A stretch of 64,000 nucleotides of DNA from Verrucomicrobiota bacterium. GTDB taxonomy: Bacteria; Verrucomicrobiota; Verrucomicrobiia; Limisphaerales; AAA164-E04. This document shows positions 1 through 64,000 of the stretch, one piece after another. The position numbers and the translations under genes are program-made. Within the stretch, counting starts at the first letter, position 1. Every line of letters begins with the position of its first letter. The stretch spans positions 2,880,001 to 2,944,000 of the forward strand of contig CP170459.1 in assembly GCA_047947115.1 (NCBI GenBank), in the 5' to 3' direction. The notes under the pieces are model-generated. The model searched no databases. It saw nothing but the letters and a program-made list of their open reading frames with translations, and was not told where the DNA came from.

Positions 1-72
1 TACGACGCGTGGTTGGCTCAGAATACTCCTGCGGATGGAGAGGAAGGCGCGGGCGCGCTCAGTTTTGAGTAA
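1..72 (+). CDS. 3' end of a CDS, possibly cytochrome c oxidase subunit II (partial)
   Basis: Frame 1 reads YDAWLAQNTPADGEEGAGALSFE*. The Y-x-x-W-L ending resembles CoxB C-termini, and SCO and DUF420 assembly genes follow. Confidence 0.4.
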   Translation, partial: YDAWLAQNTPADGEEGAGALSFE

Positions 73-130
73 CCGATTAAGCATTGGATTTTACACAGTG
101 CATGCCATGCTGATTATCGGCTGAGATGTT

Positions 131-811
131 ATGGATTCCTTAGCCGAACAACGATCAAAGGCGTATCGGAGATTGGCAGGATCAGGGTTGGTCCTGCTTA
201 TTCTTTTTGGGGTTTATTCTCTTTCATTGAAGGTCCTGAAATCAGGAAGCCAGCGGGAACTTTCTGTTGAATCAGGTGAATCTTCAACATTGCCGGTGCT
301 GCACACCCTGGGGTCTCTGTCTCTGACAAATCATTTGGGTGAGGCGATTGGGCTGGATGCGTTCAGGGGATCTCCCTGGTTTGCCAACATTATTTTCACT
401 CGTTGTCCCGGGCCTTGCGCTCGCATGACCAAGCAGATGCAGACTCTGCAGTCCAAACTCTCCACGGAGCAGCAAGCAAAGTTTGCATCTATTTCAACCG
501 ATCCTGAATTTGATACCCCTGAGGTGCTCACTCAATACGCCCGCAAATTCCATGCCGACACCTCGAGCTGGAGTTTCCTGACCGGAACCAAAGAAGAAAT
601 TTTTCGTGTGTCGACCGAAGAATTGCTCTTGGTCCTCCTGGAAAAAGACGAGTCGGAAAGGGAATCTCCCAATGACATTTTTCTACACAGTACGTTGACT
701 GTTTTGGTGGATCCGTTAGGGAGGATTCGGGGCAGTTATGAAATGCTTGAGGAGGGTGAGCTTGAACAGGCGATCGAGGACTTGCGCTTGCTTGAATCAG
801 AGGTATTTTGA
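131..811 (+). CDS. SCO family copper chaperone (cytochrome oxidase assembly)
   Basis: N-terminal TM helix, FTRCPGPC (CxxxC) motif, SISTDPEFDTPEVL and a conserved His (FLHST). Confidence 0.92.
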   Translation: MDSLAEQRSKAYRRLAGSGLVLLILFGVYSLSLKVLKSGSQRELSVESGESSTLPVLHTLGSLSLTNHLGEAIGLDAFRGSPWFANIIFTRCPGPCARMTKQMQTLQSKLSTEQQAKFASISTDPEFDTPEVLTQYARKFHADTSSWSFLTGTKEEIFRVSTEELLLVLLEKDESERESPNDIFLHSTLTVLVDPLGRIRGSYEMLEEGELEQAIEDLRLLESEVF

Positions 812-1269
812 GCGAAATTATGGAACTACAAGATTTGCCACTAATCAATGCCGTTTTGAATTTCTGCAGCGCGATACTCCTGGCGTGCGGGTTTGTTGCC
901 ATCAAGCGGGAGAACAAAGACCTCCACAAAAAGTGTATGGTGTGCGCCTTGATTACCTCGTCTTTATTTCTTACGTGTTATTTGATCTACCATGTCGGTA
1001 TGCAACGGGTGCATGGATCCGCTCATACCAATTTTGTGGATCCTGCCTGGTTTCGCCCTTATTATCTGGCTATCCTGGCTACGCATCTGCTGCTCGCTAT
1101 TGCGATTGTTCCTATGGTCATTCTTACAGTGCTTCACGCCGTCAAACAAAATTGGGAAAAGCATAAGCGAATCGCCAGATGGACATGGCCCTGCTGGATG
1201 TATGTGTCCGTGACCGGTGTGGTGATATATTTGCTGCTTTACCAGATTTTTCCGCAAGTGCCGGGGTGA
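808..1269 (+). CDS. DUF420 (YozB/CtaM-like) membrane protein
   Basis: Four TM segments, HKKCM, HKRIARWTWPCWMYVSVTGV. Overlaps the SCO stop codon. Confidence 0.88.
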   Translation: MSEIMELQDLPLINAVLNFCSAILLACGFVAIKRENKDLHKKCMVCALITSSLFLTCYLIYHVGMQRVHGSAHTNFVDPAWFRPYYLAILATHLLLAIAIVPMVILTVLHAVKQNWEKHKRIARWTWPCWMYVSVTGVVIYLLLYQIFPQVPG

Positions 1270-1355
1270 AGTTTTTCAGAGAGAATTGCCAGGATGATTC
1301 CTATGTAGCATAAGGATTCTGTCAGATCCAGAACCTCTCCTTAGGCGGCGATCCT

Positions 1356-2777
1356 CTATCCCCTCATGGGCATGATGACTGATGCGAGTAACGTGAGTGT
1401 CAAGCCTGTGATGGATATCACTGCGAGGCTGAGTGTCCAGGTTTTGAGGGTTTCTTTTTCGGTCATGCCGCTGAGTTTGCAGACTACCCAGAAACCGCTG
1501 TCGTTCATCCAAGATATCATGCCTGATCCGCTCCCAATTGCCAGGTAGATGTAGATGGGGTGGTAGGGTAGTGTGGTGCCGTCTCCGATGACGGAAGCCA
1601 TCATGCCGGTTGTGGTGATCATAGATACTGTGCCGGACCCTTGGGCTGTTTTCATCAGAGCAGCGATGAAGTAAGCCAGCAGGATGTGGCTTACGCCGAA
1701 TCGAGAGGAAAGACCCCCAATGGCGTCTCCGATGCCCACCAGTTTGATTATGGCTCCGAATGCTCCTCCTGCCGCCGTAATCATAATGATCAACCCAGCT
1801 GTTTCGAGAGGTGTTCCCATTATTGACGCAAACTGGGAACGGGTCATGGGGCGTTGTTGAATCAAGATCATCATCGCAATCAAGGTGGCTAAAAGCATAG
1901 CGATGTATTTGTTTCCGAGAAACAGGAAGAGATTGGCCCAAAGCCCCATGCCAGCAGTCAGATGGAAGGCGTCGATGATGGATGCGGTTCCAATCAGGAT
2001 TACAGGCAAGGCCACAGGAATCAGGCTTGCAGTAAAGGTTGGGAGCTGAGATTCGTTCTTCTCGTTCTCTATTTGGTGCTGTCCGTTACGCAGAGGGATG
2101 AAAGTGTGTCGGTCCACTTTTTTGGCTACCCAAAGCGCCACAACGGCAACCGCCGCTCCCAGCAAAATCCCCCCCCACATGCCGGTGGCCAGGTGGATAC
2201 TTAGTTTCTCCGCCATAAACAACGGTCCAGGTGTGGGGGGGACCAAGGTGTGTGTGATGACGGCCCCGCTGCAGATTGCCATGACATACAGGGCGTAGTG
2301 GTGTCCGGTTCGGAGGCTGAGTCCTCTGGCGAGCGGAATCAGTAGGAAGAATACGGTGTCAAAAAAGACCGGGATGCCCAGGATGAAACCGCAGATCAGG
2401 AGCGCCCAGGCTGCATGCGCTTCTCCCAGGCGGCGGATCAGGACGCGGACGATTTTGTCTGCTGCACCGCTTTCCATCATGCAGACACCTATCAGGGAGG
2501 CCAGGGCAATGACCCAGGCGATTTTCCCTGCGGTGGCACCGAATTCAGTCATCGGCTGTTCCACCGCGGTGATCCATGCATTGACATCAGATCCGTTTTC
2601 CGTTCCGAACAAGGCAAGAATGCCCACCAGCATCGCGGCCATCATCAAGGCGAGGAAGGCGTGAATGCGAAGCCATGCGATTGAAAGGACCACGGTGATG
2701 ATGCCTGCCAACAGGCACACGAATGGCCAGGTTTCCAAAGGGGGCGGAGCATTTGATTGGGCAATGATCCAGTTCAT
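1356..2777 (-). CDS. GntP family gluconate/sugar-acid permease
   Basis: Polytopic hydrophobic protein with GIPVFFD, HTLVPPTPGP, AQGSGTV and WMNDSGFW motifs. Confidence 0.92.
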   Translation of the reverse strand: MNWIIAQSNAPPPLETWPFVCLLAGIITVVLSIAWLRIHAFLALMMAAMLVGILALFGTENGSDVNAWITAVEQPMTEFGATAGKIAWVIALASLIGVCMMESGAADKIVRVLIRRLGEAHAAWALLICGFILGIPVFFDTVFFLLIPLARGLSLRTGHHYALYVMAICSGAVITHTLVPPTPGPLFMAEKLSIHLATGMWGGILLGAAVAVVALWVAKKVDRHTFIPLRNGQHQIENEKNESQLPTFTASLIPVALPVILIGTASIIDAFHLTAGMGLWANLFLFLGNKYIAMLLATLIAMMILIQQRPMTRSQFASIMGTPLETAGLIIMITAAGGAFGAIIKLVGIGDAIGGLSSRFGVSHILLAYFIAALMKTAQGSGTVSMITTTGMMASVIGDGTTLPYHPIYIYLAIGSGSGMISWMNDSGFWVVCKLSGMTEKETLKTWTLSLAVISITGLTLTLLASVIMPMRG

Positions 2778-2887
2778 CAGTCCTCAGGGGATGGTGTGAG
2801 CATAGAAAATCGATCCTGCCAATCCAAGACAAAAGGCCTCACCTTACGGTGACGCCTTTTGCGGAGAGGAATGATGTTGATCAAAGA

Positions 2888-3477
2888 TTAATTTCCCAAC
2901 CAGGCCGGGAAGTTTTTGGTGCGTTCTTGGCCGAGGCGTTGATAGGATCGATGCCAATTCATGGCCCAGATTTGTGTGGGAAAAGTTGTGGAACGTACCG
3001 AGTGATCAAAGTATGCCACGTTGGTACCCCTTCCATGACGGGCAATGGCAAAATGCATGGATTCAGCGCCGGCACCCGACCATTGACTGTTGAACGACGA
3101 AGCCTGGTCTTTGGTGGAATTTCGATGATCCGGCCCACCTCCGTGCCACATGGAATCCAGCAATAAAGGGATTTCAAAGACCGAATCCGACGCGTCAAGC
3201 GAGCCCAACCGATATTCCCGTCGCTGAACTTGCCTTCATTGTCGTCTACTTACTAATTGCCAGATGATTCCCCATTGCTTCAGGTTGGAAACAAAGTGGA
3301 TACCTTTGGCTTTGGATTTTGCCTTGGAAAGGGCTGGCAGCAGCATGCCCGCCGTGATGGCGATGATGTCAATGACCACCAACAGCTCAATCAAGGTAAA
3401 ACCGCTTCTCTAACAATTGGCTGTACGCGTGTTCCCAGCCGTTCGCTTTGTCAATACTCTGGAGTAATCAGGGTCAT
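2888..3477 (-). pseudogene. Degraded prepilin-type N-terminal cleavage / H-X9-DG protein
   Basis: Minus strand reads [45 protein letters not shown] from about 3403. There is an in-frame TAG just upstream (3410-3412) and a frameshift near 3250 before DDNEGKF. The C-terminal HGRGTNVAYFDH lies in ORF 2888..3208. The 5' boundary is approximate. Confidence 0.8.
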
Positions 3478-3585
3478 AGGCAACCGGCTCTGCATGGAAA
3501 GTAAAATTTACTCAACAATTTCATCGCAATTCCCCTTGCGCCTGTCGGGTGTCCTCAGGTATGCATGGACTGTTTATAGGAAACG

Positions 3586-4761
3586 ATGAATTATCATATC
3601 TCAGAACGTGCGGCATCTCTGGCTCCATCACTCACATTAGCCATCAGCGCCAAGGCAAAGCAGCTTAAGGCGGCAGGGCAGGATGTGATCGGGTTTGGGG
3701 CCGGGGAACCTGATTTTGACACGCCTCAGCACATCAAGGATGCAGCCATCAAGGCGCTCAATGATGGCTTCACCAAATACACCGCAGCCAGCGGGATTCC
3801 TGAGCTGAAGGATGCCATTGTTGAGAAATTTCAGCGAGACAACGGTCTGGATTACAAACCATCCCAGATTGTTGTGAGTTGCGGCGGAAAGCATTCGTGC
3901 TACAACATCATGATGGCCATCTGCAATTCGGGCGATGAAGTCATTATCCCGGCCCCGTATTGGTTGAGCTATCCGGAAATGGTGAAGTTAGCCGGAGGCA
4001 TTCCTGTGATTCTGGATACGACCGATGTCACCCAGTTCAAGGTGACTCCCGAGCAATTGCGTGATGCCATCACCGATCGCACCCGACTTTTTATTCTGAA
4101 TACCCCCAGCAATCCGACTGGATCGGTTTACACTCCCGAGGAGATCAAGGCGTTGGGCGATGTCTGTGTAGAAAAGGGAGTCATGATTTTAAGCGACGAA
4201 ATTTATGAACAATTGATCTATGGCGACGCGGTTCACAAAAGTGTGGCCTCGTTTTCTGCGGAGCATCAGGCCCACACCATTATCACTCACGGACTGGCCA
4301 AAGCCTGGTCGATGACTGGCTGGCGAATCGGTTTCCTGGCCGCGCCCGAACCCATCGCCAAGGCCATCAGTGCGCTTCAGAGTCACAGCACCAGCAATCC
4401 GACTTCGTTCGCCCAGGTTGGCGGAGTGGAAGCATTGCGTGGTTCTCAGGATCATTTGAAGGAATGGTTGCCTGAGTTCGATCGCCGCCGCCGTTATGCT
4501 CATGAGCGGTTGGAAGCCATGCCGGGTATTTCCTGTGTCAATGCTGAGGGTGCTTTTTATCTGTTTCCCAACATTTCGGGGACCGGCATGAAGTCTACCG
4601 ATTTCTGCGACAAATTGTTGGAGCAATCTCAGGTGGCAGCTGTTCCGGGGATTGCATTCGGTTCTGATGATTACATTCGCATCAGTTATGCCACGGGCAT
4701 GAGTCAGATCGAAAAGGGCATGGAGCGTATGGACGCGTTCGCACGTTCTTTGCAATCCTGA
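3586..4761 (+). CDS. aspC: PLP-dependent class I/II aminotransferase (aspartate aminotransferase-like)
   Basis: GEPDFDTP, NTPSNPTG, SDEIYE and the PLP-lysine motif AKAWSMTGWRIG. Confidence 0.9.
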   Translation: MNYHISERAASLAPSLTLAISAKAKQLKAAGQDVIGFGAGEPDFDTPQHIKDAAIKALNDGFTKYTAASGIPELKDAIVEKFQRDNGLDYKPSQIVVSCGGKHSCYNIMMAICNSGDEVIIPAPYWLSYPEMVKLAGGIPVILDTTDVTQFKVTPEQLRDAITDRTRLFILNTPSNPTGSVYTPEEIKALGDVCVEKGVMILSDEIYEQLIYGDAVHKSVASFSAEHQAHTIITHGLAKAWSMTGWRIGFLAAPEPIAKAISALQSHSTSNPTSFAQVGGVEALRGSQDHLKEWLPEFDRRRRYAHERLEAMPGISCVNAEGAFYLFPNISGTGMKSTDFCDKLLEQSQVAAVPGIAFGSDDYIRISYATGMSQIEKGMERMDAFARSLQS

Positions 4762-4789
4762 TCGGCATCGATTCTGCTTTTCCCCGGGC

Positions 4790-5536
4790 ATGGATGTTTC
4801 ACGACGCTTGTTTGTACGGACATTTTTGTTGAACACCGCCTGGATGGCTGGATTGGGTGGCACCCAACGGTTGCGTCTTGCGGGTGAACTGGTTCCAAGT
4901 CCGGATGATAACCGTGGTGTGTTGAATATTCATCCTGAGGATTATCCTGCTCTGGCAGAATCAGGCGGGTCCGTGAGGCTTGGATTTAATCCGGTTCGAT
5001 CCAATCACCTTCCGGACGGAACCTTGCACCCCATCCTGATCAACCGGCTTGAAAGCGGGGGACTCATCGTGCTGAATGCCGAATGCCCTCATGCATCTTG
5101 TGCGGTCCGGACGCTTAGTCAATCGTCCAACACGCACACATGTCCTTGTCATGCTTCCCGGTTTGGGGTGGATGGCAGGCGAATCAGTGGACCGGCGCCC
5201 TTTGGACTGGAGGTGTTGGAGTCTGAGATTTGTCCGGATGGATCTCTGGACATACTGGTGCCCCGGCTTAAGTTTTCGATTGCCAGCAAGGTGTTGGATC
5301 TTGGGATTTTCAAACGGATCAAGATTGATTTTCCGGCGCGTCGGAAAGTTTCCTATCAGGTGGTTTTCAAATCCGAGACGGCTGATGACTGGCAAATTGT
5401 TCCCTTTGCCACAAGTGAAGGGGCGGCGCTTTCTCAGTCCGTGTTTCCTGGAGAGGGCCTTTTAACATCCTTGTTTGTCGATGTTCCAAAAGATCAGGGG
5501 ATTTTTGCCGTGCAAATCCTCCAGGAAGAGGTTTAG
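4790..5536 (+). CDS. Tat-exported Rieske [2Fe-2S] domain protein with a C-terminal extension
   Basis: SRRLFV twin-arginine motif; Rieske boxes CPHASC and CPCHASRF; GPAP motif. Confidence 0.82.
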   Translation: MDVSRRLFVRTFLLNTAWMAGLGGTQRLRLAGELVPSPDDNRGVLNIHPEDYPALAESGGSVRLGFNPVRSNHLPDGTLHPILINRLESGGLIVLNAECPHASCAVRTLSQSSNTHTCPCHASRFGVDGRRISGPAPFGLEVLESEICPDGSLDILVPRLKFSIASKVLDLGIFKRIKIDFPARRKVSYQVVFKSETADDWQIVPFATSEGAALSQSVFPGEGLLTSLFVDVPKDQGIFAVQILQEEV

Positions 5537-5644
5537 TAAGGTTTGTTGCCTTAAATGCCTTCAGTATTTGATTCGCTTTTCATTTCTCGTGCCTGTCGGG
5601 ATTGCTTGAATCAGGAATTGGGGTAGCCGGAGGGGAAGTGTTGT

Positions 5645-7087
5645 TTAATACAATCGTTCAGGGATGGCTGTGGGGGTTATCATGTCGTAGGGAAGTTTCC
5701 AAAGACCTGTTCCATCCTTATTGGTGAAATAGAGGTGGGAGGCTGTCAGGGTGTCGGGATTTCCATCTGCCCAAAAGGCGTAAAAATCTGGATGAGCATT
5801 CACCGGGCGTCGTGCATAACCGTGGTTACGGGGGCTTTCGACCGTGATGGTTCGAAGGAGATTCCATGCCAGGATCTCTGCGGGGCGTATCCACATCATC
5901 ATTTCTCCTCCGGTGCCGTGACGCTGTGGTCCGGGGTGAGTGGGGGCAATCAACCGCCAGCGCTTGTCGGGTTCGATGTAAATGGAGCCCATGTCGTAGT
6001 TGTGAAACGCGCGGGTGATGCTTTGAAATATCCATTCACCGTTTTGCCAATGCGCAATGGTCCATTCACGAGGGCGATGGTGAGGGCCGGGCTGGTGTTT
6101 GTCGCTGGTGATGTGCAGGATGACCGGATTGCCTTCCCCATCGACCGTGATGTCCTTCAGGTAAACCAATCGATCTTCAGCCTGATAATCTTTTACCAGT
6201 GCAGGGTTGTCAGTTTCAGTCAATGGAGGCAGGACTTGGTCACCAGAAACGGTTTGCCAGGTTTCGCCAAGATCGGATGTTTGAAGAAAATAGAGATTGG
6301 TGCGGTAGTCAACGTTTCCGTTTGGGTGGTAATTGAACGCTGTCATCACACGTGAACCGATGCGACGACTGATTTGGTAATGTCCTCCCATGCCGGCCAA
6401 TTTTTGATCCTCGGTCCAGCCGAGACCATGCTGGCTTCGGTTCCAGTAAAGCTCACGACCTTTCGTGTATTTGGTAAACAGATGTAGACATCCTTTTTCT
6501 TCGATCCACCAAGGTTGAGGGTAGGTGAATTCTTCTTCACTGATCTGATCGAATGCCCCGATGTCATAAGGCTTTCTGCTTCGGTATTTGTAGCCCGGTC
6601 GGTGTCGGCCTCGCCCGCTCACAAAAACCCACAGGTGACCTTTGGGATCCATGGCGATGGATGGGTTGTCGTGGGGATCATTTACCTTCAATTTGTCGTG
6701 GACCACGGTGGGTTGGGGCACTTGTCCTGTGGTATGATCATAATACCCGATCATGGCCAGGAGATGGGTTTCATTTGCTTGAGTCGTGCCGCCGAATACA
6801 AAAAAAGTCTTGTTCGCATCCTCGTCGTAGATTGCCAGTGGGCAGTGCTTGGCTGTGTAGGTGCCAAGTCCGCCTGAGTACTTGGAACCGTATTCGGATT
6901 TTTGTCCAAGATCGAACCAGATACCCCGGTAGCCTGCGATCTTTCCGGTGACGTGGGAAGGGGGACTGTTGTCGATCGTATCGGCTGCATGCATGGCGGC
7001 GGTCATCTGCCACAGGAGGGCTCCGAACGCAGCTCCAAGCATCAACCAGCATTGATGTTTCAATCGAGATTTCAGTGGAAAAAGCAT
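5645..7087 (-). CDS. Secreted BNR_4-repeat beta-propeller protein (possible polysaccharide lyase/hydrolase)
   Basis: Signal peptide, DPHDNPSI..D..GHLWVF, TYPQ and an Asp-box (TSDLGETW). Confidence 0.72.
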   Translation of the reverse strand: MLFPLKSRLKHQCWLMLGAAFGALLWQMTAAMHAADTIDNSPPSHVTGKIAGYRGIWFDLGQKSEYGSKYSGGLGTYTAKHCPLAIYDEDANKTFFVFGGTTQANETHLLAMIGYYDHTTGQVPQPTVVHDKLKVNDPHDNPSIAMDPKGHLWVFVSGRGRHRPGYKYRSRKPYDIGAFDQISEEEFTYPQPWWIEEKGCLHLFTKYTKGRELYWNRSQHGLGWTEDQKLAGMGGHYQISRRIGSRVMTAFNYHPNGNVDYRTNLYFLQTSDLGETWQTVSGDQVLPPLTETDNPALVKDYQAEDRLVYLKDITVDGEGNPVILHITSDKHQPGPHHRPREWTIAHWQNGEWIFQSITRAFHNYDMGSIYIEPDKRWRLIAPTHPGPQRHGTGGEMMMWIRPAEILAWNLLRTITVESPRNHGYARRPVNAHPDFYAFWADGNPDTLTASHLYFTNKDGTGLWKLPYDMITPTAIPERLY

Positions 7088-7179
7088 GCCACATGATGGA
7101 ATTGTTCGAGCATACTTTCAATGGCGGATTCATCTGATGCTTCTCCCTTGACCCTGATGGGCAGGCGGTCTAGTTTGGT

Positions 7180-7296
7180 TTGATCTGGGGAGCATTCCGA
7201 GGCGGCTTTTATGTTGCCTGAAAGGCGCTGAGAGTTTCGCTCGGGAGAGCGAATGACCCATTGAACCTGTACGGATAATGCCGACGAAGGGAAAGC
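7180..7296 (+). promoter_or_regulatory. TPP riboswitch (THI element)
   Basis: GGGG...GCTGAGA...ACCC-ATTGAACCTG..GGATAATGCC..CGAAGGGAA consensus about 60 nt upstream of thiC. Confidence 0.93.
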
Positions 7297-7347
7297 CTGC
7301 CCATGCTTCCTGATTGTTGGTTTTCCATGTGATTTGACATTAATTAG

Positions 7348-9276
<1,929 letters not shown>

Positions 9277-9295
9277 TGAGATCACTGGTTCTGTC

Positions 9296-11323
9296 ATGGT
9301 GAGGGGAGATGCATTAAAAGCAGGTTTCTTATTGAGGAGCATCATCCTCTTCGGCTTGCTTTTGATGTTGTTGGAAGGGATGCTGGCAGATGAAACAGGA
9401 ATCCGATCCAAGCTACCATGGTCGTTTCAGCCGGTCTTGCCGCAGGATGCATTCAAGTTCAGAGACATTGATGATTATATCGATGATTCGATGGAGTCGC
9501 ACGGGATTGTTCCCAATCCCCTGGCAGATCGGTGGACATTGATTCGGCGCGCAACCTTTGATCTTCTGGGGCTTCCTCCCTCACCAGATGAAGTGTTGGC
9601 ATTTGTGGAGGATTCATCACCGGATGCCTATGAAAAGTTGGTGGATCGATTGCTGGCTTCTCCCAGGTATGGTGAACGCTGGGGGCGTTACTGGCTGGAT
9701 CTTGCCAGATACGCCGATACAAACGGAGCCGATGAAAACATGGCATTTCCCAACGCCTGGAGGTATCGCAATTATGTGATCCGATCCTTCAATCAGGACA
9801 AACCTTACGACCGGTTCATTCGGGAACAGATTGCGGGAGACCTTTTACCCGAAACGGATGATGTTGATTTGCAGGTGGATCGATTGGTTGCCACCGGTTT
9901 TCTGGTGTTGGGACCAAAAATGCTCGCCGAGCAGGACAAGGAAAAACTGCTCATGGATGTGGTCGATGAACAGATCGATGTGGTGACTCGCACATTTCTC
10001 GGGATCAGCGTTGCTTGCGCCCGTTGTCATGACCACAAGTTTGATCCTGTTGACCAGGAGGATTATTACGCCCTTGCCGGTATATTTCGAAGCACGCGGA
10101 CCATGGCCAACACCGATCATGTTTCGCGCTGGACCGAGCGGGTGGTGCCTCATCCTGAAAATGCTGATTTGCAGGCTGCGTTTGAACTCCAAAAATCAGA
10201 TCTGGAAAGACGTATCCAGGAGTTGGAACGTTCTGCCGGATCAGAGGAAAGCAAGCAGAAGCTCGATGCATTCAAGGACCAGTTGAAGCAGTTGGAAGCA
10301 AACGGAGCGGGGTTGCCACGGGCCATGTCCGTGATGGATGGTGATATTCAGAATCTCCCCGTTCATCTGCGCGGCAATCATCTCACATTGGCGAAACATT
10401 CCGTGAACCGGCAGTCGGTCTCCTTTTTGGATCACCTGTTAGCGATGGGGGAAATCGCTTCGTCGGATTCCGGTCGATTGACTCTGTCGGACTGGTTGTG
10501 TGATCCGGAGCATCCTCTTGTAGCAAGAGTCATGGTCAACCGGATTTGGAAAGGACATTTTGGGGAGGGGCTTGTATCGACTCCCTCCAATTTTGGTCAT
10601 ACGGGTGATTATCCAACTCATTCTGAATTGTTGGACTGGTTGGCCCGGAGGTTTGTCCAGGACGGGTATTCCATCAAATCCATGCACCGTCGCATGATGC
10701 TTTCCAATGCCTACAGACGTTCATCGGAACATTCCTCCGTGGCTGGTGCTATAGATCCTGATAATCGATGGCTATGGAGGCAGAATCGTCGCAGGTTGGA
10801 GGCAGAACCCCTGCGGGATGCGCTGCTTTACATTTCGGGACGGCTGGATACTGAATGGGGGGATTCCCTGGGGAGTATGAAAGATAATTCATCTTACTAT
10901 CGCGAGGAGGGTGAAGCCTTCAAAGCTCCGGTTCGGGCGGTGTATCTGCCTGTTTTACGCAGTCGTGTTTATGACATGTTTGCCACCTTTGACTTTCCAG
11001 ATGCTTCGGCTCACTTGGAGAAAAGATCCCAAACCATCATGCCCCAGCAGGCTCTGTTTTACCTCAACGGAGAGTTGACAAGCCAATGTGCCGACGGTCT
11101 GGCTGATTCCATTCAGGCATCCGGCCCGGGTGAAAACGAGCGTAATTTGAAGCGCCTTTACCTGACGCTTTTCTCCCGATACCCTTCCATTGAGGAAATG
11201 CGTTTGTTTGAGGCGTACTCGCGTCAGTCATCCTTTGTCGGTACGGAGGAAGCCAAGCGTTCAGGGCTTGTACGCTGGATTCGGATTCTAATGGCGTCTA
11301 ATGAGTTCAGTTACATCCGATAG
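9296..11323 (+). CDS. DUF1549/DUF1553 (PSD1) domain protein
   Basis: RRATFDLLGLPP, YGERWGRYWLD, CARCHDHKFDP, HPLVARVMVNRIW, RRLEAE. Start moved to ATG 9296, after the thiC stop and before a signal-like hydrophobic stretch. Confidence 0.9.
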   Translation: MVRGDALKAGFLLRSIILFGLLLMLLEGMLADETGIRSKLPWSFQPVLPQDAFKFRDIDDYIDDSMESHGIVPNPLADRWTLIRRATFDLLGLPPSPDEVLAFVEDSSPDAYEKLVDRLLASPRYGERWGRYWLDLARYADTNGADENMAFPNAWRYRNYVIRSFNQDKPYDRFIREQIAGDLLPETDDVDLQVDRLVATGFLVLGPKMLAEQDKEKLLMDVVDEQIDVVTRTFLGISVACARCHDHKFDPVDQEDYYALAGIFRSTRTMANTDHVSRWTERVVPHPENADLQAAFELQKSDLERRIQELERSAGSEESKQKLDAFKDQLKQLEANGAGLPRAMSVMDGDIQNLPVHLRGNHLTLAKHSVNRQSVSFLDHLLAMGEIASSDSGRLTLSDWLCDPEHPLVARVMVNRIWKGHFGEGLVSTPSNFGHTGDYPTHSELLDWLARRFVQDGYSIKSMHRRMMLSNAYRRSSEHSSVAGAIDPDNRWLWRQNRRRLEAEPLRDALLYISGRLDTEWGDSLGSMKDNSSYYREEGEAFKAPVRAVYLPVLRSRVYDMFATFDFPDASAHLEKRSQTIMPQQALFYLNGELTSQCADGLADSIQASGPGENERNLKRLYLTLFSRYPSIEEMRLFEAYSRQSSFVGTEEAKRSGLVRWIRILMASNEFSYIR

Positions 11324-11333
11324 ACATCGAAGC

Positions 11334-12746
11334 ATGAACAAGACAACATTATGCGAGCATCGCCAGGGGCCGGAGCTGAGCCGGCGCCAATGGCTGGAGC
11401 GTTCGACTGCCGGATTTGGCGTCCTGGCCATGCGCTCGTTGTTGGCTGAGGGTGCGATGATGGACAAGCCCAAAAGCGGCATGCCCCACTTTCCTGCTCG
11501 GGCAAAGAGGGTGATCTTTCTTTTCATGCATGGAGGACCTTCCCACATCGATACCTTTGACTACAAACCTTTGCTCAAAAGGGATCACGGCAAACCACTG
11601 CCCTTTGCGAAACCCAGAGTGCAGTTTGCTGAGACGGGTAATTTATTGGCCAGTCCGTGGGAGTTCAAACAATATGGACAGAGTGGTCGTTGGGTTAGTG
11701 AATTGTTTCCGCAGGTGGCTAGGCATTCTGATCAATTGTGTGTGATCAAGTCCATACACGGGTCCAATGAAGCGCACGGTGGGGCGTTGCTCAAAATGCA
11801 CACCGGCTCGGATACCTTTGTGCGGCCCAGTATGGGGGCCTGGGTCAGTTATGGATTGGGGACCGAGAACAGAAACCTGCCAGCATTTATAACCATTCAT
11901 CCCACCCTAGGGCATGGGGGTGTTCAGAACTTTGGAGCCGCCTTTCTTCCAGCCCAACATCAGGGTGTGCGTATCGGGCATCGGGGGGCCGACATCAGGG
12001 ATGTGGGGATCACTAACCTCAAGCCGGCGCTTCCTGATGCCGATGAACAGGCATCGGATCTGGCGTATCTCGATCAGTTAAACCGCTTGGAACTTAAAGA
12101 GAATGGGCCCAATACGGACCTTGAGGCCCGTATTGAATCATTTGAATTGGCCTTTCGTATGCAGATGGAGGCGCCTCCACTTTTTGATGTGTCCAAAGAA
12201 ACCGAGGCAACGCGGAAACTTTATGGCATTGATCAAGAGGGAACCGATGGTTTTGGAAGGCAATGCTTGCTGGCAGCGCGCATGTCCGAGGCGGGAGTTC
12301 GTTTTGTCCAATGTTCACATGGTTACTGGGATCAACACAGCAATCTTGAGAAAGATCATGCTCGGCTTGCCAGAGAGGTCGATCAGCCCATAGCGGGCTT
12401 GTTGAAAGATCTGGCCGGCCGGGGTTTGCTGGAGGATACTCTGGTCATGTGGGGCGGAGAGTTTGGGCGAACCCCGACGGCACAAGGAAAAGATGGTCGG
12501 GATCACAATCCTCATGCATTCACCTGGTGGTTCGCAGGGGGAGGGGTGCGTCCTGGTTTTGAGTATGGTCTCACCGATGACTACGGCTATTACACAGCTG
12601 ACCAAAGAGTGCATGTTCATGATCTACATGCCACACTTCTGCATTTACTGGGCATGGATCATGAAAGGTTGACATATCGCTATGGAGGGAGGGATTTCCG
12701 GTTGACCGACATTGCCGGCGAAATCGTCCACCCTATTCTGGGGTGA
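11334..12746 (+). CDS. DUF1501 domain protein (Tat-exported)
   Basis: SRRQWL Tat motif, AKRVIFLFMHGGPSHIDTFD, WDQH, GEFGRTP, GRDHNP, HDLHAT. Confidence 0.93.
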   Translation: MNKTTLCEHRQGPELSRRQWLERSTAGFGVLAMRSLLAEGAMMDKPKSGMPHFPARAKRVIFLFMHGGPSHIDTFDYKPLLKRDHGKPLPFAKPRVQFAETGNLLASPWEFKQYGQSGRWVSELFPQVARHSDQLCVIKSIHGSNEAHGGALLKMHTGSDTFVRPSMGAWVSYGLGTENRNLPAFITIHPTLGHGGVQNFGAAFLPAQHQGVRIGHRGADIRDVGITNLKPALPDADEQASDLAYLDQLNRLELKENGPNTDLEARIESFELAFRMQMEAPPLFDVSKETEATRKLYGIDQEGTDGFGRQCLLAARMSEAGVRFVQCSHGYWDQHSNLEKDHARLAREVDQPIAGLLKDLAGRGLLEDTLVMWGGEFGRTPTAQGKDGRDHNPHAFTWWFAGGGVRPGFEYGLTDDYGYYTADQRVHVHDLHATLLHLLGMDHERLTYRYGGRDFRLTDIAGEIVHPILG

Positions 12747-12844
12747 ATGTCATGATCATGTCATTTTTTAAATTATCTCATTTTTCCCGCTAAACCCGAC
12801 CACCTTTCTTCCGATTTACTAGGTAGTTCACCCTGTGGATCGCC

Positions 12845-14062
12845 ATGATTTTAAACAGTTCTAAACAAGTTCGGCTTGCTTTTGTCGACAAGCACTCAGA
12901 AGTGCTCGATGGATTCAAGCATTCGTTGGTGGAGGAAAGACCGGATTGGTCAGTACGCTTCTTTGATGATGGACAGCATTTATTGTCGGATATGGAACGT
13001 AGGAAATATGATCTGGTCGTTTCAGATATTCATTTGCCAGGGTTATCCGGAGGGGACTTTCTTCGGACCGTGGCACAAAAAGCTCCGGAGACAGTGCGTG
13101 TGGTTTCTTATGAATTGGAGCGCCAGGAAGATGTGATGACCCATGTTGATGTCTGGAACCAATTTATCACCAAACCATGTGAACCGGATATGCTGATTTC
13201 GGTTGTTGAAGAATCATTATCAATCAAAGAAAAACCACCCGGATTATCTGCTGTGGAAGTTATTAAAAACCTGAAACGTCTGCCTACCATCCCAGCCATT
13301 TATCTGGAGTTGAACCGGTTGTTAAGTGATCCCAACTCGCAACCTGACGATATCGGCGACGTGGTTGCTCGGGATATTGCTTTGACGAGTAGTCTTCTGC
13401 GCATCGGTAACTCCGCTCAGATCGGCCTCCGGCGAAATGTTTCGACGCCGCACGAAGCAGTCAGTTTTCTGGGGGTGGACATCGTCAAGACCCTGGCATT
13501 GGGAGCTAAGTTATTCACCATGTGTGATGATCAAATCCTTCGCCTGCCCTACTTGAGAAATTTGTGGGATCATAGCATGTGCGTAAGCGGTGCCGCGCGC
13601 AAGATCATGAAGGTGCAGGGGGGAAATCGGAAAATGGTGGATGAGGCTATGGTGGCCGGATTGCTACATGATGCCGGAAAGTTGGTTCTCGCGACGAATG
13701 ATCCTCAAAAAACGATGGAAGTCATGAGTTTATGTCGTGAGAAAGAAATCTCGCTCATGAAAGCCGAGGATCTTGTTTTTGGATTCAATCACGGCGATGT
13801 AGGCGGGGTGTTGTTTCGGTTATGGGGTTTGTCGGGCAAAGTGGTTGAAGCGGTTAAATTTCATCATGTTCCGGGTCGCAGTTTGAACAAGGACATGAGT
13901 GTGCTGGCCGCCCTGCACGTGGCTGAAATGGTGAGTCAACCATTAGGTGAGGGGAGTTACGGCCAATGGAGTCAGGAAGATATCAATCTTGAATATATGC
14001 AATCGGTTGGAATGGAAGGGGATTTGGTTGATTGGAAACGTCGTGTGGATGATTTTGAATGA
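12845..14062 (+). CDS. Response regulator receiver + HDOD domain protein
   Basis: N-terminal receiver (VVSDIHLPG, FITKP) followed by HDOD (LPTIP, NSA, LWDHS, GLLHDAGK, FHH). Confidence 0.88.
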   Translation: MILNSSKQVRLAFVDKHSEVLDGFKHSLVEERPDWSVRFFDDGQHLLSDMERRKYDLVVSDIHLPGLSGGDFLRTVAQKAPETVRVVSYELERQEDVMTHVDVWNQFITKPCEPDMLISVVEESLSIKEKPPGLSAVEVIKNLKRLPTIPAIYLELNRLLSDPNSQPDDIGDVVARDIALTSSLLRIGNSAQIGLRRNVSTPHEAVSFLGVDIVKTLALGAKLFTMCDDQILRLPYLRNLWDHSMCVSGAARKIMKVQGGNRKMVDEAMVAGLLHDAGKLVLATNDPQKTMEVMSLCREKEISLMKAEDLVFGFNHGDVGGVLFRLWGLSGKVVEAVKFHHVPGRSLNKDMSVLAALHVAEMVSQPLGEGSYGQWSQEDINLEYMQSVGMEGDLVDWKRRVDDFE

Positions 14063-14109
14063 TCCCGTTTGCTCGAGATGAAATTTTTACCCAATAAGGA
14101 GAATCCCAA

Positions 14110-14874
14110 ATGATTATGAAATCAAACGAACATCGTGTCGATGCATTGTCCTGGCCTCATCAAGTTGCCTCCATGGGGCATCGCCACTTCGATGATGTGT
14201 CCCAAACATGTCTCGATCTAGGAACCAAATACATGCAGATGCCATACGGTGTGATCAGCAGCATTCATCGGAATGTTTATCGCATTGACAAGGTGTTTGG
14301 CCGGCCTCCGGGACTAGAAGTGGATGATGAATGGTCGGTTGAAGAGACTCCATGTTTTCGAGTGCTCGCTGCAGAATGCATTTTTTCCTGTCCGGATTTA
14401 TTGGAGGATAAGGGAGCGGATTTTGCCATATTTGCTCAAAAGCATGGAATACGTGGTTTCATCTCTGCTCCTATCTGGGTCAACCAATCGGTGCAGGGAA
14501 CCTTGAGTTTTTTTTCCAATGAAGTGCAGGAAACGGTTGATCCGAAAATAGCCCAGGCACTCGAACTTGCGGCATTTGGACTTTATCGATTCCTGGAATT
14601 TGAGCATTTCAAGAATATCCGTGAACTGATGAACATTCAGTTGAAGGAAGCCCTTGAGGATGTCAAGGCACTCCACGGATTGCTCCCCATATGTGCCAGT
14701 TGCAAGAAAATCAGAGATGTGGATGGTCTATGGGGCAAATTCGAAGAATATGTAGCCAAGCATTCTCTGGCACAGCTTTCGCACGGCTTGTGCAAGCCGT
14801 GCGTGAAGGATCTGTATGGATTTGATCCGGACGAAATGGATTCTGAAGAGGAAGAATGTTCGTGTGGAGGCTGA
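14110..14874 (+). CDS. GAF domain protein with a C-terminal Cys-rich module
   Basis: GAF-like ETPC...FISAPIWV..GTLSF, then a coiled coil and LLPICASCKKIRD...SHGLCKPC. Confidence 0.8.
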   Translation: MIMKSNEHRVDALSWPHQVASMGHRHFDDVSQTCLDLGTKYMQMPYGVISSIHRNVYRIDKVFGRPPGLEVDDEWSVEETPCFRVLAAECIFSCPDLLEDKGADFAIFAQKHGIRGFISAPIWVNQSVQGTLSFFSNEVQETVDPKIAQALELAAFGLYRFLEFEHFKNIRELMNIQLKEALEDVKALHGLLPICASCKKIRDVDGLWGKFEEYVAKHSLAQLSHGLCKPCVKDLYGFDPDEMDSEEEECSCGG

Positions 14875-16032
14875 TCAGTCTTCCAGTGTGAAGTCTTCGG
14901 GAAAGGCTGCAATGGTTTCCTGAATGGTGTTCTCATCTTCTATGACCGTATCATTCAGGATAATTCGATAGAAGCGGCGTTTTTTGCCGATGGCTTTGTC
15001 ATCTTGAATGGTGATTGGTCGTGTTTGAAACGAAAAAGAGAAGACGTCAGACCAGTTTTCGAAATCATCGGAAGCCTGAGCCTTGAAGGGCAAACCTCTT
15101 GGTCCAGTGATAGACATGCGTGATTTGGAGTCGGGTAGGACTTGAACGTTCTCCATTCTTATGGGAGTGCTGTTAATGAGGGATGTGCGATAATACCTCG
15201 GGCCGGTTGGTGCCGCTTCCTCGTCAACAAGGGTCAAGTCCCGTCCTTTCAACGTTTCCAGAGCAATCGGTTGCCATACTTTTTTATCATTGGAAGCGTA
15301 AACGATGATGGTTTGATCGCGTGGACCTCGAACGGTGATGACCGGTGCCTGGCCTGCTTTGCGTTTCAGGGTCTTAAATTTAACCGAGAAATCGATTTCA
15401 GCTGTGATTCTGCAGGAAAAATTGGCGATTGGATCCCCGTTGAACCGCCAAGGCGTCCAGCCATTGCCTTGTTTTACCCAGATATCATCAAAGCTTTTTC
15501 CAACGAGAACGGGGTCTCTCAGCAACAAGCTCGCACGGTCGGTGCTCCGACCGCTCAAACCAACAAATTCAACCGTGAAAGTAAAGCTGTCCGGCACATC
15601 GACCGCAATGTCGTCAATGATTGCCGTATTATAGTCAGGGAAGATGGTAAAGGGTGCGCTTTCGAACAGAAGGGTGCCGGGGCTCGATGCCTCGAAGGTT
15701 TCCTCTCCGTCGTTGGCGTAAAATCGAACGATGCAGGTCTCATCTCCTTCAGGTTCGAATTGACCCAGATATTCAAATTCAAACTTGGTGACTTTTCGTC
15801 CGTCTCCAGCGAGTAAAATTTCGTCGCCATATTCGATTGTCCTGGGGTATTGCCCCGTGATTTTGCCCAAGATGTTGTCATAGACGACTTCCTCTGAGAC
15901 GAATTGAGCATTAACGAGCGTGATGAAACCGGCGCATCCGAAGGCGATCATGCCTGCGTATGCTCTTTTGATAACGGATGATGGTGCGTTAAACATACCT
16001 GCCTTTCTTGGAAAAAACGAATGCCGAACCAA
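14875..16032 (-). CDS. Secreted hypothetical protein with two tandem C-terminal (A/Q)S-x-D-xxx-W...(F/Y)YR domains
   Basis: Hydrophobic signal ending VNA-Q; repeats YASNDKKVW...RYYRT and QASDDFENW...RFYRI. The true start may lie downstream of 16032. Confidence 0.7.
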   Translation of the reverse strand: MVRHSFFPRKAGMFNAPSSVIKRAYAGMIAFGCAGFITLVNAQFVSEEVVYDNILGKITGQYPRTIEYGDEILLAGDGRKVTKFEFEYLGQFEPEGDETCIVRFYANDGEETFEASSPGTLLFESAPFTIFPDYNTAIIDDIAVDVPDSFTFTVEFVGLSGRSTDRASLLLRDPVLVGKSFDDIWVKQGNGWTPWRFNGDPIANFSCRITAEIDFSVKFKTLKRKAGQAPVITVRGPRDQTIIVYASNDKKVWQPIALETLKGRDLTLVDEEAAPTGPRYYRTSLINSTPIRMENVQVLPDSKSRMSITGPRGLPFKAQASDDFENWSDVFSFSFQTRPITIQDDKAIGKKRRFYRIILNDTVIEDENTIQETIAAFPEDFTLED

Positions 16033-16069
16033 TTATCCGCCTAGGAAGTCAGTCGTTTACGGATTGAAT

Positions 16070-16145
<76 letters not shown>

Positions 16146-16238
16146 ATGGCGCTTAATTTCGATGCAATCATTCGATTTGTCAAATGGTAAGCACAAAAAA
16201 TGCCAAAATCATTTTTGAGAATGAAACTTTTCGCATTT

Positions 16239-17477
16239 TTAGAGCTGCGAGGGGTGAGTCATGAGTTCGCTAATGCGCGTTAAAAGACGCCCGGCAGCGC
16301 CCCCATCCAGCACCCGGTGATCGAAGCTCAAAGTGAGTTGGGATTCTGTCACCGGCACAAAACTTGACGTGGATTCATCCCAGAAAGGAACCTTTCGTCC
16401 CGCTCCCATGCCCAACACCAAGGTTTGTTCGGGAAGGGGAATGGGCGTGGCCCAGGTCAGGCCGAACGTCCCGAAATTGGTGACCGTGGCGATGGAACTG
16501 CCTGTTGCGTTGGGTGGCAGTTTCCTGAGTCGCGCCGATGTTACCAGGTTGTTATAGGTTTCCACCATGTTGGTGACAGACGTTTTATCGGCATGACGAA
16601 TGACTGGAACCAGCACTCCGTCCTCGGCTTCCACGGCAAACCCAATGTCAATCGATGTTGGATGCGCGATTTTGTTGCCGATCAATCTGCCTGCAGTGGC
16701 ACTGTTTTCCGAAAGAGCGATGGCCAGTGCCCGGATCGCAAAAAGTGCGGGCCCGGGTTTTGGATTGAGCTTGGCGCGGTGGGACAATAGTGCATCCATT
16801 CTGACCGGAGTACCCACGGTGGCCAGCGGACGTGTCCAACTGCGGCGCATGGCGTCCGCTACCGCCACTCTCATTGAAGAGGCTTGTGTGAGTCGAGTCT
16901 GCTCCAGTTGGGTGAGAAATTTTTCAAAGTCCTGAATAGTCAGCCGTCCCCCGGCACCACTTCCGGCAATTCCCGCCAGATCCGCTTCTCTCAATCCCAA
17001 TTCATACATGCGCGCCTTCATTCGGGGAGACATGTATTGCGCCCCTACAAAGTGAGCCGGTACTGGCAGACCTTTGATGGTGGGCTTCACCACCGAGAAC
17101 GAACTTTCACCGCCCGTCGGCGTCGATGCGGCCTGGTTTGAAACGGATTGTTCCGTGTGTTGTGCGGATGAAAATACTTTCGATGTCTCTGGAGTTATGG
17201 AATTTTCAGGCTTGGAGGATGTCTGTTCGGGCGAGGCCTCACTTCGTACCTGGCCAAGAACATCGCCGACCGCGTAACTTTCCCCGATTTCAACGGTGTA
17301 CGCGTCAATGAATCCATCGCAGGGAGCGGTGACATTCATCGTGGCTTTCTGGGTTTCCACCTCGATGATGTCCTGACCTGCGGTAACGCTTTCGCCCTGG
17401 TGGACCAGCAGGTCGATGATCGTCGCTTCCGCGATGGACTCTCCCAGTTGAGGCATGATGATGGGGGTTAAAGACAT
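16239..17477 (-). CDS. 2-oxoacid dehydrogenase E2 (dihydrolipoamide acyltransferase)
   Basis: MPQLGES and lipoyl site VETQKA, E3-binding GSGAGGRL, catalytic DHRVLDG. Start set at ATG 17477. Confidence 0.93.
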   Translation of the reverse strand: MSLTPIIMPQLGESIAEATIIDLLVHQGESVTAGQDIIEVETQKATMNVTAPCDGFIDAYTVEIGESYAVGDVLGQVRSEASPEQTSSKPENSITPETSKVFSSAQHTEQSVSNQAASTPTGGESSFSVVKPTIKGLPVPAHFVGAQYMSPRMKARMYELGLREADLAGIAGSGAGGRLTIQDFEKFLTQLEQTRLTQASSMRVAVADAMRRSWTRPLATVGTPVRMDALLSHRAKLNPKPGPALFAIRALAIALSENSATAGRLIGNKIAHPTSIDIGFAVEAEDGVLVPVIRHADKTSVTNMVETYNNLVTSARLRKLPPNATGSSIATVTNFGTFGLTWATPIPLPEQTLVLGMGAGRKVPFWDESTSSFVPVTESQLTLSFDHRVLDGGAAGRLLTRISELMTHPSQL

Positions 17478-17511
17478 AGGCTTTCGATGATTGATGAGAT
17501 GTCGTTCAAAG

Positions 17512-18477
17512 TTAAATTCTGAGCAGGTGACGTGAAGCTGCAACGATGCTCTGTGCTGTGGGGCGATGGACCGACCATAGCCTTGGATGATAAGGGATCG
17601 GGGTATCTTTGGCGTTGATCCGCTGGGGGGGGGCATCCAGCAGATTGAATCCTTCCGCCACCACTCGGCTGATAACCTCCGCATTGACACCTCCCCAGGG
17701 CCATTCCTCCGCCACACACAACAATCTTCCCGTGCGTGCCACGGATGCAATGATGGTGTCGGTGTCGATGGGTTTGACAGTCCGCAAATCGACCACTTCG
17801 ATCTGAATGCCGTCCTGCGCCATCTCTTTGGCGGCTTCGAGACACTCATGCACCATGGCGCTATAAGTGACAATGGTCATGTCCCTGCCTTCGCGCGCAA
17901 TACGTGCCTTGCCGATTGGCAGAGCTTCCTGTGGCAGGGATTTTGCCTTGAGATGGAAATAAAGATACTTGTGCTCGCAGAAAACTACCGGATCGTCCAG
18001 CGTCACTGATTCAATTAACATGCTGTAGGCATCTTCAACCGTCGCAGGTGTGCAGACAATGAGTCCGGGGAAATGGGCGTATATGGATTCGAGACACTGG
18101 CTGTGAAAGGGGCCGCCTCCTGAAGTGCCTCCGCTGGGCAACCTTAATGTGATCGGGCATGGCACTTCGGTTCGCCAGAACAAGGTGGCAGCCTGGTTGA
18201 CCATTTGATTGAACCCAACTGTTGAAAAATCTGCGAATTGAACCTCGATGATGGGGCGAAGCCCCTCGATGGCTGCCCCGACGGCGGAACCAATCATGGC
18301 GTCTTCGCTGATGGGAGCGTCGATGACCCGGCCTGGAAATTCGGTTGCCAGGTTTTTCGTCGCCTTGAACGCTCCGCCGAATGCTCCCACATCCTGACCG
18401 TAAATATAAACTCTGGGGTCGTTCTTCAGCAGGTAGGCTTGCGCTTCCCGGATGGCTTCTAAGTAGGTGATGCTCAT
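17512..18477 (-). CDS. 2-oxoacid dehydrogenase E1 beta subunit
   Basis: GQDVG..GGAF, DAPISE, EVQFADF, FHSQ, DLRTVKP. Confidence 0.95.
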   Translation of the reverse strand: MSITYLEAIREAQAYLLKNDPRVYIYGQDVGAFGGAFKATKNLATEFPGRVIDAPISEDAMIGSAVGAAIEGLRPIIEVQFADFSTVGFNQMVNQAATLFWRTEVPCPITLRLPSGGTSGGGPFHSQCLESIYAHFPGLIVCTPATVEDAYSMLIESVTLDDPVVFCEHKYLYFHLKAKSLPQEALPIGKARIAREGRDMTIVTYSAMVHECLEAAKEMAQDGIQIEVVDLRTVKPIDTDTIIASVARTGRLLCVAEEWPWGGVNAEVISRVVAEGFNLLDAPPQRINAKDTPIPYHPRLWSVHRPTAQSIVAASRHLLRI

Positions 18478-18508
18478 TGGATGATCTTGATGGAACCGCT
18501 CAGGGCCT

Positions 18509-19516
18509 TCATTTGGCGATCCCGTTGGCCTGTTCGTTCAGTTCGCGTGTTGCCAGAGGGTTCCAGCTGTGGGTGTAAGGATCCGGACCACCTTCCTGTT
18601 TGACAATGGAGATGGAATGATTGATGTCTTTCTGGGTGGAGGTTTCCCACTCCTGTAGTTCCTGATCCGAAAATCCGTGTTGGGAAGTCATCAGCGTTCG
18701 AGCCAGTTCCATGCAGTCCTTTCCAACGTTTGATTGCTTCATGTCATCGGTGACATAATGGGCGTCATCATGTTCTCCATGGCCGCACAAGCGAAGGAGT
18801 TCGGCCACGATCAACTGAGGTCCTTCTCCTTCTCGTGCCTTTCGAGCGGCTGATTGCAGTGTGTTCCAGCAACTCTCGAGATCCGTTCCATCCACTTCAT
18901 GAGCGGTGACCCCGTATCCGACAGCTTTGTCGGTCAGCTTCTTGCAGGCAAACTGCATCGTAGTGGGGGTGGAATAGGCATATTGATTATTGACAACCAC
19001 CAGCAACAGGGGAAGTTTTTCGATGGCAGCCTGATTCAATGCTTCATGAAATGCGCCGGTGGATGTTGCGCCTTCACCGATGCAAGCAGCACCCATAAAG
19101 CCGGATTCACCTTTCATGCGTTTGGCCATCAGGGCTCCGTTGACCACGGAAATGGAGGCTCCCAGATGACTGATCATGGCCATGCATCCTTCCCTTGGGC
19201 GCCCTCTATGGACATTGCCGTCCCTGGCACGCATGGGGCCCAGGGGCGAGCCAAGGCAGTTTCGCAAGGCATCCAGAACCGTTTCGCCGAACGCCAGACG
19301 TCCGGCCCCGTCGCGAATCAACGGGGCATAGATGTCCCCTTTACGAAGGGCCATGCCGACCGACACGCTGAGAGCTTCCTGTCCTTTTCCTAAAAATACG
19401 CCCCCAAATATGTCTCCCGCACGATAGAGTTGGGCGAGTCTTTCGTCCAACTTTCTTGCTGTCAACATGTAGCGATAAGCTTGCTCGATTGTTTCCCTGT
19501 TTAGTTCCTGATTCAT
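18509..19516 (-). CDS. 2-oxoacid dehydrogenase E1 alpha subunit (TPP-dependent)
   Basis: GQEA, TPP motif GEGATS...NNQYA, and RLCGHGEHD. Confidence 0.93.
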   Translation of the reverse strand: MNQELNRETIEQAYRYMLTARKLDERLAQLYRAGDIFGGVFLGKGQEALSVSVGMALRKGDIYAPLIRDGAGRLAFGETVLDALRNCLGSPLGPMRARDGNVHRGRPREGCMAMISHLGASISVVNGALMAKRMKGESGFMGAACIGEGATSTGAFHEALNQAAIEKLPLLLVVVNNQYAYSTPTTMQFACKKLTDKAVGYGVTAHEVDGTDLESCWNTLQSAARKAREGEGPQLIVAELLRLCGHGEHDDAHYVTDDMKQSNVGKDCMELARTLMTSQHGFSDQELQEWETSTQKDINHSISIVKQEGGPDPYTHSWNPLATRELNEQANGIAK

Positions 19517-19607
19517 TCGAGATATCCCGTGCTCGTAAAGCACGCTATTTCCCTGATACTAATTGCCCGAGTCTGCCGGTGGCAATGGTTTATATTTTTC
19601 CATGGCC

Positions 19608-19623
19608 TGGCAAAAAAGTTGCA
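19608..19623 (+). promoter_or_regulatory. Candidate sigma-54 (-24/-12) promoter
   Basis: TGGCAAAAAAGTTGCA gives exact GG-N10-GC spacing with TGGCA and TTGCA boxes, about 140 nt upstream of the 19764 CDS. Confidence 0.4.
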
Positions 19624-19763
19624 TCGTTTTTCATTTTTGCGAGAAATCTCCAAAAAAATTGAACCAAATCCTCTTTGCGGGCGTCCACATGCATATCGCC
19701 GGGAGCTTGGCCGTGTGATTAAATGCGACTTGCCTCCCGATCATCGCAACGTAGACTGAAGCC

Positions 19764-20696
19764 ATGTTGAAAAGAATTGGAATCATTGGTGCACTCGTTC
19801 TGGGAGCTGTTTTCGGTCTCCAGGCACAAGTTGAGGTGTCACTGGAGTTCAAAAAGGATTTCTTCCTCGCTCATGAGGAAATGATCGCCGAAGTTAAAAT
19901 TGTCAATTTCTCCGGTAGAACACTAACCTTCGGTCAGGATCAGGACTGGCTCCAATTCACCGTGGAATCACGCAACGAGTTTCCAGTAGAAAAAAGCGGC
20001 GATCTGGATATCGTTGAAACTTTTGAAGTCCCGAATGCCAGCCGTGGTATTCGGCGTGTGCATCTTGTTCCAACCTATAAAATTGACAAGCCGGGGCGTT
20101 ACCGGATTACTGCGTTTGTCAGCGTTCCCGAATTGAACATGACCAAGGCAACGCCTCCGGTGGAAATCGGATTGCTCTCAGCCTCTGTGATTTGGGAGCG
20201 ACCTGTGGGGGTGGTCATCAATGAAGCAGACCCTTCAGCCCCTATTTCCGTCCGTAAATATTTTCTCATGCGGGCGGTAAATGAAAAAAGCATCGATCTT
20301 TATGTCAAAGTCACCGATCAGTACGAAAAGGACATCTTCGGAGTGTATACTTTGGGAAACATTGTCAGTTTTGGGGAACCGGAGCGTCAGGTCGATCGAT
20401 TCAGCAATCTGCATGTGCTCATGCAAAACGGCGCCCGCACCTTTCGCTATACGATTGTCAAGCCGGATGGAAAAGTATTGCTCCGGCAGAAGTGGGCCTA
20501 TTCCAACACGCGTCCGCAACTTTCCCTGGGGAACGATGGTTTGATTCAGGTGAAGGGAGGGGTCCGCCAAGCCAGTTTTGAAGATATTCCCACTCCCGAA
20601 CAGATTAATGAAGTGCGGGAACGCAACGCAGACCCTGTCGCTGCGCCTCAATCCGGCTCCGCGGAATTAACCCAGAACAATCCGGATAAGGAATAA
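19764..20696 (+). CDS. Exported hypothetical protein
   Basis: Clear signal peptide (MLKRIGIIGALVLGAVFGLQA-Q) and a beta-rich body; no family recognised. Confidence 0.8.
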   Translation: MLKRIGIIGALVLGAVFGLQAQVEVSLEFKKDFFLAHEEMIAEVKIVNFSGRTLTFGQDQDWLQFTVESRNEFPVEKSGDLDIVETFEVPNASRGIRRVHLVPTYKIDKPGRYRITAFVSVPELNMTKATPPVEIGLLSASVIWERPVGVVINEADPSAPISVRKYFLMRAVNEKSIDLYVKVTDQYEKDIFGVYTLGNIVSFGEPERQVDRFSNLHVLMQNGARTFRYTIVKPDGKVLLRQKWAYSNTRPQLSLGNDGLIQVKGGVRQASFEDIPTPEQINEVRERNADPVAAPQSGSAELTQNNPDKE

Positions 20697-20801
20697 TCCG
20701 CCCTTGTGGGGTAAAAAAGAACTCACCTTTCCGCAGAGGGGGTGATGCTGAAAGGGCTCCAGGGGGTAAAGGACCTTGCTCTTGAGTGTGGCACTCGATC
20801 A

Positions 20802-21350
20802 CTATCCCACCATCATCACCGTCTGATTCTGATGGAGGAAGCAGATCTTGTCCGCGATGTCATCCAAAGTCGCCATCAGGTAATCCCGATGACCATTTCC
20901 AATCCAGGGTGAATTTAACATCAGAGAGACGCACCCCATCGAATGAGCGGCAGCCGCGTCCTGCCACTTGTCACTGACCACATAGGAGTGATCCATATCG
21001 ATGCGGTATTGATGTTCCAACTCTTTGAAAAGTCCGGTGTTAGGTTTTGCACAGGGGCAGGGATCCGAGGTTTCGTGAGGGCATATCAGCACATCGTCAA
21101 TCTTCAACCTGGCTCGCATGATTTGATGCATGCGCTCCAATTCTCTCCGATCCAAGTCACCTGTCGCCAGCATGGGTTGATGGGTGGTGACAAAAATTTT
21201 GAGGTTCAACGACCTCAGTTTTGAGATGAATGGAATGACCTCCGGATTGATCTGAAACTCCTCAACACATGTCGGAGGCACGGGCTTGCTTTGCCCCAAC
21301 GGATATCGATTGACAATACCATCCCTTTCTAAGAAGATCGCCGGTTTCAT
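20802..21350 (-). CDS. HAD-IIIA GmhB/HisB-like phosphatase homolog with a degenerate active site
   Basis: PAIFLERDG (canonical DRDG), CPH..CPCAKP zinc site, SDKWQD. Confidence 0.8.
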   Translation of the reverse strand: MKPAIFLERDGIVNRYPLGQSKPVPPTCVEEFQINPEVIPFISKLRSLNLKIFVTTHQPMLATGDLDRRELERMHQIMRARLKIDDVLICPHETSDPCPCAKPNTGLFKELEHQYRIDMDHSYVVSDKWQDAAAAHSMGCVSLMLNSPWIGNGHRDYLMATLDDIADKICFLHQNQTVMMVG

Positions 21351-21483
21351 ACAAGATAACAACTTAGCAGGATAATTGCCGTTTTTCAAAAATAAGAATC
21401 ATATTTCTTCGTTAACATGTAAGCGGAATCACACTGATGTTGAATTGTTTCGAAATTTATTCCTTAACGTTACAATTTGACGC

Positions 21484-21518
21484 AAAGAAAAGCCCGGATT
21501 CAACGGAATCTGGGCTTT
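21484..21518 (-). terminator. Rho-independent terminator after the Gfo/Idh/MocA gene
   Basis: Minus strand AAAGCCCAGATTC-CGTT-GAATCCGGGCTTT hairpin followed by a T-rich tail. Confidence 0.72.
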
Positions 21519-21568
21519 ACATGTCCAAAGGTAGGCTGATACAGCCGTTCGTTTGCGATTATTTCTGC

Positions 21569-22915
21569 TTATGCAAATGGATGCTCCCAAGGGGCTCGAT
21601 ATACGCGTGCCAGACGCTTGTTCGCTTCCGCATCGTTGAGAATGGTTCCGGTTTTCGGATCCCATTTCAATTGTCTGCCCAGTTCCATGGACAGATTGGC
21701 CAGTATACAGGCCGTTGTGGAAATGTAACCTTGTTCAATATCCGCGACAGGTTTGCCGCGTGTGGCAATGGCGTTGAGGAAGTCCAGCATGTGACCGCGC
21801 ACCGCCGGTGCGACATGGCGTTCGAGATCTTTCTCGGTTCGATCTTCCGGGTATTCATCCAACTCCATGACTACATTCTGATGAACAGGTGATGCACCGC
21901 GTGCACTCGGAATGAAATCGTAGCTGTTTACGCTCATTTTCAGCGTTCCCTTGTCGCCATACAGGAAAGCTGCCCAAGGATAAGCCGGGTCTGGTGCATG
22001 TCCCCAGGTGCGGTGTTGCCAGACGACCTGGAGATCCTTGAAATCAAACGTTGCGGTCTGGGTGTCCGAGATGTTGGCTTTTGCCTGTTTGCCCACAAGA
22101 ATGCCGCCGGATGAATTCACCGTCTCGGGCCAACCTAGATCGAGCATCCAGCGGACCGTATCCAACATGTGGATACACATATCTCCGATGATGCCGTTGC
22201 CGTATTCCATGAACGACCTCCAACCGCGCTGGTGCACGATGTTGTTGTAGGGACGCATCGGGGCGGGTCCCGTCCACATTTCGTAATCCAGGTTGGCCGG
22301 CGGCGCCATGTCGGGAGGGTTGGAACCGTTGCGCATATGATAATAGCAACAGATCTCGGCATGGGCGATGTTGCCCAGCATGCCGGTGTCGACAAATTTT
22401 TTCTTTGCCTCGATCAAATGGGGCGTGCTGCGGCGTTGTGTTCCCACCTGCACCACTCGACCATACTGTCTTGCGGCTTTGAGCATGGCCTGACCTTCGC
22501 GAACATCGACGCTGATGGGTTTCTGGACATAGACATCCGCTCCGGCTTTGACGGCTTCAATCATGTTGAGCGCATGCCAATGATCCGGAGTTCCGATCAG
22601 GACAATGTCGAGATCCTTCTCCGCCAGCATCTCCCGATAATCGGCAAAGAGTCGTGGCTTTTTACCGGATTTTTGGCGCTCGGCAACAATGTCCGCAGCG
22701 CCCGCCAACAGATCTTTGTCCACGTCACACAAGGATACCACTTCAACCGGCGCTACCTGAATCAGGCGCAACAGGTCGACTTTTCCGTACCATCCGGTGC
22801 CAATGAGGCCGACTCGTTTGGGTTTTCCGTTGACGAGTTCCGCCAACGCATCCTGGTTGAGCGCAGTGGCTGCGAGCCCAGCGCTTCCTGTTTTGATAAA
22901 TTCTCGTCGATTCAT
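21569..22915 (-). CDS. Tat-exported Gfo/Idh/MocA family oxidoreductase
   Basis: MNRREFIK Tat motif, GLIGTGWYG, TPDHWH, YVQKP, GTQRRS, DMCIH. Confidence 0.93.
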   Translation of the reverse strand: MNRREFIKTGSAGLAATALNQDALAELVNGKPKRVGLIGTGWYGKVDLLRLIQVAPVEVVSLCDVDKDLLAGAADIVAERQKSGKKPRLFADYREMLAEKDLDIVLIGTPDHWHALNMIEAVKAGADVYVQKPISVDVREGQAMLKAARQYGRVVQVGTQRRSTPHLIEAKKKFVDTGMLGNIAHAEICCYYHMRNGSNPPDMAPPANLDYEMWTGPAPMRPYNNIVHQRGWRSFMEYGNGIIGDMCIHMLDTVRWMLDLGWPETVNSSGGILVGKQAKANISDTQTATFDFKDLQVVWQHRTWGHAPDPAYPWAAFLYGDKGTLKMSVNSYDFIPSARGASPVHQNVVMELDEYPEDRTEKDLERHVAPAVRGHMLDFLNAIATRGKPVADIEQGYISTTACILANLSMELGRQLKWDPKTGTILNDAEANKRLARVYRAPWEHPFA

Positions 22916-23107
22916 ATGTATCTCCTGAAATTGACCTGGTTTTGAAACACAAGTAGCCTGTGTTGGCTGTATCCAATCCGGATCCTTTGAAAGATCCAAT
23001 TATCTCTGCATCCATAAGAATTGTCCAACTCAGAATGGAATGAATGAATTTATCCAAGCATATCACTTGATGTTCCTTGAATCCGCAGGCATCTATTCCT
23101 ACCTGTC

Positions 23108-24958
23108 ATGACCGAACACATTCTGGCCCAAATCACTTCGATCCTCTTTCTGGGGATCGGTTCCCAATGGGTGGCTTGGCGAATGCGTCTGCCCTCCATC
23201 CTCATGTTGCTGGTTGCCGGATTCGTGGCGGGACCGGTGACGCATCATCAGTGGATCGATCCTGATGCCATGTTTGGAGATGTGTTGATGCCGTTTGTTT
23301 CGGTGAGTGTGGGATTGATCATGTTTGAAGGAGGCTTGACCCTGAAATTTCGCGAGCTGGATGACATCGGTCCCGTGGTGTTGCGTTTGGTCAGTCTGGG
23401 GGCTGCTGTCACCTGGGGGATGACCATTCTGCTGGCGCGTTTGTGTCTTGGCTGGGATTGGGCCTTGTGTGCTTTGCTGGGGGCAATTCTGGTTGTGACC
23501 GGTCCGACGGTGATCATGCCCTTGCTGCGTTTTCTACAGCCGAATCGTCAGGTGGCTTCGGCTCTCAAGTGGGAAGGCATCATGATTGATCCCGTCGGAG
23601 CCTTGCTCGCGTTGCTGGTCTTTGAATCCATTCATCATGGGATGGGGGAGCATGGTGTAACGTGGCACCACTTCCCGTTGGCGGCGGCCTGGGGTTTTGG
23701 TAAGACATTGCTGGCTGGGGGGCTGACCGGCGGGGTGGGAGCGCTTTGGATTTATCATTTCTACAAACGACATTGGGTGCCGGAATACCTCCAGAGTCCC
23801 TTTGCCTTGATGGTGGCAGTGTTGGCTTTTGCCGGCGCCAACTTTTTTCAGCATGAAGCGGGATTGCTCGCCACAACGGTCATGGGTTTGATCCTCGCGA
23901 ATCAGAAGCACGTTGACATTCGGCACATATTGGAATTCAAGGAAAATCTGAGAGTGCTCCTGATATCCGTCTTGTTCATCGTTCTTTCGGCGCGCTTGCA
24001 CCTTGAGGATTTTTCCGCTTTGCCTCTGGGGGGCGTGCTGTTGTTTTTGCTGGGACTTCTCCTGGTTGTTCGGCCAGCCACCGTTTGGTTGTCCTGTGCC
24101 GGTTCCAGCCTCAAAACGAGTGAGCGTTGGTTTCTATCATGGATGGCTCCGCGTGGGATCGTGGCTGCGGCGGTGGCTTCCGTGTTTTCCATGCGCCTGG
24201 TGGAGGATGGTATGGCGGGGGCTGAACTGCTGACTCCGGTCATTTTCGTGGTAATCGTCGGAACGGTGCTTGTATATGGTTTGACTGCCCCTGCGGTTGC
24301 AAGGCGTTTGAATGTATCCAGTCCCGATCCGCAGGGAGTGTTGATCGCCGGTGCCCATGATTTGGGCCGGGGACTGGGGATGGCGCTTCAGAAGGAAGGA
24401 TTCAAGGTGCTGATGGTGGACAACAATCGCCAACACATCAATCAGGCACGCATGGATGGATTGCCGGTTCACTACGGCAGTATTTTGTCGGAGGACGCCT
24501 TTGATGAGTTGGATCTGGCGGGGATTGGTCGGTTTATTGCATTGACTCCCAACCATCGTGTCAATTCGCTCGCAGCCATCCATTTTTCTGAAATGTTTGG
24601 TCGGACGGGAGTTTTTCAACTGCCGGATCATCCAGGGAAATCACAGCGCACCGAAAGTTTTTCCGAGGGGCTTCAGGGGCGAACCCTGTTCAGCAAGGAA
24701 ACCACTTACGAATGGTTTAACGAACGGCTCGGGGCGGGTTACGTGATCAAACGAACGGCCATGACGGAGAATTTCGATTTCGAAGATTTTCGATCAGAGT
24801 ATCAATCCGATGTCTGTCCGATGTTTTTGGTCACTGAAAACAAGAAACTTCACATCATCACAACGGGCCAAGCCATCAAGCCGGGCAAAGGGCAAGTTTT
24901 GATCAGTCTGGTACCGGTGCTGAGTGATAAACAGCCTTCGAAGATCGATCAGGAATAG
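23108..24958 (+). CDS. CPA1/NhaP-type cation:proton antiporter with a C-terminal TrkA-N-like domain
   Basis: LIMFEGGL, VTGPTV, EGIMIDP, APRGIVAAA, followed by a soluble Rossmann-like domain. Confidence 0.9.
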   Translation: MTEHILAQITSILFLGIGSQWVAWRMRLPSILMLLVAGFVAGPVTHHQWIDPDAMFGDVLMPFVSVSVGLIMFEGGLTLKFRELDDIGPVVLRLVSLGAAVTWGMTILLARLCLGWDWALCALLGAILVVTGPTVIMPLLRFLQPNRQVASALKWEGIMIDPVGALLALLVFESIHHGMGEHGVTWHHFPLAAAWGFGKTLLAGGLTGGVGALWIYHFYKRHWVPEYLQSPFALMVAVLAFAGANFFQHEAGLLATTVMGLILANQKHVDIRHILEFKENLRVLLISVLFIVLSARLHLEDFSALPLGGVLLFLLGLLLVVRPATVWLSCAGSSLKTSERWFLSWMAPRGIVAAAVASVFSMRLVEDGMAGAELLTPVIFVVIVGTVLVYGLTAPAVARRLNVSSPDPQGVLIAGAHDLGRGLGMALQKEGFKVLMVDNNRQHINQARMDGLPVHYGSILSEDAFDELDLAGIGRFIALTPNHRVNSLAAIHFSEMFGRTGVFQLPDHPGKSQRTESFSEGLQGRTLFSKETTYEWFNERLGAGYVIKRTAMTENFDFEDFRSEYQSDVCPMFLVTENKKLHIITTGQAIKPGKGQVLISLVPVLSDKQPSKIDQE

Positions 24959-25632
24959 TTCAGCGCCTTCGTCAGCAATTTTTTATTTTTGGCAACGTGG
25001 TGTTGGACGGATGATGTTGATTTTGCATTGCTGCCAAGGTATGGGAGTTCCAGGACGGTACACTCATTGATCCAGGATCTGAGAAGTTTGGCGTTGGATT
25101 TTACGGAAAGATCCGTGTTTTTTCTTCCCATCAAAACCACATGGATGTTTTTGGTAGGCATGAACGATTGCAGGTAGGTGACGTTCAGCAAGACCTGATT
25201 GAGGACGCCCAATTTGTTTGGTGCAGTTAAAACGACATGGGGTCGGAGTGCTTCGGTCACATGACCCAGATGATAATCCGCCCCCAAGGGGGACATCAGC
25301 CCGCCTGCGCCTTCGACCAACAATAAGTCACACTGTTTGCGGGTTTCCTGTATGTGTTCCATGAGTGCCTGTTTGGAAACCTGAATCTTTTCAGGCATGG
25401 CTCCCGGGGCCAGAGGCGGTTCAAAATACCAGGGGTTGATTTCCTGCAACGGTAGGTCCCGGTGGCTGTGAGTTCGGATATGACGTGCATCGGACCTGGA
25501 GCCGGAACAAAACGGTTTGAGGCCCAATGCCTCAACCCCGAGTGATCGAAGGTGGGACAATGCCATGCAGGTGAACAAAGTCTTGCCTGCTCCCGTATCG
25601 GTGCCTGTGATGAATATCAGTTTTCCTTGCAT
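24949..25632 (-). CDS. bioD: Dethiobiotin synthase
   Basis: ITGTDTGAGKT P-loop, KPFCSG, VEGAGG, LGVLN. Confidence 0.93.
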   Translation of the reverse strand: MQGKLIFITGTDTGAGKTLFTCMALSHLRSLGVEALGLKPFCSGSRSDARHIRTHSHRDLPLQEINPWYFEPPLAPGAMPEKIQVSKQALMEHIQETRKQCDLLLVEGAGGLMSPLGADYHLGHVTEALRPHVVLTAPNKLGVLNQVLLNVTYLQSFMPTKNIHVVLMGRKNTDLSVKSNAKLLRSWINECTVLELPYLGSNAKSTSSVQHHVAKNKKLLTKALNYS

Positions 25633-25639
25633 GAGGTGG

Positions 25640-26728
25640 CTAGTCCCATCGCATGTTGAGCACGGCGAATTGATTTCTTCCCATTCGAATGATCAGGGCC
25701 CGAAAGACGCGTGTGTATTGATCGATGTGCGCTTCGACGAAAACCTCGAAGGTGTTGCTGCGGTTGGTGACGTAGCGTTGCAGTGATTGTAACACATCTG
25801 GAGTGATGCTGGGGACCATGGATAGTTCCTGTATTCGAGTGAACGGAATGTCGTCTTCCGTTCCATCCATACCGTCGAACCCCGCGCGCGTCATCACAAT
25901 GTCAAACGCCATGTTTTCATCCATTCCAGGAATTAATTGCAGCACTTCGGCCGATGCCGTGTTGATATTCACCTGCGCCCCGCCAATGGTTGTGAAAATG
26001 TCGACCAATCCAAAGGAACCTGCTCCCATACCCGTAGGCATGCCCAAGGGACCCACTGCAGGGCTGGCAGCTCCCAATCCAAAGTAAATTTCGGGAGTGA
26101 TGCCTCGGATGAACAACAATTCGGAAAGGTCATCAATGGGACCGTTCTTCACCAGATAGGGGGGGAATGGGGGATTTGGTTCGGTCAAATAATCCTCTTC
26201 ATCGGCTCCGTTGAGACGAACTGCGACATCCGCGTCCACCCAGTCCATCAGTGAATCCATGATCACGGCCGATTGGAACGAATCGACTCCCATATAAAGG
26301 AGCGCCTGTGCCATGATCGTGGGGCCATGCACATTGATGTTGAACCGTCTTTCAAGATCTTCGATGCGGACATTGATGATGCCGTCTCCCAAGGGAACTC
26401 CTTCCAGTGAAATGGCCGATAACACATCATTGGTACCAAAGGGGCCGCCCGCCCACATCTGGTTCAGTGCGTCAAACTGGTTCTCGATGGGGATGTTCAT
26501 CTTTTCGGCCAATACATATTTGGCAAGTTCCACTCCGGAACGTCCCATCCATTCCATGTCAGGATCCCGTGTTGTGTTCATGGCCAGACGAGTTTCGATC
26601 TTCATCGAAAAACTGAAATGCGCCGCCATGATTCCCAGCGCCAGCACCACCACCATGACCATCACCAGGGCGATACCTGATTGCCGGGCATGACGCATTG
26701 ATTCATGGTTGGATGTGGTGATGAACAT
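25640..26728 (-). CDS. gspK: Type II secretion minor pseudopilin GspK-like
   Basis: SGIALVMV class III signal without E5, DLERRFNIN, DWVDAD, ELLFIRG, VNINTA. Confidence 0.85.
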   Translation of the reverse strand: MFITTSNHESMRHARQSGIALVMVMVVVLALGIMAAHFSFSMKIETRLAMNTTRDPDMEWMGRSGVELAKYVLAEKMNIPIENQFDALNQMWAGGPFGTNDVLSAISLEGVPLGDGIINVRIEDLERRFNINVHGPTIMAQALLYMGVDSFQSAVIMDSLMDWVDADVAVRLNGADEEDYLTEPNPPFPPYLVKNGPIDDLSELLFIRGITPEIYFGLGAASPAVGPLGMPTGMGAGSFGLVDIFTTIGGAQVNINTASAEVLQLIPGMDENMAFDIVMTRAGFDGMDGTEDDIPFTRIQELSMVPSITPDVLQSLQRYVTNRSNTFEVFVEAHIDQYTRVFRALIIRMGRNQFAVLNMRWD

Positions 26729-26744
26729 GATGTTTCTAACAAAC

Positions 26745-27548
26745 TTATTGTTGAATCGGGACGGCTTGGATGGGTTGATTGATTGGAGCGCCGCCAACCG
26801 GACCGGTGGGCCGTTGGAAATTGGCGCCCACGGTTTGGGAAGGAATCTGCACGATGCGTTTGATGAGTCGGTTTTCATCGACTTTGCCGCTTTCAGGCGA
26901 AACAAAACCAAGGGAAAAACGCATCATGGCTGGCAATTGGTTGGTATAGATCCATTCCGGCAGCCACTCACCCGTTCTGACATCCAGAAATTCCAATGTG
27001 AACTGCCCCACATTTTTTGCCAACACCATGGGATAAGGTTCTTTCCCGTTTTCAAGGGGGGCCAGGATGGGGTTTTGTCGCATGATGAGCTGGTGGACAT
27101 TGTTGGTGGGTTCCACGCTGAATGTCACACGTCGAACGGGTTGATCGTAGAACAGACCGCTTCCCGGAAACGACGACGGCAGTCGGGACACCAAACTGAA
27201 CGCAGCGTAGTTTTCAGTGGTGTCCGTCAGAAATGCGTAGTATGGGAGATTTGCTTCGTAGATGACGGCAGAGGTCATTGCATCGGTCAAGGCACGGACG
27301 GATACGCGATTGCGGTGCGCTTCCACTGCTGCCGTGATTCCGATCTGGGAGCTTTGCACAATGGCCTGCCAGGATGCAAAAATTGCCACCATCAAACCTC
27401 CCAACACACCAATCGCGACCATGATTTCAATCAGTGTGAAGGCGCCCAGACGTGGTGCTTTTTTCAAACCCTGCAGATCAGTCGTCTGAGGTGTTGCGGA
27501 TTTGTTGAAGGGGACTTGCAGCCCTATGTTTCTTGGTGGGATGTTCAT
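26745..27548 (-). CDS. Prepilin-type pseudopilin, GspJ-like
   Basis: GAFTLIEIMVAI N-methyl motif, W..TNQLP..M C-terminus, and position between I and K. Confidence 0.78.
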   Translation of the reverse strand: MNIPPRNIGLQVPFNKSATPQTTDLQGLKKAPRLGAFTLIEIMVAIGVLGGLMVAIFASWQAIVQSSQIGITAAVEAHRNRVSVRALTDAMTSAVIYEANLPYYAFLTDTTENYAAFSLVSRLPSSFPGSGLFYDQPVRRVTFSVEPTNNVHQLIMRQNPILAPLENGKEPYPMVLAKNVGQFTLEFLDVRTGEWLPEWIYTNQLPAMMRFSLGFVSPESGKVDENRLIKRIVQIPSQTVGANFQRPTGPVGGAPINQPIQAVPIQQ

Positions 27549-27979
27549 CGTGGCAATACTCCTCTTTGAACTCCCATGTTGGGACGCCAGAGCAGGATGC
27601 TGTTGCGGGACTGGCGCATGCTGTTCTCGGACATCCAGTGAATATTGTAATCGACGCGGAACAATCCATTTGTGGCGACCTCATCAATAAACCCGTCCAC
27701 CGTCACGCCCGGATGCGCATCTTCATAAGCAATTTTGACATCAATGGGCAGTGGTCCTATCTCCAGAAAATTGGTCATTGACAGCAGGGACGGAAGGCTG
27801 GTGCGATCCACATCCAGTGTCTGCAGGATGCGGGCGGTGCGCAGGTGCTGACTGGTCAGTTCCAGAATCGCAAACACCGAAGTGAAGAAGATCGCAATGG
27901 CGATCATGACTTCCAACAGGCTGAATGCTTCCTTGAAGCAGGAAGAACCGTTTTTCTGGTTGGTGAGGGTGATCTTCAT
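27545..27979 (-). CDS. Prepilin-type pseudopilin, GspI-like
   Basis: AFSLLEVMIAIAI, short length, operon position. Confidence 0.75.
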   Translation of the reverse strand: MKITLTNQKNGSSCFKEAFSLLEVMIAIAIFFTSVFAILELTSQHLRTARILQTLDVDRTSLPSLLSMTNFLEIGPLPIDVKIAYEDAHPGVTVDGFIDEVATNGLFRVDYNIHWMSENSMRQSRNSILLWRPNMGVQRGVLPR

Positions 27980-27991
27980 TGGATTAAAGGA

Positions 27992-28597
27992 TTAATAATC
28001 CATGTACTTTGGATCCGATAAACTGGGAAGCCCGGTGATGGGATCAAGCATGATGATGCGGCGGTCCTCATTCAGCAGGACCGTCACCATGAACTCATCA
28101 GAAGTCCCATTGGGGTAAAAGCGAATTCGAGCTTCTCCGGCTCCTCCATCAATCAGATCCACAAAATTAACCCAAATTTCCTCCAAAGCGATGTTGTAAT
28201 CCAGAGTGCGTCGGAATCCGTCCAGTTCTTCAAAATGAGTCCTGGACTTGCGGGAGTTGTTGCCGGAAATGGGGTCTGGATTGAGCATGTCCTCGGGCAG
28301 ACCGGGATTCTCAGGTCCAAGCAGCCGAGGATTGACCGCCTGGCGCACGTACAGGGCGTAGGAATCGTTGTCGGTGTTGATGACCAGTTCCGCCACCGTC
28401 CCTTTCAGGATGGCCAGGGCTCGGGCTTGTTTACATCCGTCCATGATATCCATGGTCGCTTTGGCGATGCCGTGTTTTTCCAGCGCGCGCAGCATATTGG
28501 GAACACCCCAGCCAAGCATCAGCAAGACAATGCCGGTGACCAGCATCACTTCGATGAGGGTAAAAGCATGTTGCTTGCTGTGGTGTTTGAGCTTCAT
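27992..28597 (-). CDS. Prepilin-type pseudopilin, GspH/FimT-like
   Basis: AFTLIEVML, ARALA, IRFYPNG, DPITG. Confidence 0.78.
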   Translation of the reverse strand: MKLKHHSKQHAFTLIEVMLVTGIVLLMLGWGVPNMLRALEKHGIAKATMDIMDGCKQARALAILKGTVAELVINTDNDSYALYVRQAVNPRLLGPENPGLPEDMLNPDPISGNNSRKSRTHFEELDGFRRTLDYNIALEEIWVNFVDLIDGGAGEARIRFYPNGTSDEFMVTVLLNEDRRIIMLDPITGLPSLSDPKYMDY

Positions 28598-29886
28598 CGG
28601 CTGCCAATGGAGGAGGTGATCTGGAACATGGCGGAAAGGATGCTGAACAGCAATCCTCCGACCCCGATCGCCATCAGGATGATCATGGCCGGTTCGACCA
28701 GATTTGTCATGACACGCAAGGCGATGGTCAGTTCGTTTTCATACGTTTCCGCCACGCTTTGCAGGGAGCCGGGAACGTCGCCGGTTTCCTCACCAATTTT
28801 GATCAGGTCGATCATCAATTGAGGAAACACCTTGCTGCGGGCCAGTGGCTGGGAAATGGTTTTACCGTCAGTCACATCCTCGCGCGTTTTGGCGATTGCT
28901 TCTGCCAGGACCACGTTCGGAATGACTTTTTCCGTGATTTTCAAAGCTGTCAGGACGGGGACGCCGTTTTTCAACAGCGTCGCCAGAGTGCGGGCGAACT
29001 GGCTGAACAAGTTCAATTTAAATACCTTACCAATGACTGGAAGTGTCAGTTTCCAACGGTCGATGGCTTGCCGGCCTGACGGGTTTGAGCGGAATCGTTG
29101 GTAAAAGATCATGAACACCACCAACACCAACGGAGCCAGCCACCAGTAGGTCGCGGAAATCCGACTGATCGTGATCAAAGCCTGCGTTGAGGCGGGCAGG
29201 GGAACTTTCATGTCGGTGAAAATCTGCGTGAATTTCGGAAGGATCACCGTCATGAACAACGCGATGATCCCCACGCCCACCGAGCCCACGATAACCGGAT
29301 AGATCAAGGCCGAGACAAACTTTTGCCGCACTTCAGCAAATCGTTCGAAATGATCCGCCAGTCGTTGCAGAACCTCTTCCAGAGCGCCGCTTTGTTCCCC
29401 GGCACGGATCATGTTGATGTAGAGGTCGGTAAAGATATGGGGCTGCTTGGCCATGGCGTCGGAAAGGCCTTTTCCTTCCATGACGTCCTGACGCAATTGT
29501 TGGCTGACTTCCTGCGGAATGCCTTTGGATTCCAGATGGCTCATGCTGTTGAGCGCTACGGTCAGGGGCATGCCGGAATGGAGGAGATTGGCCAATTGCT
29601 GGGTATATGTTGCAAGTTCCTGTAGTTTTGGTTTGCGTTTGCGGCTGAATATCTCGCGCAGGATCGGGGGAGCGGAACCTTCGTTGGCGGCCGCTGTAGC
29701 GCGACCACGTGGCGAACGCACCTGTTTTGCTGCTTTGGCGCCCTTGCCCTTCACGGCGTCCAACGCTATGGGCAACAAGCCTTCACGCTCGATCTGCGAC
29801 AAGGCCGCCGACCGATCCGGGACATCAATCACTCCCTGAACCAGTTCGCCGCTTCGCTTGCGCGCTTTGTAGGAAAATTGTGGCAT
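28594..29886 (-). CDS. gspF: Type II secretion F family inner-membrane platform protein (GspF/PilC)
   Basis: Two T2SSF repeats: L..LLHSGMPL, AGEQSGAL, ALIYP, IGEETG, LVEP. Confidence 0.93.
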   Translation of the reverse strand: MPQFSYKARKRSGELVQGVIDVPDRSAALSQIEREGLLPIALDAVKGKGAKAAKQVRSPRGRATAAANEGSAPPILREIFSRKRKPKLQELATYTQQLANLLHSGMPLTVALNSMSHLESKGIPQEVSQQLRQDVMEGKGLSDAMAKQPHIFTDLYINMIRAGEQSGALEEVLQRLADHFERFAEVRQKFVSALIYPVIVGSVGVGIIALFMTVILPKFTQIFTDMKVPLPASTQALITISRISATYWWLAPLVLVVFMIFYQRFRSNPSGRQAIDRWKLTLPVIGKVFKLNLFSQFARTLATLLKNGVPVLTALKITEKVIPNVVLAEAIAKTREDVTDGKTISQPLARSKVFPQLMIDLIKIGEETGDVPGSLQSVAETYENELTIALRVMTNLVEPAMIILMAIGVGGLLFSILSAMFQITSSIGSR

Positions 29887-30019
29887 AAACCTTTAATCTA
29901 ATGAACACGCGACGCATGCAAAGTTGCGCCCGAGCCCACTTTAAGCCGGCCAGCAGGCAGGTCAAGATGTTCCAAGTGCTTCAAATCGTGACTTGCACCA
30001 CAACAGCCCGACCTTTTTC

Positions 30020-31408
30020 TCACTTGCCGAGGCAGAATTGGCTGAAGATGGAGTCCAGAAGATCTTCAGTGGTGGTTTCTCCAACAATTTCCCCAATGGC
30101 CCCGACCGCAATGCGCAGGTCCATCGCTATGAGTTCCAGCTCCAAATCGTTTTCCAGTCCGGTCCGGACGGTTTCAAGTGCCGTCTTGGATCGGCTGAGC
30201 GCGTCCTGATGTCGGCTGTTGATCATCACCTCCAACATCTCAGCCGATATTTCTCCGGACCATACCATGTCTCGAATGGCGTCTTTGAGGGGCTCCAGTC
30301 CGGCCCCGGTTTCACAGGAAACCTCAATCCAGGCATGTTTTTTTTCTTCACGGAGTGAGGGGTGGCTTTCCAGATCCGATTTATTAAGGATGTGAAGGCA
30401 GGCTTTCAGATGCTGCTTGTCCAGAAAGGCCAGGTCCTCTTCATGCAATGCGGCAATACCGTCCACAACGTGGAGTACGAGTTCGGCCTGCTCGATGCTT
30501 TTTCGGCTGCGACGGATACCTTCCTGTTCGATCACATCACTGGATTCGCGCAGACCTGCCGTATCAATAAAAATAATCGGTATCCCTCGAATGCTGGCGG
30601 TTTCTTCAATGGTGTCTCGAGTGGTGCCTTCGACATGGGACACGATTGCTCGATCGTGCCCGAGGAGCTGGTTCAGCAGGCTGGATTTACCGGCGTTGGG
30701 CCGGCCCACGATGGCTGCCCGGATGCCCCGTCTCAGGATGCGCCCCTCACGGGCGGTTGCCAACAGACGTGACATGAAATCCAGTGAGAACTGGAGTCGA
30801 TCCACCATTTGAGTGCGTGTATCCGGCGAAATATCTTCATCGGGAAAGTCGATGTGTGCCTCAATGTGAGCAAGCAGGGACATCAACTGGTTGCGCAGTT
30901 CCCTGATTCGTTGACTTAATTTACCTGCGAGTTGTTCGTTGGCGGCGGTGAGGGCGAGTTCGGTGCGGGAATGGATCACATCCGCGACCGCTTCGGCTTG
31001 GGTCAGGTCGATGCGACCGTTCAGAAAGGCTCTGAGGGTGAATTCACCCGGTTCCGCCAGTCGCGCTCCCTTTTCAAGGAGTGTATCCAGAACCATCTTT
31101 GCCGGCAGAGTGCCTCCGTGTGTGGATATTTCCACCACGTCTTCACGTGTAAACGTGCGAGGCGCCTTGAAAACACTGACCATGACTTCGTCCACGGTTT
31201 TGCCATCCTGTTCAATTCTTCCGTATTGGATGGTGTGTGTGGAGGCCAGTGATGGCTTGAGGGATGACTTGCCGATGGGGGCGAACACGGCATCCACGAT
31301 GTGCAAGGCTTGTTTTCCTGATACACGGATGACCGCCAACCCTGCTTCACCCATGGGGGTGGCGATGGCGGCGATGGTGTCGTTGATCGTCTGATGGGGG
31401 CGGTCCAT
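30020..31408 (-). CDS. mnmE: tRNA modification GTPase MnmE
   Basis: DTIAAIATP, GEFTLRAFLNG, GRPNAGKSS, GTTRD, DTAG, C-terminal FCLGK. Confidence 0.98.
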   Translation of the reverse strand: MDRPHQTINDTIAAIATPMGEAGLAVIRVSGKQALHIVDAVFAPIGKSSLKPSLASTHTIQYGRIEQDGKTVDEVMVSVFKAPRTFTREDVVEISTHGGTLPAKMVLDTLLEKGARLAEPGEFTLRAFLNGRIDLTQAEAVADVIHSRTELALTAANEQLAGKLSQRIRELRNQLMSLLAHIEAHIDFPDEDISPDTRTQMVDRLQFSLDFMSRLLATAREGRILRRGIRAAIVGRPNAGKSSLLNQLLGHDRAIVSHVEGTTRDTIEETASIRGIPIIFIDTAGLRESSDVIEQEGIRRSRKSIEQAELVLHVVDGIAALHEEDLAFLDKQHLKACLHILNKSDLESHPSLREEKKHAWIEVSCETGAGLEPLKDAIRDMVWSGEISAEMLEVMINSRHQDALSRSKTALETVRTGLENDLELELIAMDLRIAVGAIGEIVGETTTEDLLDSIFSQFCLGK

Positions 31409-31423
31409 ATGGAAACGAAGGAA

Positions 31424-31684
31424 TTAGTGCCGATGTCCGTGGCAGTTTCCTTGTGCGTTCTCCGCATCGCGTCCCATCAGGAACAATCGGGCTTTTTCGT
31501 AACTTTTTTTGTGCAGGTAGTGGAGCAGGGATGGATCGGTGTCACGTGGAAGCATGGCGGTTTGCTGATCGATTTTTTCGAAAATGCCCATCAGGTTTGG
31601 TTGCCCCTGTTTCGATGCCAGTTGGGCCACGGCCTCTTCGAGTTCGTTCAGGCTTTCCAGAATGTCGGTTTCCAATGTCGTCAT
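31424..31684 (-). CDS. Small helical hypothetical protein
   Basis: 86 aa ORF (MTTLETDILES...LLHYLHKKSYEKAR) that fills the gap before mnmE in the same orientation. Confidence 0.7.
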   Translation of the reverse strand: MTTLETDILESLNELEEAVAQLASKQGQPNLMGIFEKIDQQTAMLPRDTDPSLLHYLHKKSYEKARLFLMGRDAENAQGNCHGHRH

Positions 31685-31781
31685 GATGGTTAATGGTATT
31701 CCTTCAATACCCGGATTAATCAATGGCGAAATGTGTCCTTTTTGTGTCCATCTTGGATGAAATTCCTGGTAGCTTGCGCTC

Positions 31782-33011
31782 ATGTGGCTGCGTTTAATTG
31801 CTTTTTTAATGAGTTTCATCGTTTCAGGTTCGATCCATGCCCAGGATACGATTCCATCCATGGCTGAGGCAGGATTGCCTGTTTTTTTGCCTGCAGGTTT
31901 GTCAAATGAAAGGTCGCGTCAGATTTGGGAGTCAACCTGTCGGGAGCAGGTTCTCGCGGCTTTTGAAACCTACGTTTATGGAAAGGCCCCTGAAGGCGGC
32001 TACACCTTGGGTTTTGATCGGATCGAATCATCGTCCAGGCAACCAAAGTTAAACGCAGAGCGTCGGCGAATGGTTGTGAACATTCAAACCGATCGAGGCA
32101 TGGCCTCGATCAAAGTGACCCTCTTTTTGCCTTTGGAACACTCAGGTTCGGTGCCGGTGTTTTTGGGGATGCATTTATTTGATTCTTCGAGAGAGCTTCC
32201 GGTGATCGGGCAACCGTGGGCGCACCCAACCGATTCGACGTCCACTTTGGCTTCGGAGGATCCCTCTGTGCTGCTGCGTATGATCCTCAACCGCGGGTAC
32301 GGATTTGCAACCATCGACGCCAACGATGTGGATCCGGATGAACATGATGGATTCAAGAATGGCGTACACGCACTCTTCCATGACGAAACGCAACGGCATG
32401 CTCCTGATGACTGGGGGACTCTGGCTGCCTGGGCCTGGGGATTGAGTCGTGCTCTGGATGCCTTGGAAAGGGAAGAGGATGTGGATGCGTCGAAAGTGGC
32501 TGTGATAGGTCATTCACGCATGGGTAAAGCGGCTTTGTGGGCCGGGGCGTTGGATTCCAGATTTGCGATGGTGATTTCCAATGATTCGGGTTGTGGAGGC
32601 GCCGCGATCAGTCGACGTCAGACAGGGGAAACGGTGGCACATATCAATCGCGTCTTTCCTCACTGGTTCTGCGGGCATTTTCATGCCTTTGGTGACAGGG
32701 AACAAGCTTTGTCTGTCGATCAGCACATGCTGATTGCATTGGCGGCTCCAAGGCCTGTTTACGTGGCCAGTGCCGAAGAGGATGCGTGGGCTGATCCAAG
32801 AGGTGAGTTTCTGTCGGCTTTTTATGCTTCGGAAGTTTACCGGTACTATGGGCTGAGCGGATTGCATCCCGACGAACGGCCATTGATGAACCAATCGATC
32901 GGTGACAGAGTTGGGTATCACATTCGGTCGGGCAGGCATGATATCACTGCCTTTGATTGGAAATGCTATCTTGATTTTGCCGATCGGCATTTTTTGGGTA
33001 AGCAGCCTTGA
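31782..33011 (+). CDS. CE15 family glucuronoyl esterase-like alpha/beta hydrolase
   Basis: Signal peptide, WAWGLSRALD, GHSRMGK nucleophile motif, SGCGG, DQH, WADP, GRHD. Confidence 0.88.
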   Translation: MWLRLIAFLMSFIVSGSIHAQDTIPSMAEAGLPVFLPAGLSNERSRQIWESTCREQVLAAFETYVYGKAPEGGYTLGFDRIESSSRQPKLNAERRRMVVNIQTDRGMASIKVTLFLPLEHSGSVPVFLGMHLFDSSRELPVIGQPWAHPTDSTSTLASEDPSVLLRMILNRGYGFATIDANDVDPDEHDGFKNGVHALFHDETQRHAPDDWGTLAAWAWGLSRALDALEREEDVDASKVAVIGHSRMGKAALWAGALDSRFAMVISNDSGCGGAAISRRQTGETVAHINRVFPHWFCGHFHAFGDREQALSVDQHMLIALAAPRPVYVASAEEDAWADPRGEFLSAFYASEVYRYYGLSGLHPDERPLMNQSIGDRVGYHIRSGRHDITAFDWKCYLDFADRHFLGKQP

Positions 33012-33042
33012 CGTTTTTTCCCGGTTTCGGGTCAATGCACCT

Positions 33043-34752
33043 ATGCCGTTTGTTTCTCGAAGAAAGTTTCTGGATCGTAGTTTGAAGGGTGGCCTGGCTG
33101 CCGGTGTGACCGGTGATCTTTGGAATGCCCGTCTGCATGCCGAACCTGCTGCCAAAGACGTCTCCGCCGACATTGCCATCATCGGCGGCAGTCTGGGTGG
33201 ATGTGCGGCTGCTCTGGCTGCTTTAAGGATGGGGCACCGAGTGGTGATGACGGAGGAGACTGACTGGATTGGCGGGCAGTTGACCTCTCAAGGAGTGCCG
33301 CCTGATGAGCATCGCTGGATCGAATCTTTTGGTGCCAATGCTTCCTATCGTGAACTTCGTCGCAGGATTCGGGACTATTACCGTCAACATTATCCGTTGA
33401 CACATGCCCAGAGAACAAAATGGGATTTAAATCCCGGTGCCGGCTCGGTTTCTCGCTTGTGTCATGAACCCCGGGTTGCTCTCGCCGTGCTCAGGGATTG
33501 GTTGGCTCCTTATTTAAGTTCCGGTCAGTTGATCCTATGGACCCAGCACCGGCCTGTTGGCGCTGAGCTTGACGGGGATGAGGTAAGTTCTGTTGAAATG
33601 GAGAGCATCCGTTCAGGACAACATCGCAACATACGGGCCAAGGTGTTTTTGGACGCCACGGAGTTGGGTGATTTGTTGCCTCTGGCCAAGACCGAGTATG
33701 TTACCGGAGCGGAATCCCGGCAACAAACCGGCGAACTCCACGCCAGCGCCATGGCAGGTCCGGACAATGAACAGGCTTTCACCATGTGTTTTGCCATGGA
33801 TTATCTGGAAGGGGAGGATCATACGATTGAGCGTCCCGACCAGTATGATTTCTGGCGGGACTATGTTCCATCCATCCATCCGGCCTGGCCTGGGAAATGG
33901 CTGGATTGGACCTATACTCATCCCCGCAGTCTTGAACCCAGGCGGTTGGGATTCAATCCAGCCAATGGTCCGTTCAAGGGAGTCATCAACCTTTGGTCTT
34001 ACCGACGGATCGCGGCTCGATCCAATTTCGAACCTGGAACCTATCGTAGTGACATCAGTCTGGTGAACTGGCCGCAGAACGATTATTTGCTGGGTTCAAT
34101 TGTGGATGTTACGCAGGAGACATTAGACCGACATGTCAGAAGCGCCAAACAGTTGAGTTTGTCCATGCTTTACTGGATGCAGACAGAGGCTCCACGTCAT
34201 GATGATGGTCAGGGGTATCCCGGATTGAGATTGCGGCCTGATGTGATGGGAACCGAAGATGGTTTGGCAAAATATCCTTATGTCAGAGAATCACGTCGGA
34301 TTCAGGCAGAATACACGGTCACCGAAAAGGATTGTGGGCTCGAGCAACGCATGCAGATTACCGGAGCGGACCGACATTCGGTGCGTGCGGCTGAGTATGA
34401 AGACTCGGTGGGGCTGGGAAGTTACGCGATTGATCTGCATCCCTCTACAGGCGGGGATAATTACATTGATTTTGAATCGTTGCCTTTTCAGATTCCTCTG
34501 GGAGCCTTGATTCCACAGCGTGTTCGGAATTTGATTCCAGCTTGCAAGAACATCGGTTCAACTCATGTGACCAACGGTTGTTATCGATTGCATCCCGTGG
34601 AGTGGGGGATTGGGGAAGCGGCGGGCATTCTGGCTGCTCAAATGAAGCAGACCGGAGAACCCTCGCAGGCCATTCGAAATCAACCCAGGTTGTTCGCCGC
34701 TTACCGTTCCCGTTTGATTCAACAAGGTGTTGAGTTGAAGTGGCCGTTTTGA
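33043..34752 (+). CDS. Tat-exported FAD-dependent oxidoreductase
   Basis: SRRKFL Tat motif, IIGGSLGG, IGGQLTSQ, DATELGD, YVRESRR, YRLHPVEW. Confidence 0.88.
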   Translation: MPFVSRRKFLDRSLKGGLAAGVTGDLWNARLHAEPAAKDVSADIAIIGGSLGGCAAALAALRMGHRVVMTEETDWIGGQLTSQGVPPDEHRWIESFGANASYRELRRRIRDYYRQHYPLTHAQRTKWDLNPGAGSVSRLCHEPRVALAVLRDWLAPYLSSGQLILWTQHRPVGAELDGDEVSSVEMESIRSGQHRNIRAKVFLDATELGDLLPLAKTEYVTGAESRQQTGELHASAMAGPDNEQAFTMCFAMDYLEGEDHTIERPDQYDFWRDYVPSIHPAWPGKWLDWTYTHPRSLEPRRLGFNPANGPFKGVINLWSYRRIAARSNFEPGTYRSDISLVNWPQNDYLLGSIVDVTQETLDRHVRSAKQLSLSMLYWMQTEAPRHDDGQGYPGLRLRPDVMGTEDGLAKYPYVRESRRIQAEYTVTEKDCGLEQRMQITGADRHSVRAAEYEDSVGLGSYAIDLHPSTGGDNYIDFESLPFQIPLGALIPQRVRNLIPACKNIGSTHVTNGCYRLHPVEWGIGEAAGILAAQMKQTGEPSQAIRNQPRLFAAYRSRLIQQGVELKWPF

Positions 34753-34774
34753 TTTTTCGAGGGCATGTTTTATT

Positions 34775-34800
34775 AACCACGGAGAGCAGAGAGGACAGAG
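34775..34800. repeat. Possible single arm of a short intergenic REP-like element
   Basis: AACCACGGAGAGCAGAGAGGACAGAG shows roughly 9-nt internal periodicity, the same architecture as the element at 44065. No partner arm seen. Confidence 0.35.
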
Positions 34801-34864
34801 TTTGTCCCTATTCAAAATTCCAATCGTTGGGATGATTGACTGCGAAGTTTAGTGATACTGACAT

Positions 34865-35512
34865 ATGAACGAACAAGAAGTACAGGATCTAAGGAGAAAT
34901 TATACCATGGGGGATCTGGATGAGTCATCAGTGGCTCATGATCCGGTCGATCAGTTTGGGCTGTGGTTTGAGCAGGCGTGCAAAGCGCAGTTGCTTGAGC
35001 CGAATGCGATGAGTCTGGCCACTTCCACGCCGGAAGGACAGACTTCCATTCGAACCGTTTTGTTAAAAGGCTATGGCAAGGATGGGTTTAACTTCTTCAC
35101 CAACATGGAAAGCAATAAGGCCCTGGAGATTGGATCGAATCCAAATGTATCCCTGCTTTTCCCGTGGCTGGCTTTGGAACGTCAGGTGATCATCAACGGA
35201 ACTGCGGAGTCCATGGGACGGGCGGAGGTCTTGAAATATTTCGTAACACGGCCGGTGGACAGTCAAATCGGGGCTTGGGCGTCCAATCAGAGCCGTATCA
35301 TTACCACGCGCAAGATTCTCGAGATGAAATTTGATGAATTGAAGCGCAAGTTTGCCGACGGCAAGGTACCTTTGCCCTCTTTTTGGGGAGGATTTCGTGT
35401 GGTTCCACGGACGGTTGAGTTCTGGCAGGGCCGACCGAGTCGATTGCATGATCGGATTCGATACTCGCTTAATGAGCAGGGTAAATGGCAACGGGCTCGA
35501 TTGGCGCCGTGA
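34865..35512 (+). CDS. pdxH: Pyridoxamine 5'-phosphate oxidase
   Basis: RTVLLK, FFTN..S.K, RQV, EFWQGRPSRLHDR, RLAP. Confidence 0.97.
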   Translation: MNEQEVQDLRRNYTMGDLDESSVAHDPVDQFGLWFEQACKAQLLEPNAMSLATSTPEGQTSIRTVLLKGYGKDGFNFFTNMESNKALEIGSNPNVSLLFPWLALERQVIINGTAESMGRAEVLKYFVTRPVDSQIGAWASNQSRIITTRKILEMKFDELKRKFADGKVPLPSFWGGFRVVPRTVEFWQGRPSRLHDRIRYSLNEQGKWQRARLAP

Positions 35513-35680
35513 TGAAATGGTGGATCATGGCTTCTGGATGCACCTGTTTTTGCCGGAAGTATTACATGCATTCAGTAGCCGTTTCACAGGCACTCCTGGA
35601 AGGTTCAGGACTCCGGTTTGTCGGGGAACTGCCTTAAATTGCATGGACTAGCGGACCGGGAATGCGCCACTCTCCAGAAG

Positions 35681-36679
35681 TTATTTTGACATCTCGAGCA
35701 TGCGCTCAATGGGGAGTCGGGCTCGTTCCAAGGTTGCCTTGGGCATCATGACTTCGGGGGTTTTGTGGAGCATGCAGGCGTGCAATTTTTCGAGTGAGTT
35801 CATTTTCATGAATTTGCACTCGTTGCATGCGCAGTTGTCCGTTGGAGCCGCAATGAATTCTTTGTCCGGACACTCTCTCTTGAGCCGGTGAAGCATACCG
35901 GCTTCCGTGGCGATGATGAAGGCGGTGGCCGGGTTATCTCGACAGAACCCGACCATTTTTTCGGTGGAGCATATTTCGTCCGCCAGTAGTCGGACTGCCT
36001 TGGTACATTCGGGATGTGCCACGAGTGGCGCCTCAGGATATTTCTCACGAATGGCAAGGATGCTGTCTGCAGTGAATTCCACGTGCGCGTAACAGTTGCC
36101 TTTCCAAAGCTTCATCGGGCGATCGGTCTGCTCCATAACCCACGACCCCAGGTTTTCATCGGGTACAAACAGCAGTTCGCGGTCTTTGGGGGCGGCCTCA
36201 ACGATTTTCATCGCATTGCCGCTGGTGCAGATGACATCACTCAGCGCTTTGACATCCGCACTGCAGTTGATGTAGGCGATGGTGTAAATGCCTGGATTGG
36301 CATCCTGAAACGCCTTCAACTGTTCGGCTGGACAGCTTTCCTCAAGGGAACAGCCGGCGTCACGGTCCGGCAATAACACCAGTTTGTCCGGGTTGAGTAT
36401 TTTGGCGGTTTCGGCCATGAAATGGACACCACAGAAAACGATGACATCCGCATCTGTCTCCGCTGCTATCCGAGCGAGTCCGAGCGAGTCGCCCACGTAA
36501 TCGGCAAGGTCTTGAATCTCCGGGATCTGGTAATTATGAGCCAGCAATACCGCGTTCAGCTCCTTCTTGAGTCGCAGGATTTCCTTGGAAAGCGGATCGA
36601 GCGGGCGTGCCGTTTCAGGTTTACGCGCCTCGTTTTCCGTTCCTTCTCGCAATGATATGTGCACCAGAGTGTCACTCAT
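35681..36679 (-). CDS. nadA: Quinolinate synthase
   Basis: LAHNYQ, FCGVHFMAE, AGCSL, YINCS, CYAH, HPEC, CKFM. Confidence 0.97.
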   Translation of the reverse strand: MSDTLVHISLREGTENEARKPETARPLDPLSKEILRLKKELNAVLLAHNYQIPEIQDLADYVGDSLGLARIAAETDADVIVFCGVHFMAETAKILNPDKLVLLPDRDAGCSLEESCPAEQLKAFQDANPGIYTIAYINCSADVKALSDVICTSGNAMKIVEAAPKDRELLFVPDENLGSWVMEQTDRPMKLWKGNCYAHVEFTADSILAIREKYPEAPLVAHPECTKAVRLLADEICSTEKMVGFCRDNPATAFIIATEAGMLHRLKRECPDKEFIAAPTDNCACNECKFMKMNSLEKLHACMLHKTPEVMMPKATLERARLPIERMLEMSK

Positions 36680-36868
36680 GCGTCGAATCTAGGATGTTCG
36701 GAGGTTTTGAGCAATAGCGTATATGGAGAGCGTTTTCTTTTTACACGGGATTAACAGGTTTTTTTGATTGATCGATCGATTTTCCTGCCGAATCGAAACG
36801 ACCTTGGTTTAAACCTTCGTTTTCTTGCTCATCTTAAACAAGCTGCTGGAAAATGGTGCCACCAGGCA

Positions 36869-39106
<2,238 letters not shown>

Positions 39107-39295
39107 AATTCCTCATGTTGGAAACCCTTTTCTGTTTGAGCAACACAACCAGCCGAAACCGGTATTCCATATGGTGGAGGAGGGTGGGGCGGTCAGAGGG
39201 TGACGCTTTTTCGTCATGAAATATTACTTCCTTTCAGCCCGGCATTGCAAATTGCCGAGTATGTTTTTTAATCAGAGCATCTTTAATAAGTCAGA

Positions 39296-42200
39296 ATGAA
39301 AACAAACCGAATTTATCATCATGTCGGTCGGTCTGCCTCAGTTCTTTTGTCGGGGCTGATGATCGGGAATGCAGCCGATTACGTTAATACGCAACTGGAG
39401 TCCAGGACGGATTTGCCGCCATTCGAATACATGGCAGCACCGGCGCCTTTGCCAAATTATACACCCAATGCCCGTTGGGGAACGCAAGGGGATCCCATCA
39501 CCACGATGCAGATTCCGCTATCTCCTGAGGCCTCCATGGAGCACATGGTGACTTTTCGGGATTTTGACATCTCTCTTTTCGCCGCCGAACCGCAGGTCGT
39601 CAAACCCCTCTGGCTGGCGTTTGATCCAAAGGGGCGTCTCTGGATTGCCGAGTCGGTGGATTACCCCAATGAAATGCAGCCGGAAGGACAGGGTCGGGAT
39701 CGATTGAAGATCGTGGAGGATACCGATGGTGACGGCAAAGCGGATAAGTTCACCACTTTTGTCGATAAGTTAAGCATCCCCACCAGTTTCGTTTTCGCCG
39801 ACGGAGGTGTGATCGTGGTTCACTCAGGGCGAACCGAGTTTTTCAAAGACACCGATGGAGATGACAAGGCTGACGAAAGCAAGGTGCTGTTCGAAGGATG
39901 GGGCACGCGAGACACTCACGCGGCCGAGAGCAATCTGCGCTATGGTTTTGACAACTGGATATGGGGGACGGTGGGTTACTCCGGTTTTGAAGGAACTGTT
40001 GGCGGCAAGGAACTGCGATTCGGGCAGGGAATCTTCCGTTTCAAACCGGACGGCTCCGAACTCGAGTTCATTCGTTCCAGCAATAATAATACCTGGGGGC
40101 TTGGTTTGACCGAGGACAACATCATCATCGGATCCACCGCGAACGGTAATGCCAGTATGTATATGCCGATTCCCAATCGTTACTATGAAGCCGTGAATGG
40201 CTGGTCCGCCGCTCGTTTGGAATCCATTGCCACCAGTCAAAGAATTTTTCCCATTACGGACAAAGTCAGGCAAGTGGATTGGCATAACCAGTACACTGCC
40301 GGTTCCGGAAGCGCCATCTACACCGCCCGAAGTTTTCCAAGAAAATTTTGGAACAGTGCCCAGTTTGTGGCTGAACCGACCGGCCATCTGCTGGGCTTGT
40401 TTTTCCTGGAACGACAGGGAGCCGATTTTGTCGCTCAGAATGCTCGAAACCTTTTGGCCAGTGATGATGAATGGACCTCGCCCATTTATGCCGAAGTCGG
40501 TCCGGATGGTGCGTTGTGGGTGGTGGACTGGTACAATTACATCATCCAACACAACCCGACTCCGAACGGGTTCGATAACGGAAAAGGCAACGCTTACGAA
40601 ACACCGCTGCGGGACAAAACGCACGGACGCATTTACCGTGTGGCCTATACACGGGGAGAGCCTTCCGATACTCCCACACTCGATGCCTCCAATCCGGCAA
40701 CTCTTGTTGCCGCGCTCAAAAATGACAACATGCTTTGGCGAACCCATGCCCAGGCAACGTTGGTTGGCCGAGGGCAAAAGGATGTCGTGCCTCAACTTGT
40801 CGACTTGATTCGGGATCCTTCCGTAGACGCCTTGGGATTGAATCCAGCCGCCATTCACGCTTTGTGGACTTTGAAAGGGTTGGGAGCTCTGGATGGTGAC
40901 GGCCAGGTTGCCACCCGTGCGGCCATGTCAGCTTTGAAACATCCTTCCCCTGCGGTACGTCGTGCCGCTGTGATGACGCTACCGAGAAATCAAGGCACAT
41001 TGAACGCACTGATGGAAGGCGGGTTGTTGGAAGATATTGATGCACAGGTTCGCTTGGCTACCTTGTTGGCTTTGGCTGAATTGCCGGCAAGTGACACCGC
41101 CGGCAAGGCCATATACGCCGCGATCAAGCAGGATCGAAATGCGGAAGATCGTTGGCTGCCCGATGCTGTGACTACCGCCGCGGCAAAGAATGATTCCTCA
41201 TTTATCCGCTCTGTCTTGACCGGTGCGCGTGCCGGGAATGTTGATGAGGCTGCTCTTGTTTTGAGCGGCAGCACGGGCGATGTGCTTCGCGTGGTGGTGA
41301 TTCATTATGCGCAGCGCGGCCCCACAGAAAGTATCGTTTCGACTTTGACGTCGTTAAAGGGTGTGGAGCCGGATGTGGCGACTGCTGTGTTGGACGGCCT
41401 GATGGACGGTTGGCCCGCTGAGACCCCTCCGTCCCTTTCAGCCTCGGACAAGCGTCAACTCGAGGACGTCATGGATGCTTTGCCGGAAAGTGTTCGTGAT
41501 CGCCTGCTCAGTCTCGGGGAACGCTGGAATGTGCCGGGGTTGTTCGACGGTCGCATGGATGCCGTCATCGCCTCATTGAAGGGTCAGGTGGACAACGCAG
41601 CCGCCGGCGATGCCCAACGGGCAGCTGCCGCACAGCGCTGGATCGGCTTGAAGGATAATCGTGAAACGGCGGATGCGATTCTGAAGCACATCACGCTGCT
41701 CGCATCACCCACCTTGTCTTCCGGATTGGTGAGCGCTTTGGGGTCAAGTCGAGATGAAACGCTTGGGGATGCGATCCTCGAACATTGGAATGATTATACA
41801 CCCTCAGTCCGGCGCGCAGCCATCAGTGTGATGCTGCGCCGCTCCGATTGGGCCTTGTCCCTGTTGCAATCGGTTCAGGACGGGAAAATCGCCCGCACGG
41901 ACATTCCGCCCGAGTATTGGACCCAGTTGCGCCAGCATCCCAATCGGCGAGTGGCCGGTCGTGCCTTTCGTCTCGCGCAGGAAAGCGCCACCGTCTCGGC
42001 GGACCGCGCCGAAGTTGTTGCCAAGATGCTGCCTTTGGCCAAGCAAAAGGGGGATGCTGAACGGGGCAAAGAGGTATACGAGTTGAACTGCTCGATCTGT
42101 CATAAATTCAACGGAGCAGGTGGCGTGGTGGGGCCTGAATTGACTGGTATCGCCGCCAGAGATCGCTCCGATATCCTCTTGGAAATTCTCGATCCCAACC

Positions 42201-42460
42201 GTTCGGTGGAAGCCAACTACCGTCTTTGGAATGTGACGACGAAGGATGGGGATACCTATTCCGGGCGTCTGGAAGCCGAAACACAAACCACGGTCGAAAT
42301 TCTTGACGTAGCCGCCCAGAAGCATGTGATCCAACGCAAAGACATTCAGTCCTTATCAGCCTCACCCATGTCGATCATGCCTGTCGGGTTTGAGGCATTG
42401 CCGGAAGAGGATCTTAAGGGACTTCTGGAATACCTGGCTCAACCCCATGAGCAACATTAA
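39296..42460 (+). CDS. PVC-type membrane-bound dehydrogenase / heme-binding CxxCH protein
   Basis: N-terminal propeller (FAAEP, DTDGDGKAD, NTWG, VGPDGALW), HEAT-like repeats, then CSICH, GPEL, ILDPN and SIMP. Confidence 0.9.
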   Translation: MKTNRIYHHVGRSASVLLSGLMIGNAADYVNTQLESRTDLPPFEYMAAPAPLPNYTPNARWGTQGDPITTMQIPLSPEASMEHMVTFRDFDISLFAAEPQVVKPLWLAFDPKGRLWIAESVDYPNEMQPEGQGRDRLKIVEDTDGDGKADKFTTFVDKLSIPTSFVFADGGVIVVHSGRTEFFKDTDGDDKADESKVLFEGWGTRDTHAAESNLRYGFDNWIWGTVGYSGFEGTVGGKELRFGQGIFRFKPDGSELEFIRSSNNNTWGLGLTEDNIIIGSTANGNASMYMPIPNRYYEAVNGWSAARLESIATSQRIFPITDKVRQVDWHNQYTAGSGSAIYTARSFPRKFWNSAQFVAEPTGHLLGLFFLERQGADFVAQNARNLLASDDEWTSPIYAEVGPDGALWVVDWYNYIIQHNPTPNGFDNGKGNAYETPLRDKTHGRIYRVAYTRGEPSDTPTLDASNPATLVAALKNDNMLWRTHAQATLVGRGQKDVVPQLVDLIRDPSVDALGLNPAAIHALWTLKGLGALDGDGQVATRAAMSALKHPSPAVRRAAVMTLPRNQGTLNALMEGGLLEDIDAQVRLATLLALAELPASDTAGKAIYAAIKQDRNAEDRWLPDAVTTAAAKNDSSFIRSVLTGARAGNVDEAALVLSGSTGDVLRVVVIHYAQRGPTESIVSTLTSLKGVEPDVATAVLDGLMDGWPAETPPSLSASDKRQLEDVMDALPESVRDRLLSLGERWNVPGLFDGRMDAVIASLKGQVDNAAAGDAQRAAAAQRWIGLKDNRETADAILKHITLLASPTLSSGLVSALGSSRDETLGDAILEHWNDYTPSVRRAAISVMLRRSDWALSLLQSVQDGKIARTDIPPEYWTQLRQHPNRRVAGRAFRLAQESATVSADRAEVVAKMLPLAKQKGDAERGKEVYELNCSICHKFNGAGGVVGPELTGIAARDRSDILLEILDPNRSVEANYRLWNVTTKDGDTYSGRLEAETQTTVEILDVAAQKHVIQRKDIQSLSASPMSIMPVGFEALPEEDLKGLLEYLAQPHEQH

Positions 42461-42480
42461 AAGATGTAACCTTCCATAGT

Positions 42481-42524
42481 GGAACTTGCCTCTTCCGTCG
42501 TACAAACTGGAAGGGGCGGGTTCC
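42481..42524 (+). terminator. 16-bp hairpin after the heme-binding protein gene
   Basis: GGAACTTGCCTCTTCC pairs with GGAAGGGGCGGGTTCC (three G-U pairs); no U-tract. Confidence 0.45.
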
Positions 42525-42793
42525 GTGTGCTCTCGAGTCTCTTCAGGGGAACCCATCCTGATCAAATGCCACGGAAAGGGGGGCAAACGGGGCATTTTCA
42601 TTGCGTAGCGACGGTTGTTCGCATGCTCTGAGGTTTGATGTGGCGTTCGGATGGATCATGGGGGGCTTGTCCGTCTAAAATGACAATAAATGGGGCAACT
42701 TGATTGGACAATGTCTTGTTATTTGCCATCGGATTCTTTTTGATGACCGTTCAATAGACGCTAAAACCAGCGTTTGAATTGGATCATCTGATT

Positions 42794-44044
42794 ATGTTGA
42801 AGCTTGAGAAATATTCTATCGGGGTGGGGGATCGCTTCGCCCACCAAGCCAAGGCCCAACTAAGGGCTTGCCAAATGTTGCAGGAACAGGGCGTTGAAGT
42901 GGCCCCTGTCTGGAACAAGTCCAACCGTGAGCATTCCTTCATCGGATCCGAACCCGCCTCGGTTCAGAAGGCAGCCAAGGCGGCGGTGGAGGCTTTGGGA
43001 TGGAAGGGGAGCTGGCATGTGGATGCGGACCATATCGGAATGAAAACGGTGGATCGTTACATGGATTGCGCCGATTTCTATACCATTGATGTCGCGGATT
43101 TCATTGGCCAGGAAACGCCTGGCCCCATCATTGAGGATTTTGTCAAAAGCCATCCAGAGTTGATTGGATCGATCAGTATTCCAGGCATCGATGAACCTCT
43201 TGAAATTACCGAAGAAGAATTGGCACGCGTGGCCAATCAATACCTGCTTGCCGTGCAGGAAGCCACCAATGTTTACCATTACATTGTCGAGAAAAAGGAA
43301 CATGACGATTTTGTGGCCGAGGTGTCCATGGATGAAACGGATAACCCTCAGAGGCCTCATGAGCTGTTGATCATTCTGGCGGCTATGGCTGATGAGGATA
43401 TTCCGGTTCAAACCATCGCACCCAAATTTACCGGTCGATTCAACAAAGGTGTGGATTACGTGGGGGACCTGGCCCAGTTTGAAAAGGAGTTCAACGATGA
43501 TCTGGCGGTGATCGCGTATGCCATTGAGAAATATGGATTGCCGGAAGACCTCAAACTCAGTGTTCACAGTGGCAGCGATAAATTCAGTCTTTACCCCATC
43601 ATTCGAAAAGCCCTTCAACGAACCGGCGCCGGAGTCCACCTGAAAACGGCAGGGACCACCTGGCTGGAAGAAATGATCGGGTTGTCCGAAGCCGGTGGAG
43701 ATGGTTTGGCCTTGGCCAAGGAGATATACGCTTATGCCCTCGAAAACGTGGATGACCTTTGTGCTCCTTATGCAGCAGTCATTGACATTGATCGATCACA
43801 ATTGCCATCTGCCGAAACGGTGAATGGATGGAGCGGGGAACAATTGGCAAATGCTTTGCGGCATATCCAGGATCATCCCGAGTTCAATGCGAACATCCGT
43901 CAGTTGATTCACATCTCCTTCAAAGTGGCAGCCAAAGCCGGGGATCGTTACTTGAATCTGCTCAAGTCCAATGAGGAGATCGTCGGCAAGAATGTGACTG
44001 AGAACATTTTTGATCGCCATTTGAAGCCGTTGTTTCTCGGGTAA
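42794..44044 (+). CDS. uxaE: Tagaturonate/fructuronate epimerase UxaE family
   Basis: SIGVGDRF, HVDADH, EVSMDET, KGVDY, SVHSGSDKF, HLKTAGTTWLEE. Confidence 0.9.
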   Translation: MLKLEKYSIGVGDRFAHQAKAQLRACQMLQEQGVEVAPVWNKSNREHSFIGSEPASVQKAAKAAVEALGWKGSWHVDADHIGMKTVDRYMDCADFYTIDVADFIGQETPGPIIEDFVKSHPELIGSISIPGIDEPLEITEEELARVANQYLLAVQEATNVYHYIVEKKEHDDFVAEVSMDETDNPQRPHELLIILAAMADEDIPVQTIAPKFTGRFNKGVDYVGDLAQFEKEFNDDLAVIAYAIEKYGLPEDLKLSVHSGSDKFSLYPIIRKALQRTGAGVHLKTAGTTWLEEMIGLSEAGGDGLALAKEIYAYALENVDDLCAPYAAVIDIDRSQLPSAETVNGWSGEQLANALRHIQDHPEFNANIRQLIHISFKVAAKAGDRYLNLLKSNEEIVGKNVTENIFDRHLKPLFLG

Positions 44045-44064
44045 GCCGTAACCATTCAATTACA

Positions 44065-44215
44065 ATCCACAGATTTACGCAGATGAACGCAGATGTTAGC
44101 TGCGGAAGCAGATTTTACTACTTCAAACTGATTCCCCGAATAGTGATTCAAACAATAACCGCCAAACGTATCCATCTTCCTTCCAAATCTGCGTAAATCT
44201 GCGACATCTGCGGAT
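44065..44215. repeat. MITE/REP-like element with imperfect terminal inverted repeats
   Basis: Left arm ATCCACAGATTTACGCAGATGAACGCAGAT (44065-44094); reverse complement of the right arm ATCCGCAGATGTCGCAGATTTACGCAGAT (44187-44215). Confidence 0.78.
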
Positions 44216-44278
44216 AAACTGCTTAGATACAGCCAGGACAACTGGTGGGAACAGACAAATCCTGATCACATACGACTC

Positions 44279-45943
44279 ATGAAACTACCCTTGACGAAAT
44301 CGATGATTGCGGCGCTGGTTTTTGTTCAAACATTGGCATTCGCGGAAAAAACACAACCCAACATCCTGTTCATCATGTCGGATGATCACACCGCGCAGGC
44401 CATTGGTGCCTATGCGACGGTGTTGAAGGATTTGAATCCCACACCGACGATTGATCGTTTGGCGGCGGAAGGCATTGTGTTCGACAATGCCTTCTGCTCA
44501 AACGCCATTTGCACACCAAGCCGCGCCTGCATCATCACCGGCAAGTATCCCCATGTGAATGGGGTGGTTGACCTTGGGGGCAATATCGAACCACAACATC
44601 AGACGCTTCCGATTCTCATGCGTCAGGCTGGTTACCAGACGGCGATCATTGGTAAATGGCACCTGAAACGCGAACCGAACTTTGACTACTATAAAGTGCT
44701 TCCGGGGCAGGGGAAATATCATCATACAGAATTCCGTATTCAGGGTGAAGAGAGCTGGCCGGGGAATACGGTGACGCATGAAGGCCAGCATTCATCGGAC
44801 GCCATCACGGATTCCACGCTGGAGTGGTTTCGCACAAAACGCGATCCCGACAAACCTTTCTTTGTTTGTCATCAGTTCAAAGCACCACACGATTTCTTCG
44901 ATAATGCCGAGCGCTATCAAAGTTACCTGGCTGATGTGGACATTCCCGAACCGGATACGCTTTACGATGTGCCGGAAACATTCGGCTCCATTGCCACGCG
45001 TGGCTTTCAGGATGAATTGGTCACTCACATCGGTACTTCGATCGGCAGCCGCAATCCGCGTCGTTCCTATGCTGTCGACCTGAAACGTCTTTACCCCGAG
45101 GAATTCCCCTCGCATTACGATGTGAAAACAATGAGCGAAAGGGAAACCACCCGGCTTGCCTATCAGGCTTATCTCAAGAAATACCTCCGTTTTGTCAAAG
45201 GTGTGGATGACAACCTTGAACGACTCTTTGCCTATTTGAAACAAGAAGGACTCTACGACAACACTATCATCATTTACACCGGCGATCAGGGATTCTGGTT
45301 GGGCGAGAATGATTATCAGGACAAACGATGGGCATACGACAAATCCATGCGCATGCCCTTCATCGTGCGTTATCCGAAATCCATTCCCGCCGGTATTCGC
45401 AGCGATGCCATCGTGGAGAATGTTGATTTTCCTGCTTTGATGCTGGATTTTGCGGGCGTATCGATTCCAGCGTCCATGCAGGGCCGATCTTTTAAACAAA
45501 TCTGTGAGACCGGAAAAGAACCCACCGACTGGAAACAAGCTGCCTACTACCGTTACTGGATGCATATGGCTCACCACGACAACCCGGGAGAAATGGCTAT
45601 CCGCACCAAGACACACAAACTGATTTATTTCTATGGATGCGATTACAAGGGCGAAAACCAAACGCCTCCAGGCTGGGAACTATATGACCTGACAAGAGAT
45701 CCTGATGAACTGAACAACGTCTACGATCATCCCGATTATCGCACTGTTCGTGACCAATTGAAGCAACAATTTGCCGAACTACGCGCACAGGTTGGAGATG
45801 ACGGATCGCATTATCCCGAATGCGAAAAAGTCGTCCAGGAATTCTGGGACTATGACGCCGCCGACCGCCAGAAAGCGATCGAAATCTCCCGCGCGTTCAA
45901 GCTGAGCAGGGAACAAGCCCTGGGCAAAGCAGGGAAGCTTTGA
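44279..45943 (+). CDS. Formylglycine-dependent sulfatase (S1)
   Basis: Signal peptide, PNILFIMSDDH, CTPSRA, GKWH, GDQG, DKR. Confidence 0.95.
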   Translation: MKLPLTKSMIAALVFVQTLAFAEKTQPNILFIMSDDHTAQAIGAYATVLKDLNPTPTIDRLAAEGIVFDNAFCSNAICTPSRACIITGKYPHVNGVVDLGGNIEPQHQTLPILMRQAGYQTAIIGKWHLKREPNFDYYKVLPGQGKYHHTEFRIQGEESWPGNTVTHEGQHSSDAITDSTLEWFRTKRDPDKPFFVCHQFKAPHDFFDNAERYQSYLADVDIPEPDTLYDVPETFGSIATRGFQDELVTHIGTSIGSRNPRRSYAVDLKRLYPEEFPSHYDVKTMSERETTRLAYQAYLKKYLRFVKGVDDNLERLFAYLKQEGLYDNTIIIYTGDQGFWLGENDYQDKRWAYDKSMRMPFIVRYPKSIPAGIRSDAIVENVDFPALMLDFAGVSIPASMQGRSFKQICETGKEPTDWKQAAYYRYWMHMAHHDNPGEMAIRTKTHKLIYFYGCDYKGENQTPPGWELYDLTRDPDELNNVYDHPDYRTVRDQLKQQFAELRAQVGDDGSHYPECEKVVQEFWDYDAADRQKAIEISRAFKLSREQALGKAGKL

Positions 45944-45949
45944 TGCCGG

Positions 45950-48370
45950 TTATTGCATGGGAATCAGACCGTAACGCCGCATCATTTCCAGATCCATTTG
46001 AGGAGAGGGGGTGGGTCTTGGTCCCGGTTGGGCTTGATTTGATGTCTCGGATTTCAGGAGGTGAACAAGGGTTTCTGGTGGAAGATCGGATTGTTGCAGC
46101 CAGTTGACTGCTTTGTCCCGATCATTGCGCAGCCAGTTTTGGGCGTATTCTTCGACAGTTTGCAGACGCATATGCTCGTCCGAGATGCCGTTGGCCCAGA
46201 TGACACCCATTGCCGGATCACGGTTGCCGACTAATTGGGCATAGTTCTGAATCAGTTTGTCCCGTCCCGCATCCTGAGGTTGTTTCAGGAGCCAGGCTCC
46301 TGCTGCTTCTTCGTCCTGGTCCGCCCACTTTCGGATGATGTTTTCGTTGGCCTGTTGCCGGGTGGCTTCGTCTTCAAAATCGCTTGCCCATTCGGTTGCG
46401 TAGGACGGTTCGTATTCTGCCCACTGGGCAGCCACCTGAATGGCCGCACTGTTTTGAGCTTCTCCTGCTTCCATTGAAGCTACATATTCGGCCGCTTCCA
46501 ACGGTGATTCGTTGGCCCACTGGTTCATTACCCCTGGCAGGAGGCTGTTTCGCAGGTCCGGATCTTTCATGTCTGACACCCATTCTGCTGCCGCTTCCGC
46601 ATCGTGCCTTGAAAGGTTCTGGCTCATGGATCGCATGACGGATTCCTTTAGTTTTGGATCTGAGAGGTCTTCGGCGTATTCCATGGCTTTCTCCGGATCG
46701 GTTTCAATCCATCGATTGGCAATCTGTGAAAGCGCATTTTGTCGTGTTTGATCGTTTTCCAATGTCTCCGCCCATTCCAAGGCCTTGTTCACATCCTGGT
46801 TGGCCCATGATTGGGCGATTTGATGGTAGAGGTTCTGTTTGTCTTGGTTGTTGGTCAAAGTTTCTGCCAAGGCCACGGCTTGTTTCGGATCGCTTTCTGC
46901 AAGTCGATGGGTGATGTCTCTAATGGCATCCGACCGACTTCTACCATTTGGGAGGTCCATGGCAATCTGCATAGCCTGTTTGGTGTCGCTGTATGCCAGT
47001 CGATTCAATACTTGCCTGATGACCTGTTGTTTGGCGCTGCCCGGGGGCATTTGGTCAGCCAGTTGAAGGGCTTTTTGAGGATCAGCATCCGCCAGTTGCA
47101 TGCTGAGATTTTGATAAGCTGAGGTGCGCGCTTGTCCCGGGGGGAGTCCATGAACCCACTCCAATGCGGTGTCGGGATCCTCGTTTGCCCATTGGCTGAC
47201 GATCGTCTGAATCAATTGTGTTTTAGCCCTTCCAGATTGCGTGCCCTCCAAATGAGCCAGGGCACCTTCCCGATCCTGCTGCACCCATGTATGAAAAATG
47301 TTGGTGTATGCGTTCTCTTTCATCCGAGGATCGTTGAGTTTTTCGATCCAGCTCAATGTGCCCTGGAGATCTTGTTCGGCATTGGTCCGGGCAAAATTGG
47401 ATAAGGCGTTTTGCTTGTGCGAATAGCTTGAAATGCCCTCCATCAGGGTTTGAAGAGTATCCATTTCATCCAGTCCCAGATTGATTGCAATACCTGACAA
47501 CGCTCTGTCCCTTGACCGTGGGTTTTCCAGCGATTGAGCCCATTCCATTGCTTTGGTTGGTGACGTGGCTGCCCAACCTGCGGCAATCTGGTGATACACG
47601 TATTCATCACTTGAACCGTTCGATAAAAGACCGATACGTTTGGCGGCTTCTTCCGGGTTGGTGTTGGCCAAGTCGAAGAATAGACTGCGTCTGGCGCTGG
47701 ATGCGGTCCCGCCACTGAGGTGAGTGTTGATCAACTCCAAAGCGTCATCGATCGAGGTTTGTGAGATGCTTCGTGCGAGGCTTTGAGCCAATTGCTGCTT
47801 CAAGAGTCCTGGTTCCAGTTGATCAAACCAATTTCGCGCGGCGGAAGGATCGGTGATCGCCCAACCACCCAATGCTGACTGGAGGTATTGTCTGCGGTGG
47901 TTTTGGTTTGAAGTTCGATCCGCAAAAGCGATCACGAGTCCGGGATCTTTTTCTGCCATGACTGCGATGGCCTGCGACAGCATTTGCCGACGGCGGTTGC
48001 CAAACGATCCGTTCAGGTCTGTCTGTTCACTCAGGTATTGCAGCACCAAAGGGAAATCTGCGGCCGGCAATCCCATCAACAAGGCATGTAACTCGTAATG
48101 GTTCCTTTGATTCATGGGGGCATCAAGTATTTCCTCCAATCGTTCTTGCAGGTTCTTCTTTCCTTCAAAAATAGCAGTGGCACTCACGGTCGGCACATTG
48201 GGTAAACCTGAGCTCGTGGAGCGTCCGGCACCCAAACGACCTACCTTGCTTGGAGAATCGCTTTCCTTGCCCGAGGTATTGCCATTGTTCCGACTTGCGC
48301 CTCCCCACACGAATCCAACAAGCAAAGCCAAAACAACGGCTGCGGCAGTTTGAAGTGAAGATTTTTTCAT
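45950..48370 (-). CDS. Large exported/anchored alpha-helical repeat protein
   Basis: N-terminal hydrophobic helix followed by many ~37-aa repeats of the form W...DP..A..W...L. Confidence 0.85.
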   Translation of the reverse strand: MKKSSLQTAAAVVLALLVGFVWGGASRNNGNTSGKESDSPSKVGRLGAGRSTSSGLPNVPTVSATAIFEGKKNLQERLEEILDAPMNQRNHYELHALLMGLPAADFPLVLQYLSEQTDLNGSFGNRRRQMLSQAIAVMAEKDPGLVIAFADRTSNQNHRRQYLQSALGGWAITDPSAARNWFDQLEPGLLKQQLAQSLARSISQTSIDDALELINTHLSGGTASSARRSLFFDLANTNPEEAAKRIGLLSNGSSDEYVYHQIAAGWAATSPTKAMEWAQSLENPRSRDRALSGIAINLGLDEMDTLQTLMEGISSYSHKQNALSNFARTNAEQDLQGTLSWIEKLNDPRMKENAYTNIFHTWVQQDREGALAHLEGTQSGRAKTQLIQTIVSQWANEDPDTALEWVHGLPPGQARTSAYQNLSMQLADADPQKALQLADQMPPGSAKQQVIRQVLNRLAYSDTKQAMQIAMDLPNGRSRSDAIRDITHRLAESDPKQAVALAETLTNNQDKQNLYHQIAQSWANQDVNKALEWAETLENDQTRQNALSQIANRWIETDPEKAMEYAEDLSDPKLKESVMRSMSQNLSRHDAEAAAEWVSDMKDPDLRNSLLPGVMNQWANESPLEAAEYVASMEAGEAQNSAAIQVAAQWAEYEPSYATEWASDFEDEATRQQANENIIRKWADQDEEAAGAWLLKQPQDAGRDKLIQNYAQLVGNRDPAMGVIWANGISDEHMRLQTVEEYAQNWLRNDRDKAVNWLQQSDLPPETLVHLLKSETSNQAQPGPRPTPSPQMDLEMMRRYGLIPMQ

Positions 48371-48479
48371 GATGACGTTTTGGACACCCTAGCACCTGAT
48401 GACGTTGAATCAATACTCCAGATATTTGAAAGGACTTTGGAGTGTTTGTTATAGCTAATAAACACATATGCATGGGCTT

Positions 48480-49264
48480 ATGCAGAAATGCCTGTGAGTA
48501 TGGGTGGGCTTTGCTGGAATCTTTTCCGCGTTAAATGCCAATGGACTTTCTTTTGGGGGGGGCAGACTGGATATAGCTGTTCCTGTTGAAGGCATGCATG
48601 CACCATTGCAGGTTGATATATTGGGTTTTACCGTGGTTCCAAAGGTTATTTAATTCTCCAACTCACATCTCCGGCTCCGAAAACGGTGTTGGTTTCGATC
48701 GCAAACGAAAAGGTGGTTGATGAAATCCTCATCCCAAATCAGGGAGCGATGCGGGCATTTGATTACAGGGCGGCTTGGACTGCTTTTCCCTCAAACACGG
48801 TCCGCGTCTGGGATGTCTCCATTGAAAATCCAGATGCGGATTAAGTCCTTGAGATTTACCCTCTGATCGTCGCCACATCGAACAATTCAAACCTCGACAC
48901 AGGCAACAAGACAGAGCGCGTGGATTTATCGAAATATGCAGGAGAAAATATACGCGTCAGTTTTGGGGTGGAGGCATGAGGGGCAAATGAGGGATTTGGT
49001 TTGATTCAGTTGGATCATGTGAGACTGGAAGTGGAAGTGTCTTATGCCTTGAGTGTCACACACGATCCAGAAAACGGATTTGCGATAACGGTGAAGGACC
49101 CGCCTCTCGGGAGGTTGGTTTTGGAGCAAAGTACCGATTTCAAGAATTGGACACCTGTTCTTACGGGAAATGTTTATGAAAATACCGGAGTCATTGTGTT
49201 CAATGATGAAGTAGAGTCAGAACTTGGACAGCCTTACCAATTTTATCGTGTGTGGAACGAGTGA
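48480..49264 (+). pseudogene. Pseudogene of a secreted beta-sandwich protein with the S-x-D-xxx-W...FYR C-terminal domain
   Basis: The frame of ORF 49001..49264 extends upstream through TGA (48977) and TAA (48842) and includes VDLSKYAGENIRVSF and IQLDHVRL. A signal-like start in another frame near 48480 has its own stop. The 5' boundary is approximate. Confidence 0.7.
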
Positions 49265-49324
49265 GGAGTTGTTACTTTCCGACACGCAACAACTCGAAGC
49301 TGGTGGGATGCATTTGAAAATAAA

Positions 49325-49402
49325 TGGTCGGGGCGGGGAGATTCGAACTCCCGACCTCCTGAACCCCATTCAGGCGCGCTAGCCAGACTACGCTACGCCC
49401 CG
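49325..49402 (-). tRNA. tRNA-Pro (GGG)
   Basis: Reverse complement CGGGGCGTAGCGTAGTCTGGCTAGCGCGCCTGAAT-GGG-GTTCAGGAGGTCGGGAGTTCGAATCTCCCCGCCCCGACCA: 78 nt with CCA. Confidence 0.96.
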
Positions 49403-49495
49403 ACCCCTGCTTAGCGGGTAAGCAGACGCGTATCTTAATGATGAGTCTTTGAGCATTTCAACACCTTTCGGAAGAAAATTTTGATGGTGTTTGGG

Positions 49496-49591
49496 GCCAC
49501 ACTCTTGCGAGTGCGGCTACGTGAGGATGGTGAGCGGCCACATTCTGGCGAATGCGGCTACTACGGCTCACGTTTTGGCGAATGCGGCTAC
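49496..49591 (-). repeat. Three direct copies of a 25-nt GTAG-type REP palindrome
   Basis: Copies at 49496-49520, 49537-49561 and 49567-49591. Minus-strand consensus GTAG-CCGCATTC-GCCA-GAATGTGG. Confidence 0.85.
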
Positions 49592-49615
49592 GGGGGGGAG
49601 AAGAAAAATTGATTC

Positions 49616-51061
49616 TTGTGCCTGACTTTTCCTACCATGTGCCAAGTGAGCACCCCAAAGGCCATCGATGAGCTTGTGAAACGCACCCTTTCGGATGCGT
49701 TGACGGCTGACATCGGTCTTGATTCAAAGCCGTTATGGCTGGTGGCTGTGTCTGGAGGATTGGATTCAGTGGTTCTCCTGCATATGTTGTTTCGTTTCAG
49801 GAGTGTTCATGGAAGGTGTTTGGTGATAGTTCATTATGATCATCAATTGCGTGGGCTGGAGTCCTCCGAGGATGCCCGGTGGGTGGAGAGGCTTTGTGAA
49901 TCCATGGGCTTGCGTTGTGTTATGGGAGTCGGCGATGTGGCGGCTTACGCCAAAGATCAGGGTGTATCCATTGAAATGGCCGCCCGAGCCTTGCGGCATT
50001 CCTTTTTCGTGGATCAGGCTCATGCTCTCGGAACCGACGTTTTGGTGACAGCTCACCATGCGGATGATCAATTGGAGTTGGTTTGCATGCGCTGGATGCG
50101 GGGGAGTGGTCCGGAAGGTTTATCCGGGATGACACGTTTCGGTCCTTCAGCGTTTGATCCTGATTTAAATATCTGGCGTCCATTGCTTGGGTTGAACAGG
50201 TCGGACATTGAAGCTTATGCGAAGCGTCACAATTTGTCATGGCGGGAAGATCGAACGAATGCCGATATGGAACATCAGCGTAATAGGGTGCGTCATCTGC
50301 TGCTACCTCAGATTGAATGTGCTTTTGGCCCCGAGGCTTTGAATGGAATATTACGTTCCGCTGACTTGGTGGCGGCAGAGCACGCGGTGGTGCATCGGGC
50401 AGCTTTGGATTGGGAGTGTGGCGTGCAGGTTGGTGACCGGTTTGAACAACTGCCACTCGCCGTGCAGCGTGAACTCATCAAGTTGGCATTGATCCGCATG
50501 GGAGTCGTGCCGGAGTTTGAATGGATCGAACGATTGCGTCAGTGCGAGGAAGGGGAAGTGTGCGTGTTGCCTCAGGGGGTGCGGGTTGCTCGTTTGTCAG
50601 GATTCCCTTTGTTAAAGCGACTGGTATCATCCGTTCCGCCTGCTCACCTTTCAGAGAGCCAAACAATCCTGCTGCAAGCGGGGGATGGATACAACCTATT
50701 TGATGGAATGCGGATCAAGTGGCGTATAGAGAAGGGCGGCTTGCCTGATCGGAAAAGAATAGAAACGCCCCAGCACTTTGAAGTGTTCGATGCGGACCAG
50801 GTAGGTGAAGAGGTTGTTCTACGGCATTGGCAAGAAGGAGACCGCATGCACCCTATCGGTGGCAGGGGGAGTTCAAAGCTGCAAGACTTGTTTGTGAACG
50901 CCAAAATTGACATTCACATGCGCAGACAGTTGCTGGTGGCAGAATCTCCAGAAAACGGTATTTTTTGGGTGCAGGGTTTCCGCATCGGAGATCTTTTTAA
51001 AGTGACCGAAAAGACTGAAAAGCTCCTGGTTTGGGAATACGAATCGCTCGATTCTCATTGA
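49616..51061 (+). CDS. tilS: tRNA(Ile)-lysidine synthase
   Basis: AVSGGLDS PP-loop, HYDHQLR, TAHHADDQ, WRPLL, RNRVR and a TilS C-terminal domain. Exact start uncertain. Confidence 0.95.
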   Translation: MCLTFPTMCQVSTPKAIDELVKRTLSDALTADIGLDSKPLWLVAVSGGLDSVVLLHMLFRFRSVHGRCLVIVHYDHQLRGLESSEDARWVERLCESMGLRCVMGVGDVAAYAKDQGVSIEMAARALRHSFFVDQAHALGTDVLVTAHHADDQLELVCMRWMRGSGPEGLSGMTRFGPSAFDPDLNIWRPLLGLNRSDIEAYAKRHNLSWREDRTNADMEHQRNRVRHLLLPQIECAFGPEALNGILRSADLVAAEHAVVHRAALDWECGVQVGDRFEQLPLAVQRELIKLALIRMGVVPEFEWIERLRQCEEGEVCVLPQGVRVARLSGFPLLKRLVSSVPPAHLSESQTILLQAGDGYNLFDGMRIKWRIEKGGLPDRKRIETPQHFEVFDADQVGEEVVLRHWQEGDRMHPIGGRGSSKLQDLFVNAKIDIHMRRQLLVAESPENGIFWVQGFRIGDLFKVTEKTEKLLVWEYESLDSH

Positions 51062-51067
51062 ACCGTC

Positions 51068-51553
51068 TTAGAGCGGATGTTTCGTCAGGTTTTCCAAAAG
51101 GTTTCCGCAGCCGTCTTCCAATAGATCAAGGACATGGTCGAATCCGTCCAATCCCCCGTAATAGGGATCGGGAATGTCGGTGACATCGAATGCTTTGACG
51201 TAGGAACAAAAGGGCCTGATTTTCTCGCGATACCTGGCGTCGATGTCGAGCTCGATCACTTCGTTGTAGTTGTCCTCGTCCATGGTGAGGATGTGGTCGA
51301 ATGTCTTTAGATCCACCTCTCTGATTTTTCGCGCCCGACTGGTCATGTGATAGCCGCGGCCGGATGCGGCATTGCGCATCCTTTGGTCGGCGGGTTGTCC
51401 GCTGTGGTAATTGATGGTGCCGGCCGAGTCGCATTCGATGAGGTGACTCAAACCTGCCTCTTCCACTTTGGATTGCATGACGGCTTCCGCTGCCGGACTC
51501 CGACAAATGTTGCCCATACACACGAAGAGTATCCTGATCTTTGCTTGCCCCAT
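51068..51553 (-). CDS. Low-molecular-weight protein-tyrosine phosphatase
   Basis: VCMGNICRS P-loop, DSAGT, DPYY. Confidence 0.95.
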   Translation of the reverse strand: MGQAKIRILFVCMGNICRSPAAEAVMQSKVEEAGLSHLIECDSAGTINYHSGQPADQRMRNAASGRGYHMTSRARKIREVDLKTFDHILTMDEDNYNEVIELDIDARYREKIRPFCSYVKAFDVTDIPDPYYGGLDGFDHVLDLLEDGCGNLLENLTKHPL

Positions 51554-51591
51554 GTTTTCTTCCTCTAAAGATTCCCCTCGTAAGAGTGTGG

Positions 51592-53037
51592 TTATTTGGT
51601 AAGCAGGCTTTCGTAGTAGGCTTTGGCCTTGGTGACAAACTCCGAAGGTTGTCGGGCGAACAGGGGACAGTCTGTTTCGATAGCCAGGACGCCTTTGAAA
51701 CCAGTTGTTTTCAAGACCTCTATGAGTCCGGAGATGTTGGCATCTCCTTCGCCAATGCCTGCGCTGATGCCGACCAGTCGATTGTCTGCGATCTGGACGG
51801 TTTTGTCTTTGAGGTGAATGTCGTAAACCCGTCCTTCATATTCCTGAAATACCTTGGCGGCATCAAAACCGGAAGCCGTGATCCAACCCACATCCAGACA
51901 AACGCCAATCCTTGCGTCGCGGTGTTGAATGATGTTTCGAACCACCAGAGGGTTTCCATAGAGTGACGTCAGTCCATGGTTGTGGATGGCGATTTTGATG
52001 TCGAATTCTTTGACAAGTGCCTCAAGCGAATCGAAGATGGCAAAGTCTCGAGGTTCCACAACAATTAGTTTGATGCCCATGTATTTGGCAAACTCGAACA
52101 AACGTCTGTTGTATGCGTGATCCGTGGACGTTCCCGCCACGCCAAACGTATACGCCTGGAGTCCGTTTGCATCCAGTACCGCTTTCTTGGCCTTGATGAT
52201 TTCCCAATCGGCGTGTGGATCGATGTGATTGCCGATGACCTGCAGCTTGGTGATGCCATGTTCTTTCGCGAAAGCGACCGCTTGATCAAAATCCAGATTG
52301 CGAAGGGTCCAGGTTTGCAGTCCCAGTTCGAAGGGTAGCGAAGGCAGGGCTGTGAATGTCTTTGGGCGATCGATGGTGATGTCATCGAACTCAATGGGGC
52401 GGTCGGAGTATGGCTGGCCCCAAATGCTTGCTTTGCCTTGTGTTGGTGCTTGCTTGCTTTGGTGTTCAATTTGCCAGTGATCGGGTTCGTGTGACTGCTC
52501 GGACCAGGCTTTGCCACGGATGCTCCAAGTGGAATCAGAAGTGCTGGAGACCGCCAGCTTCATGTGTGTCCATGTTGACGGGGTCCAGTTGAATGAAACT
52601 TGACTGACAGCCTTTCGACCACGGAAGAGTTCCAAGGCGTTTTTGGAATTCGATGCATTCAACGCATATCCACCCAGGCCATACAAACCGATCCCAAAGG
52701 ACGGTGAAAGGCGACCGCGCTTTTCCGATCGGATGCGGGCGGAAATTTCCAAATCCCCTTCATTGTCCGGACCAAACACCGCTCCAAATTTGTTCAAAGG
52801 AGTGCCTGGCAAAACGAGCGCGCCGGACTGAATTGAGTAGTCGCCTCCTAGCACCAGAAAATCCTCCGGCACGGAGCCGTCGGCGTCATTTTGAAAGTTT
52901 TGATGATAAACCGGGGCACCCGAAATATTGAGCGCAGTCAGGCCCACGCAAATGCAAAAAGTCCAAAGCACTGAAATAGGTGAAAACCGGTGCTTATTGA
53001 GACCGGATGGCATGTTGGTATATGGATTCATATTCAT
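51592..53037 (-). CDS. Exported sugar-phosphate isomerase/epimerase (TIM barrel) fused to an N-terminal beta-sandwich domain
   Basis: C-terminal LGLQTWTLR, IAIHNH, CLDVGW, IHLKD, AIE; N-terminal lectin/DUF1080-like region ending FDDI. Confidence 0.8.
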   Translation of the reverse strand: MNMNPYTNMPSGLNKHRFSPISVLWTFCICVGLTALNISGAPVYHQNFQNDADGSVPEDFLVLGGDYSIQSGALVLPGTPLNKFGAVFGPDNEGDLEISARIRSEKRGRLSPSFGIGLYGLGGYALNASNSKNALELFRGRKAVSQVSFNWTPSTWTHMKLAVSSTSDSTWSIRGKAWSEQSHEPDHWQIEHQSKQAPTQGKASIWGQPYSDRPIEFDDITIDRPKTFTALPSLPFELGLQTWTLRNLDFDQAVAFAKEHGITKLQVIGNHIDPHADWEIIKAKKAVLDANGLQAYTFGVAGTSTDHAYNRRLFEFAKYMGIKLIVVEPRDFAIFDSLEALVKEFDIKIAIHNHGLTSLYGNPLVVRNIIQHRDARIGVCLDVGWITASGFDAAKVFQEYEGRVYDIHLKDKTVQIADNRLVGISAGIGEGDANISGLIEVLKTTGFKGVLAIETDCPLFARQPSEFVTKAKAYYESLLTK

Positions 53038-53206
53038 TGGCTTATGGTTTGAGACAGAGTTTGCTGGAAAGTCCTTGCCTCGAAAAGAAATTTGTTCGTG
53101 GTCGGCAAAAAGGGGCGCAGGTCAAAACTCTGAACTTGTTCTTGCCTGCGCGCAATGCAATGGTATCCATTGTCAGGGCGACGGTGCCCGTTAATAGATC
53201 TGAGAC

Positions 53207-53455
53207 ATGCCACTCTACGAATACGAATTGGAAAGCGGTGACGGCTGCGGTGTATGCGGAGGGAAATTCACTCTGCGCAGACCGCTTTCAGCCAAGCCAT
53301 TGACCAATTGCCCGCTTTGCAAGAAACCAGTCAGGAAACTGATTTCCGGTTTCAATACCCCGACCATCACCAAGCCCGTATCGATCAGCGACGCCAAAAA
53401 GGCCGGGTTTACGGTGCTCAAGAAAGTCGGTAAAGGCGAATACGAACGTCAATAA
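53207..53455 (+). CDS. FmdB family zinc-ribbon protein
   Basis: MPLYEY, CGVC and CPLC. Confidence 0.88.
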   Translation: MPLYEYELESGDGCGVCGGKFTLRRPLSAKPLTNCPLCKKPVRKLISGFNTPTITKPVSISDAKKAGFTVLKKVGKGEYERQ

Positions 53456-54351
53456 TCCCTGTCAGCGGAACCTGCCATGACGGGTGAGGATTTGCCTTGG
53501 GGAACAACGCTCCATTCCGCTGACCATGCTTCCAGTTGCCGGATGACCGTACGGATGGTTTCGTCCGGTGTGGATGTGCCGGCTGTCACCCCTACTGTGT
53601 CAGTTTCCTTAAACCAGTTGGGTTTCAGGTCCGTGACGGATTCAATCTGATACACCCTCGTGCAATAATGAGAAATGGTGTCGGATAATTGGCGTGTGTT
53701 GTTGCTCGTCTTTCCGCCGATCACCACGACGACGTCCGAACTCTTTCCCAGTGACACCGCCGCGGATTGCCTTTGCTTGGTGGGATGGCAGACAGTGTCC
53801 TTGAATTGCACATCTGACTCGGGAAAACGTTCGCGAATGCCTGCCACCAATAAGCGAACTTTGTCGATAGGTTGTGTGGTTTGAGAAACGACACCAATAC
53901 GGTCTTTCTGTGGGATATTGAGGATGTCCGATTCCGACAATACAACCGTGAAAGTATCCAAATCTCCGGTCAAACCGCGCACTTCGATATGGTCCGCTTT
54001 GCCAATAATAACCGGGTAATATCCTTCCTCCACGAGTTGAAGCAGGGACCGGTGAGCGAAATGTACCAATGGGCACGTGGCATCTTTCATATCAAAGCCC
54101 GCCTGCTGTGCCGCTTCACGGGTGCGGTTGGAAACCCCGTGTGCCGTAATGATCAATTCCCGCGTGAACGCTTCCTCATGGCGTTCTACGAAACCGATTC
54201 GTTGATCCAGCAATCGCTTTTGGATCGCTGGATTGTGTGCCAGAGGCCCCAATATGGTGGTCGGGCCGCTTTTGGCGGAGGTTTCCGCCAGCTTGATCGC
54301 GTCCCTGACTCCGAAACAAAGTCCCATGTGTTTTGCTGTCTGGATGTTCAT
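53449..54351 (-). CDS. ispH: 4-hydroxy-3-methylbut-2-enyl diphosphate reductase
   Basis: GLCFGV, AHNP, TAHG, DATCPLV, HIEV, SQTT, DTVC, SNNT, TAGTSTP. Start set at ATG 54351. Confidence 0.95.
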   Translation of the reverse strand: MNIQTAKHMGLCFGVRDAIKLAETSAKSGPTTILGPLAHNPAIQKRLLDQRIGFVERHEEAFTRELIITAHGVSNRTREAAQQAGFDMKDATCPLVHFAHRSLLQLVEEGYYPVIIGKADHIEVRGLTGDLDTFTVVLSESDILNIPQKDRIGVVSQTTQPIDKVRLLVAGIRERFPESDVQFKDTVCHPTKQRQSAAVSLGKSSDVVVVIGGKTSNNTRQLSDTISHYCTRVYQIESVTDLKPNWFKETDTVGVTAGTSTPDETIRTVIRQLEAWSAEWSVVPQGKSSPVMAGSADRDY

Positions 54352-54376
54352 CGTGTTTGTTTGGTTGTTTAAAGTG

Positions 54377-54391
54377 ATCTGTGTTACAAAG
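54377..54391. promoter_or_regulatory. Second, degenerate copy of the putative wHTH operator upstream of ispH
   Basis: Minus strand CTTTGTAACACAGAT versus CTTTGTAACGCAAAG at 55393 (12 of 15 identical). Confidence 0.5.
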
Positions 54392-54433
54392 TAACCAATT
54401 TGTGTGGTCCTGGTGAGGCTTGCATTGTTCTTG

Positions 54434-54745
54434 TCAGTCCGATTCGCGATTGAGTCGAACGATCTCTTCCAGCAGGTTGATGTAATCCTCAAACGAGCGT
54501 ATGCCTTCTTTGGTGAGGCGGTAGCTGGTGTGAGGTCGATTGTTGACAAATGTCTTGGAAACCACGACGTAGCCTGCCTGTTGCAGGGTGCGTATGTGGA
54601 CACTGAGATTGCCATCCGTCATGCCAAGCATTTCTTTGAGCTCCCTGAACGACATTTCGGAGCTGGATGCCAGGATGGACATGATGGCCATGCGCCCCTT
54701 TTCGTGGATAACCTTGTCCAGTTGGTTGAACGTCTCTGTTTTCAT
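54434..54745 (-). CDS. Winged-helix transcriptional regulator (HTH_34-like)
   Basis: LDKVIHEKGRMAIM, MTDGNLSVH, YRLT..G. Confidence 0.9.
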   Translation of the reverse strand: MKTETFNQLDKVIHEKGRMAIMSILASSSEMSFRELKEMLGMTDGNLSVHIRTLQQAGYVVVSKTFVNNRPHTSYRLTKEGIRSFEDYINLLEEIVRLNRESD

Positions 54746-55380
54746 GGTTGGTTGGTTGGTTGGGGTTCGGTCAAAAACAAATAGATTCCGTAAAACAAAT
54801 GCAGGATTCCGAAGGATGCTCCCATGACGATGTGGGCATGAACAATGCGGGGAAGGGAGCCTTCAACGGATTCCTTGGTGAAATGATAAATGGAAATGAC
54901 TCCACACAAAACGAATAGAGTGCCGAACAACTTGATCCCCCGATGCATGAAAAAGCCCGCCGAGAACAAAGCACAACCGTAGAACATCATCCATAGCGGA
55001 GGCACTTTCCACAGGAACGTTTTGTCCAGTTCAGACATGCTCATGCCCAGAAAACCGATCATCCCTCCGGCAAACAAAGCCGGGCAAAGCGCCTGAAACA
55101 CTCTGCGTGTCGGGGGGGACCACATCGGTTCCTCGTCCTTCCATGCCTGGCGGCGTATCAGAAGAAATGAAAACAACAGCGCAATGACACCCGTGACCAT
55201 CCACAACAAGCAGAATCCGGAGCCCGTTTCCACAGGAAAAGTCCACCCGATCAAACCAGCGAGAATACCAATCGCCCCGGTCCCGGTCATCGTCGGAGCC
55301 AGGGCACGACGATACAACGCCGAACGCTCCATCAAGGTTCGAATCTCAGCAAGTCGCTGTGCTGCCCAGTTGGCATCCAT
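54742..55380 (-). CDS. Multi-pass membrane protein translationally coupled to the wHTH regulator
   Basis: L.EIR.LMERS N-terminus, about six TM segments, FGILHLFYG. Stop overlaps the regulator start. Confidence 0.82.
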   Translation of the reverse strand: MDANWAAQRLAEIRTLMERSALYRRALAPTMTGTGAIGILAGLIGWTFPVETGSGFCLLWMVTGVIALLFSFLLIRRQAWKDEEPMWSPPTRRVFQALCPALFAGGMIGFLGMSMSELDKTFLWKVPPLWMMFYGCALFSAGFFMHRGIKLFGTLFVLCGVISIYHFTKESVEGSLPRIVHAHIVMGASFGILHLFYGIYLFLTEPQPTNQP

Positions 55381-55392
55381 AAGACCTGTATA

Positions 55393-55420
55393 CTTTGCGT
55401 TACAAAGCAATAGATGTCAA
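55393..55420 (-). promoter_or_regulatory. Promoter (-35 TTGACA) overlapped by palindrome CTTTG-N5-CAAAG
   Basis: TTGACA on the minus strand at 55415-55420; palindrome at 55393-55407, 12 nt upstream of ATG 55380. Confidence 0.6.
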
Positions 55421-55496
55421 ATGTGATCTTTTCTGAGACCTTTCCATTACAAGCCCAGGCGTCACGGTTCGATCATTGACATGGTAAAGGAATGGT

Positions 55497-56108
55497 TCAG
55501 TCCTTTTTGATCGCTCTCATGGCCTTGACGAGATCGTCCAGGGGGGGGCGCTTGTTGATGTCGTGGATGTCGATCCATTGTATGATGCCTTTTTTATCGA
55601 TAAGAAAGAGGGCGCGTTCGGAGACTCCGCTTCTTCGAAGAATGCCATAGTTTCCTGCCACTTCTCCGTGGGGATAAAAGTCTGATAGCACTTCAAACCA
55701 CAACCCTCCCATTTCTTTTGTCCACGCATGCAGAGTGGGGATGTTGTCCACAGTGATGCCAATGAGGATGGTGTCTGTTTCATCGAAGTATTCTTTGGCT
55801 AAATGATACCCTGGCCACTGAGCCGAACAGACCGGGGTCCATGCCGCGGGAACGAACGAGAGGACAACATTCTTTTTTTCACGGTATTGGGAGAGGGTTG
55901 TTTTCCCACCCTTCAGGGAAGGAAGTGTGAAGTTGGGCGCGGGTGTGTGGATGGCGACTTTCAGCTTGCTGTCGGTCGGTTTCAGGATTCCTGGATCGTA
56001 AATATTGTCTTGGTTTACCTGGCCGGTGGCAAGATGGGGCAGACAAATGAAAAGCGTGCTGAGGCAAGCGAGCGGAATGAGGCGGTGGATGGTGGAGTTT
56101 TCGTTCAT
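55497..56108 (-). CDS. Exported AhpC/TSA family peroxiredoxin (AhpE-like)
   Basis: Signal peptide, APNFTL, PAAWTPVC (PxxxTxxC), SERALFLID. Confidence 0.88.
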   Translation of the reverse strand: MNENSTIHRLIPLACLSTLFICLPHLATGQVNQDNIYDPGILKPTDSKLKVAIHTPAPNFTLPSLKGGKTTLSQYREKKNVVLSFVPAAWTPVCSAQWPGYHLAKEYFDETDTILIGITVDNIPTLHAWTKEMGGLWFEVLSDFYPHGEVAGNYGILRRSGVSERALFLIDKKGIIQWIDIHDINKRPPLDDLVKAMRAIKKD

Positions 56109-56114
56109 GGCGGG

Positions 56115-56726
56115 TTATTCCATCTGTTGAGTGGTCAGCGACAAAACCAAACCGGTGAATAGGTCAACGTCTTCTTTTGAAAAGTAGCCGATTTTCTGTT
56201 GGATGATTTGATAATCCTTTCCGTCTTTTTTCAGGATCATGACATGTGGTGTGTGCGTCACCGGAATTGCCTGGGCGAACAAGGCCGAAGGGTCGGGAAG
56301 CAGGGGAAAGGCTACTTGGAGATTTCGTCGAAAAGTGTCTGTTTCCAGTGCGGTGTTTTCTTTACCTATCCCCATCATGCATACCCATGCATTGAATGGA
56401 GGCCCACTTAGATTGGAGTGCAGGATGTTCAGGTTTTCCGCCGATGATTGGCAGATGTGGCAGTAAAAATCAAAGACCTCCACGACGAGTATCCTGCAGT
56501 CCATCTGGTTGACTTGGAAGTGTGCTGCTTCCTTCAGGTGGGTCAAACCCAGTTGTGTTCGATCTGTCGGGTTGTCCGGCAGGGGAATGGGGATGTTACC
56601 AATGGGCACCGAGTTCAGTGAGTTCGGAATTTGGCTGGTCGGAGTGGTTTCGCATGCGGACAGCAGGAGGAGCATGGCTGTGCATGTCGATAGCAAACTT
56701 GCCGGTTTTTTGTTGATAACGGTCAT
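56115..56726 (-). CDS. Thioredoxin-fold CxxC lipoprotein (TlpA-like)
   Basis: Lipobox LSAC, VEVFDFYCHIC, FPLLPD, THTP (cis-Pro). Confidence 0.75.
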   Translation of the reverse strand: MTVINKKPASLLSTCTAMLLLLSACETTPTSQIPNSLNSVPIGNIPIPLPDNPTDRTQLGLTHLKEAAHFQVNQMDCRILVVEVFDFYCHICQSSAENLNILHSNLSGPPFNAWVCMMGIGKENTALETDTFRRNLQVAFPLLPDPSALFAQAIPVTHTPHVMILKKDGKDYQIIQQKIGYFSKEDVDLFTGLVLSLTTQQME

Positions 56727-56728
56727 GG

Positions 56729-58050
56729 CTAACTGATTGGGAGGAAGGTGCCTGTCCTTCCTCCCTGGAATGTTTCTTCCGCGTAGAATCTCCAATTTAA
56801 TGAGAAATCGAGCCCATTCTCACGGAGATCAGATGTCATGGTGGTTGGTCGTCCGAACAGAGCGGTGCCGGATTCCACGATTTCGTTTTCAAATGCATGC
56901 ATGTAAGCCAGGCTTGCTCCAAACTTCTGGGTGAATTGATAGGTCAACCCCAAGGTTAAATGATGCTCCACAACTGCCGGGAAACCTGTGATACGAAACG
57001 TTTCGTAGTAATAGTTGGGGATATTTTTTCCTTGGACATTTGTGAATCCGGGCGCCCAGTTGGAATGTTTTTTGAGAGGGCTTGCTCCGTAGTTGTATCC
57101 GGCGGACACGTAGCATTTGTCCCGAAGAACGGCGTAGCGGAATCCCAGTCCAACAGTCCATTGATCTTTCCAATCAAAGTCCGAGTAGCCGTCCGCATCG
57201 GACCAATTGATCCATCGGGTGTTGAGTTCCGCAATCAGTCGTCGATCCAGTAATTCAACGGCGACACCCAATCCAATATTGTTCGGAGATTGCAGCTTGA
57301 GGTCGTCCATGGCTCCATCCCCGTCGAAGTCGTTCACATCCTCGTGTTTGATGCCCTGTGGACTGATGTAGGATATTCCAAAGGTGACTCTGTCGGTTGC
57401 TTTGTAAACGAGCCCAGGCTGCATGCCGAAACCAAATCCGGAAGCCATGCCCATTCCCAGGTCGAGCATACCATAACTTGCCTGAAGGCCCAGCCCGACA
57501 GAGAGCTTCTGGTTCACCATGTATGCAATTGATGGTGAAAATTTCATCACCGACAGGTTGGTATATTTCCGGCAACCAGGGGGAAGGCTCCTCCGGGAGT
57601 CACGAAAGCGCCGGGGGCATCAACTGCTGTTCCCTTATAATTGACGCCCATCCCTGAAACGCCATAAGCGGCAAATCCAAAACGCCACTGCTGCGGGTTT
57701 TTGCTGAACGGAACGGAGATGCCGATGGCTGGAATGGGGTAAACGGTTGATTGGCTCTTGGCTGCGAAGGTGCCGTCAGGGTTTGTGATGCGTGTTTTGA
57801 TGGTTGGTATGAAGAGTGTGCCGGAAAAATTGACCTCCGAGGAGGGACAGAAGGATCCGTAGCACATGGAGGCCGGGTTTTGAAAAACGGCGCTGATGGC
57901 GTCCATGGGCAGGGCGATTCCGACCCCTCCCATGGATCTGGAAACGGGGCCGACAGCGATCAAGTTGTCCCCATTGGTAGCCGACAGAGAGGGTGCCAGC
58001 GCTGCCATGCCCGACGCAGCCAGGGCCATGATGTGTTGATAAAGTTTCAT
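56729..58050 (-). pseudogene. FadL/OmpP1/TodX-family outer-membrane channel, frameshifted
   Basis: Signal peptide plus ATNG...SRSMGG..A...D...NPA hatch motif in ORF 57547..58050, continued by barrel strands in ORF 56729..57550. One base is missing near 57570, and the terminal WRF is followed by TAC rather than a stop. Confidence 0.82.
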
Positions 58051-58165
58051 GATTTTCCTTTCTTGCTTTCAGGGTTGGTGCGTTCCAGTTTGTCACCTTC
58101 AATTTACCGTCCGGACTGGAACGCGTGTTAAATGTTCAGTGGTTTCATTCGAGGGATTCGAAGAT

Positions 58166-58663
58166 TCATGTGAAAATGATCTGGGCGTCATTGGAAATCT
58201 CGTAAAATTCACCTACTGTCAGCACTTTGTCCACTTCGGGACAAAAATCGTCCATACTCAGATTAAACATGTCCACGGTTGCTTTGCATGCATAGATGGT
58301 TCCACCGGCATCATGGATCATCTCGATGAATTCACTGACCGGAGGGATATCCAGTTTGTCCATTTCCTTTTTCATCATGGAGGTGGCAAAGGCTGACACA
58401 CCGGGGATGGCGCCCATCCAGGTGGGCATGGACATTCCCATGGGAGTTGGAAAGCACAGGGCTGGATTGCCGACAGTGGCGACTTTCAGGTGATCCATCT
58501 TTTTCTTCACGATGGCGTGCAGTCCGAAGAAAGTGAAAAAGAGGGATGCTTCAATCCCTTCCATGCGCGCGCCATTTGCCATGATCAATCCGGGGTACAC
58601 ATTTTCCAGTGAACCTTTGGATACGACGATGGACACTTTTTTCAATTTGGATGTTTCAGACAT
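58166..58663 (-). CDS. DsrE2/DrsE-like sulfurtransferase
   Basis: LFFTFFGL and IYACKATVDM with the conserved Cys. Confidence 0.88.
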   Translation of the reverse strand: MSETSKLKKVSIVVSKGSLENVYPGLIMANGARMEGIEASLFFTFFGLHAIVKKKMDHLKVATVGNPALCFPTPMGMSMPTWMGAIPGVSAFATSMMKKEMDKLDIPPVSEFIEMIHDAGGTIYACKATVDMFNLSMDDFCPEVDKVLTVGEFYEISNDAQIIFT

Positions 58664-58689
58664 AATGATTTCTCTTTCTCAATAGTTTG

Positions 58690-59004
58690 TTAAACGCAGC
58701 TTGCTGGTTTGGGGTAGCCGGAAATCATCGCTGCGGTTTTGATGGGTTTGTCCGGAAACAATTCGTAGAGCTCTTTGGTTGGGATGTTGCCAACTTTCTT
58801 GATGCGTCTGATGCCTGGAACGACTCCTTTTTCCTTGAAGTCGCGGTCAATGAAATCGATGACCTTCCAATGGGCATCCGTCAGTTCGATGTTCATTTCC
58901 CTGGCAAGGGCGGTTGCGATTTCCTTGTCCCACTGGGAGTGATCGGTCAGGTAACCTTCTTCATCGACGTTGATGGATTTTCCTAAGATATCTTTTGTTG
59001 CCAT
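58690..59004 (-). CDS. TusE/DsrC family sulfur relay protein
   Basis: VDEEGYL, LTDAHWKVI, LYELFP, C-terminal PKPASCV. Confidence 0.93.
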   Translation of the reverse strand: MATKDILGKSINVDEEGYLTDHSQWDKEIATALAREMNIELTDAHWKVIDFIDRDFKEKGVVPGIRRIKKVGNIPTKELYELFPDKPIKTAAMISGYPKPASCV

Positions 59005-59040
59005 ATTGTTTGTTCTTTCTTTGTTCAGAGTTCAAAAATG

Positions 59041-60303
59041 TTATGCTGCGTTGTGTTGATTGGTTTTGCTTGGGATTTCCTTTCCGAGCCGTGTCATGTG
59101 GGGGGAGATGCCAGGCATGGGACGTGCCGGGAGGAGGATGTTCCAGTAGACCCATCGGAAGGCCATTTTGCCGATGTGATTTAATCGGCTTTCCCTTAAC
59201 AATTTCATCGGGCCGATGCCGGGCAGGGGGAAGGTGCCGGGGACCGGTTCCTGTTCGTAATTGAAGTCCAGCAGGATGGCCTTGTTGTGGCCGGATTCCA
59301 CAAAGCAGTTGGCATGGCCGTCAAAGCGGGCGTTCAACGCTTCATCCTTCATGTAGGAGAGGATGTTTTGAGTGAGGATTTCCGCCTCGAAATGAGTAAC
59401 CGAGCCTGCCTTGGATGTGGGCAGATCGGTGGCATCGCCCAGCACAAAGATGTTGGAATGAGCTTTGGATTGCAGTGTGTGGGCGTCGGTTGGGATGAAA
59501 TTCAATTCATCCCCCAAACCGGAGCGATCCACCATGTCGGAACCCATGTTGGTGGGAACAGTGACCAGCAAATCGTAGTCCACGGATTCATCACCCCAGC
59601 TCAACACGCGTTTGGCATCATGGTCGACCCGGCTGATATTGAAATCCGTCACCACTCGAATGTTCTTATCCTCCAACATGTGCGAGAGCATCTTGGATGC
59701 GGTCGGTTTGGTGAATGCGCTGGATAGTGGGGTGACGTAGGTGATTTCGGTCCTGTTTCTGATGCCTCGTTGTCCCAACCACCAATCTGCAAGAAAGGCA
59801 AATTCCAGTGGAGCAACCGGGCACTTGATGGGCATCTCGGCGATGTGCACCACGAGTTTGCCTCCATTGAAATGCCTCATGGTTTCCGCAAGTTTGCTGG
59901 AGCCTTCGAAGGTGTAAAAATCATGCACGTTTTTACCCCATCCCGGTCCGGTGAGATCTTCCACCTCCTCGGGAGCAGGATGGCACCCTGTTGCAATAAT
60001 CAAAATGTCATAGTTCAGCTCACTGCCGTTTTGCAGCAGCACTTTGTTATGGTCTCCATTCACTCGGTCGATGCCTGCCTGAATGTATTGAACACCTTTG
60101 CCGACGAATTTTTTCTTCGGTTGGACCACATCCGATGGTTCATAAATCCCAAACGGGATGAAGAGAAAACCAGGTTGGTAATAATGATGGGGCTCCTCGT
60201 CCACGATGCTGATGGTCCACTGATTGAGATCGATTTGTTTCCTCAAATGATTGGCCATCATTGTGCCGGCTGTTCCGGCGCCTAAGATTAGAAGATTTTT
60301 CAT
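59041..60303 (-). CDS. sqr: Sulfide:quinone oxidoreductase (likely type III-like)
   Basis: ILGAGTAG, HYYQPG, IKCPVAPLEF, LGDA, SKAG, DGHANCF and an amphipathic C-terminus. Confidence 0.88.
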   Translation of the reverse strand: MKNLLILGAGTAGTMMANHLRKQIDLNQWTISIVDEEPHHYYQPGFLFIPFGIYEPSDVVQPKKKFVGKGVQYIQAGIDRVNGDHNKVLLQNGSELNYDILIIATGCHPAPEEVEDLTGPGWGKNVHDFYTFEGSSKLAETMRHFNGGKLVVHIAEMPIKCPVAPLEFAFLADWWLGQRGIRNRTEITYVTPLSSAFTKPTASKMLSHMLEDKNIRVVTDFNISRVDHDAKRVLSWGDESVDYDLLVTVPTNMGSDMVDRSGLGDELNFIPTDAHTLQSKAHSNIFVLGDATDLPTSKAGSVTHFEAEILTQNILSYMKDEALNARFDGHANCFVESGHNKAILLDFNYEQEPVPGTFPLPGIGPMKLLRESRLNHIGKMAFRWVYWNILLPARPMPGISPHMTRLGKEIPSKTNQHNAA

Positions 60304-60644
60304 AGCTCGGTTCCTTCCGGTTTTAAGTAAGACTTGCGTAAAAATTGGAGCATCTGACCGAAGCGCTCATCGGCAAGGCGATAGAAAACGAACTTATTTT
60401 CCTTCCTCTTGGCGATGACTCCGGCAAGGGACAGAATGCGCAGTTGCTGTGAGATGTTGGACAGTTTTGTCTCGCCTAGAATTTCAGCGATATCGTTCAC
60501 ACAGAATTCGTCCTGTGACAGGATGCACAAGATTCGGAATCTTGATTTGTTCGAAATCAATTGGAACAGATCAATGACTTTGGAGCAGACCACATTGTTT
60601 TGTTCGAACTCTCGTTTGATTTGCGTTCCAAGCGCGTTCATCAT
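60300..60644 (-). CDS. ArsR/SmtB family regulator (BigR/SqrR-like)
   Basis: RFRILC, SNISQQLRIL, VFYRL. Stop overlaps the sqr start. Confidence 0.9.
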   Translation of the reverse strand: MMNALGTQIKREFEQNNVVCSKVIDLFQLISNKSRFRILCILSQDEFCVNDIAEILGETKLSNISQQLRILSLAGVIAKRKENKFVFYRLADERFGQMLQFLRKSYLKPEGTEL

Positions 60645-60652
60645 GTGAAAAC

Positions 60653-60676
60653 TTTAATATTTGTTAAAATGTTAAA
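60653..60676. promoter_or_regulatory. Putative ArsR operator (10-4-10 inverted repeat)
   Basis: TTTAATATTT-GTTA-AAATGTTAAA with 9 of 10 arm positions complementary, 8 nt upstream of the ArsR ATG. Confidence 0.6.
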
Positions 60677-60889
60677 CAACACCTTTATTGTTTTCGCGTT
60701 CGCACATTTTGGCTTTTTGGTATGCAGGCATATGCTTGGGATGGGGAGACATTTTGTTGATGCGAAAAATCCAAAAATCGTAGCGGCGGATTGGAACAGG
60801 CTGAGAATTTTTGAGGAATGTTTGTCTATGTTCGTGCAGTCAGGAAAAAAGTGTTTGCTCTCTATCTTCAAAAACGATGAAATCCGGTT

Positions 60890-61192
60890 ATGTTTTCACA
60901 TGTTGTGATTTTTTGGACGGATCCTGAGCAACCTAATGCGGCTCAGGAATTGATTGACGGGGCAAACAAGTATCTGCGGGATATTCCCGGTGCTTTGCAT
61001 TTCCATGTGGGCCGCATGGCGACCAGTGAGCGTCCGGTGGTGGATCAGTCCTATCAGGTGGCTTTGAACATTGTCTTCGAGGACAAGGCCACCCAGGATG
61101 CTTACCAGGTACACCCTGAGCACGTGAAGTTTGTTGAAGAGGTTTTCAAGCGCGTTTGTAAGCGAGTGGTGATCTACGATTTCGAAGATTAA
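60890..61192 (+). CDS. Dabb family stress-responsive alpha/beta barrel protein
   Basis: HVVIFW, IPG, YQVHPEH, YDF. Confidence 0.9.
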   Translation: MFSHVVIFWTDPEQPNAAQELIDGANKYLRDIPGALHFHVGRMATSERPVVDQSYQVALNIVFEDKATQDAYQVHPEHVKFVEEVFKRVCKRVVIYDFED

Positions 61193-61238
61193 TCGTGATC
61201 GATTTCAGGCCGTTTCGAATCTGCGCGTTCGAGACGGC

Positions 61239-64000
61239 CTAATCCACGAACATGAATCCGTTCAGGTTGAACATCCAACGGCAGGTGTTGGCCAGTCCAT
61301 GCGCGTTGGCGTAAGTTTCCCAACGGTTCATTTCTTCCTGCGTTGGTTTTTGCCCGGTGGCTTCTTCAAAGGCTCTTTGAATCTGACTGCGTGTTTGCGG
61401 GTGCTGCTTTGAAAGTGTTTCCGCCCATGCTTCCGAGAGGGCGATCATGAACGGGTTGTTCAACAAGGCCAGGGACTGATTGGGGGTGAGGGTTTCATTT
61501 CGGCTGCCTACCAGCAGGGACGGATCGGCGCAGTCTAACGTGGTCATGAATGGCTGTTGCTGTGAGCGCACGATGAAACGGTAAATGGATCGTCGATGTG
61601 AAAGGGAATTCATCGGGTCATACAACCGGTATTCGTAGTGAGGCGAATGCTCTGGTTTCTCCAAGACAAAGTCCATGAACGCCGGCCCGCCCATGGTTTG
61701 ATCCAATTTGCCTGCGAGCAGCAGCACCGAATCCCTGAGGGATTCCGCTTCAAGACGGCGCCGGTTCATTTTCCACAGGTATCGGTTTCCCGAATCCAAT
61801 GCGAACTTGGCGGAATCGGTTCGGGAGGTCTGTCGATAAGTGGCGGATGTCAGGATCAGGCGATGGAGTTGCTTGAATGATTGTCCATTGTCCCTGAAGT
61901 AAACCGCCAGCCAGTCCAGGAGTTCAGGGTGGGAAGGTTGACCTCCCATGTGTCCGAAATCGTTGGGTGTGTCACAAATGCCGGTTCCGAAATGATAGTG
62001 CCAAACCCGGTTGACGATCGACCGCCAGGTCAACGGGTGATGCTTGTCCAGGATCCAGCGCGCCAGTGCGACACGCCGTTCGCCTTCCGAATGATCTTTT
62101 GGCAAATTAAATCGGGTGTCCTGACCCATTATGACCGGAATGGTTCCAGGGCCGACTTCCCTGCCGGGTTGGGCAACATCTCCGCGTGCAAGGATGTGGA
62201 TGGGGCGGGGTTTGCCTCCTTCGTTGCCGGTTCCGCGAAAGGCCCCGCTGCCTTTATGGATGGTGCCTGCGTAAACCTTTGATGGCTCGGGGAGTGATGC
62301 CAGATTGGATTCCAGGTTTTGGAGTGTTTGATTCAATTTCTGGAGTCGATACGCCCATTCGGGTTTGGTGGCCTGATTCCAAAGATGGTCTCTCTCTTCC
62401 TTCAACTGTTGGATGCTTTTACCGTCAGGGGCGTTCCGTTCCATATTGACGTAGAGTCCGTCCACCAGATTTGATTTGGCCCATCGCACCGGTGCTTCGA
62501 TGCTGTCTAGGGCCGTAACCATGCTTCCCCGGGCCACGTTCTTCCCATTGGCATCCATGGCCATCAACTCGGCCAAGGCGAAAATGTAGTCGTTCGCGCG
62601 CAGAGCCAGTTTGGTGGCGGTGATTCGGATATAGCGTGTCTTGATTGGAGCCGTGTCGATACGGAGTGGAGCTACCCCTGGATTGGAAATATCTTCCTTG
62701 GTTCTGTCTGCCAGCAACACAACACCTTCTCCAAAGGCTGCCTCAAGTGAAGCCTCAATACGGAACCGCCGGGGGAAACCAAATCCCGCCCCAATGCCAT
62801 TAAACTCATCATCGCAACCTGTCAGCGTGATGGACTGGATGGTCTGTGGTTGGCCGAGATCGATCTGCACCCACTTGATGATGTCCTGCTTTTCGGCTAC
62901 GGCGCTATGATAACCGTAAGCAGCGGGTTTCGAATCTTTGTCGGACTCGAGCTGCCTGATGGCGTTATCCAGAGCGGTCCAGGTCGGTCCTGCCACTTCT
63001 TTGATGGTTGTTGTTATTTCACTAATTTCACCTTTTGCAGCCACGATCTCCTCGGACCACCTTTTCCGCGTTTCGGCAACTTCGGGATTGGCGTCGAATG
63101 TTTTGTCCGCCCGATCCAATGCGGCGAAGACAGCCTGTAATCGGTAGTAATCTTCCATCCGCACAGGGTCGAATTTGTGATGATGGCACCGGGCACATTC
63201 CACGGTGGTACTAACAAAGGTGTTCATGGTGGTGGTCACCATGTCATCCCGGTCGAGGTGGCGTGCGATGCGTCCGTCGAGTTTTGTTTCCGGCACTTCG
63301 GCGTGTCCGATAAAATCCCATGGGCCGGCCGCAATAAATCCCGTTGCGGTAATGCCATCCGGGGTGTTTGGATACAAGACGTCTCCAGCCAGTTGCTCTT
63401 CCACAAAGCGTGAATACGGCTTGTCCTGATTAAAGGAGCGGATGACGTAATCCCGATAAGGCCAGGCATTCATACGCAGCTTGTCCTTGTCGTAGCCGTG
63501 GGTGTCCGCGTAGTGGACCACATCCAGCCAGTGACGTGCCCAACGTTCGCCGTATGCCTGCGATGCCAGAAGTTGGTCGACAAGCTTTTCGTAGGCACCG
63601 GGATCGCTTGATTGTTCGAACGTCTTGATTTCAGCGGGTGTGGGGGGAAGTCCGGTCAGGTCAAAATACAGTCTTCGAATCAAGGTCCGGCGATCCGCCT
63701 CGGGGGAGGGGGAGAGTCCCTCTTCGGTTTGTTTTTGGAAGATGAAATGATCTACCGGATTGCGTGTCCAGTCCATGCTTTCAGCGGAGAGTTCCGGAAT
63801 GGACGGAGAGCGGAGAGGTTTGAGAGACCAATGTTCATATGCTTCTTCGGGGAAGGGGGCCTTTTCCAGTTGAGCCAGTTCCTTCGCGCCTTCTTGGATC
63901 CAATGCTCGATGGCGGCGATTTGTTGTTCAGTCAACGGTTTCTTTTTCTCAGGCGGCATGCGTTCTTCGGGATCTTCGTGGCGCAGTCTGGCTATTAAAG
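61239..64000 (-). CDS. Planctomycete cytochrome c + DUF1549 + F5/8-type + DUF1553 protein (5' partial)
   Basis: Frame is open to the window edge (LIARLRHEDPEERMPP..WI..GA). Contains YGERWARHWLD, CARCHHHKFDP, WVQIDLG...RYIRI and RRLEAE. Confidence 0.9.
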   Translation of the reverse strand, partial: LIARLRHEDPEERMPPEKKKPLTEQQIAAIEHWIQEGAKELAQLEKAPFPEEAYEHWSLKPLRSPSIPELSAESMDWTRNPVDHFIFQKQTEEGLSPSPEADRRTLIRRLYFDLTGLPPTPAEIKTFEQSSDPGAYEKLVDQLLASQAYGERWARHWLDVVHYADTHGYDKDKLRMNAWPYRDYVIRSFNQDKPYSRFVEEQLAGDVLYPNTPDGITATGFIAAGPWDFIGHAEVPETKLDGRIARHLDRDDMVTTTMNTFVSTTVECARCHHHKFDPVRMEDYYRLQAVFAALDRADKTFDANPEVAETRKRWSEEIVAAKGEISEITTTIKEVAGPTWTALDNAIRQLESDKDSKPAAYGYHSAVAEKQDIIKWVQIDLGQPQTIQSITLTGCDDEFNGIGAGFGFPRRFRIEASLEAAFGEGVVLLADRTKEDISNPGVAPLRIDTAPIKTRYIRITATKLALRANDYIFALAELMAMDANGKNVARGSMVTALDSIEAPVRWAKSNLVDGLYVNMERNAPDGKSIQQLKEERDHLWNQATKPEWAYRLQKLNQTLQNLESNLASLPEPSKVYAGTIHKGSGAFRGTGNEGGKPRPIHILARGDVAQPGREVGPGTIPVIMGQDTRFNLPKDHSEGERRVALARWILDKHHPLTWRSIVNRVWHYHFGTGICDTPNDFGHMGGQPSHPELLDWLAVYFRDNGQSFKQLHRLILTSATYRQTSRTDSAKFALDSGNRYLWKMNRRRLEAESLRDSVLLLAGKLDQTMGGPAFMDFVLEKPEHSPHYEYRLYDPMNSLSHRRSIYRFIVRSQQQPFMTTLDCADPSLLVGSRNETLTPNQSLALLNNPFMIALSEAWAETLSKQHPQTRSQIQRAFEEATGQKPTQEEMNRWETYANAHGLANTCRWMFNLNGFMFVD

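What the first reader, a model, noticed from the sequence alone, without database searches (positions are those of the whole stretch)
55497..60676. Envelope-spanning sulfide/sulfane-sulfur operon: ArsR-SQR-TusE-DsrE2-FadL-CxxC lipoprotein-peroxiredoxin
Seen: seven co-oriented genes with gaps of -4 to about 115 nt behind a palindromic operator. Established: SQR oxidises sulfide to polysulfide/persulfide, DsrE and TusE/DsrC proteins carry persulfides, and FadL-family barrels pass hydrophobic molecules. No persulfide dioxygenase, rhodanese, dsrAB, sHdr or sox gene is in the window. Inference: a sulfide-inducible system linking a cytoplasmic persulfide relay to a periplasmic thiol-redox pair and an outer-membrane channel for hydrophobic S8 or organic polysulfides. 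The envelope arm, and its presence in an apparently heterotrophic PVC bacterium, are the potentially undescribed parts.
Basis: partly seen in the sequence, partly recalled or inferred. Interest (0 to 1): 0.85.

Follow-up and report, generated by a model that had tools for sequence, protein, structure and literature searches.

The report
Sulfide-detox operon with sulfur channel
An estuarine bacterium carries a seven-gene operon, repeated in the same order in other Verrucomicrobiota, that joins a likely sulfide-oxidising enzyme and two sulfur-carrier proteins to an outer-membrane channel (broken in this genome) and a periplasmic antioxidant pair, which together would move waste elemental sulfur across the cell envelope while protecting it.

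Summary
The seven genes are real and co-oriented. The same order (ArsR, type III SQR, TusE, DsrE2, FadL, CxxC lipoprotein, peroxiredoxin) recurs in 7 of 80 SQR loci, all Verrucomicrobiota, behind a shared palindrome.
- Channel: a FadL lies beside this SQR in 30 of 80 loci, from at least four FadL clades. The window's FadL clade sits with DsrE2 in 9 of 13 Desulfobacterota-phylum hits.
- Redox pair: the lipoprotein and AhpE-like 1-Cys peroxiredoxin are predicted to dock (0.86 against 0.15). They are a separate, common module of anaerobes, usually beside peroxide-defence genes, so they are recruited, not sulfur-specific by origin.
- Regulator: the ArsR lacks the second BigR/SqrR cysteine and has an invariant alpha-1 cysteine instead.
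- Damage: the window's FadL has two lesions, shared by one public population; two other runs carry the intact gene.
Best reading: persulfide-induced sulfide detoxification, with passive sulfur passage through FadL and periplasmic thiol protection. Direction, substrate, induction and co-transcription are untested. This scan already noted sqr-tusE-dsrE2-fadL and DsrE2-TusA-DsrMK-FadL on other DNA. The redox pair and the ArsR variant are the additions here.

The parts
60653..60668 (.). Predicted ArsR operator: a 16-bp imperfect palindrome of the form TTYAA-N6-TTRAA just upstream of the ArsR start; a wider imperfect palindrome runs to 60676
   Evidence: Shared motif in orthologous promoters, 99.6 against at most 76.5 in 20 shuffles. 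It is the second-best site in the genome, but the matrix included it. Binding is untested.
60300..60644 (-). ArsR/SmtB repressor with Cys20 (helix 1), Cys40 (helix 2) and Cys48; no helix-5 cysteine
   Evidence: PF01022; BigR model 48 bits against a cut-off of 155. Best PDB sequence hits are BigR, HlyU and another ArsR-family regulator. C20 and C40 in 120 of 120 top homologues, C48 in 117 of 120.
59041..60303 (-). Type III sulfide:quinone oxidoreductase of the selenoprotein subtype, in its Cys form (Cys161, Cys333); no signal peptide evident
   Evidence: NF049943 631 bits against 525. Best solved relative is human SQOR, E 8e-45, with both catalytic cysteines aligned. TGA at the Cys333 position in L042, L043, L044, L046.
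58690..59004 (-). TusE-type sulfur carrier (DsrC fold) with only the penultimate Cys103
   Evidence: PF04358 and TIGR03342; single cysteine. No second cysteine 11 residues earlier in the homologue tails printed.
58166..58663 (-). DsrE2-like sulfur carrier (Cys126 in the ACK motif)
   Evidence: PF13686 at 106 bits; NF047629 at 117, below its cut-off of 210. An AC motif in 49 of 66 homologues.
56783..58050 (-). FadL/TodX-type outer-membrane channel, a pseudogene in this genome (frameshift near 57565, stop codon lost at 56783-56785). Signal peptide, NPA motif, and a CxxxxC pair right after NPA.
   Evidence: PF03349. The intact orthologue L001 folds as a FadL barrel: pLDDT 73, best match E. coli FadL, E 3e-22, TM 0.67. 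NP and both Cys in 120 of 120 top homologues. Lesions.
56739..56765 (-). 10-bp GC-rich hairpin between fadL and the lipoprotein gene with no U tract; possibly an mRNA-stabilising or processing element
   Evidence: Folding z -3.1; a like hairpin in L001 has z -4.1. Role inferred.
56115..56726 (-). TlpA/ResA-like thioredoxin-fold lipoprotein (lipobox LSAC at Cys25; active-site CHIC, Cys89/Cys92)
   Evidence: Profile hits ResA structures, E 5.5e-10. C89 and C92 invariant in 59 rows.
55497..56108 (-). Exported AhpE-like 1-Cys peroxiredoxin (PxxxTxxC with Cys94, Arg165, hydrophobic N-terminal signal)
   Evidence: Best PDB hit is M. tuberculosis AhpE (Rv2238c), E 4e-29. C94 is the only invariant cysteine in 59 rows. 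Predicted complex with the lipoprotein.

Best explanation
This is a conserved seven-gene operon that likely detoxifies sulfide: its ArsR would release the operon when persulfides build up, the SQR would oxidise sulfide and pass the sulfur to TusE and DsrE2, the FadL channel would let the resulting zero-valent sulfur cross the outer membrane, and the lipoprotein is predicted to re-reduce the periplasmic peroxiredoxin that would protect the envelope. Shown here: gene identities, catalytic cysteines, conserved order, the shared palindrome, the repeated FadL-DsrE2 and FadL-SQR neighbourhood, and the breakage of FadL in this genome. From established biochemistry: SQR couples sulfide to quinone; TusE and DsrE carry persulfide; FadL barrels pass hydrophobic solutes; a TlpA feeds a periplasmic peroxiredoxin with electrons from a DsbD-family protein. 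Inferred: the inducer, direct SQR-to-TusE transfer, S8 or polysulfide as the channel's substrate, net outward flow under oxic conditions, and the peroxiredoxin's substrate (peroxide from polysulfide autoxidation, or polysulfide itself). In this genome the channel step is lost, leaving the core and the redox pair.
For: Seven-gene order in L001, L002, L003, L005, L007, L015, L041 of 80 SQR loci. Lipoprotein and peroxiredoxin follow in 7 of the 8 other genomes whose FadL falls in the window-type clade; L179 lacks them. A FadL lies within 4.5 kb of SQR in 30 of 80 loci, 24 of the 51 with long flanks, from at least four clades. In an evenly drawn phylum sample it is adjacent in 7 of the 8 non-self genomes above the NF049943 cut-off. 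The FadL subfamily has DsrE2 in the same gene run in 9 of 13 Desulfobacterota-phylum hits and 3 of 6 Verrucomicrobiota-phylum hits. No persulfide dioxygenase, SoxY or YeeE was found in the genome, so SQR product has no evident onward route; three heme-copper oxidase subunits and a DsbD-domain protein are present. A related SQR-TusA-DsrE2 operon rises 1.7-fold in sulfide, and that organism deposits S0 (PMC10205796 passages). Complex model: score 0.86, best of 3 controls 0.15; the mark was reached by 116 of 157 solved and 2 of 215 mismatched pairs (counts hold only roughly with my own alignments); runs agree in at least 97% of contacts; partner pLDDT at least 90; lipoprotein residues 86-93, including Cys89, touch peroxiredoxin residues 96-106 next to Cys94. 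The pass may come from likeness to solved thioredoxin-peroxiredoxin pairs. The persulfide-sensing cavity of SqrR is lined by helices 2, 5 and 1' (bioRxiv 2020.03.22.001966 passages), which fits an invariant helix-1 cysteine replacing the helix-5 one. dN/dS against L001 is 0.02-0.12 for all seven genes, including both FadL halves (synonymous sites near saturation).
Against: The lipoprotein-peroxiredoxin pair is mostly unlinked to sulfur genes. sqr or fadL lay in 2 of 80 peroxiredoxin loci (23 had more than 3.6 kb upstream); neighbours in 24 loci read include Fur, rubrerythrin, a Tpx-like redoxin and cytochrome c3. In the 6 Desulfobacterota-phylum genomes with both the FadL and the peroxiredoxin, they are on different contigs. 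Characterised FadL-family channels serve uptake (recalled), and the sister contexts (DsrMK-like reductase; sulfhydrylase-ThiS-MoeB) point inward. Three of 6 Verrucomicrobiota FadL hits stand alone, and 27 of 51 well-flanked SQR loci have no FadL hit. The SQR-TusA-DsrE2 loci L250 and L251 have none, and their SQR is only 32% identical. FadL is broken here, and public populations show further lesions, so the envelope arm is dispensable in some settings. No activity has been shown for this SQR subfamily in the papers I read. Neighbourhood counts come from related genomes and are not independent; no matched control set of unrelated FadL genes with long flanks was scored.
Confidence: 0.5

Rival explanations
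1. The operon takes zero-valent sulfur in and reduces it. FadL admits S8, the lipoprotein-peroxiredoxin pair opens it to persulfide or H2S in the periplasm, and SQR with TusE/DsrE2 runs in reverse as an electron sink when the sediment or water turns anoxic.
For: The closest FadL relatives end MarR-DsrE2-TusA-NarI-like-DsrK-like operons. L193 places FadL before DsrE2, TusA, a sulfhydrylase, ThiS, MoeB and JAB. L237 places it behind sulfhydrogenase-like and SudAB-like genes. A cyanobacterial peroxiredoxin reduces S8 to H2S (PMC9426444 section 6). SolV makes H2S from stored sulfur without oxygen. No YeeE was found, so a reduction step in the periplasm would explain entry.
Against: No cytoplasmic sink (Dsr, Sox, dioxygenase) was found. 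The genome encodes three heme-copper oxidase subunits, as expected of an aerobe or microaerophile. Only 1 of 6 peroxiredoxins reduced S8 in that paper, and it was a 2-Cys enzyme.
Confidence: 0.25
2. The core four genes are an ordinary SQR cassette. The lipoprotein-peroxiredoxin pair is a plain periplasmic peroxide scavenger that came along once and may be transcribed on its own, and FadL passes some other hydrophobic solute.
For: The pair is common on its own: the peroxiredoxin is in 67 of 301 Desulfobacterota-phylum genomes, with the lipoprotein directly upstream in 67 of 80 loci, often beside Fur and rubrerythrin. Seven of the 8 operon peroxiredoxins form one weakly supported group, so the linkage may be one event. 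A TlpA-peroxiredoxin peroxide pathway is published (PMC3322552 passages).
Against: The order has survived while FadL drifted to about 46% and the lipoprotein to about 25% identity. In Verrucomicrobiota the peroxiredoxin was found only in this operon (1 of 400 other genomes). The FadL-DsrE2 link recurs with different oxidoreductases, which argues against an unrelated solute.
Confidence: 0.17
3. The SQR-like protein is not a sulfide oxidase but a carrier-persulfide (or selenium) oxidoreductase that recycles TusE/DsrE2, so the operon buffers cellular sulfane sulfur without consuming external sulfide.
For: The enzyme resembles the acceptor-dependent human SQOR far more than type I, IV or V structures (E 8e-45 against 1e-11 to 1e-14). 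It nearly always travels with TusE (69 of 80 loci) and DsrE2 (66 of 80). The subfamily has selenocysteine members.
Against: Both catalytic cysteines of SQR are kept. Type III SQRs are reported to couple sulfide to quinone (cited in PMC10205796). An outer-membrane channel would have no clear role.
Confidence: 0.08

Closest known systems
Methylacidiphilum fumariolicum SolV operon MFUM_v2_0219-0221 (type III SQR, TusA homologue, DsrE2; PMC10205796 and bioRxiv 2022.08.31.505896, passages read)
   Same: Verrucomicrobial type III SQR in one operon with a small sulfur carrier and DsrE2; induced by sulfide; product S0.
   Different: TusE (DsrC fold) here instead of TusA. The SQR-TusA-DsrE2 loci I read (L250, L251) have an SQR 32% identical, below the NF049943 cut-off, and no ArsR, FadL, lipoprotein or peroxiredoxin hit within about 7 kb.
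FadL / TodX / TbuX / CymD outer-membrane channels (PF03349)
   Same: FadL-type barrel fold, NPA motif, terminal aromatic residue in intact alleles.
   Different: About 16% identity to solved members; an invariant CxxxxC pair after NPA; sulfur-carrier genes as neighbours instead of fatty-acid or aromatic catabolism.
ScsB-TlpA-PprX periplasmic peroxide pathway of Caulobacter (PMC3322552, passages read) and M. tuberculosis AhpE
   Same: An exported peroxiredoxin reduced by a TlpA-like protein, fed by a DsbD-family transporter. 1-Cys AhpE-like active site; AhpE sulfenic acid reacts with sulfide at about 1.4e3 per M per s (PMC12697902 passages).
   Different: PprX is PrxQ-type with a resolving cysteine. 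Here it is a 1-Cys AhpE-like enzyme encoded directly behind its reductase and inside a sulfur operon.
SqrR / BigR / HlyU persulfide-sensing ArsR repressors
   Same: Nearest solved relatives; helix-2 cysteine kept; position at the head of an sqr operon.
   Different: The helix-5 cysteine is absent (Leu in 91 of 120 homologues) and the BigR model is far below its cut-off; invariant helix-1 Cys20 and near-invariant Cys48 instead.
SQR-persulfide dioxygenase-rhodanese sulfide oxidation of heterotrophs (PMC5702731, passages read)
   Same: Sulfide oxidation by SQR in heterotrophs; strains with only SQR stop at polysulfide, which can pass between cells.
   Different: No dioxygenase found in this genome; protein carriers and an envelope arm take its place in the operon.

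Membership tests
Type III SQR, selenoprotein subtype (NF049943) | Score above the curated cut-off | tested here: met
   631 against 525
Type III SQR, selenoprotein subtype (NF049943) | Two catalytic cysteines, the second in HxxC/U | tested here: met
   Cys161 and Cys333; KCP(V/I)AP in 78 of 80 and GH(A/S)NC in 73 of 80 loci, TGA at that place in 4; HxxU listed in PMC13188914
Type III SQR, selenoprotein subtype (NF049943) | Sulfide:quinone activity | not testable with these tools
   Needs an enzyme assay
DsrC (dissimilatory) | C-terminal CX10C pair and dsrAB in the genome (criterion recalled) | tested here: not met
   Only Cys103; NIR_SIR hits fall in two ORFs of 560-605 aa. Filed as TusE-type.
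DsrE2 (NF047629 equivalog) | Score above the cut-off of 210 | tested here: not met
   117 bits; PF13686 met. Called DsrE2-like.
FadL/TodX channels (PF03349) | Pfam match, barrel fold and NPA motif | tested here: met
   51.8 against 29.7 on the C-terminal half; fold of intact L001; NP in 120 of 120. The N-terminal hatch was modelled with pLDDT below 50.
FadL/TodX channels (PF03349) | Intact frame ending in an aromatic residue in this genome | tested here: not met
   Frameshift and lost stop
BigR/SqrR persulfide sensors | Cysteine pair in helices 2 and 5 | tested here: not met
   Helix-2 Cys present, helix-5 Cys absent; NF040642 48 against 155
BigR/SqrR persulfide sensors | Release from DNA on persulfide cross-linking | not testable with these tools
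   Needs binding assays and mass spectrometry; the C20-C40 distance was not measured
AhpE-type 1-Cys peroxiredoxin | PxxxTxxC, catalytic Arg, no resolving Cys, nearest to AhpE | tested here: met
   No curated AhpE model was scored.
TlpA/ResA periplasmic reductases | Thioredoxin fold, CxxC, export signal | tested here: met
   lipobox read from the sequence. NF002854 is far below its cut-off (19.7 against 170), so a divergent member.
SQR-PDO heterotrophic sulfide oxidation | Persulfide dioxygenase in the operon or genome | tested here: not met
   Not found with PF00753 review, NF040641, a recalled motif, or a PDO-like query from L062; genome 96% complete

The most novel reading that the evidence does not exclude
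The operon is a complete envelope-spanning line for zero-valent sulfur. A cysteine-bearing FadL subfamily is the outer-membrane S8/polysulfide channel. A dedicated lipoprotein-AhpE complex converts between S8 and persulfide or H2S in the periplasm, so that no inner-membrane transporter is needed. SQR exchanges sulfur directly with TusE. All of it answers to a new persulfide sensor whose dithiol bridges helix 1 of one subunit and helix 2 of the other.
Probability: 0.2. Interest if true: 0.85.

Novelty: new variant of a known kind. Interest (0 to 1): 0.6.

Why it matters
How insoluble zero-valent sulfur crosses the Gram-negative outer membrane is an open question (my background knowledge). A FadL subfamily that keeps DsrE2 as its neighbour while the oxidoreductase changes gives a concrete, testable candidate. 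This operon adds three things. The first is the periplasmic partners. The second is a natural comparison, since intact and broken channel alleles occur in public estuary and marsh populations of the same organism. The third is an ArsR with a new cysteine layout. It would also place presumably heterotrophic estuarine Verrucomicrobiota among the cells that turn sulfide into shared elemental sulfur.

Tried and rejected
Assembly error as the cause of the FadL break: rejected. An X3 contig spans 56273-58144 with no gap and keeps the window's base at 56783. X2 and X5 show the extra base and the stop; X1 shows the stop but its listed contig ends at 57567.

Co-transcription from RNA runs: inconclusive. 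One X16 contig covers 58058-59003 (tusE, dsrE2 and most of the gap to fadL), and short contigs lie on fadL and the lipoprotein. None of the listed contigs bridges the distal genes, 38 pieces were not shown, and DNA carry-over is not excluded.

Recent horizontal transfer: no compositional sign. GC is 0.45-0.52 and GC3 0.56-0.63, against 0.58-0.61 for two flanking genes. The distribution is patchy (strong SQR in 5 of 60 relatives, 1 of 7 same-genus), but four same-genus genomes show a rearranged site, not a clean empty one, so gain and loss cannot be told apart. The FadL tree is the quick tree; the careful search did not finish, and I ran no one-clade test, so no donor is claimed.

Sigma-70 promoter and terminator scan: no excess over shuffles.

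Hairpin between dsrE2 and fadL: z -1.6, and the L001 region folds no better than its shuffles; dropped.

FadL-lipoprotein-peroxiredoxin as a ready-made block in Desulfobacterota: not seen in 13 FadL loci or 80 peroxiredoxin loci.

Plasmid collection: only distant FadL hits, about 23-27% among the 15 of 26 listed.

Literature: none of the 14 papers listed for the FadL-plus-sulfur search contained FadL; none of the 10 listed joined FadL with DsrE2; OmpP1 with sulfur oxidation gave 0; a recalled Chlorobaculum locus tag gave 0. Most subscription journals are not in the library, and I read no supplements, where gene tables might list these clusters.

Full report
Seven minus-strand genes run from 60644 to 55497 with short gaps. 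Family scans name them ArsR, type III SQR of the selenoprotein subtype (NF049943, 631 bits against a cut-off of 525), TusE/DsrC, DsrE2-like, FadL, a ResA-like CxxC protein and an AhpC/TSA peroxiredoxin. The closest relative, L001, is titled Verrucomicrobiota and shares the flanks. The genome is one 6.08-Mb contig, 96% complete. The four DNA runs laid on it come from estuary, marsh and unlabelled metagenomes.

The order is conserved. All seven genes occur in the same order in 7 of 80 SQR loci: L001, L002, L003, L005, L007, L015 and L041, with titles spanning Verrucomicrobiales, Luteolibacter, Puniceicoccaceae and Opitutaceae. L179 has the first five genes only. TusE accompanies this SQR in 69 and DsrE2 in 66 of the 80 loci. 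A FadL profile finds a channel within 4.5 kb of SQR in 30 of 80 loci, or 24 of the 51 with long flanks, from at least four separate clades (quick tree). In an evenly drawn sample of 400 other genomes of the phylum, 8 pass the NF049943 cut-off and 7 of these have FadL adjacent; five of them belong to one family, so they are not independent. The operon is rare and patchy: a strong SQR match in 5 of 60 relatives and 1 of 7 same-genus genomes.

The channel follows DsrE2, not SQR. The window's FadL subfamily was found in 13 of 301 genomes from the phylum of G461 (the genome holding L044, titled Desulfopila). DsrE2 lies in the same gene run in 9 of the 13. Most of these read MarR-DsrE2-TusA-NarI-like-DsrK-like-FadL. 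One more begins in the tail of a cysteine-rich gene of that kind, two are cut by contig starts, and one sits behind sulfhydrogenase-like and SudAB-like genes. Among 6 Verrucomicrobiota-phylum hits, 3 have DsrE2 (one in a sulfhydrylase-ThiS-MoeB-JAB operon, L193) and 3 stand alone. The intact orthologue folds as a FadL barrel, and a CxxxxC pair after the NPA motif is present in 120 of 120 top homologues (the profile was built from sequences that have it). I scored no matched control set of unrelated FadL genes.

The redox pair is a recruited module. The peroxiredoxin is closest to M. tuberculosis AhpE, has one invariant cysteine and a hydrophobic N-terminus. The lipoprotein gene lies directly upstream in 67 of 80 metagenome loci. 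A structure model docks the lipoprotein's Cys89 region on the helix after the peroxidatic Cys94. It scored 0.86 against a best control of 0.15; the mark was reached by 116 of 157 solved and 2 of 215 mismatched pairs, counts that hold only roughly here; the runs agreed in at least 97% of contacts and partner pLDDT was at least 90. The pass may reflect likeness to solved complexes and does not show binding. In 24 loci whose neighbours I scanned (150 of 153 ORFs picked), the pair sits beside Fur, rubrerythrin, a Tpx-like redoxin, cytochrome c3 or housekeeping genes. The peroxiredoxin is in 67 of 301 genomes of the G461 phylum, on other contigs than FadL in the 6 genomes with both. In Verrucomicrobiota it was found in 1 of 400 other genomes, inside this operon. 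A TlpA-fed periplasmic peroxiredoxin is published for Caulobacter (PMC3322552, passages). A peroxiredoxin that reduces S8 is published for Synechococcus, 1 of 6 tested (PMC9426444, abstract and one results section). AhpE reacts with sulfide slowly (PMC12697902, passages). The genome has a DsbD-domain protein to supply electrons.

The regulator is a variant. Its nearest solved relatives are BigR and HlyU, but the helix-5 cysteine is missing and the BigR model is far below cut-off. Cys20 and Cys40 are present in 120 of 120 top homologues and Cys48 in 117. In SqrR the sensing cavity is formed by helices 2, 5 and 1' (bioRxiv 2020.03.22.001966, passages), so a Cys20'-Cys40 pair across subunits is a reasonable but unmeasured inference. 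A TTYAA-N6-TTRAA palindrome lies before the ArsR start in orthologous operons and scores 99.6 against at most 76.5 in 20 shuffles (the shuffles keep composition, not promoter structure).

The core points to oxidation with a protein acceptor. The SQR keeps both catalytic cysteines and is closest to human SQOR among solved structures. Four Desulfobacterota loci have TGA at the second cysteine, matching the published HxxU motif. TusE has only the terminal cysteine. No persulfide dioxygenase, SoxY, YeeE or bd oxidase was found, while three heme-copper oxidase subunits were. The published SolV operon (SQR, TusA homologue, DsrE2) rises 1.7-fold in sulfide, yields S0, and that organism also releases H2S from sulfur without oxygen (PMC10205796 and its preprint, passages). 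Heterotrophs with only SQR stop at polysulfide that can pass between cells (PMC5702731, passages). I also read passages of PMC13047784 (type III cysteines) and PMC8528874 (YTD clusters).

In this genome the channel is broken. One base is missing near 57565 relative to L001 and the stop codon is lost. Runs X2 and X5 have the intact form at both places, and an RNA contig of X15 has the extra base. X3 matches the window at both, so the broken allele exists in nature. X3 and X1 also show a 411-base deletion in the peroxiredoxin gene; X3 shows a one-base loss early in dsrE2 and a low-depth joint across fadL. dN/dS against L001 is 0.02-0.12 for every gene, including both FadL halves, so the damage is recent.

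Verdict. The best reading (0.5) is persulfide-induced sulfide detoxification, with FadL as a passive route for zero-valent sulfur and the redox pair guarding the periplasm. Uptake and reduction (0.25), a hitch-hiking peroxide module (0.17) and a non-oxidising carrier reductase (0.08) remain. Every part belongs to a known family and the core is in print. I found no paper joining FadL to these sulfur genes, within an open-access library and without supplements. Earlier notes of this scan already describe sqr-tusE-dsrE2-fadL and the DsrE2-TusA-DsrMK-FadL operon on other DNA; these are unchecked notes and not support. None was returned for the peroxiredoxin pair or for this stretch. Class: new variant of a known kind; interest 0.6.

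Noticed in passing
window:55558-55970, 58637, 56352-58067 (runs X1, X3): Public populations carry further lesions: a 411-base deletion inside the peroxiredoxin gene (X1, X3), a one-base loss near the start of dsrE2 (X3) and a low-depth joint skipping fadL (X3). This suggests the operon is decaying in some strains.
   Followed up: partly
L229, L231, L233, L234, L236, L241: MarR-DsrE2-TusA-NarI-like-DsrK-like-FadL operon in Desulfobacterota-phylum genomes; the DsrK-like protein scores 261, below the DsrK cut-off of 400.
   Followed up: partly
L193:7553-12228: FadL followed by DsrE2, a TusA-like protein, an O-acetylhomoserine sulfhydrylase-like enzyme, a ThiS-like protein, MoeB and JAB: a candidate route for assimilating zero-valent sulfur.
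   Followed up: partly
L237:7612-13426: FadL behind sulfhydrogenase beta/gamma-like and SudB/SudA-like genes, without DsrE2.
   Followed up: no
L042, L043, L044, L046: In-frame TGA at the second catalytic cysteine of the SQR, consistent with selenocysteine.
   Followed up: yes
L041:11234-11929; a similar gap of about 700 bases in many of L016-L040: An extra 231-aa gene between sqr and tusE in L041 with no NCBIfam match; absent from the window.
   Followed up: no
G000:C1:4222329 and 1368933: Two other strong matches to the predicted operator elsewhere in the genome; possible regulon members.
   Followed up: no
G528, G490, G480: Distant relatives of the peroxiredoxin with one in-frame TGA; possible selenocysteine forms.
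   Followed up: no
L192:12335-13762: Thoeris ThsB and ThsA defence genes near a stand-alone FadL.
   Followed up: no
window:53449-55380: A membrane protein, a winged-helix regulator and ispH form a conserved block in the genus, co-oriented behind the operon; a second ispH-like gene lies at G000:C1:3352796.
   Followed up: partly
L198 (G000:C1:1859065): tRNA 2-selenouridine synthase MnmH above cut-off, so the genome uses selenium although its SQR has cysteine.
   Followed up: no
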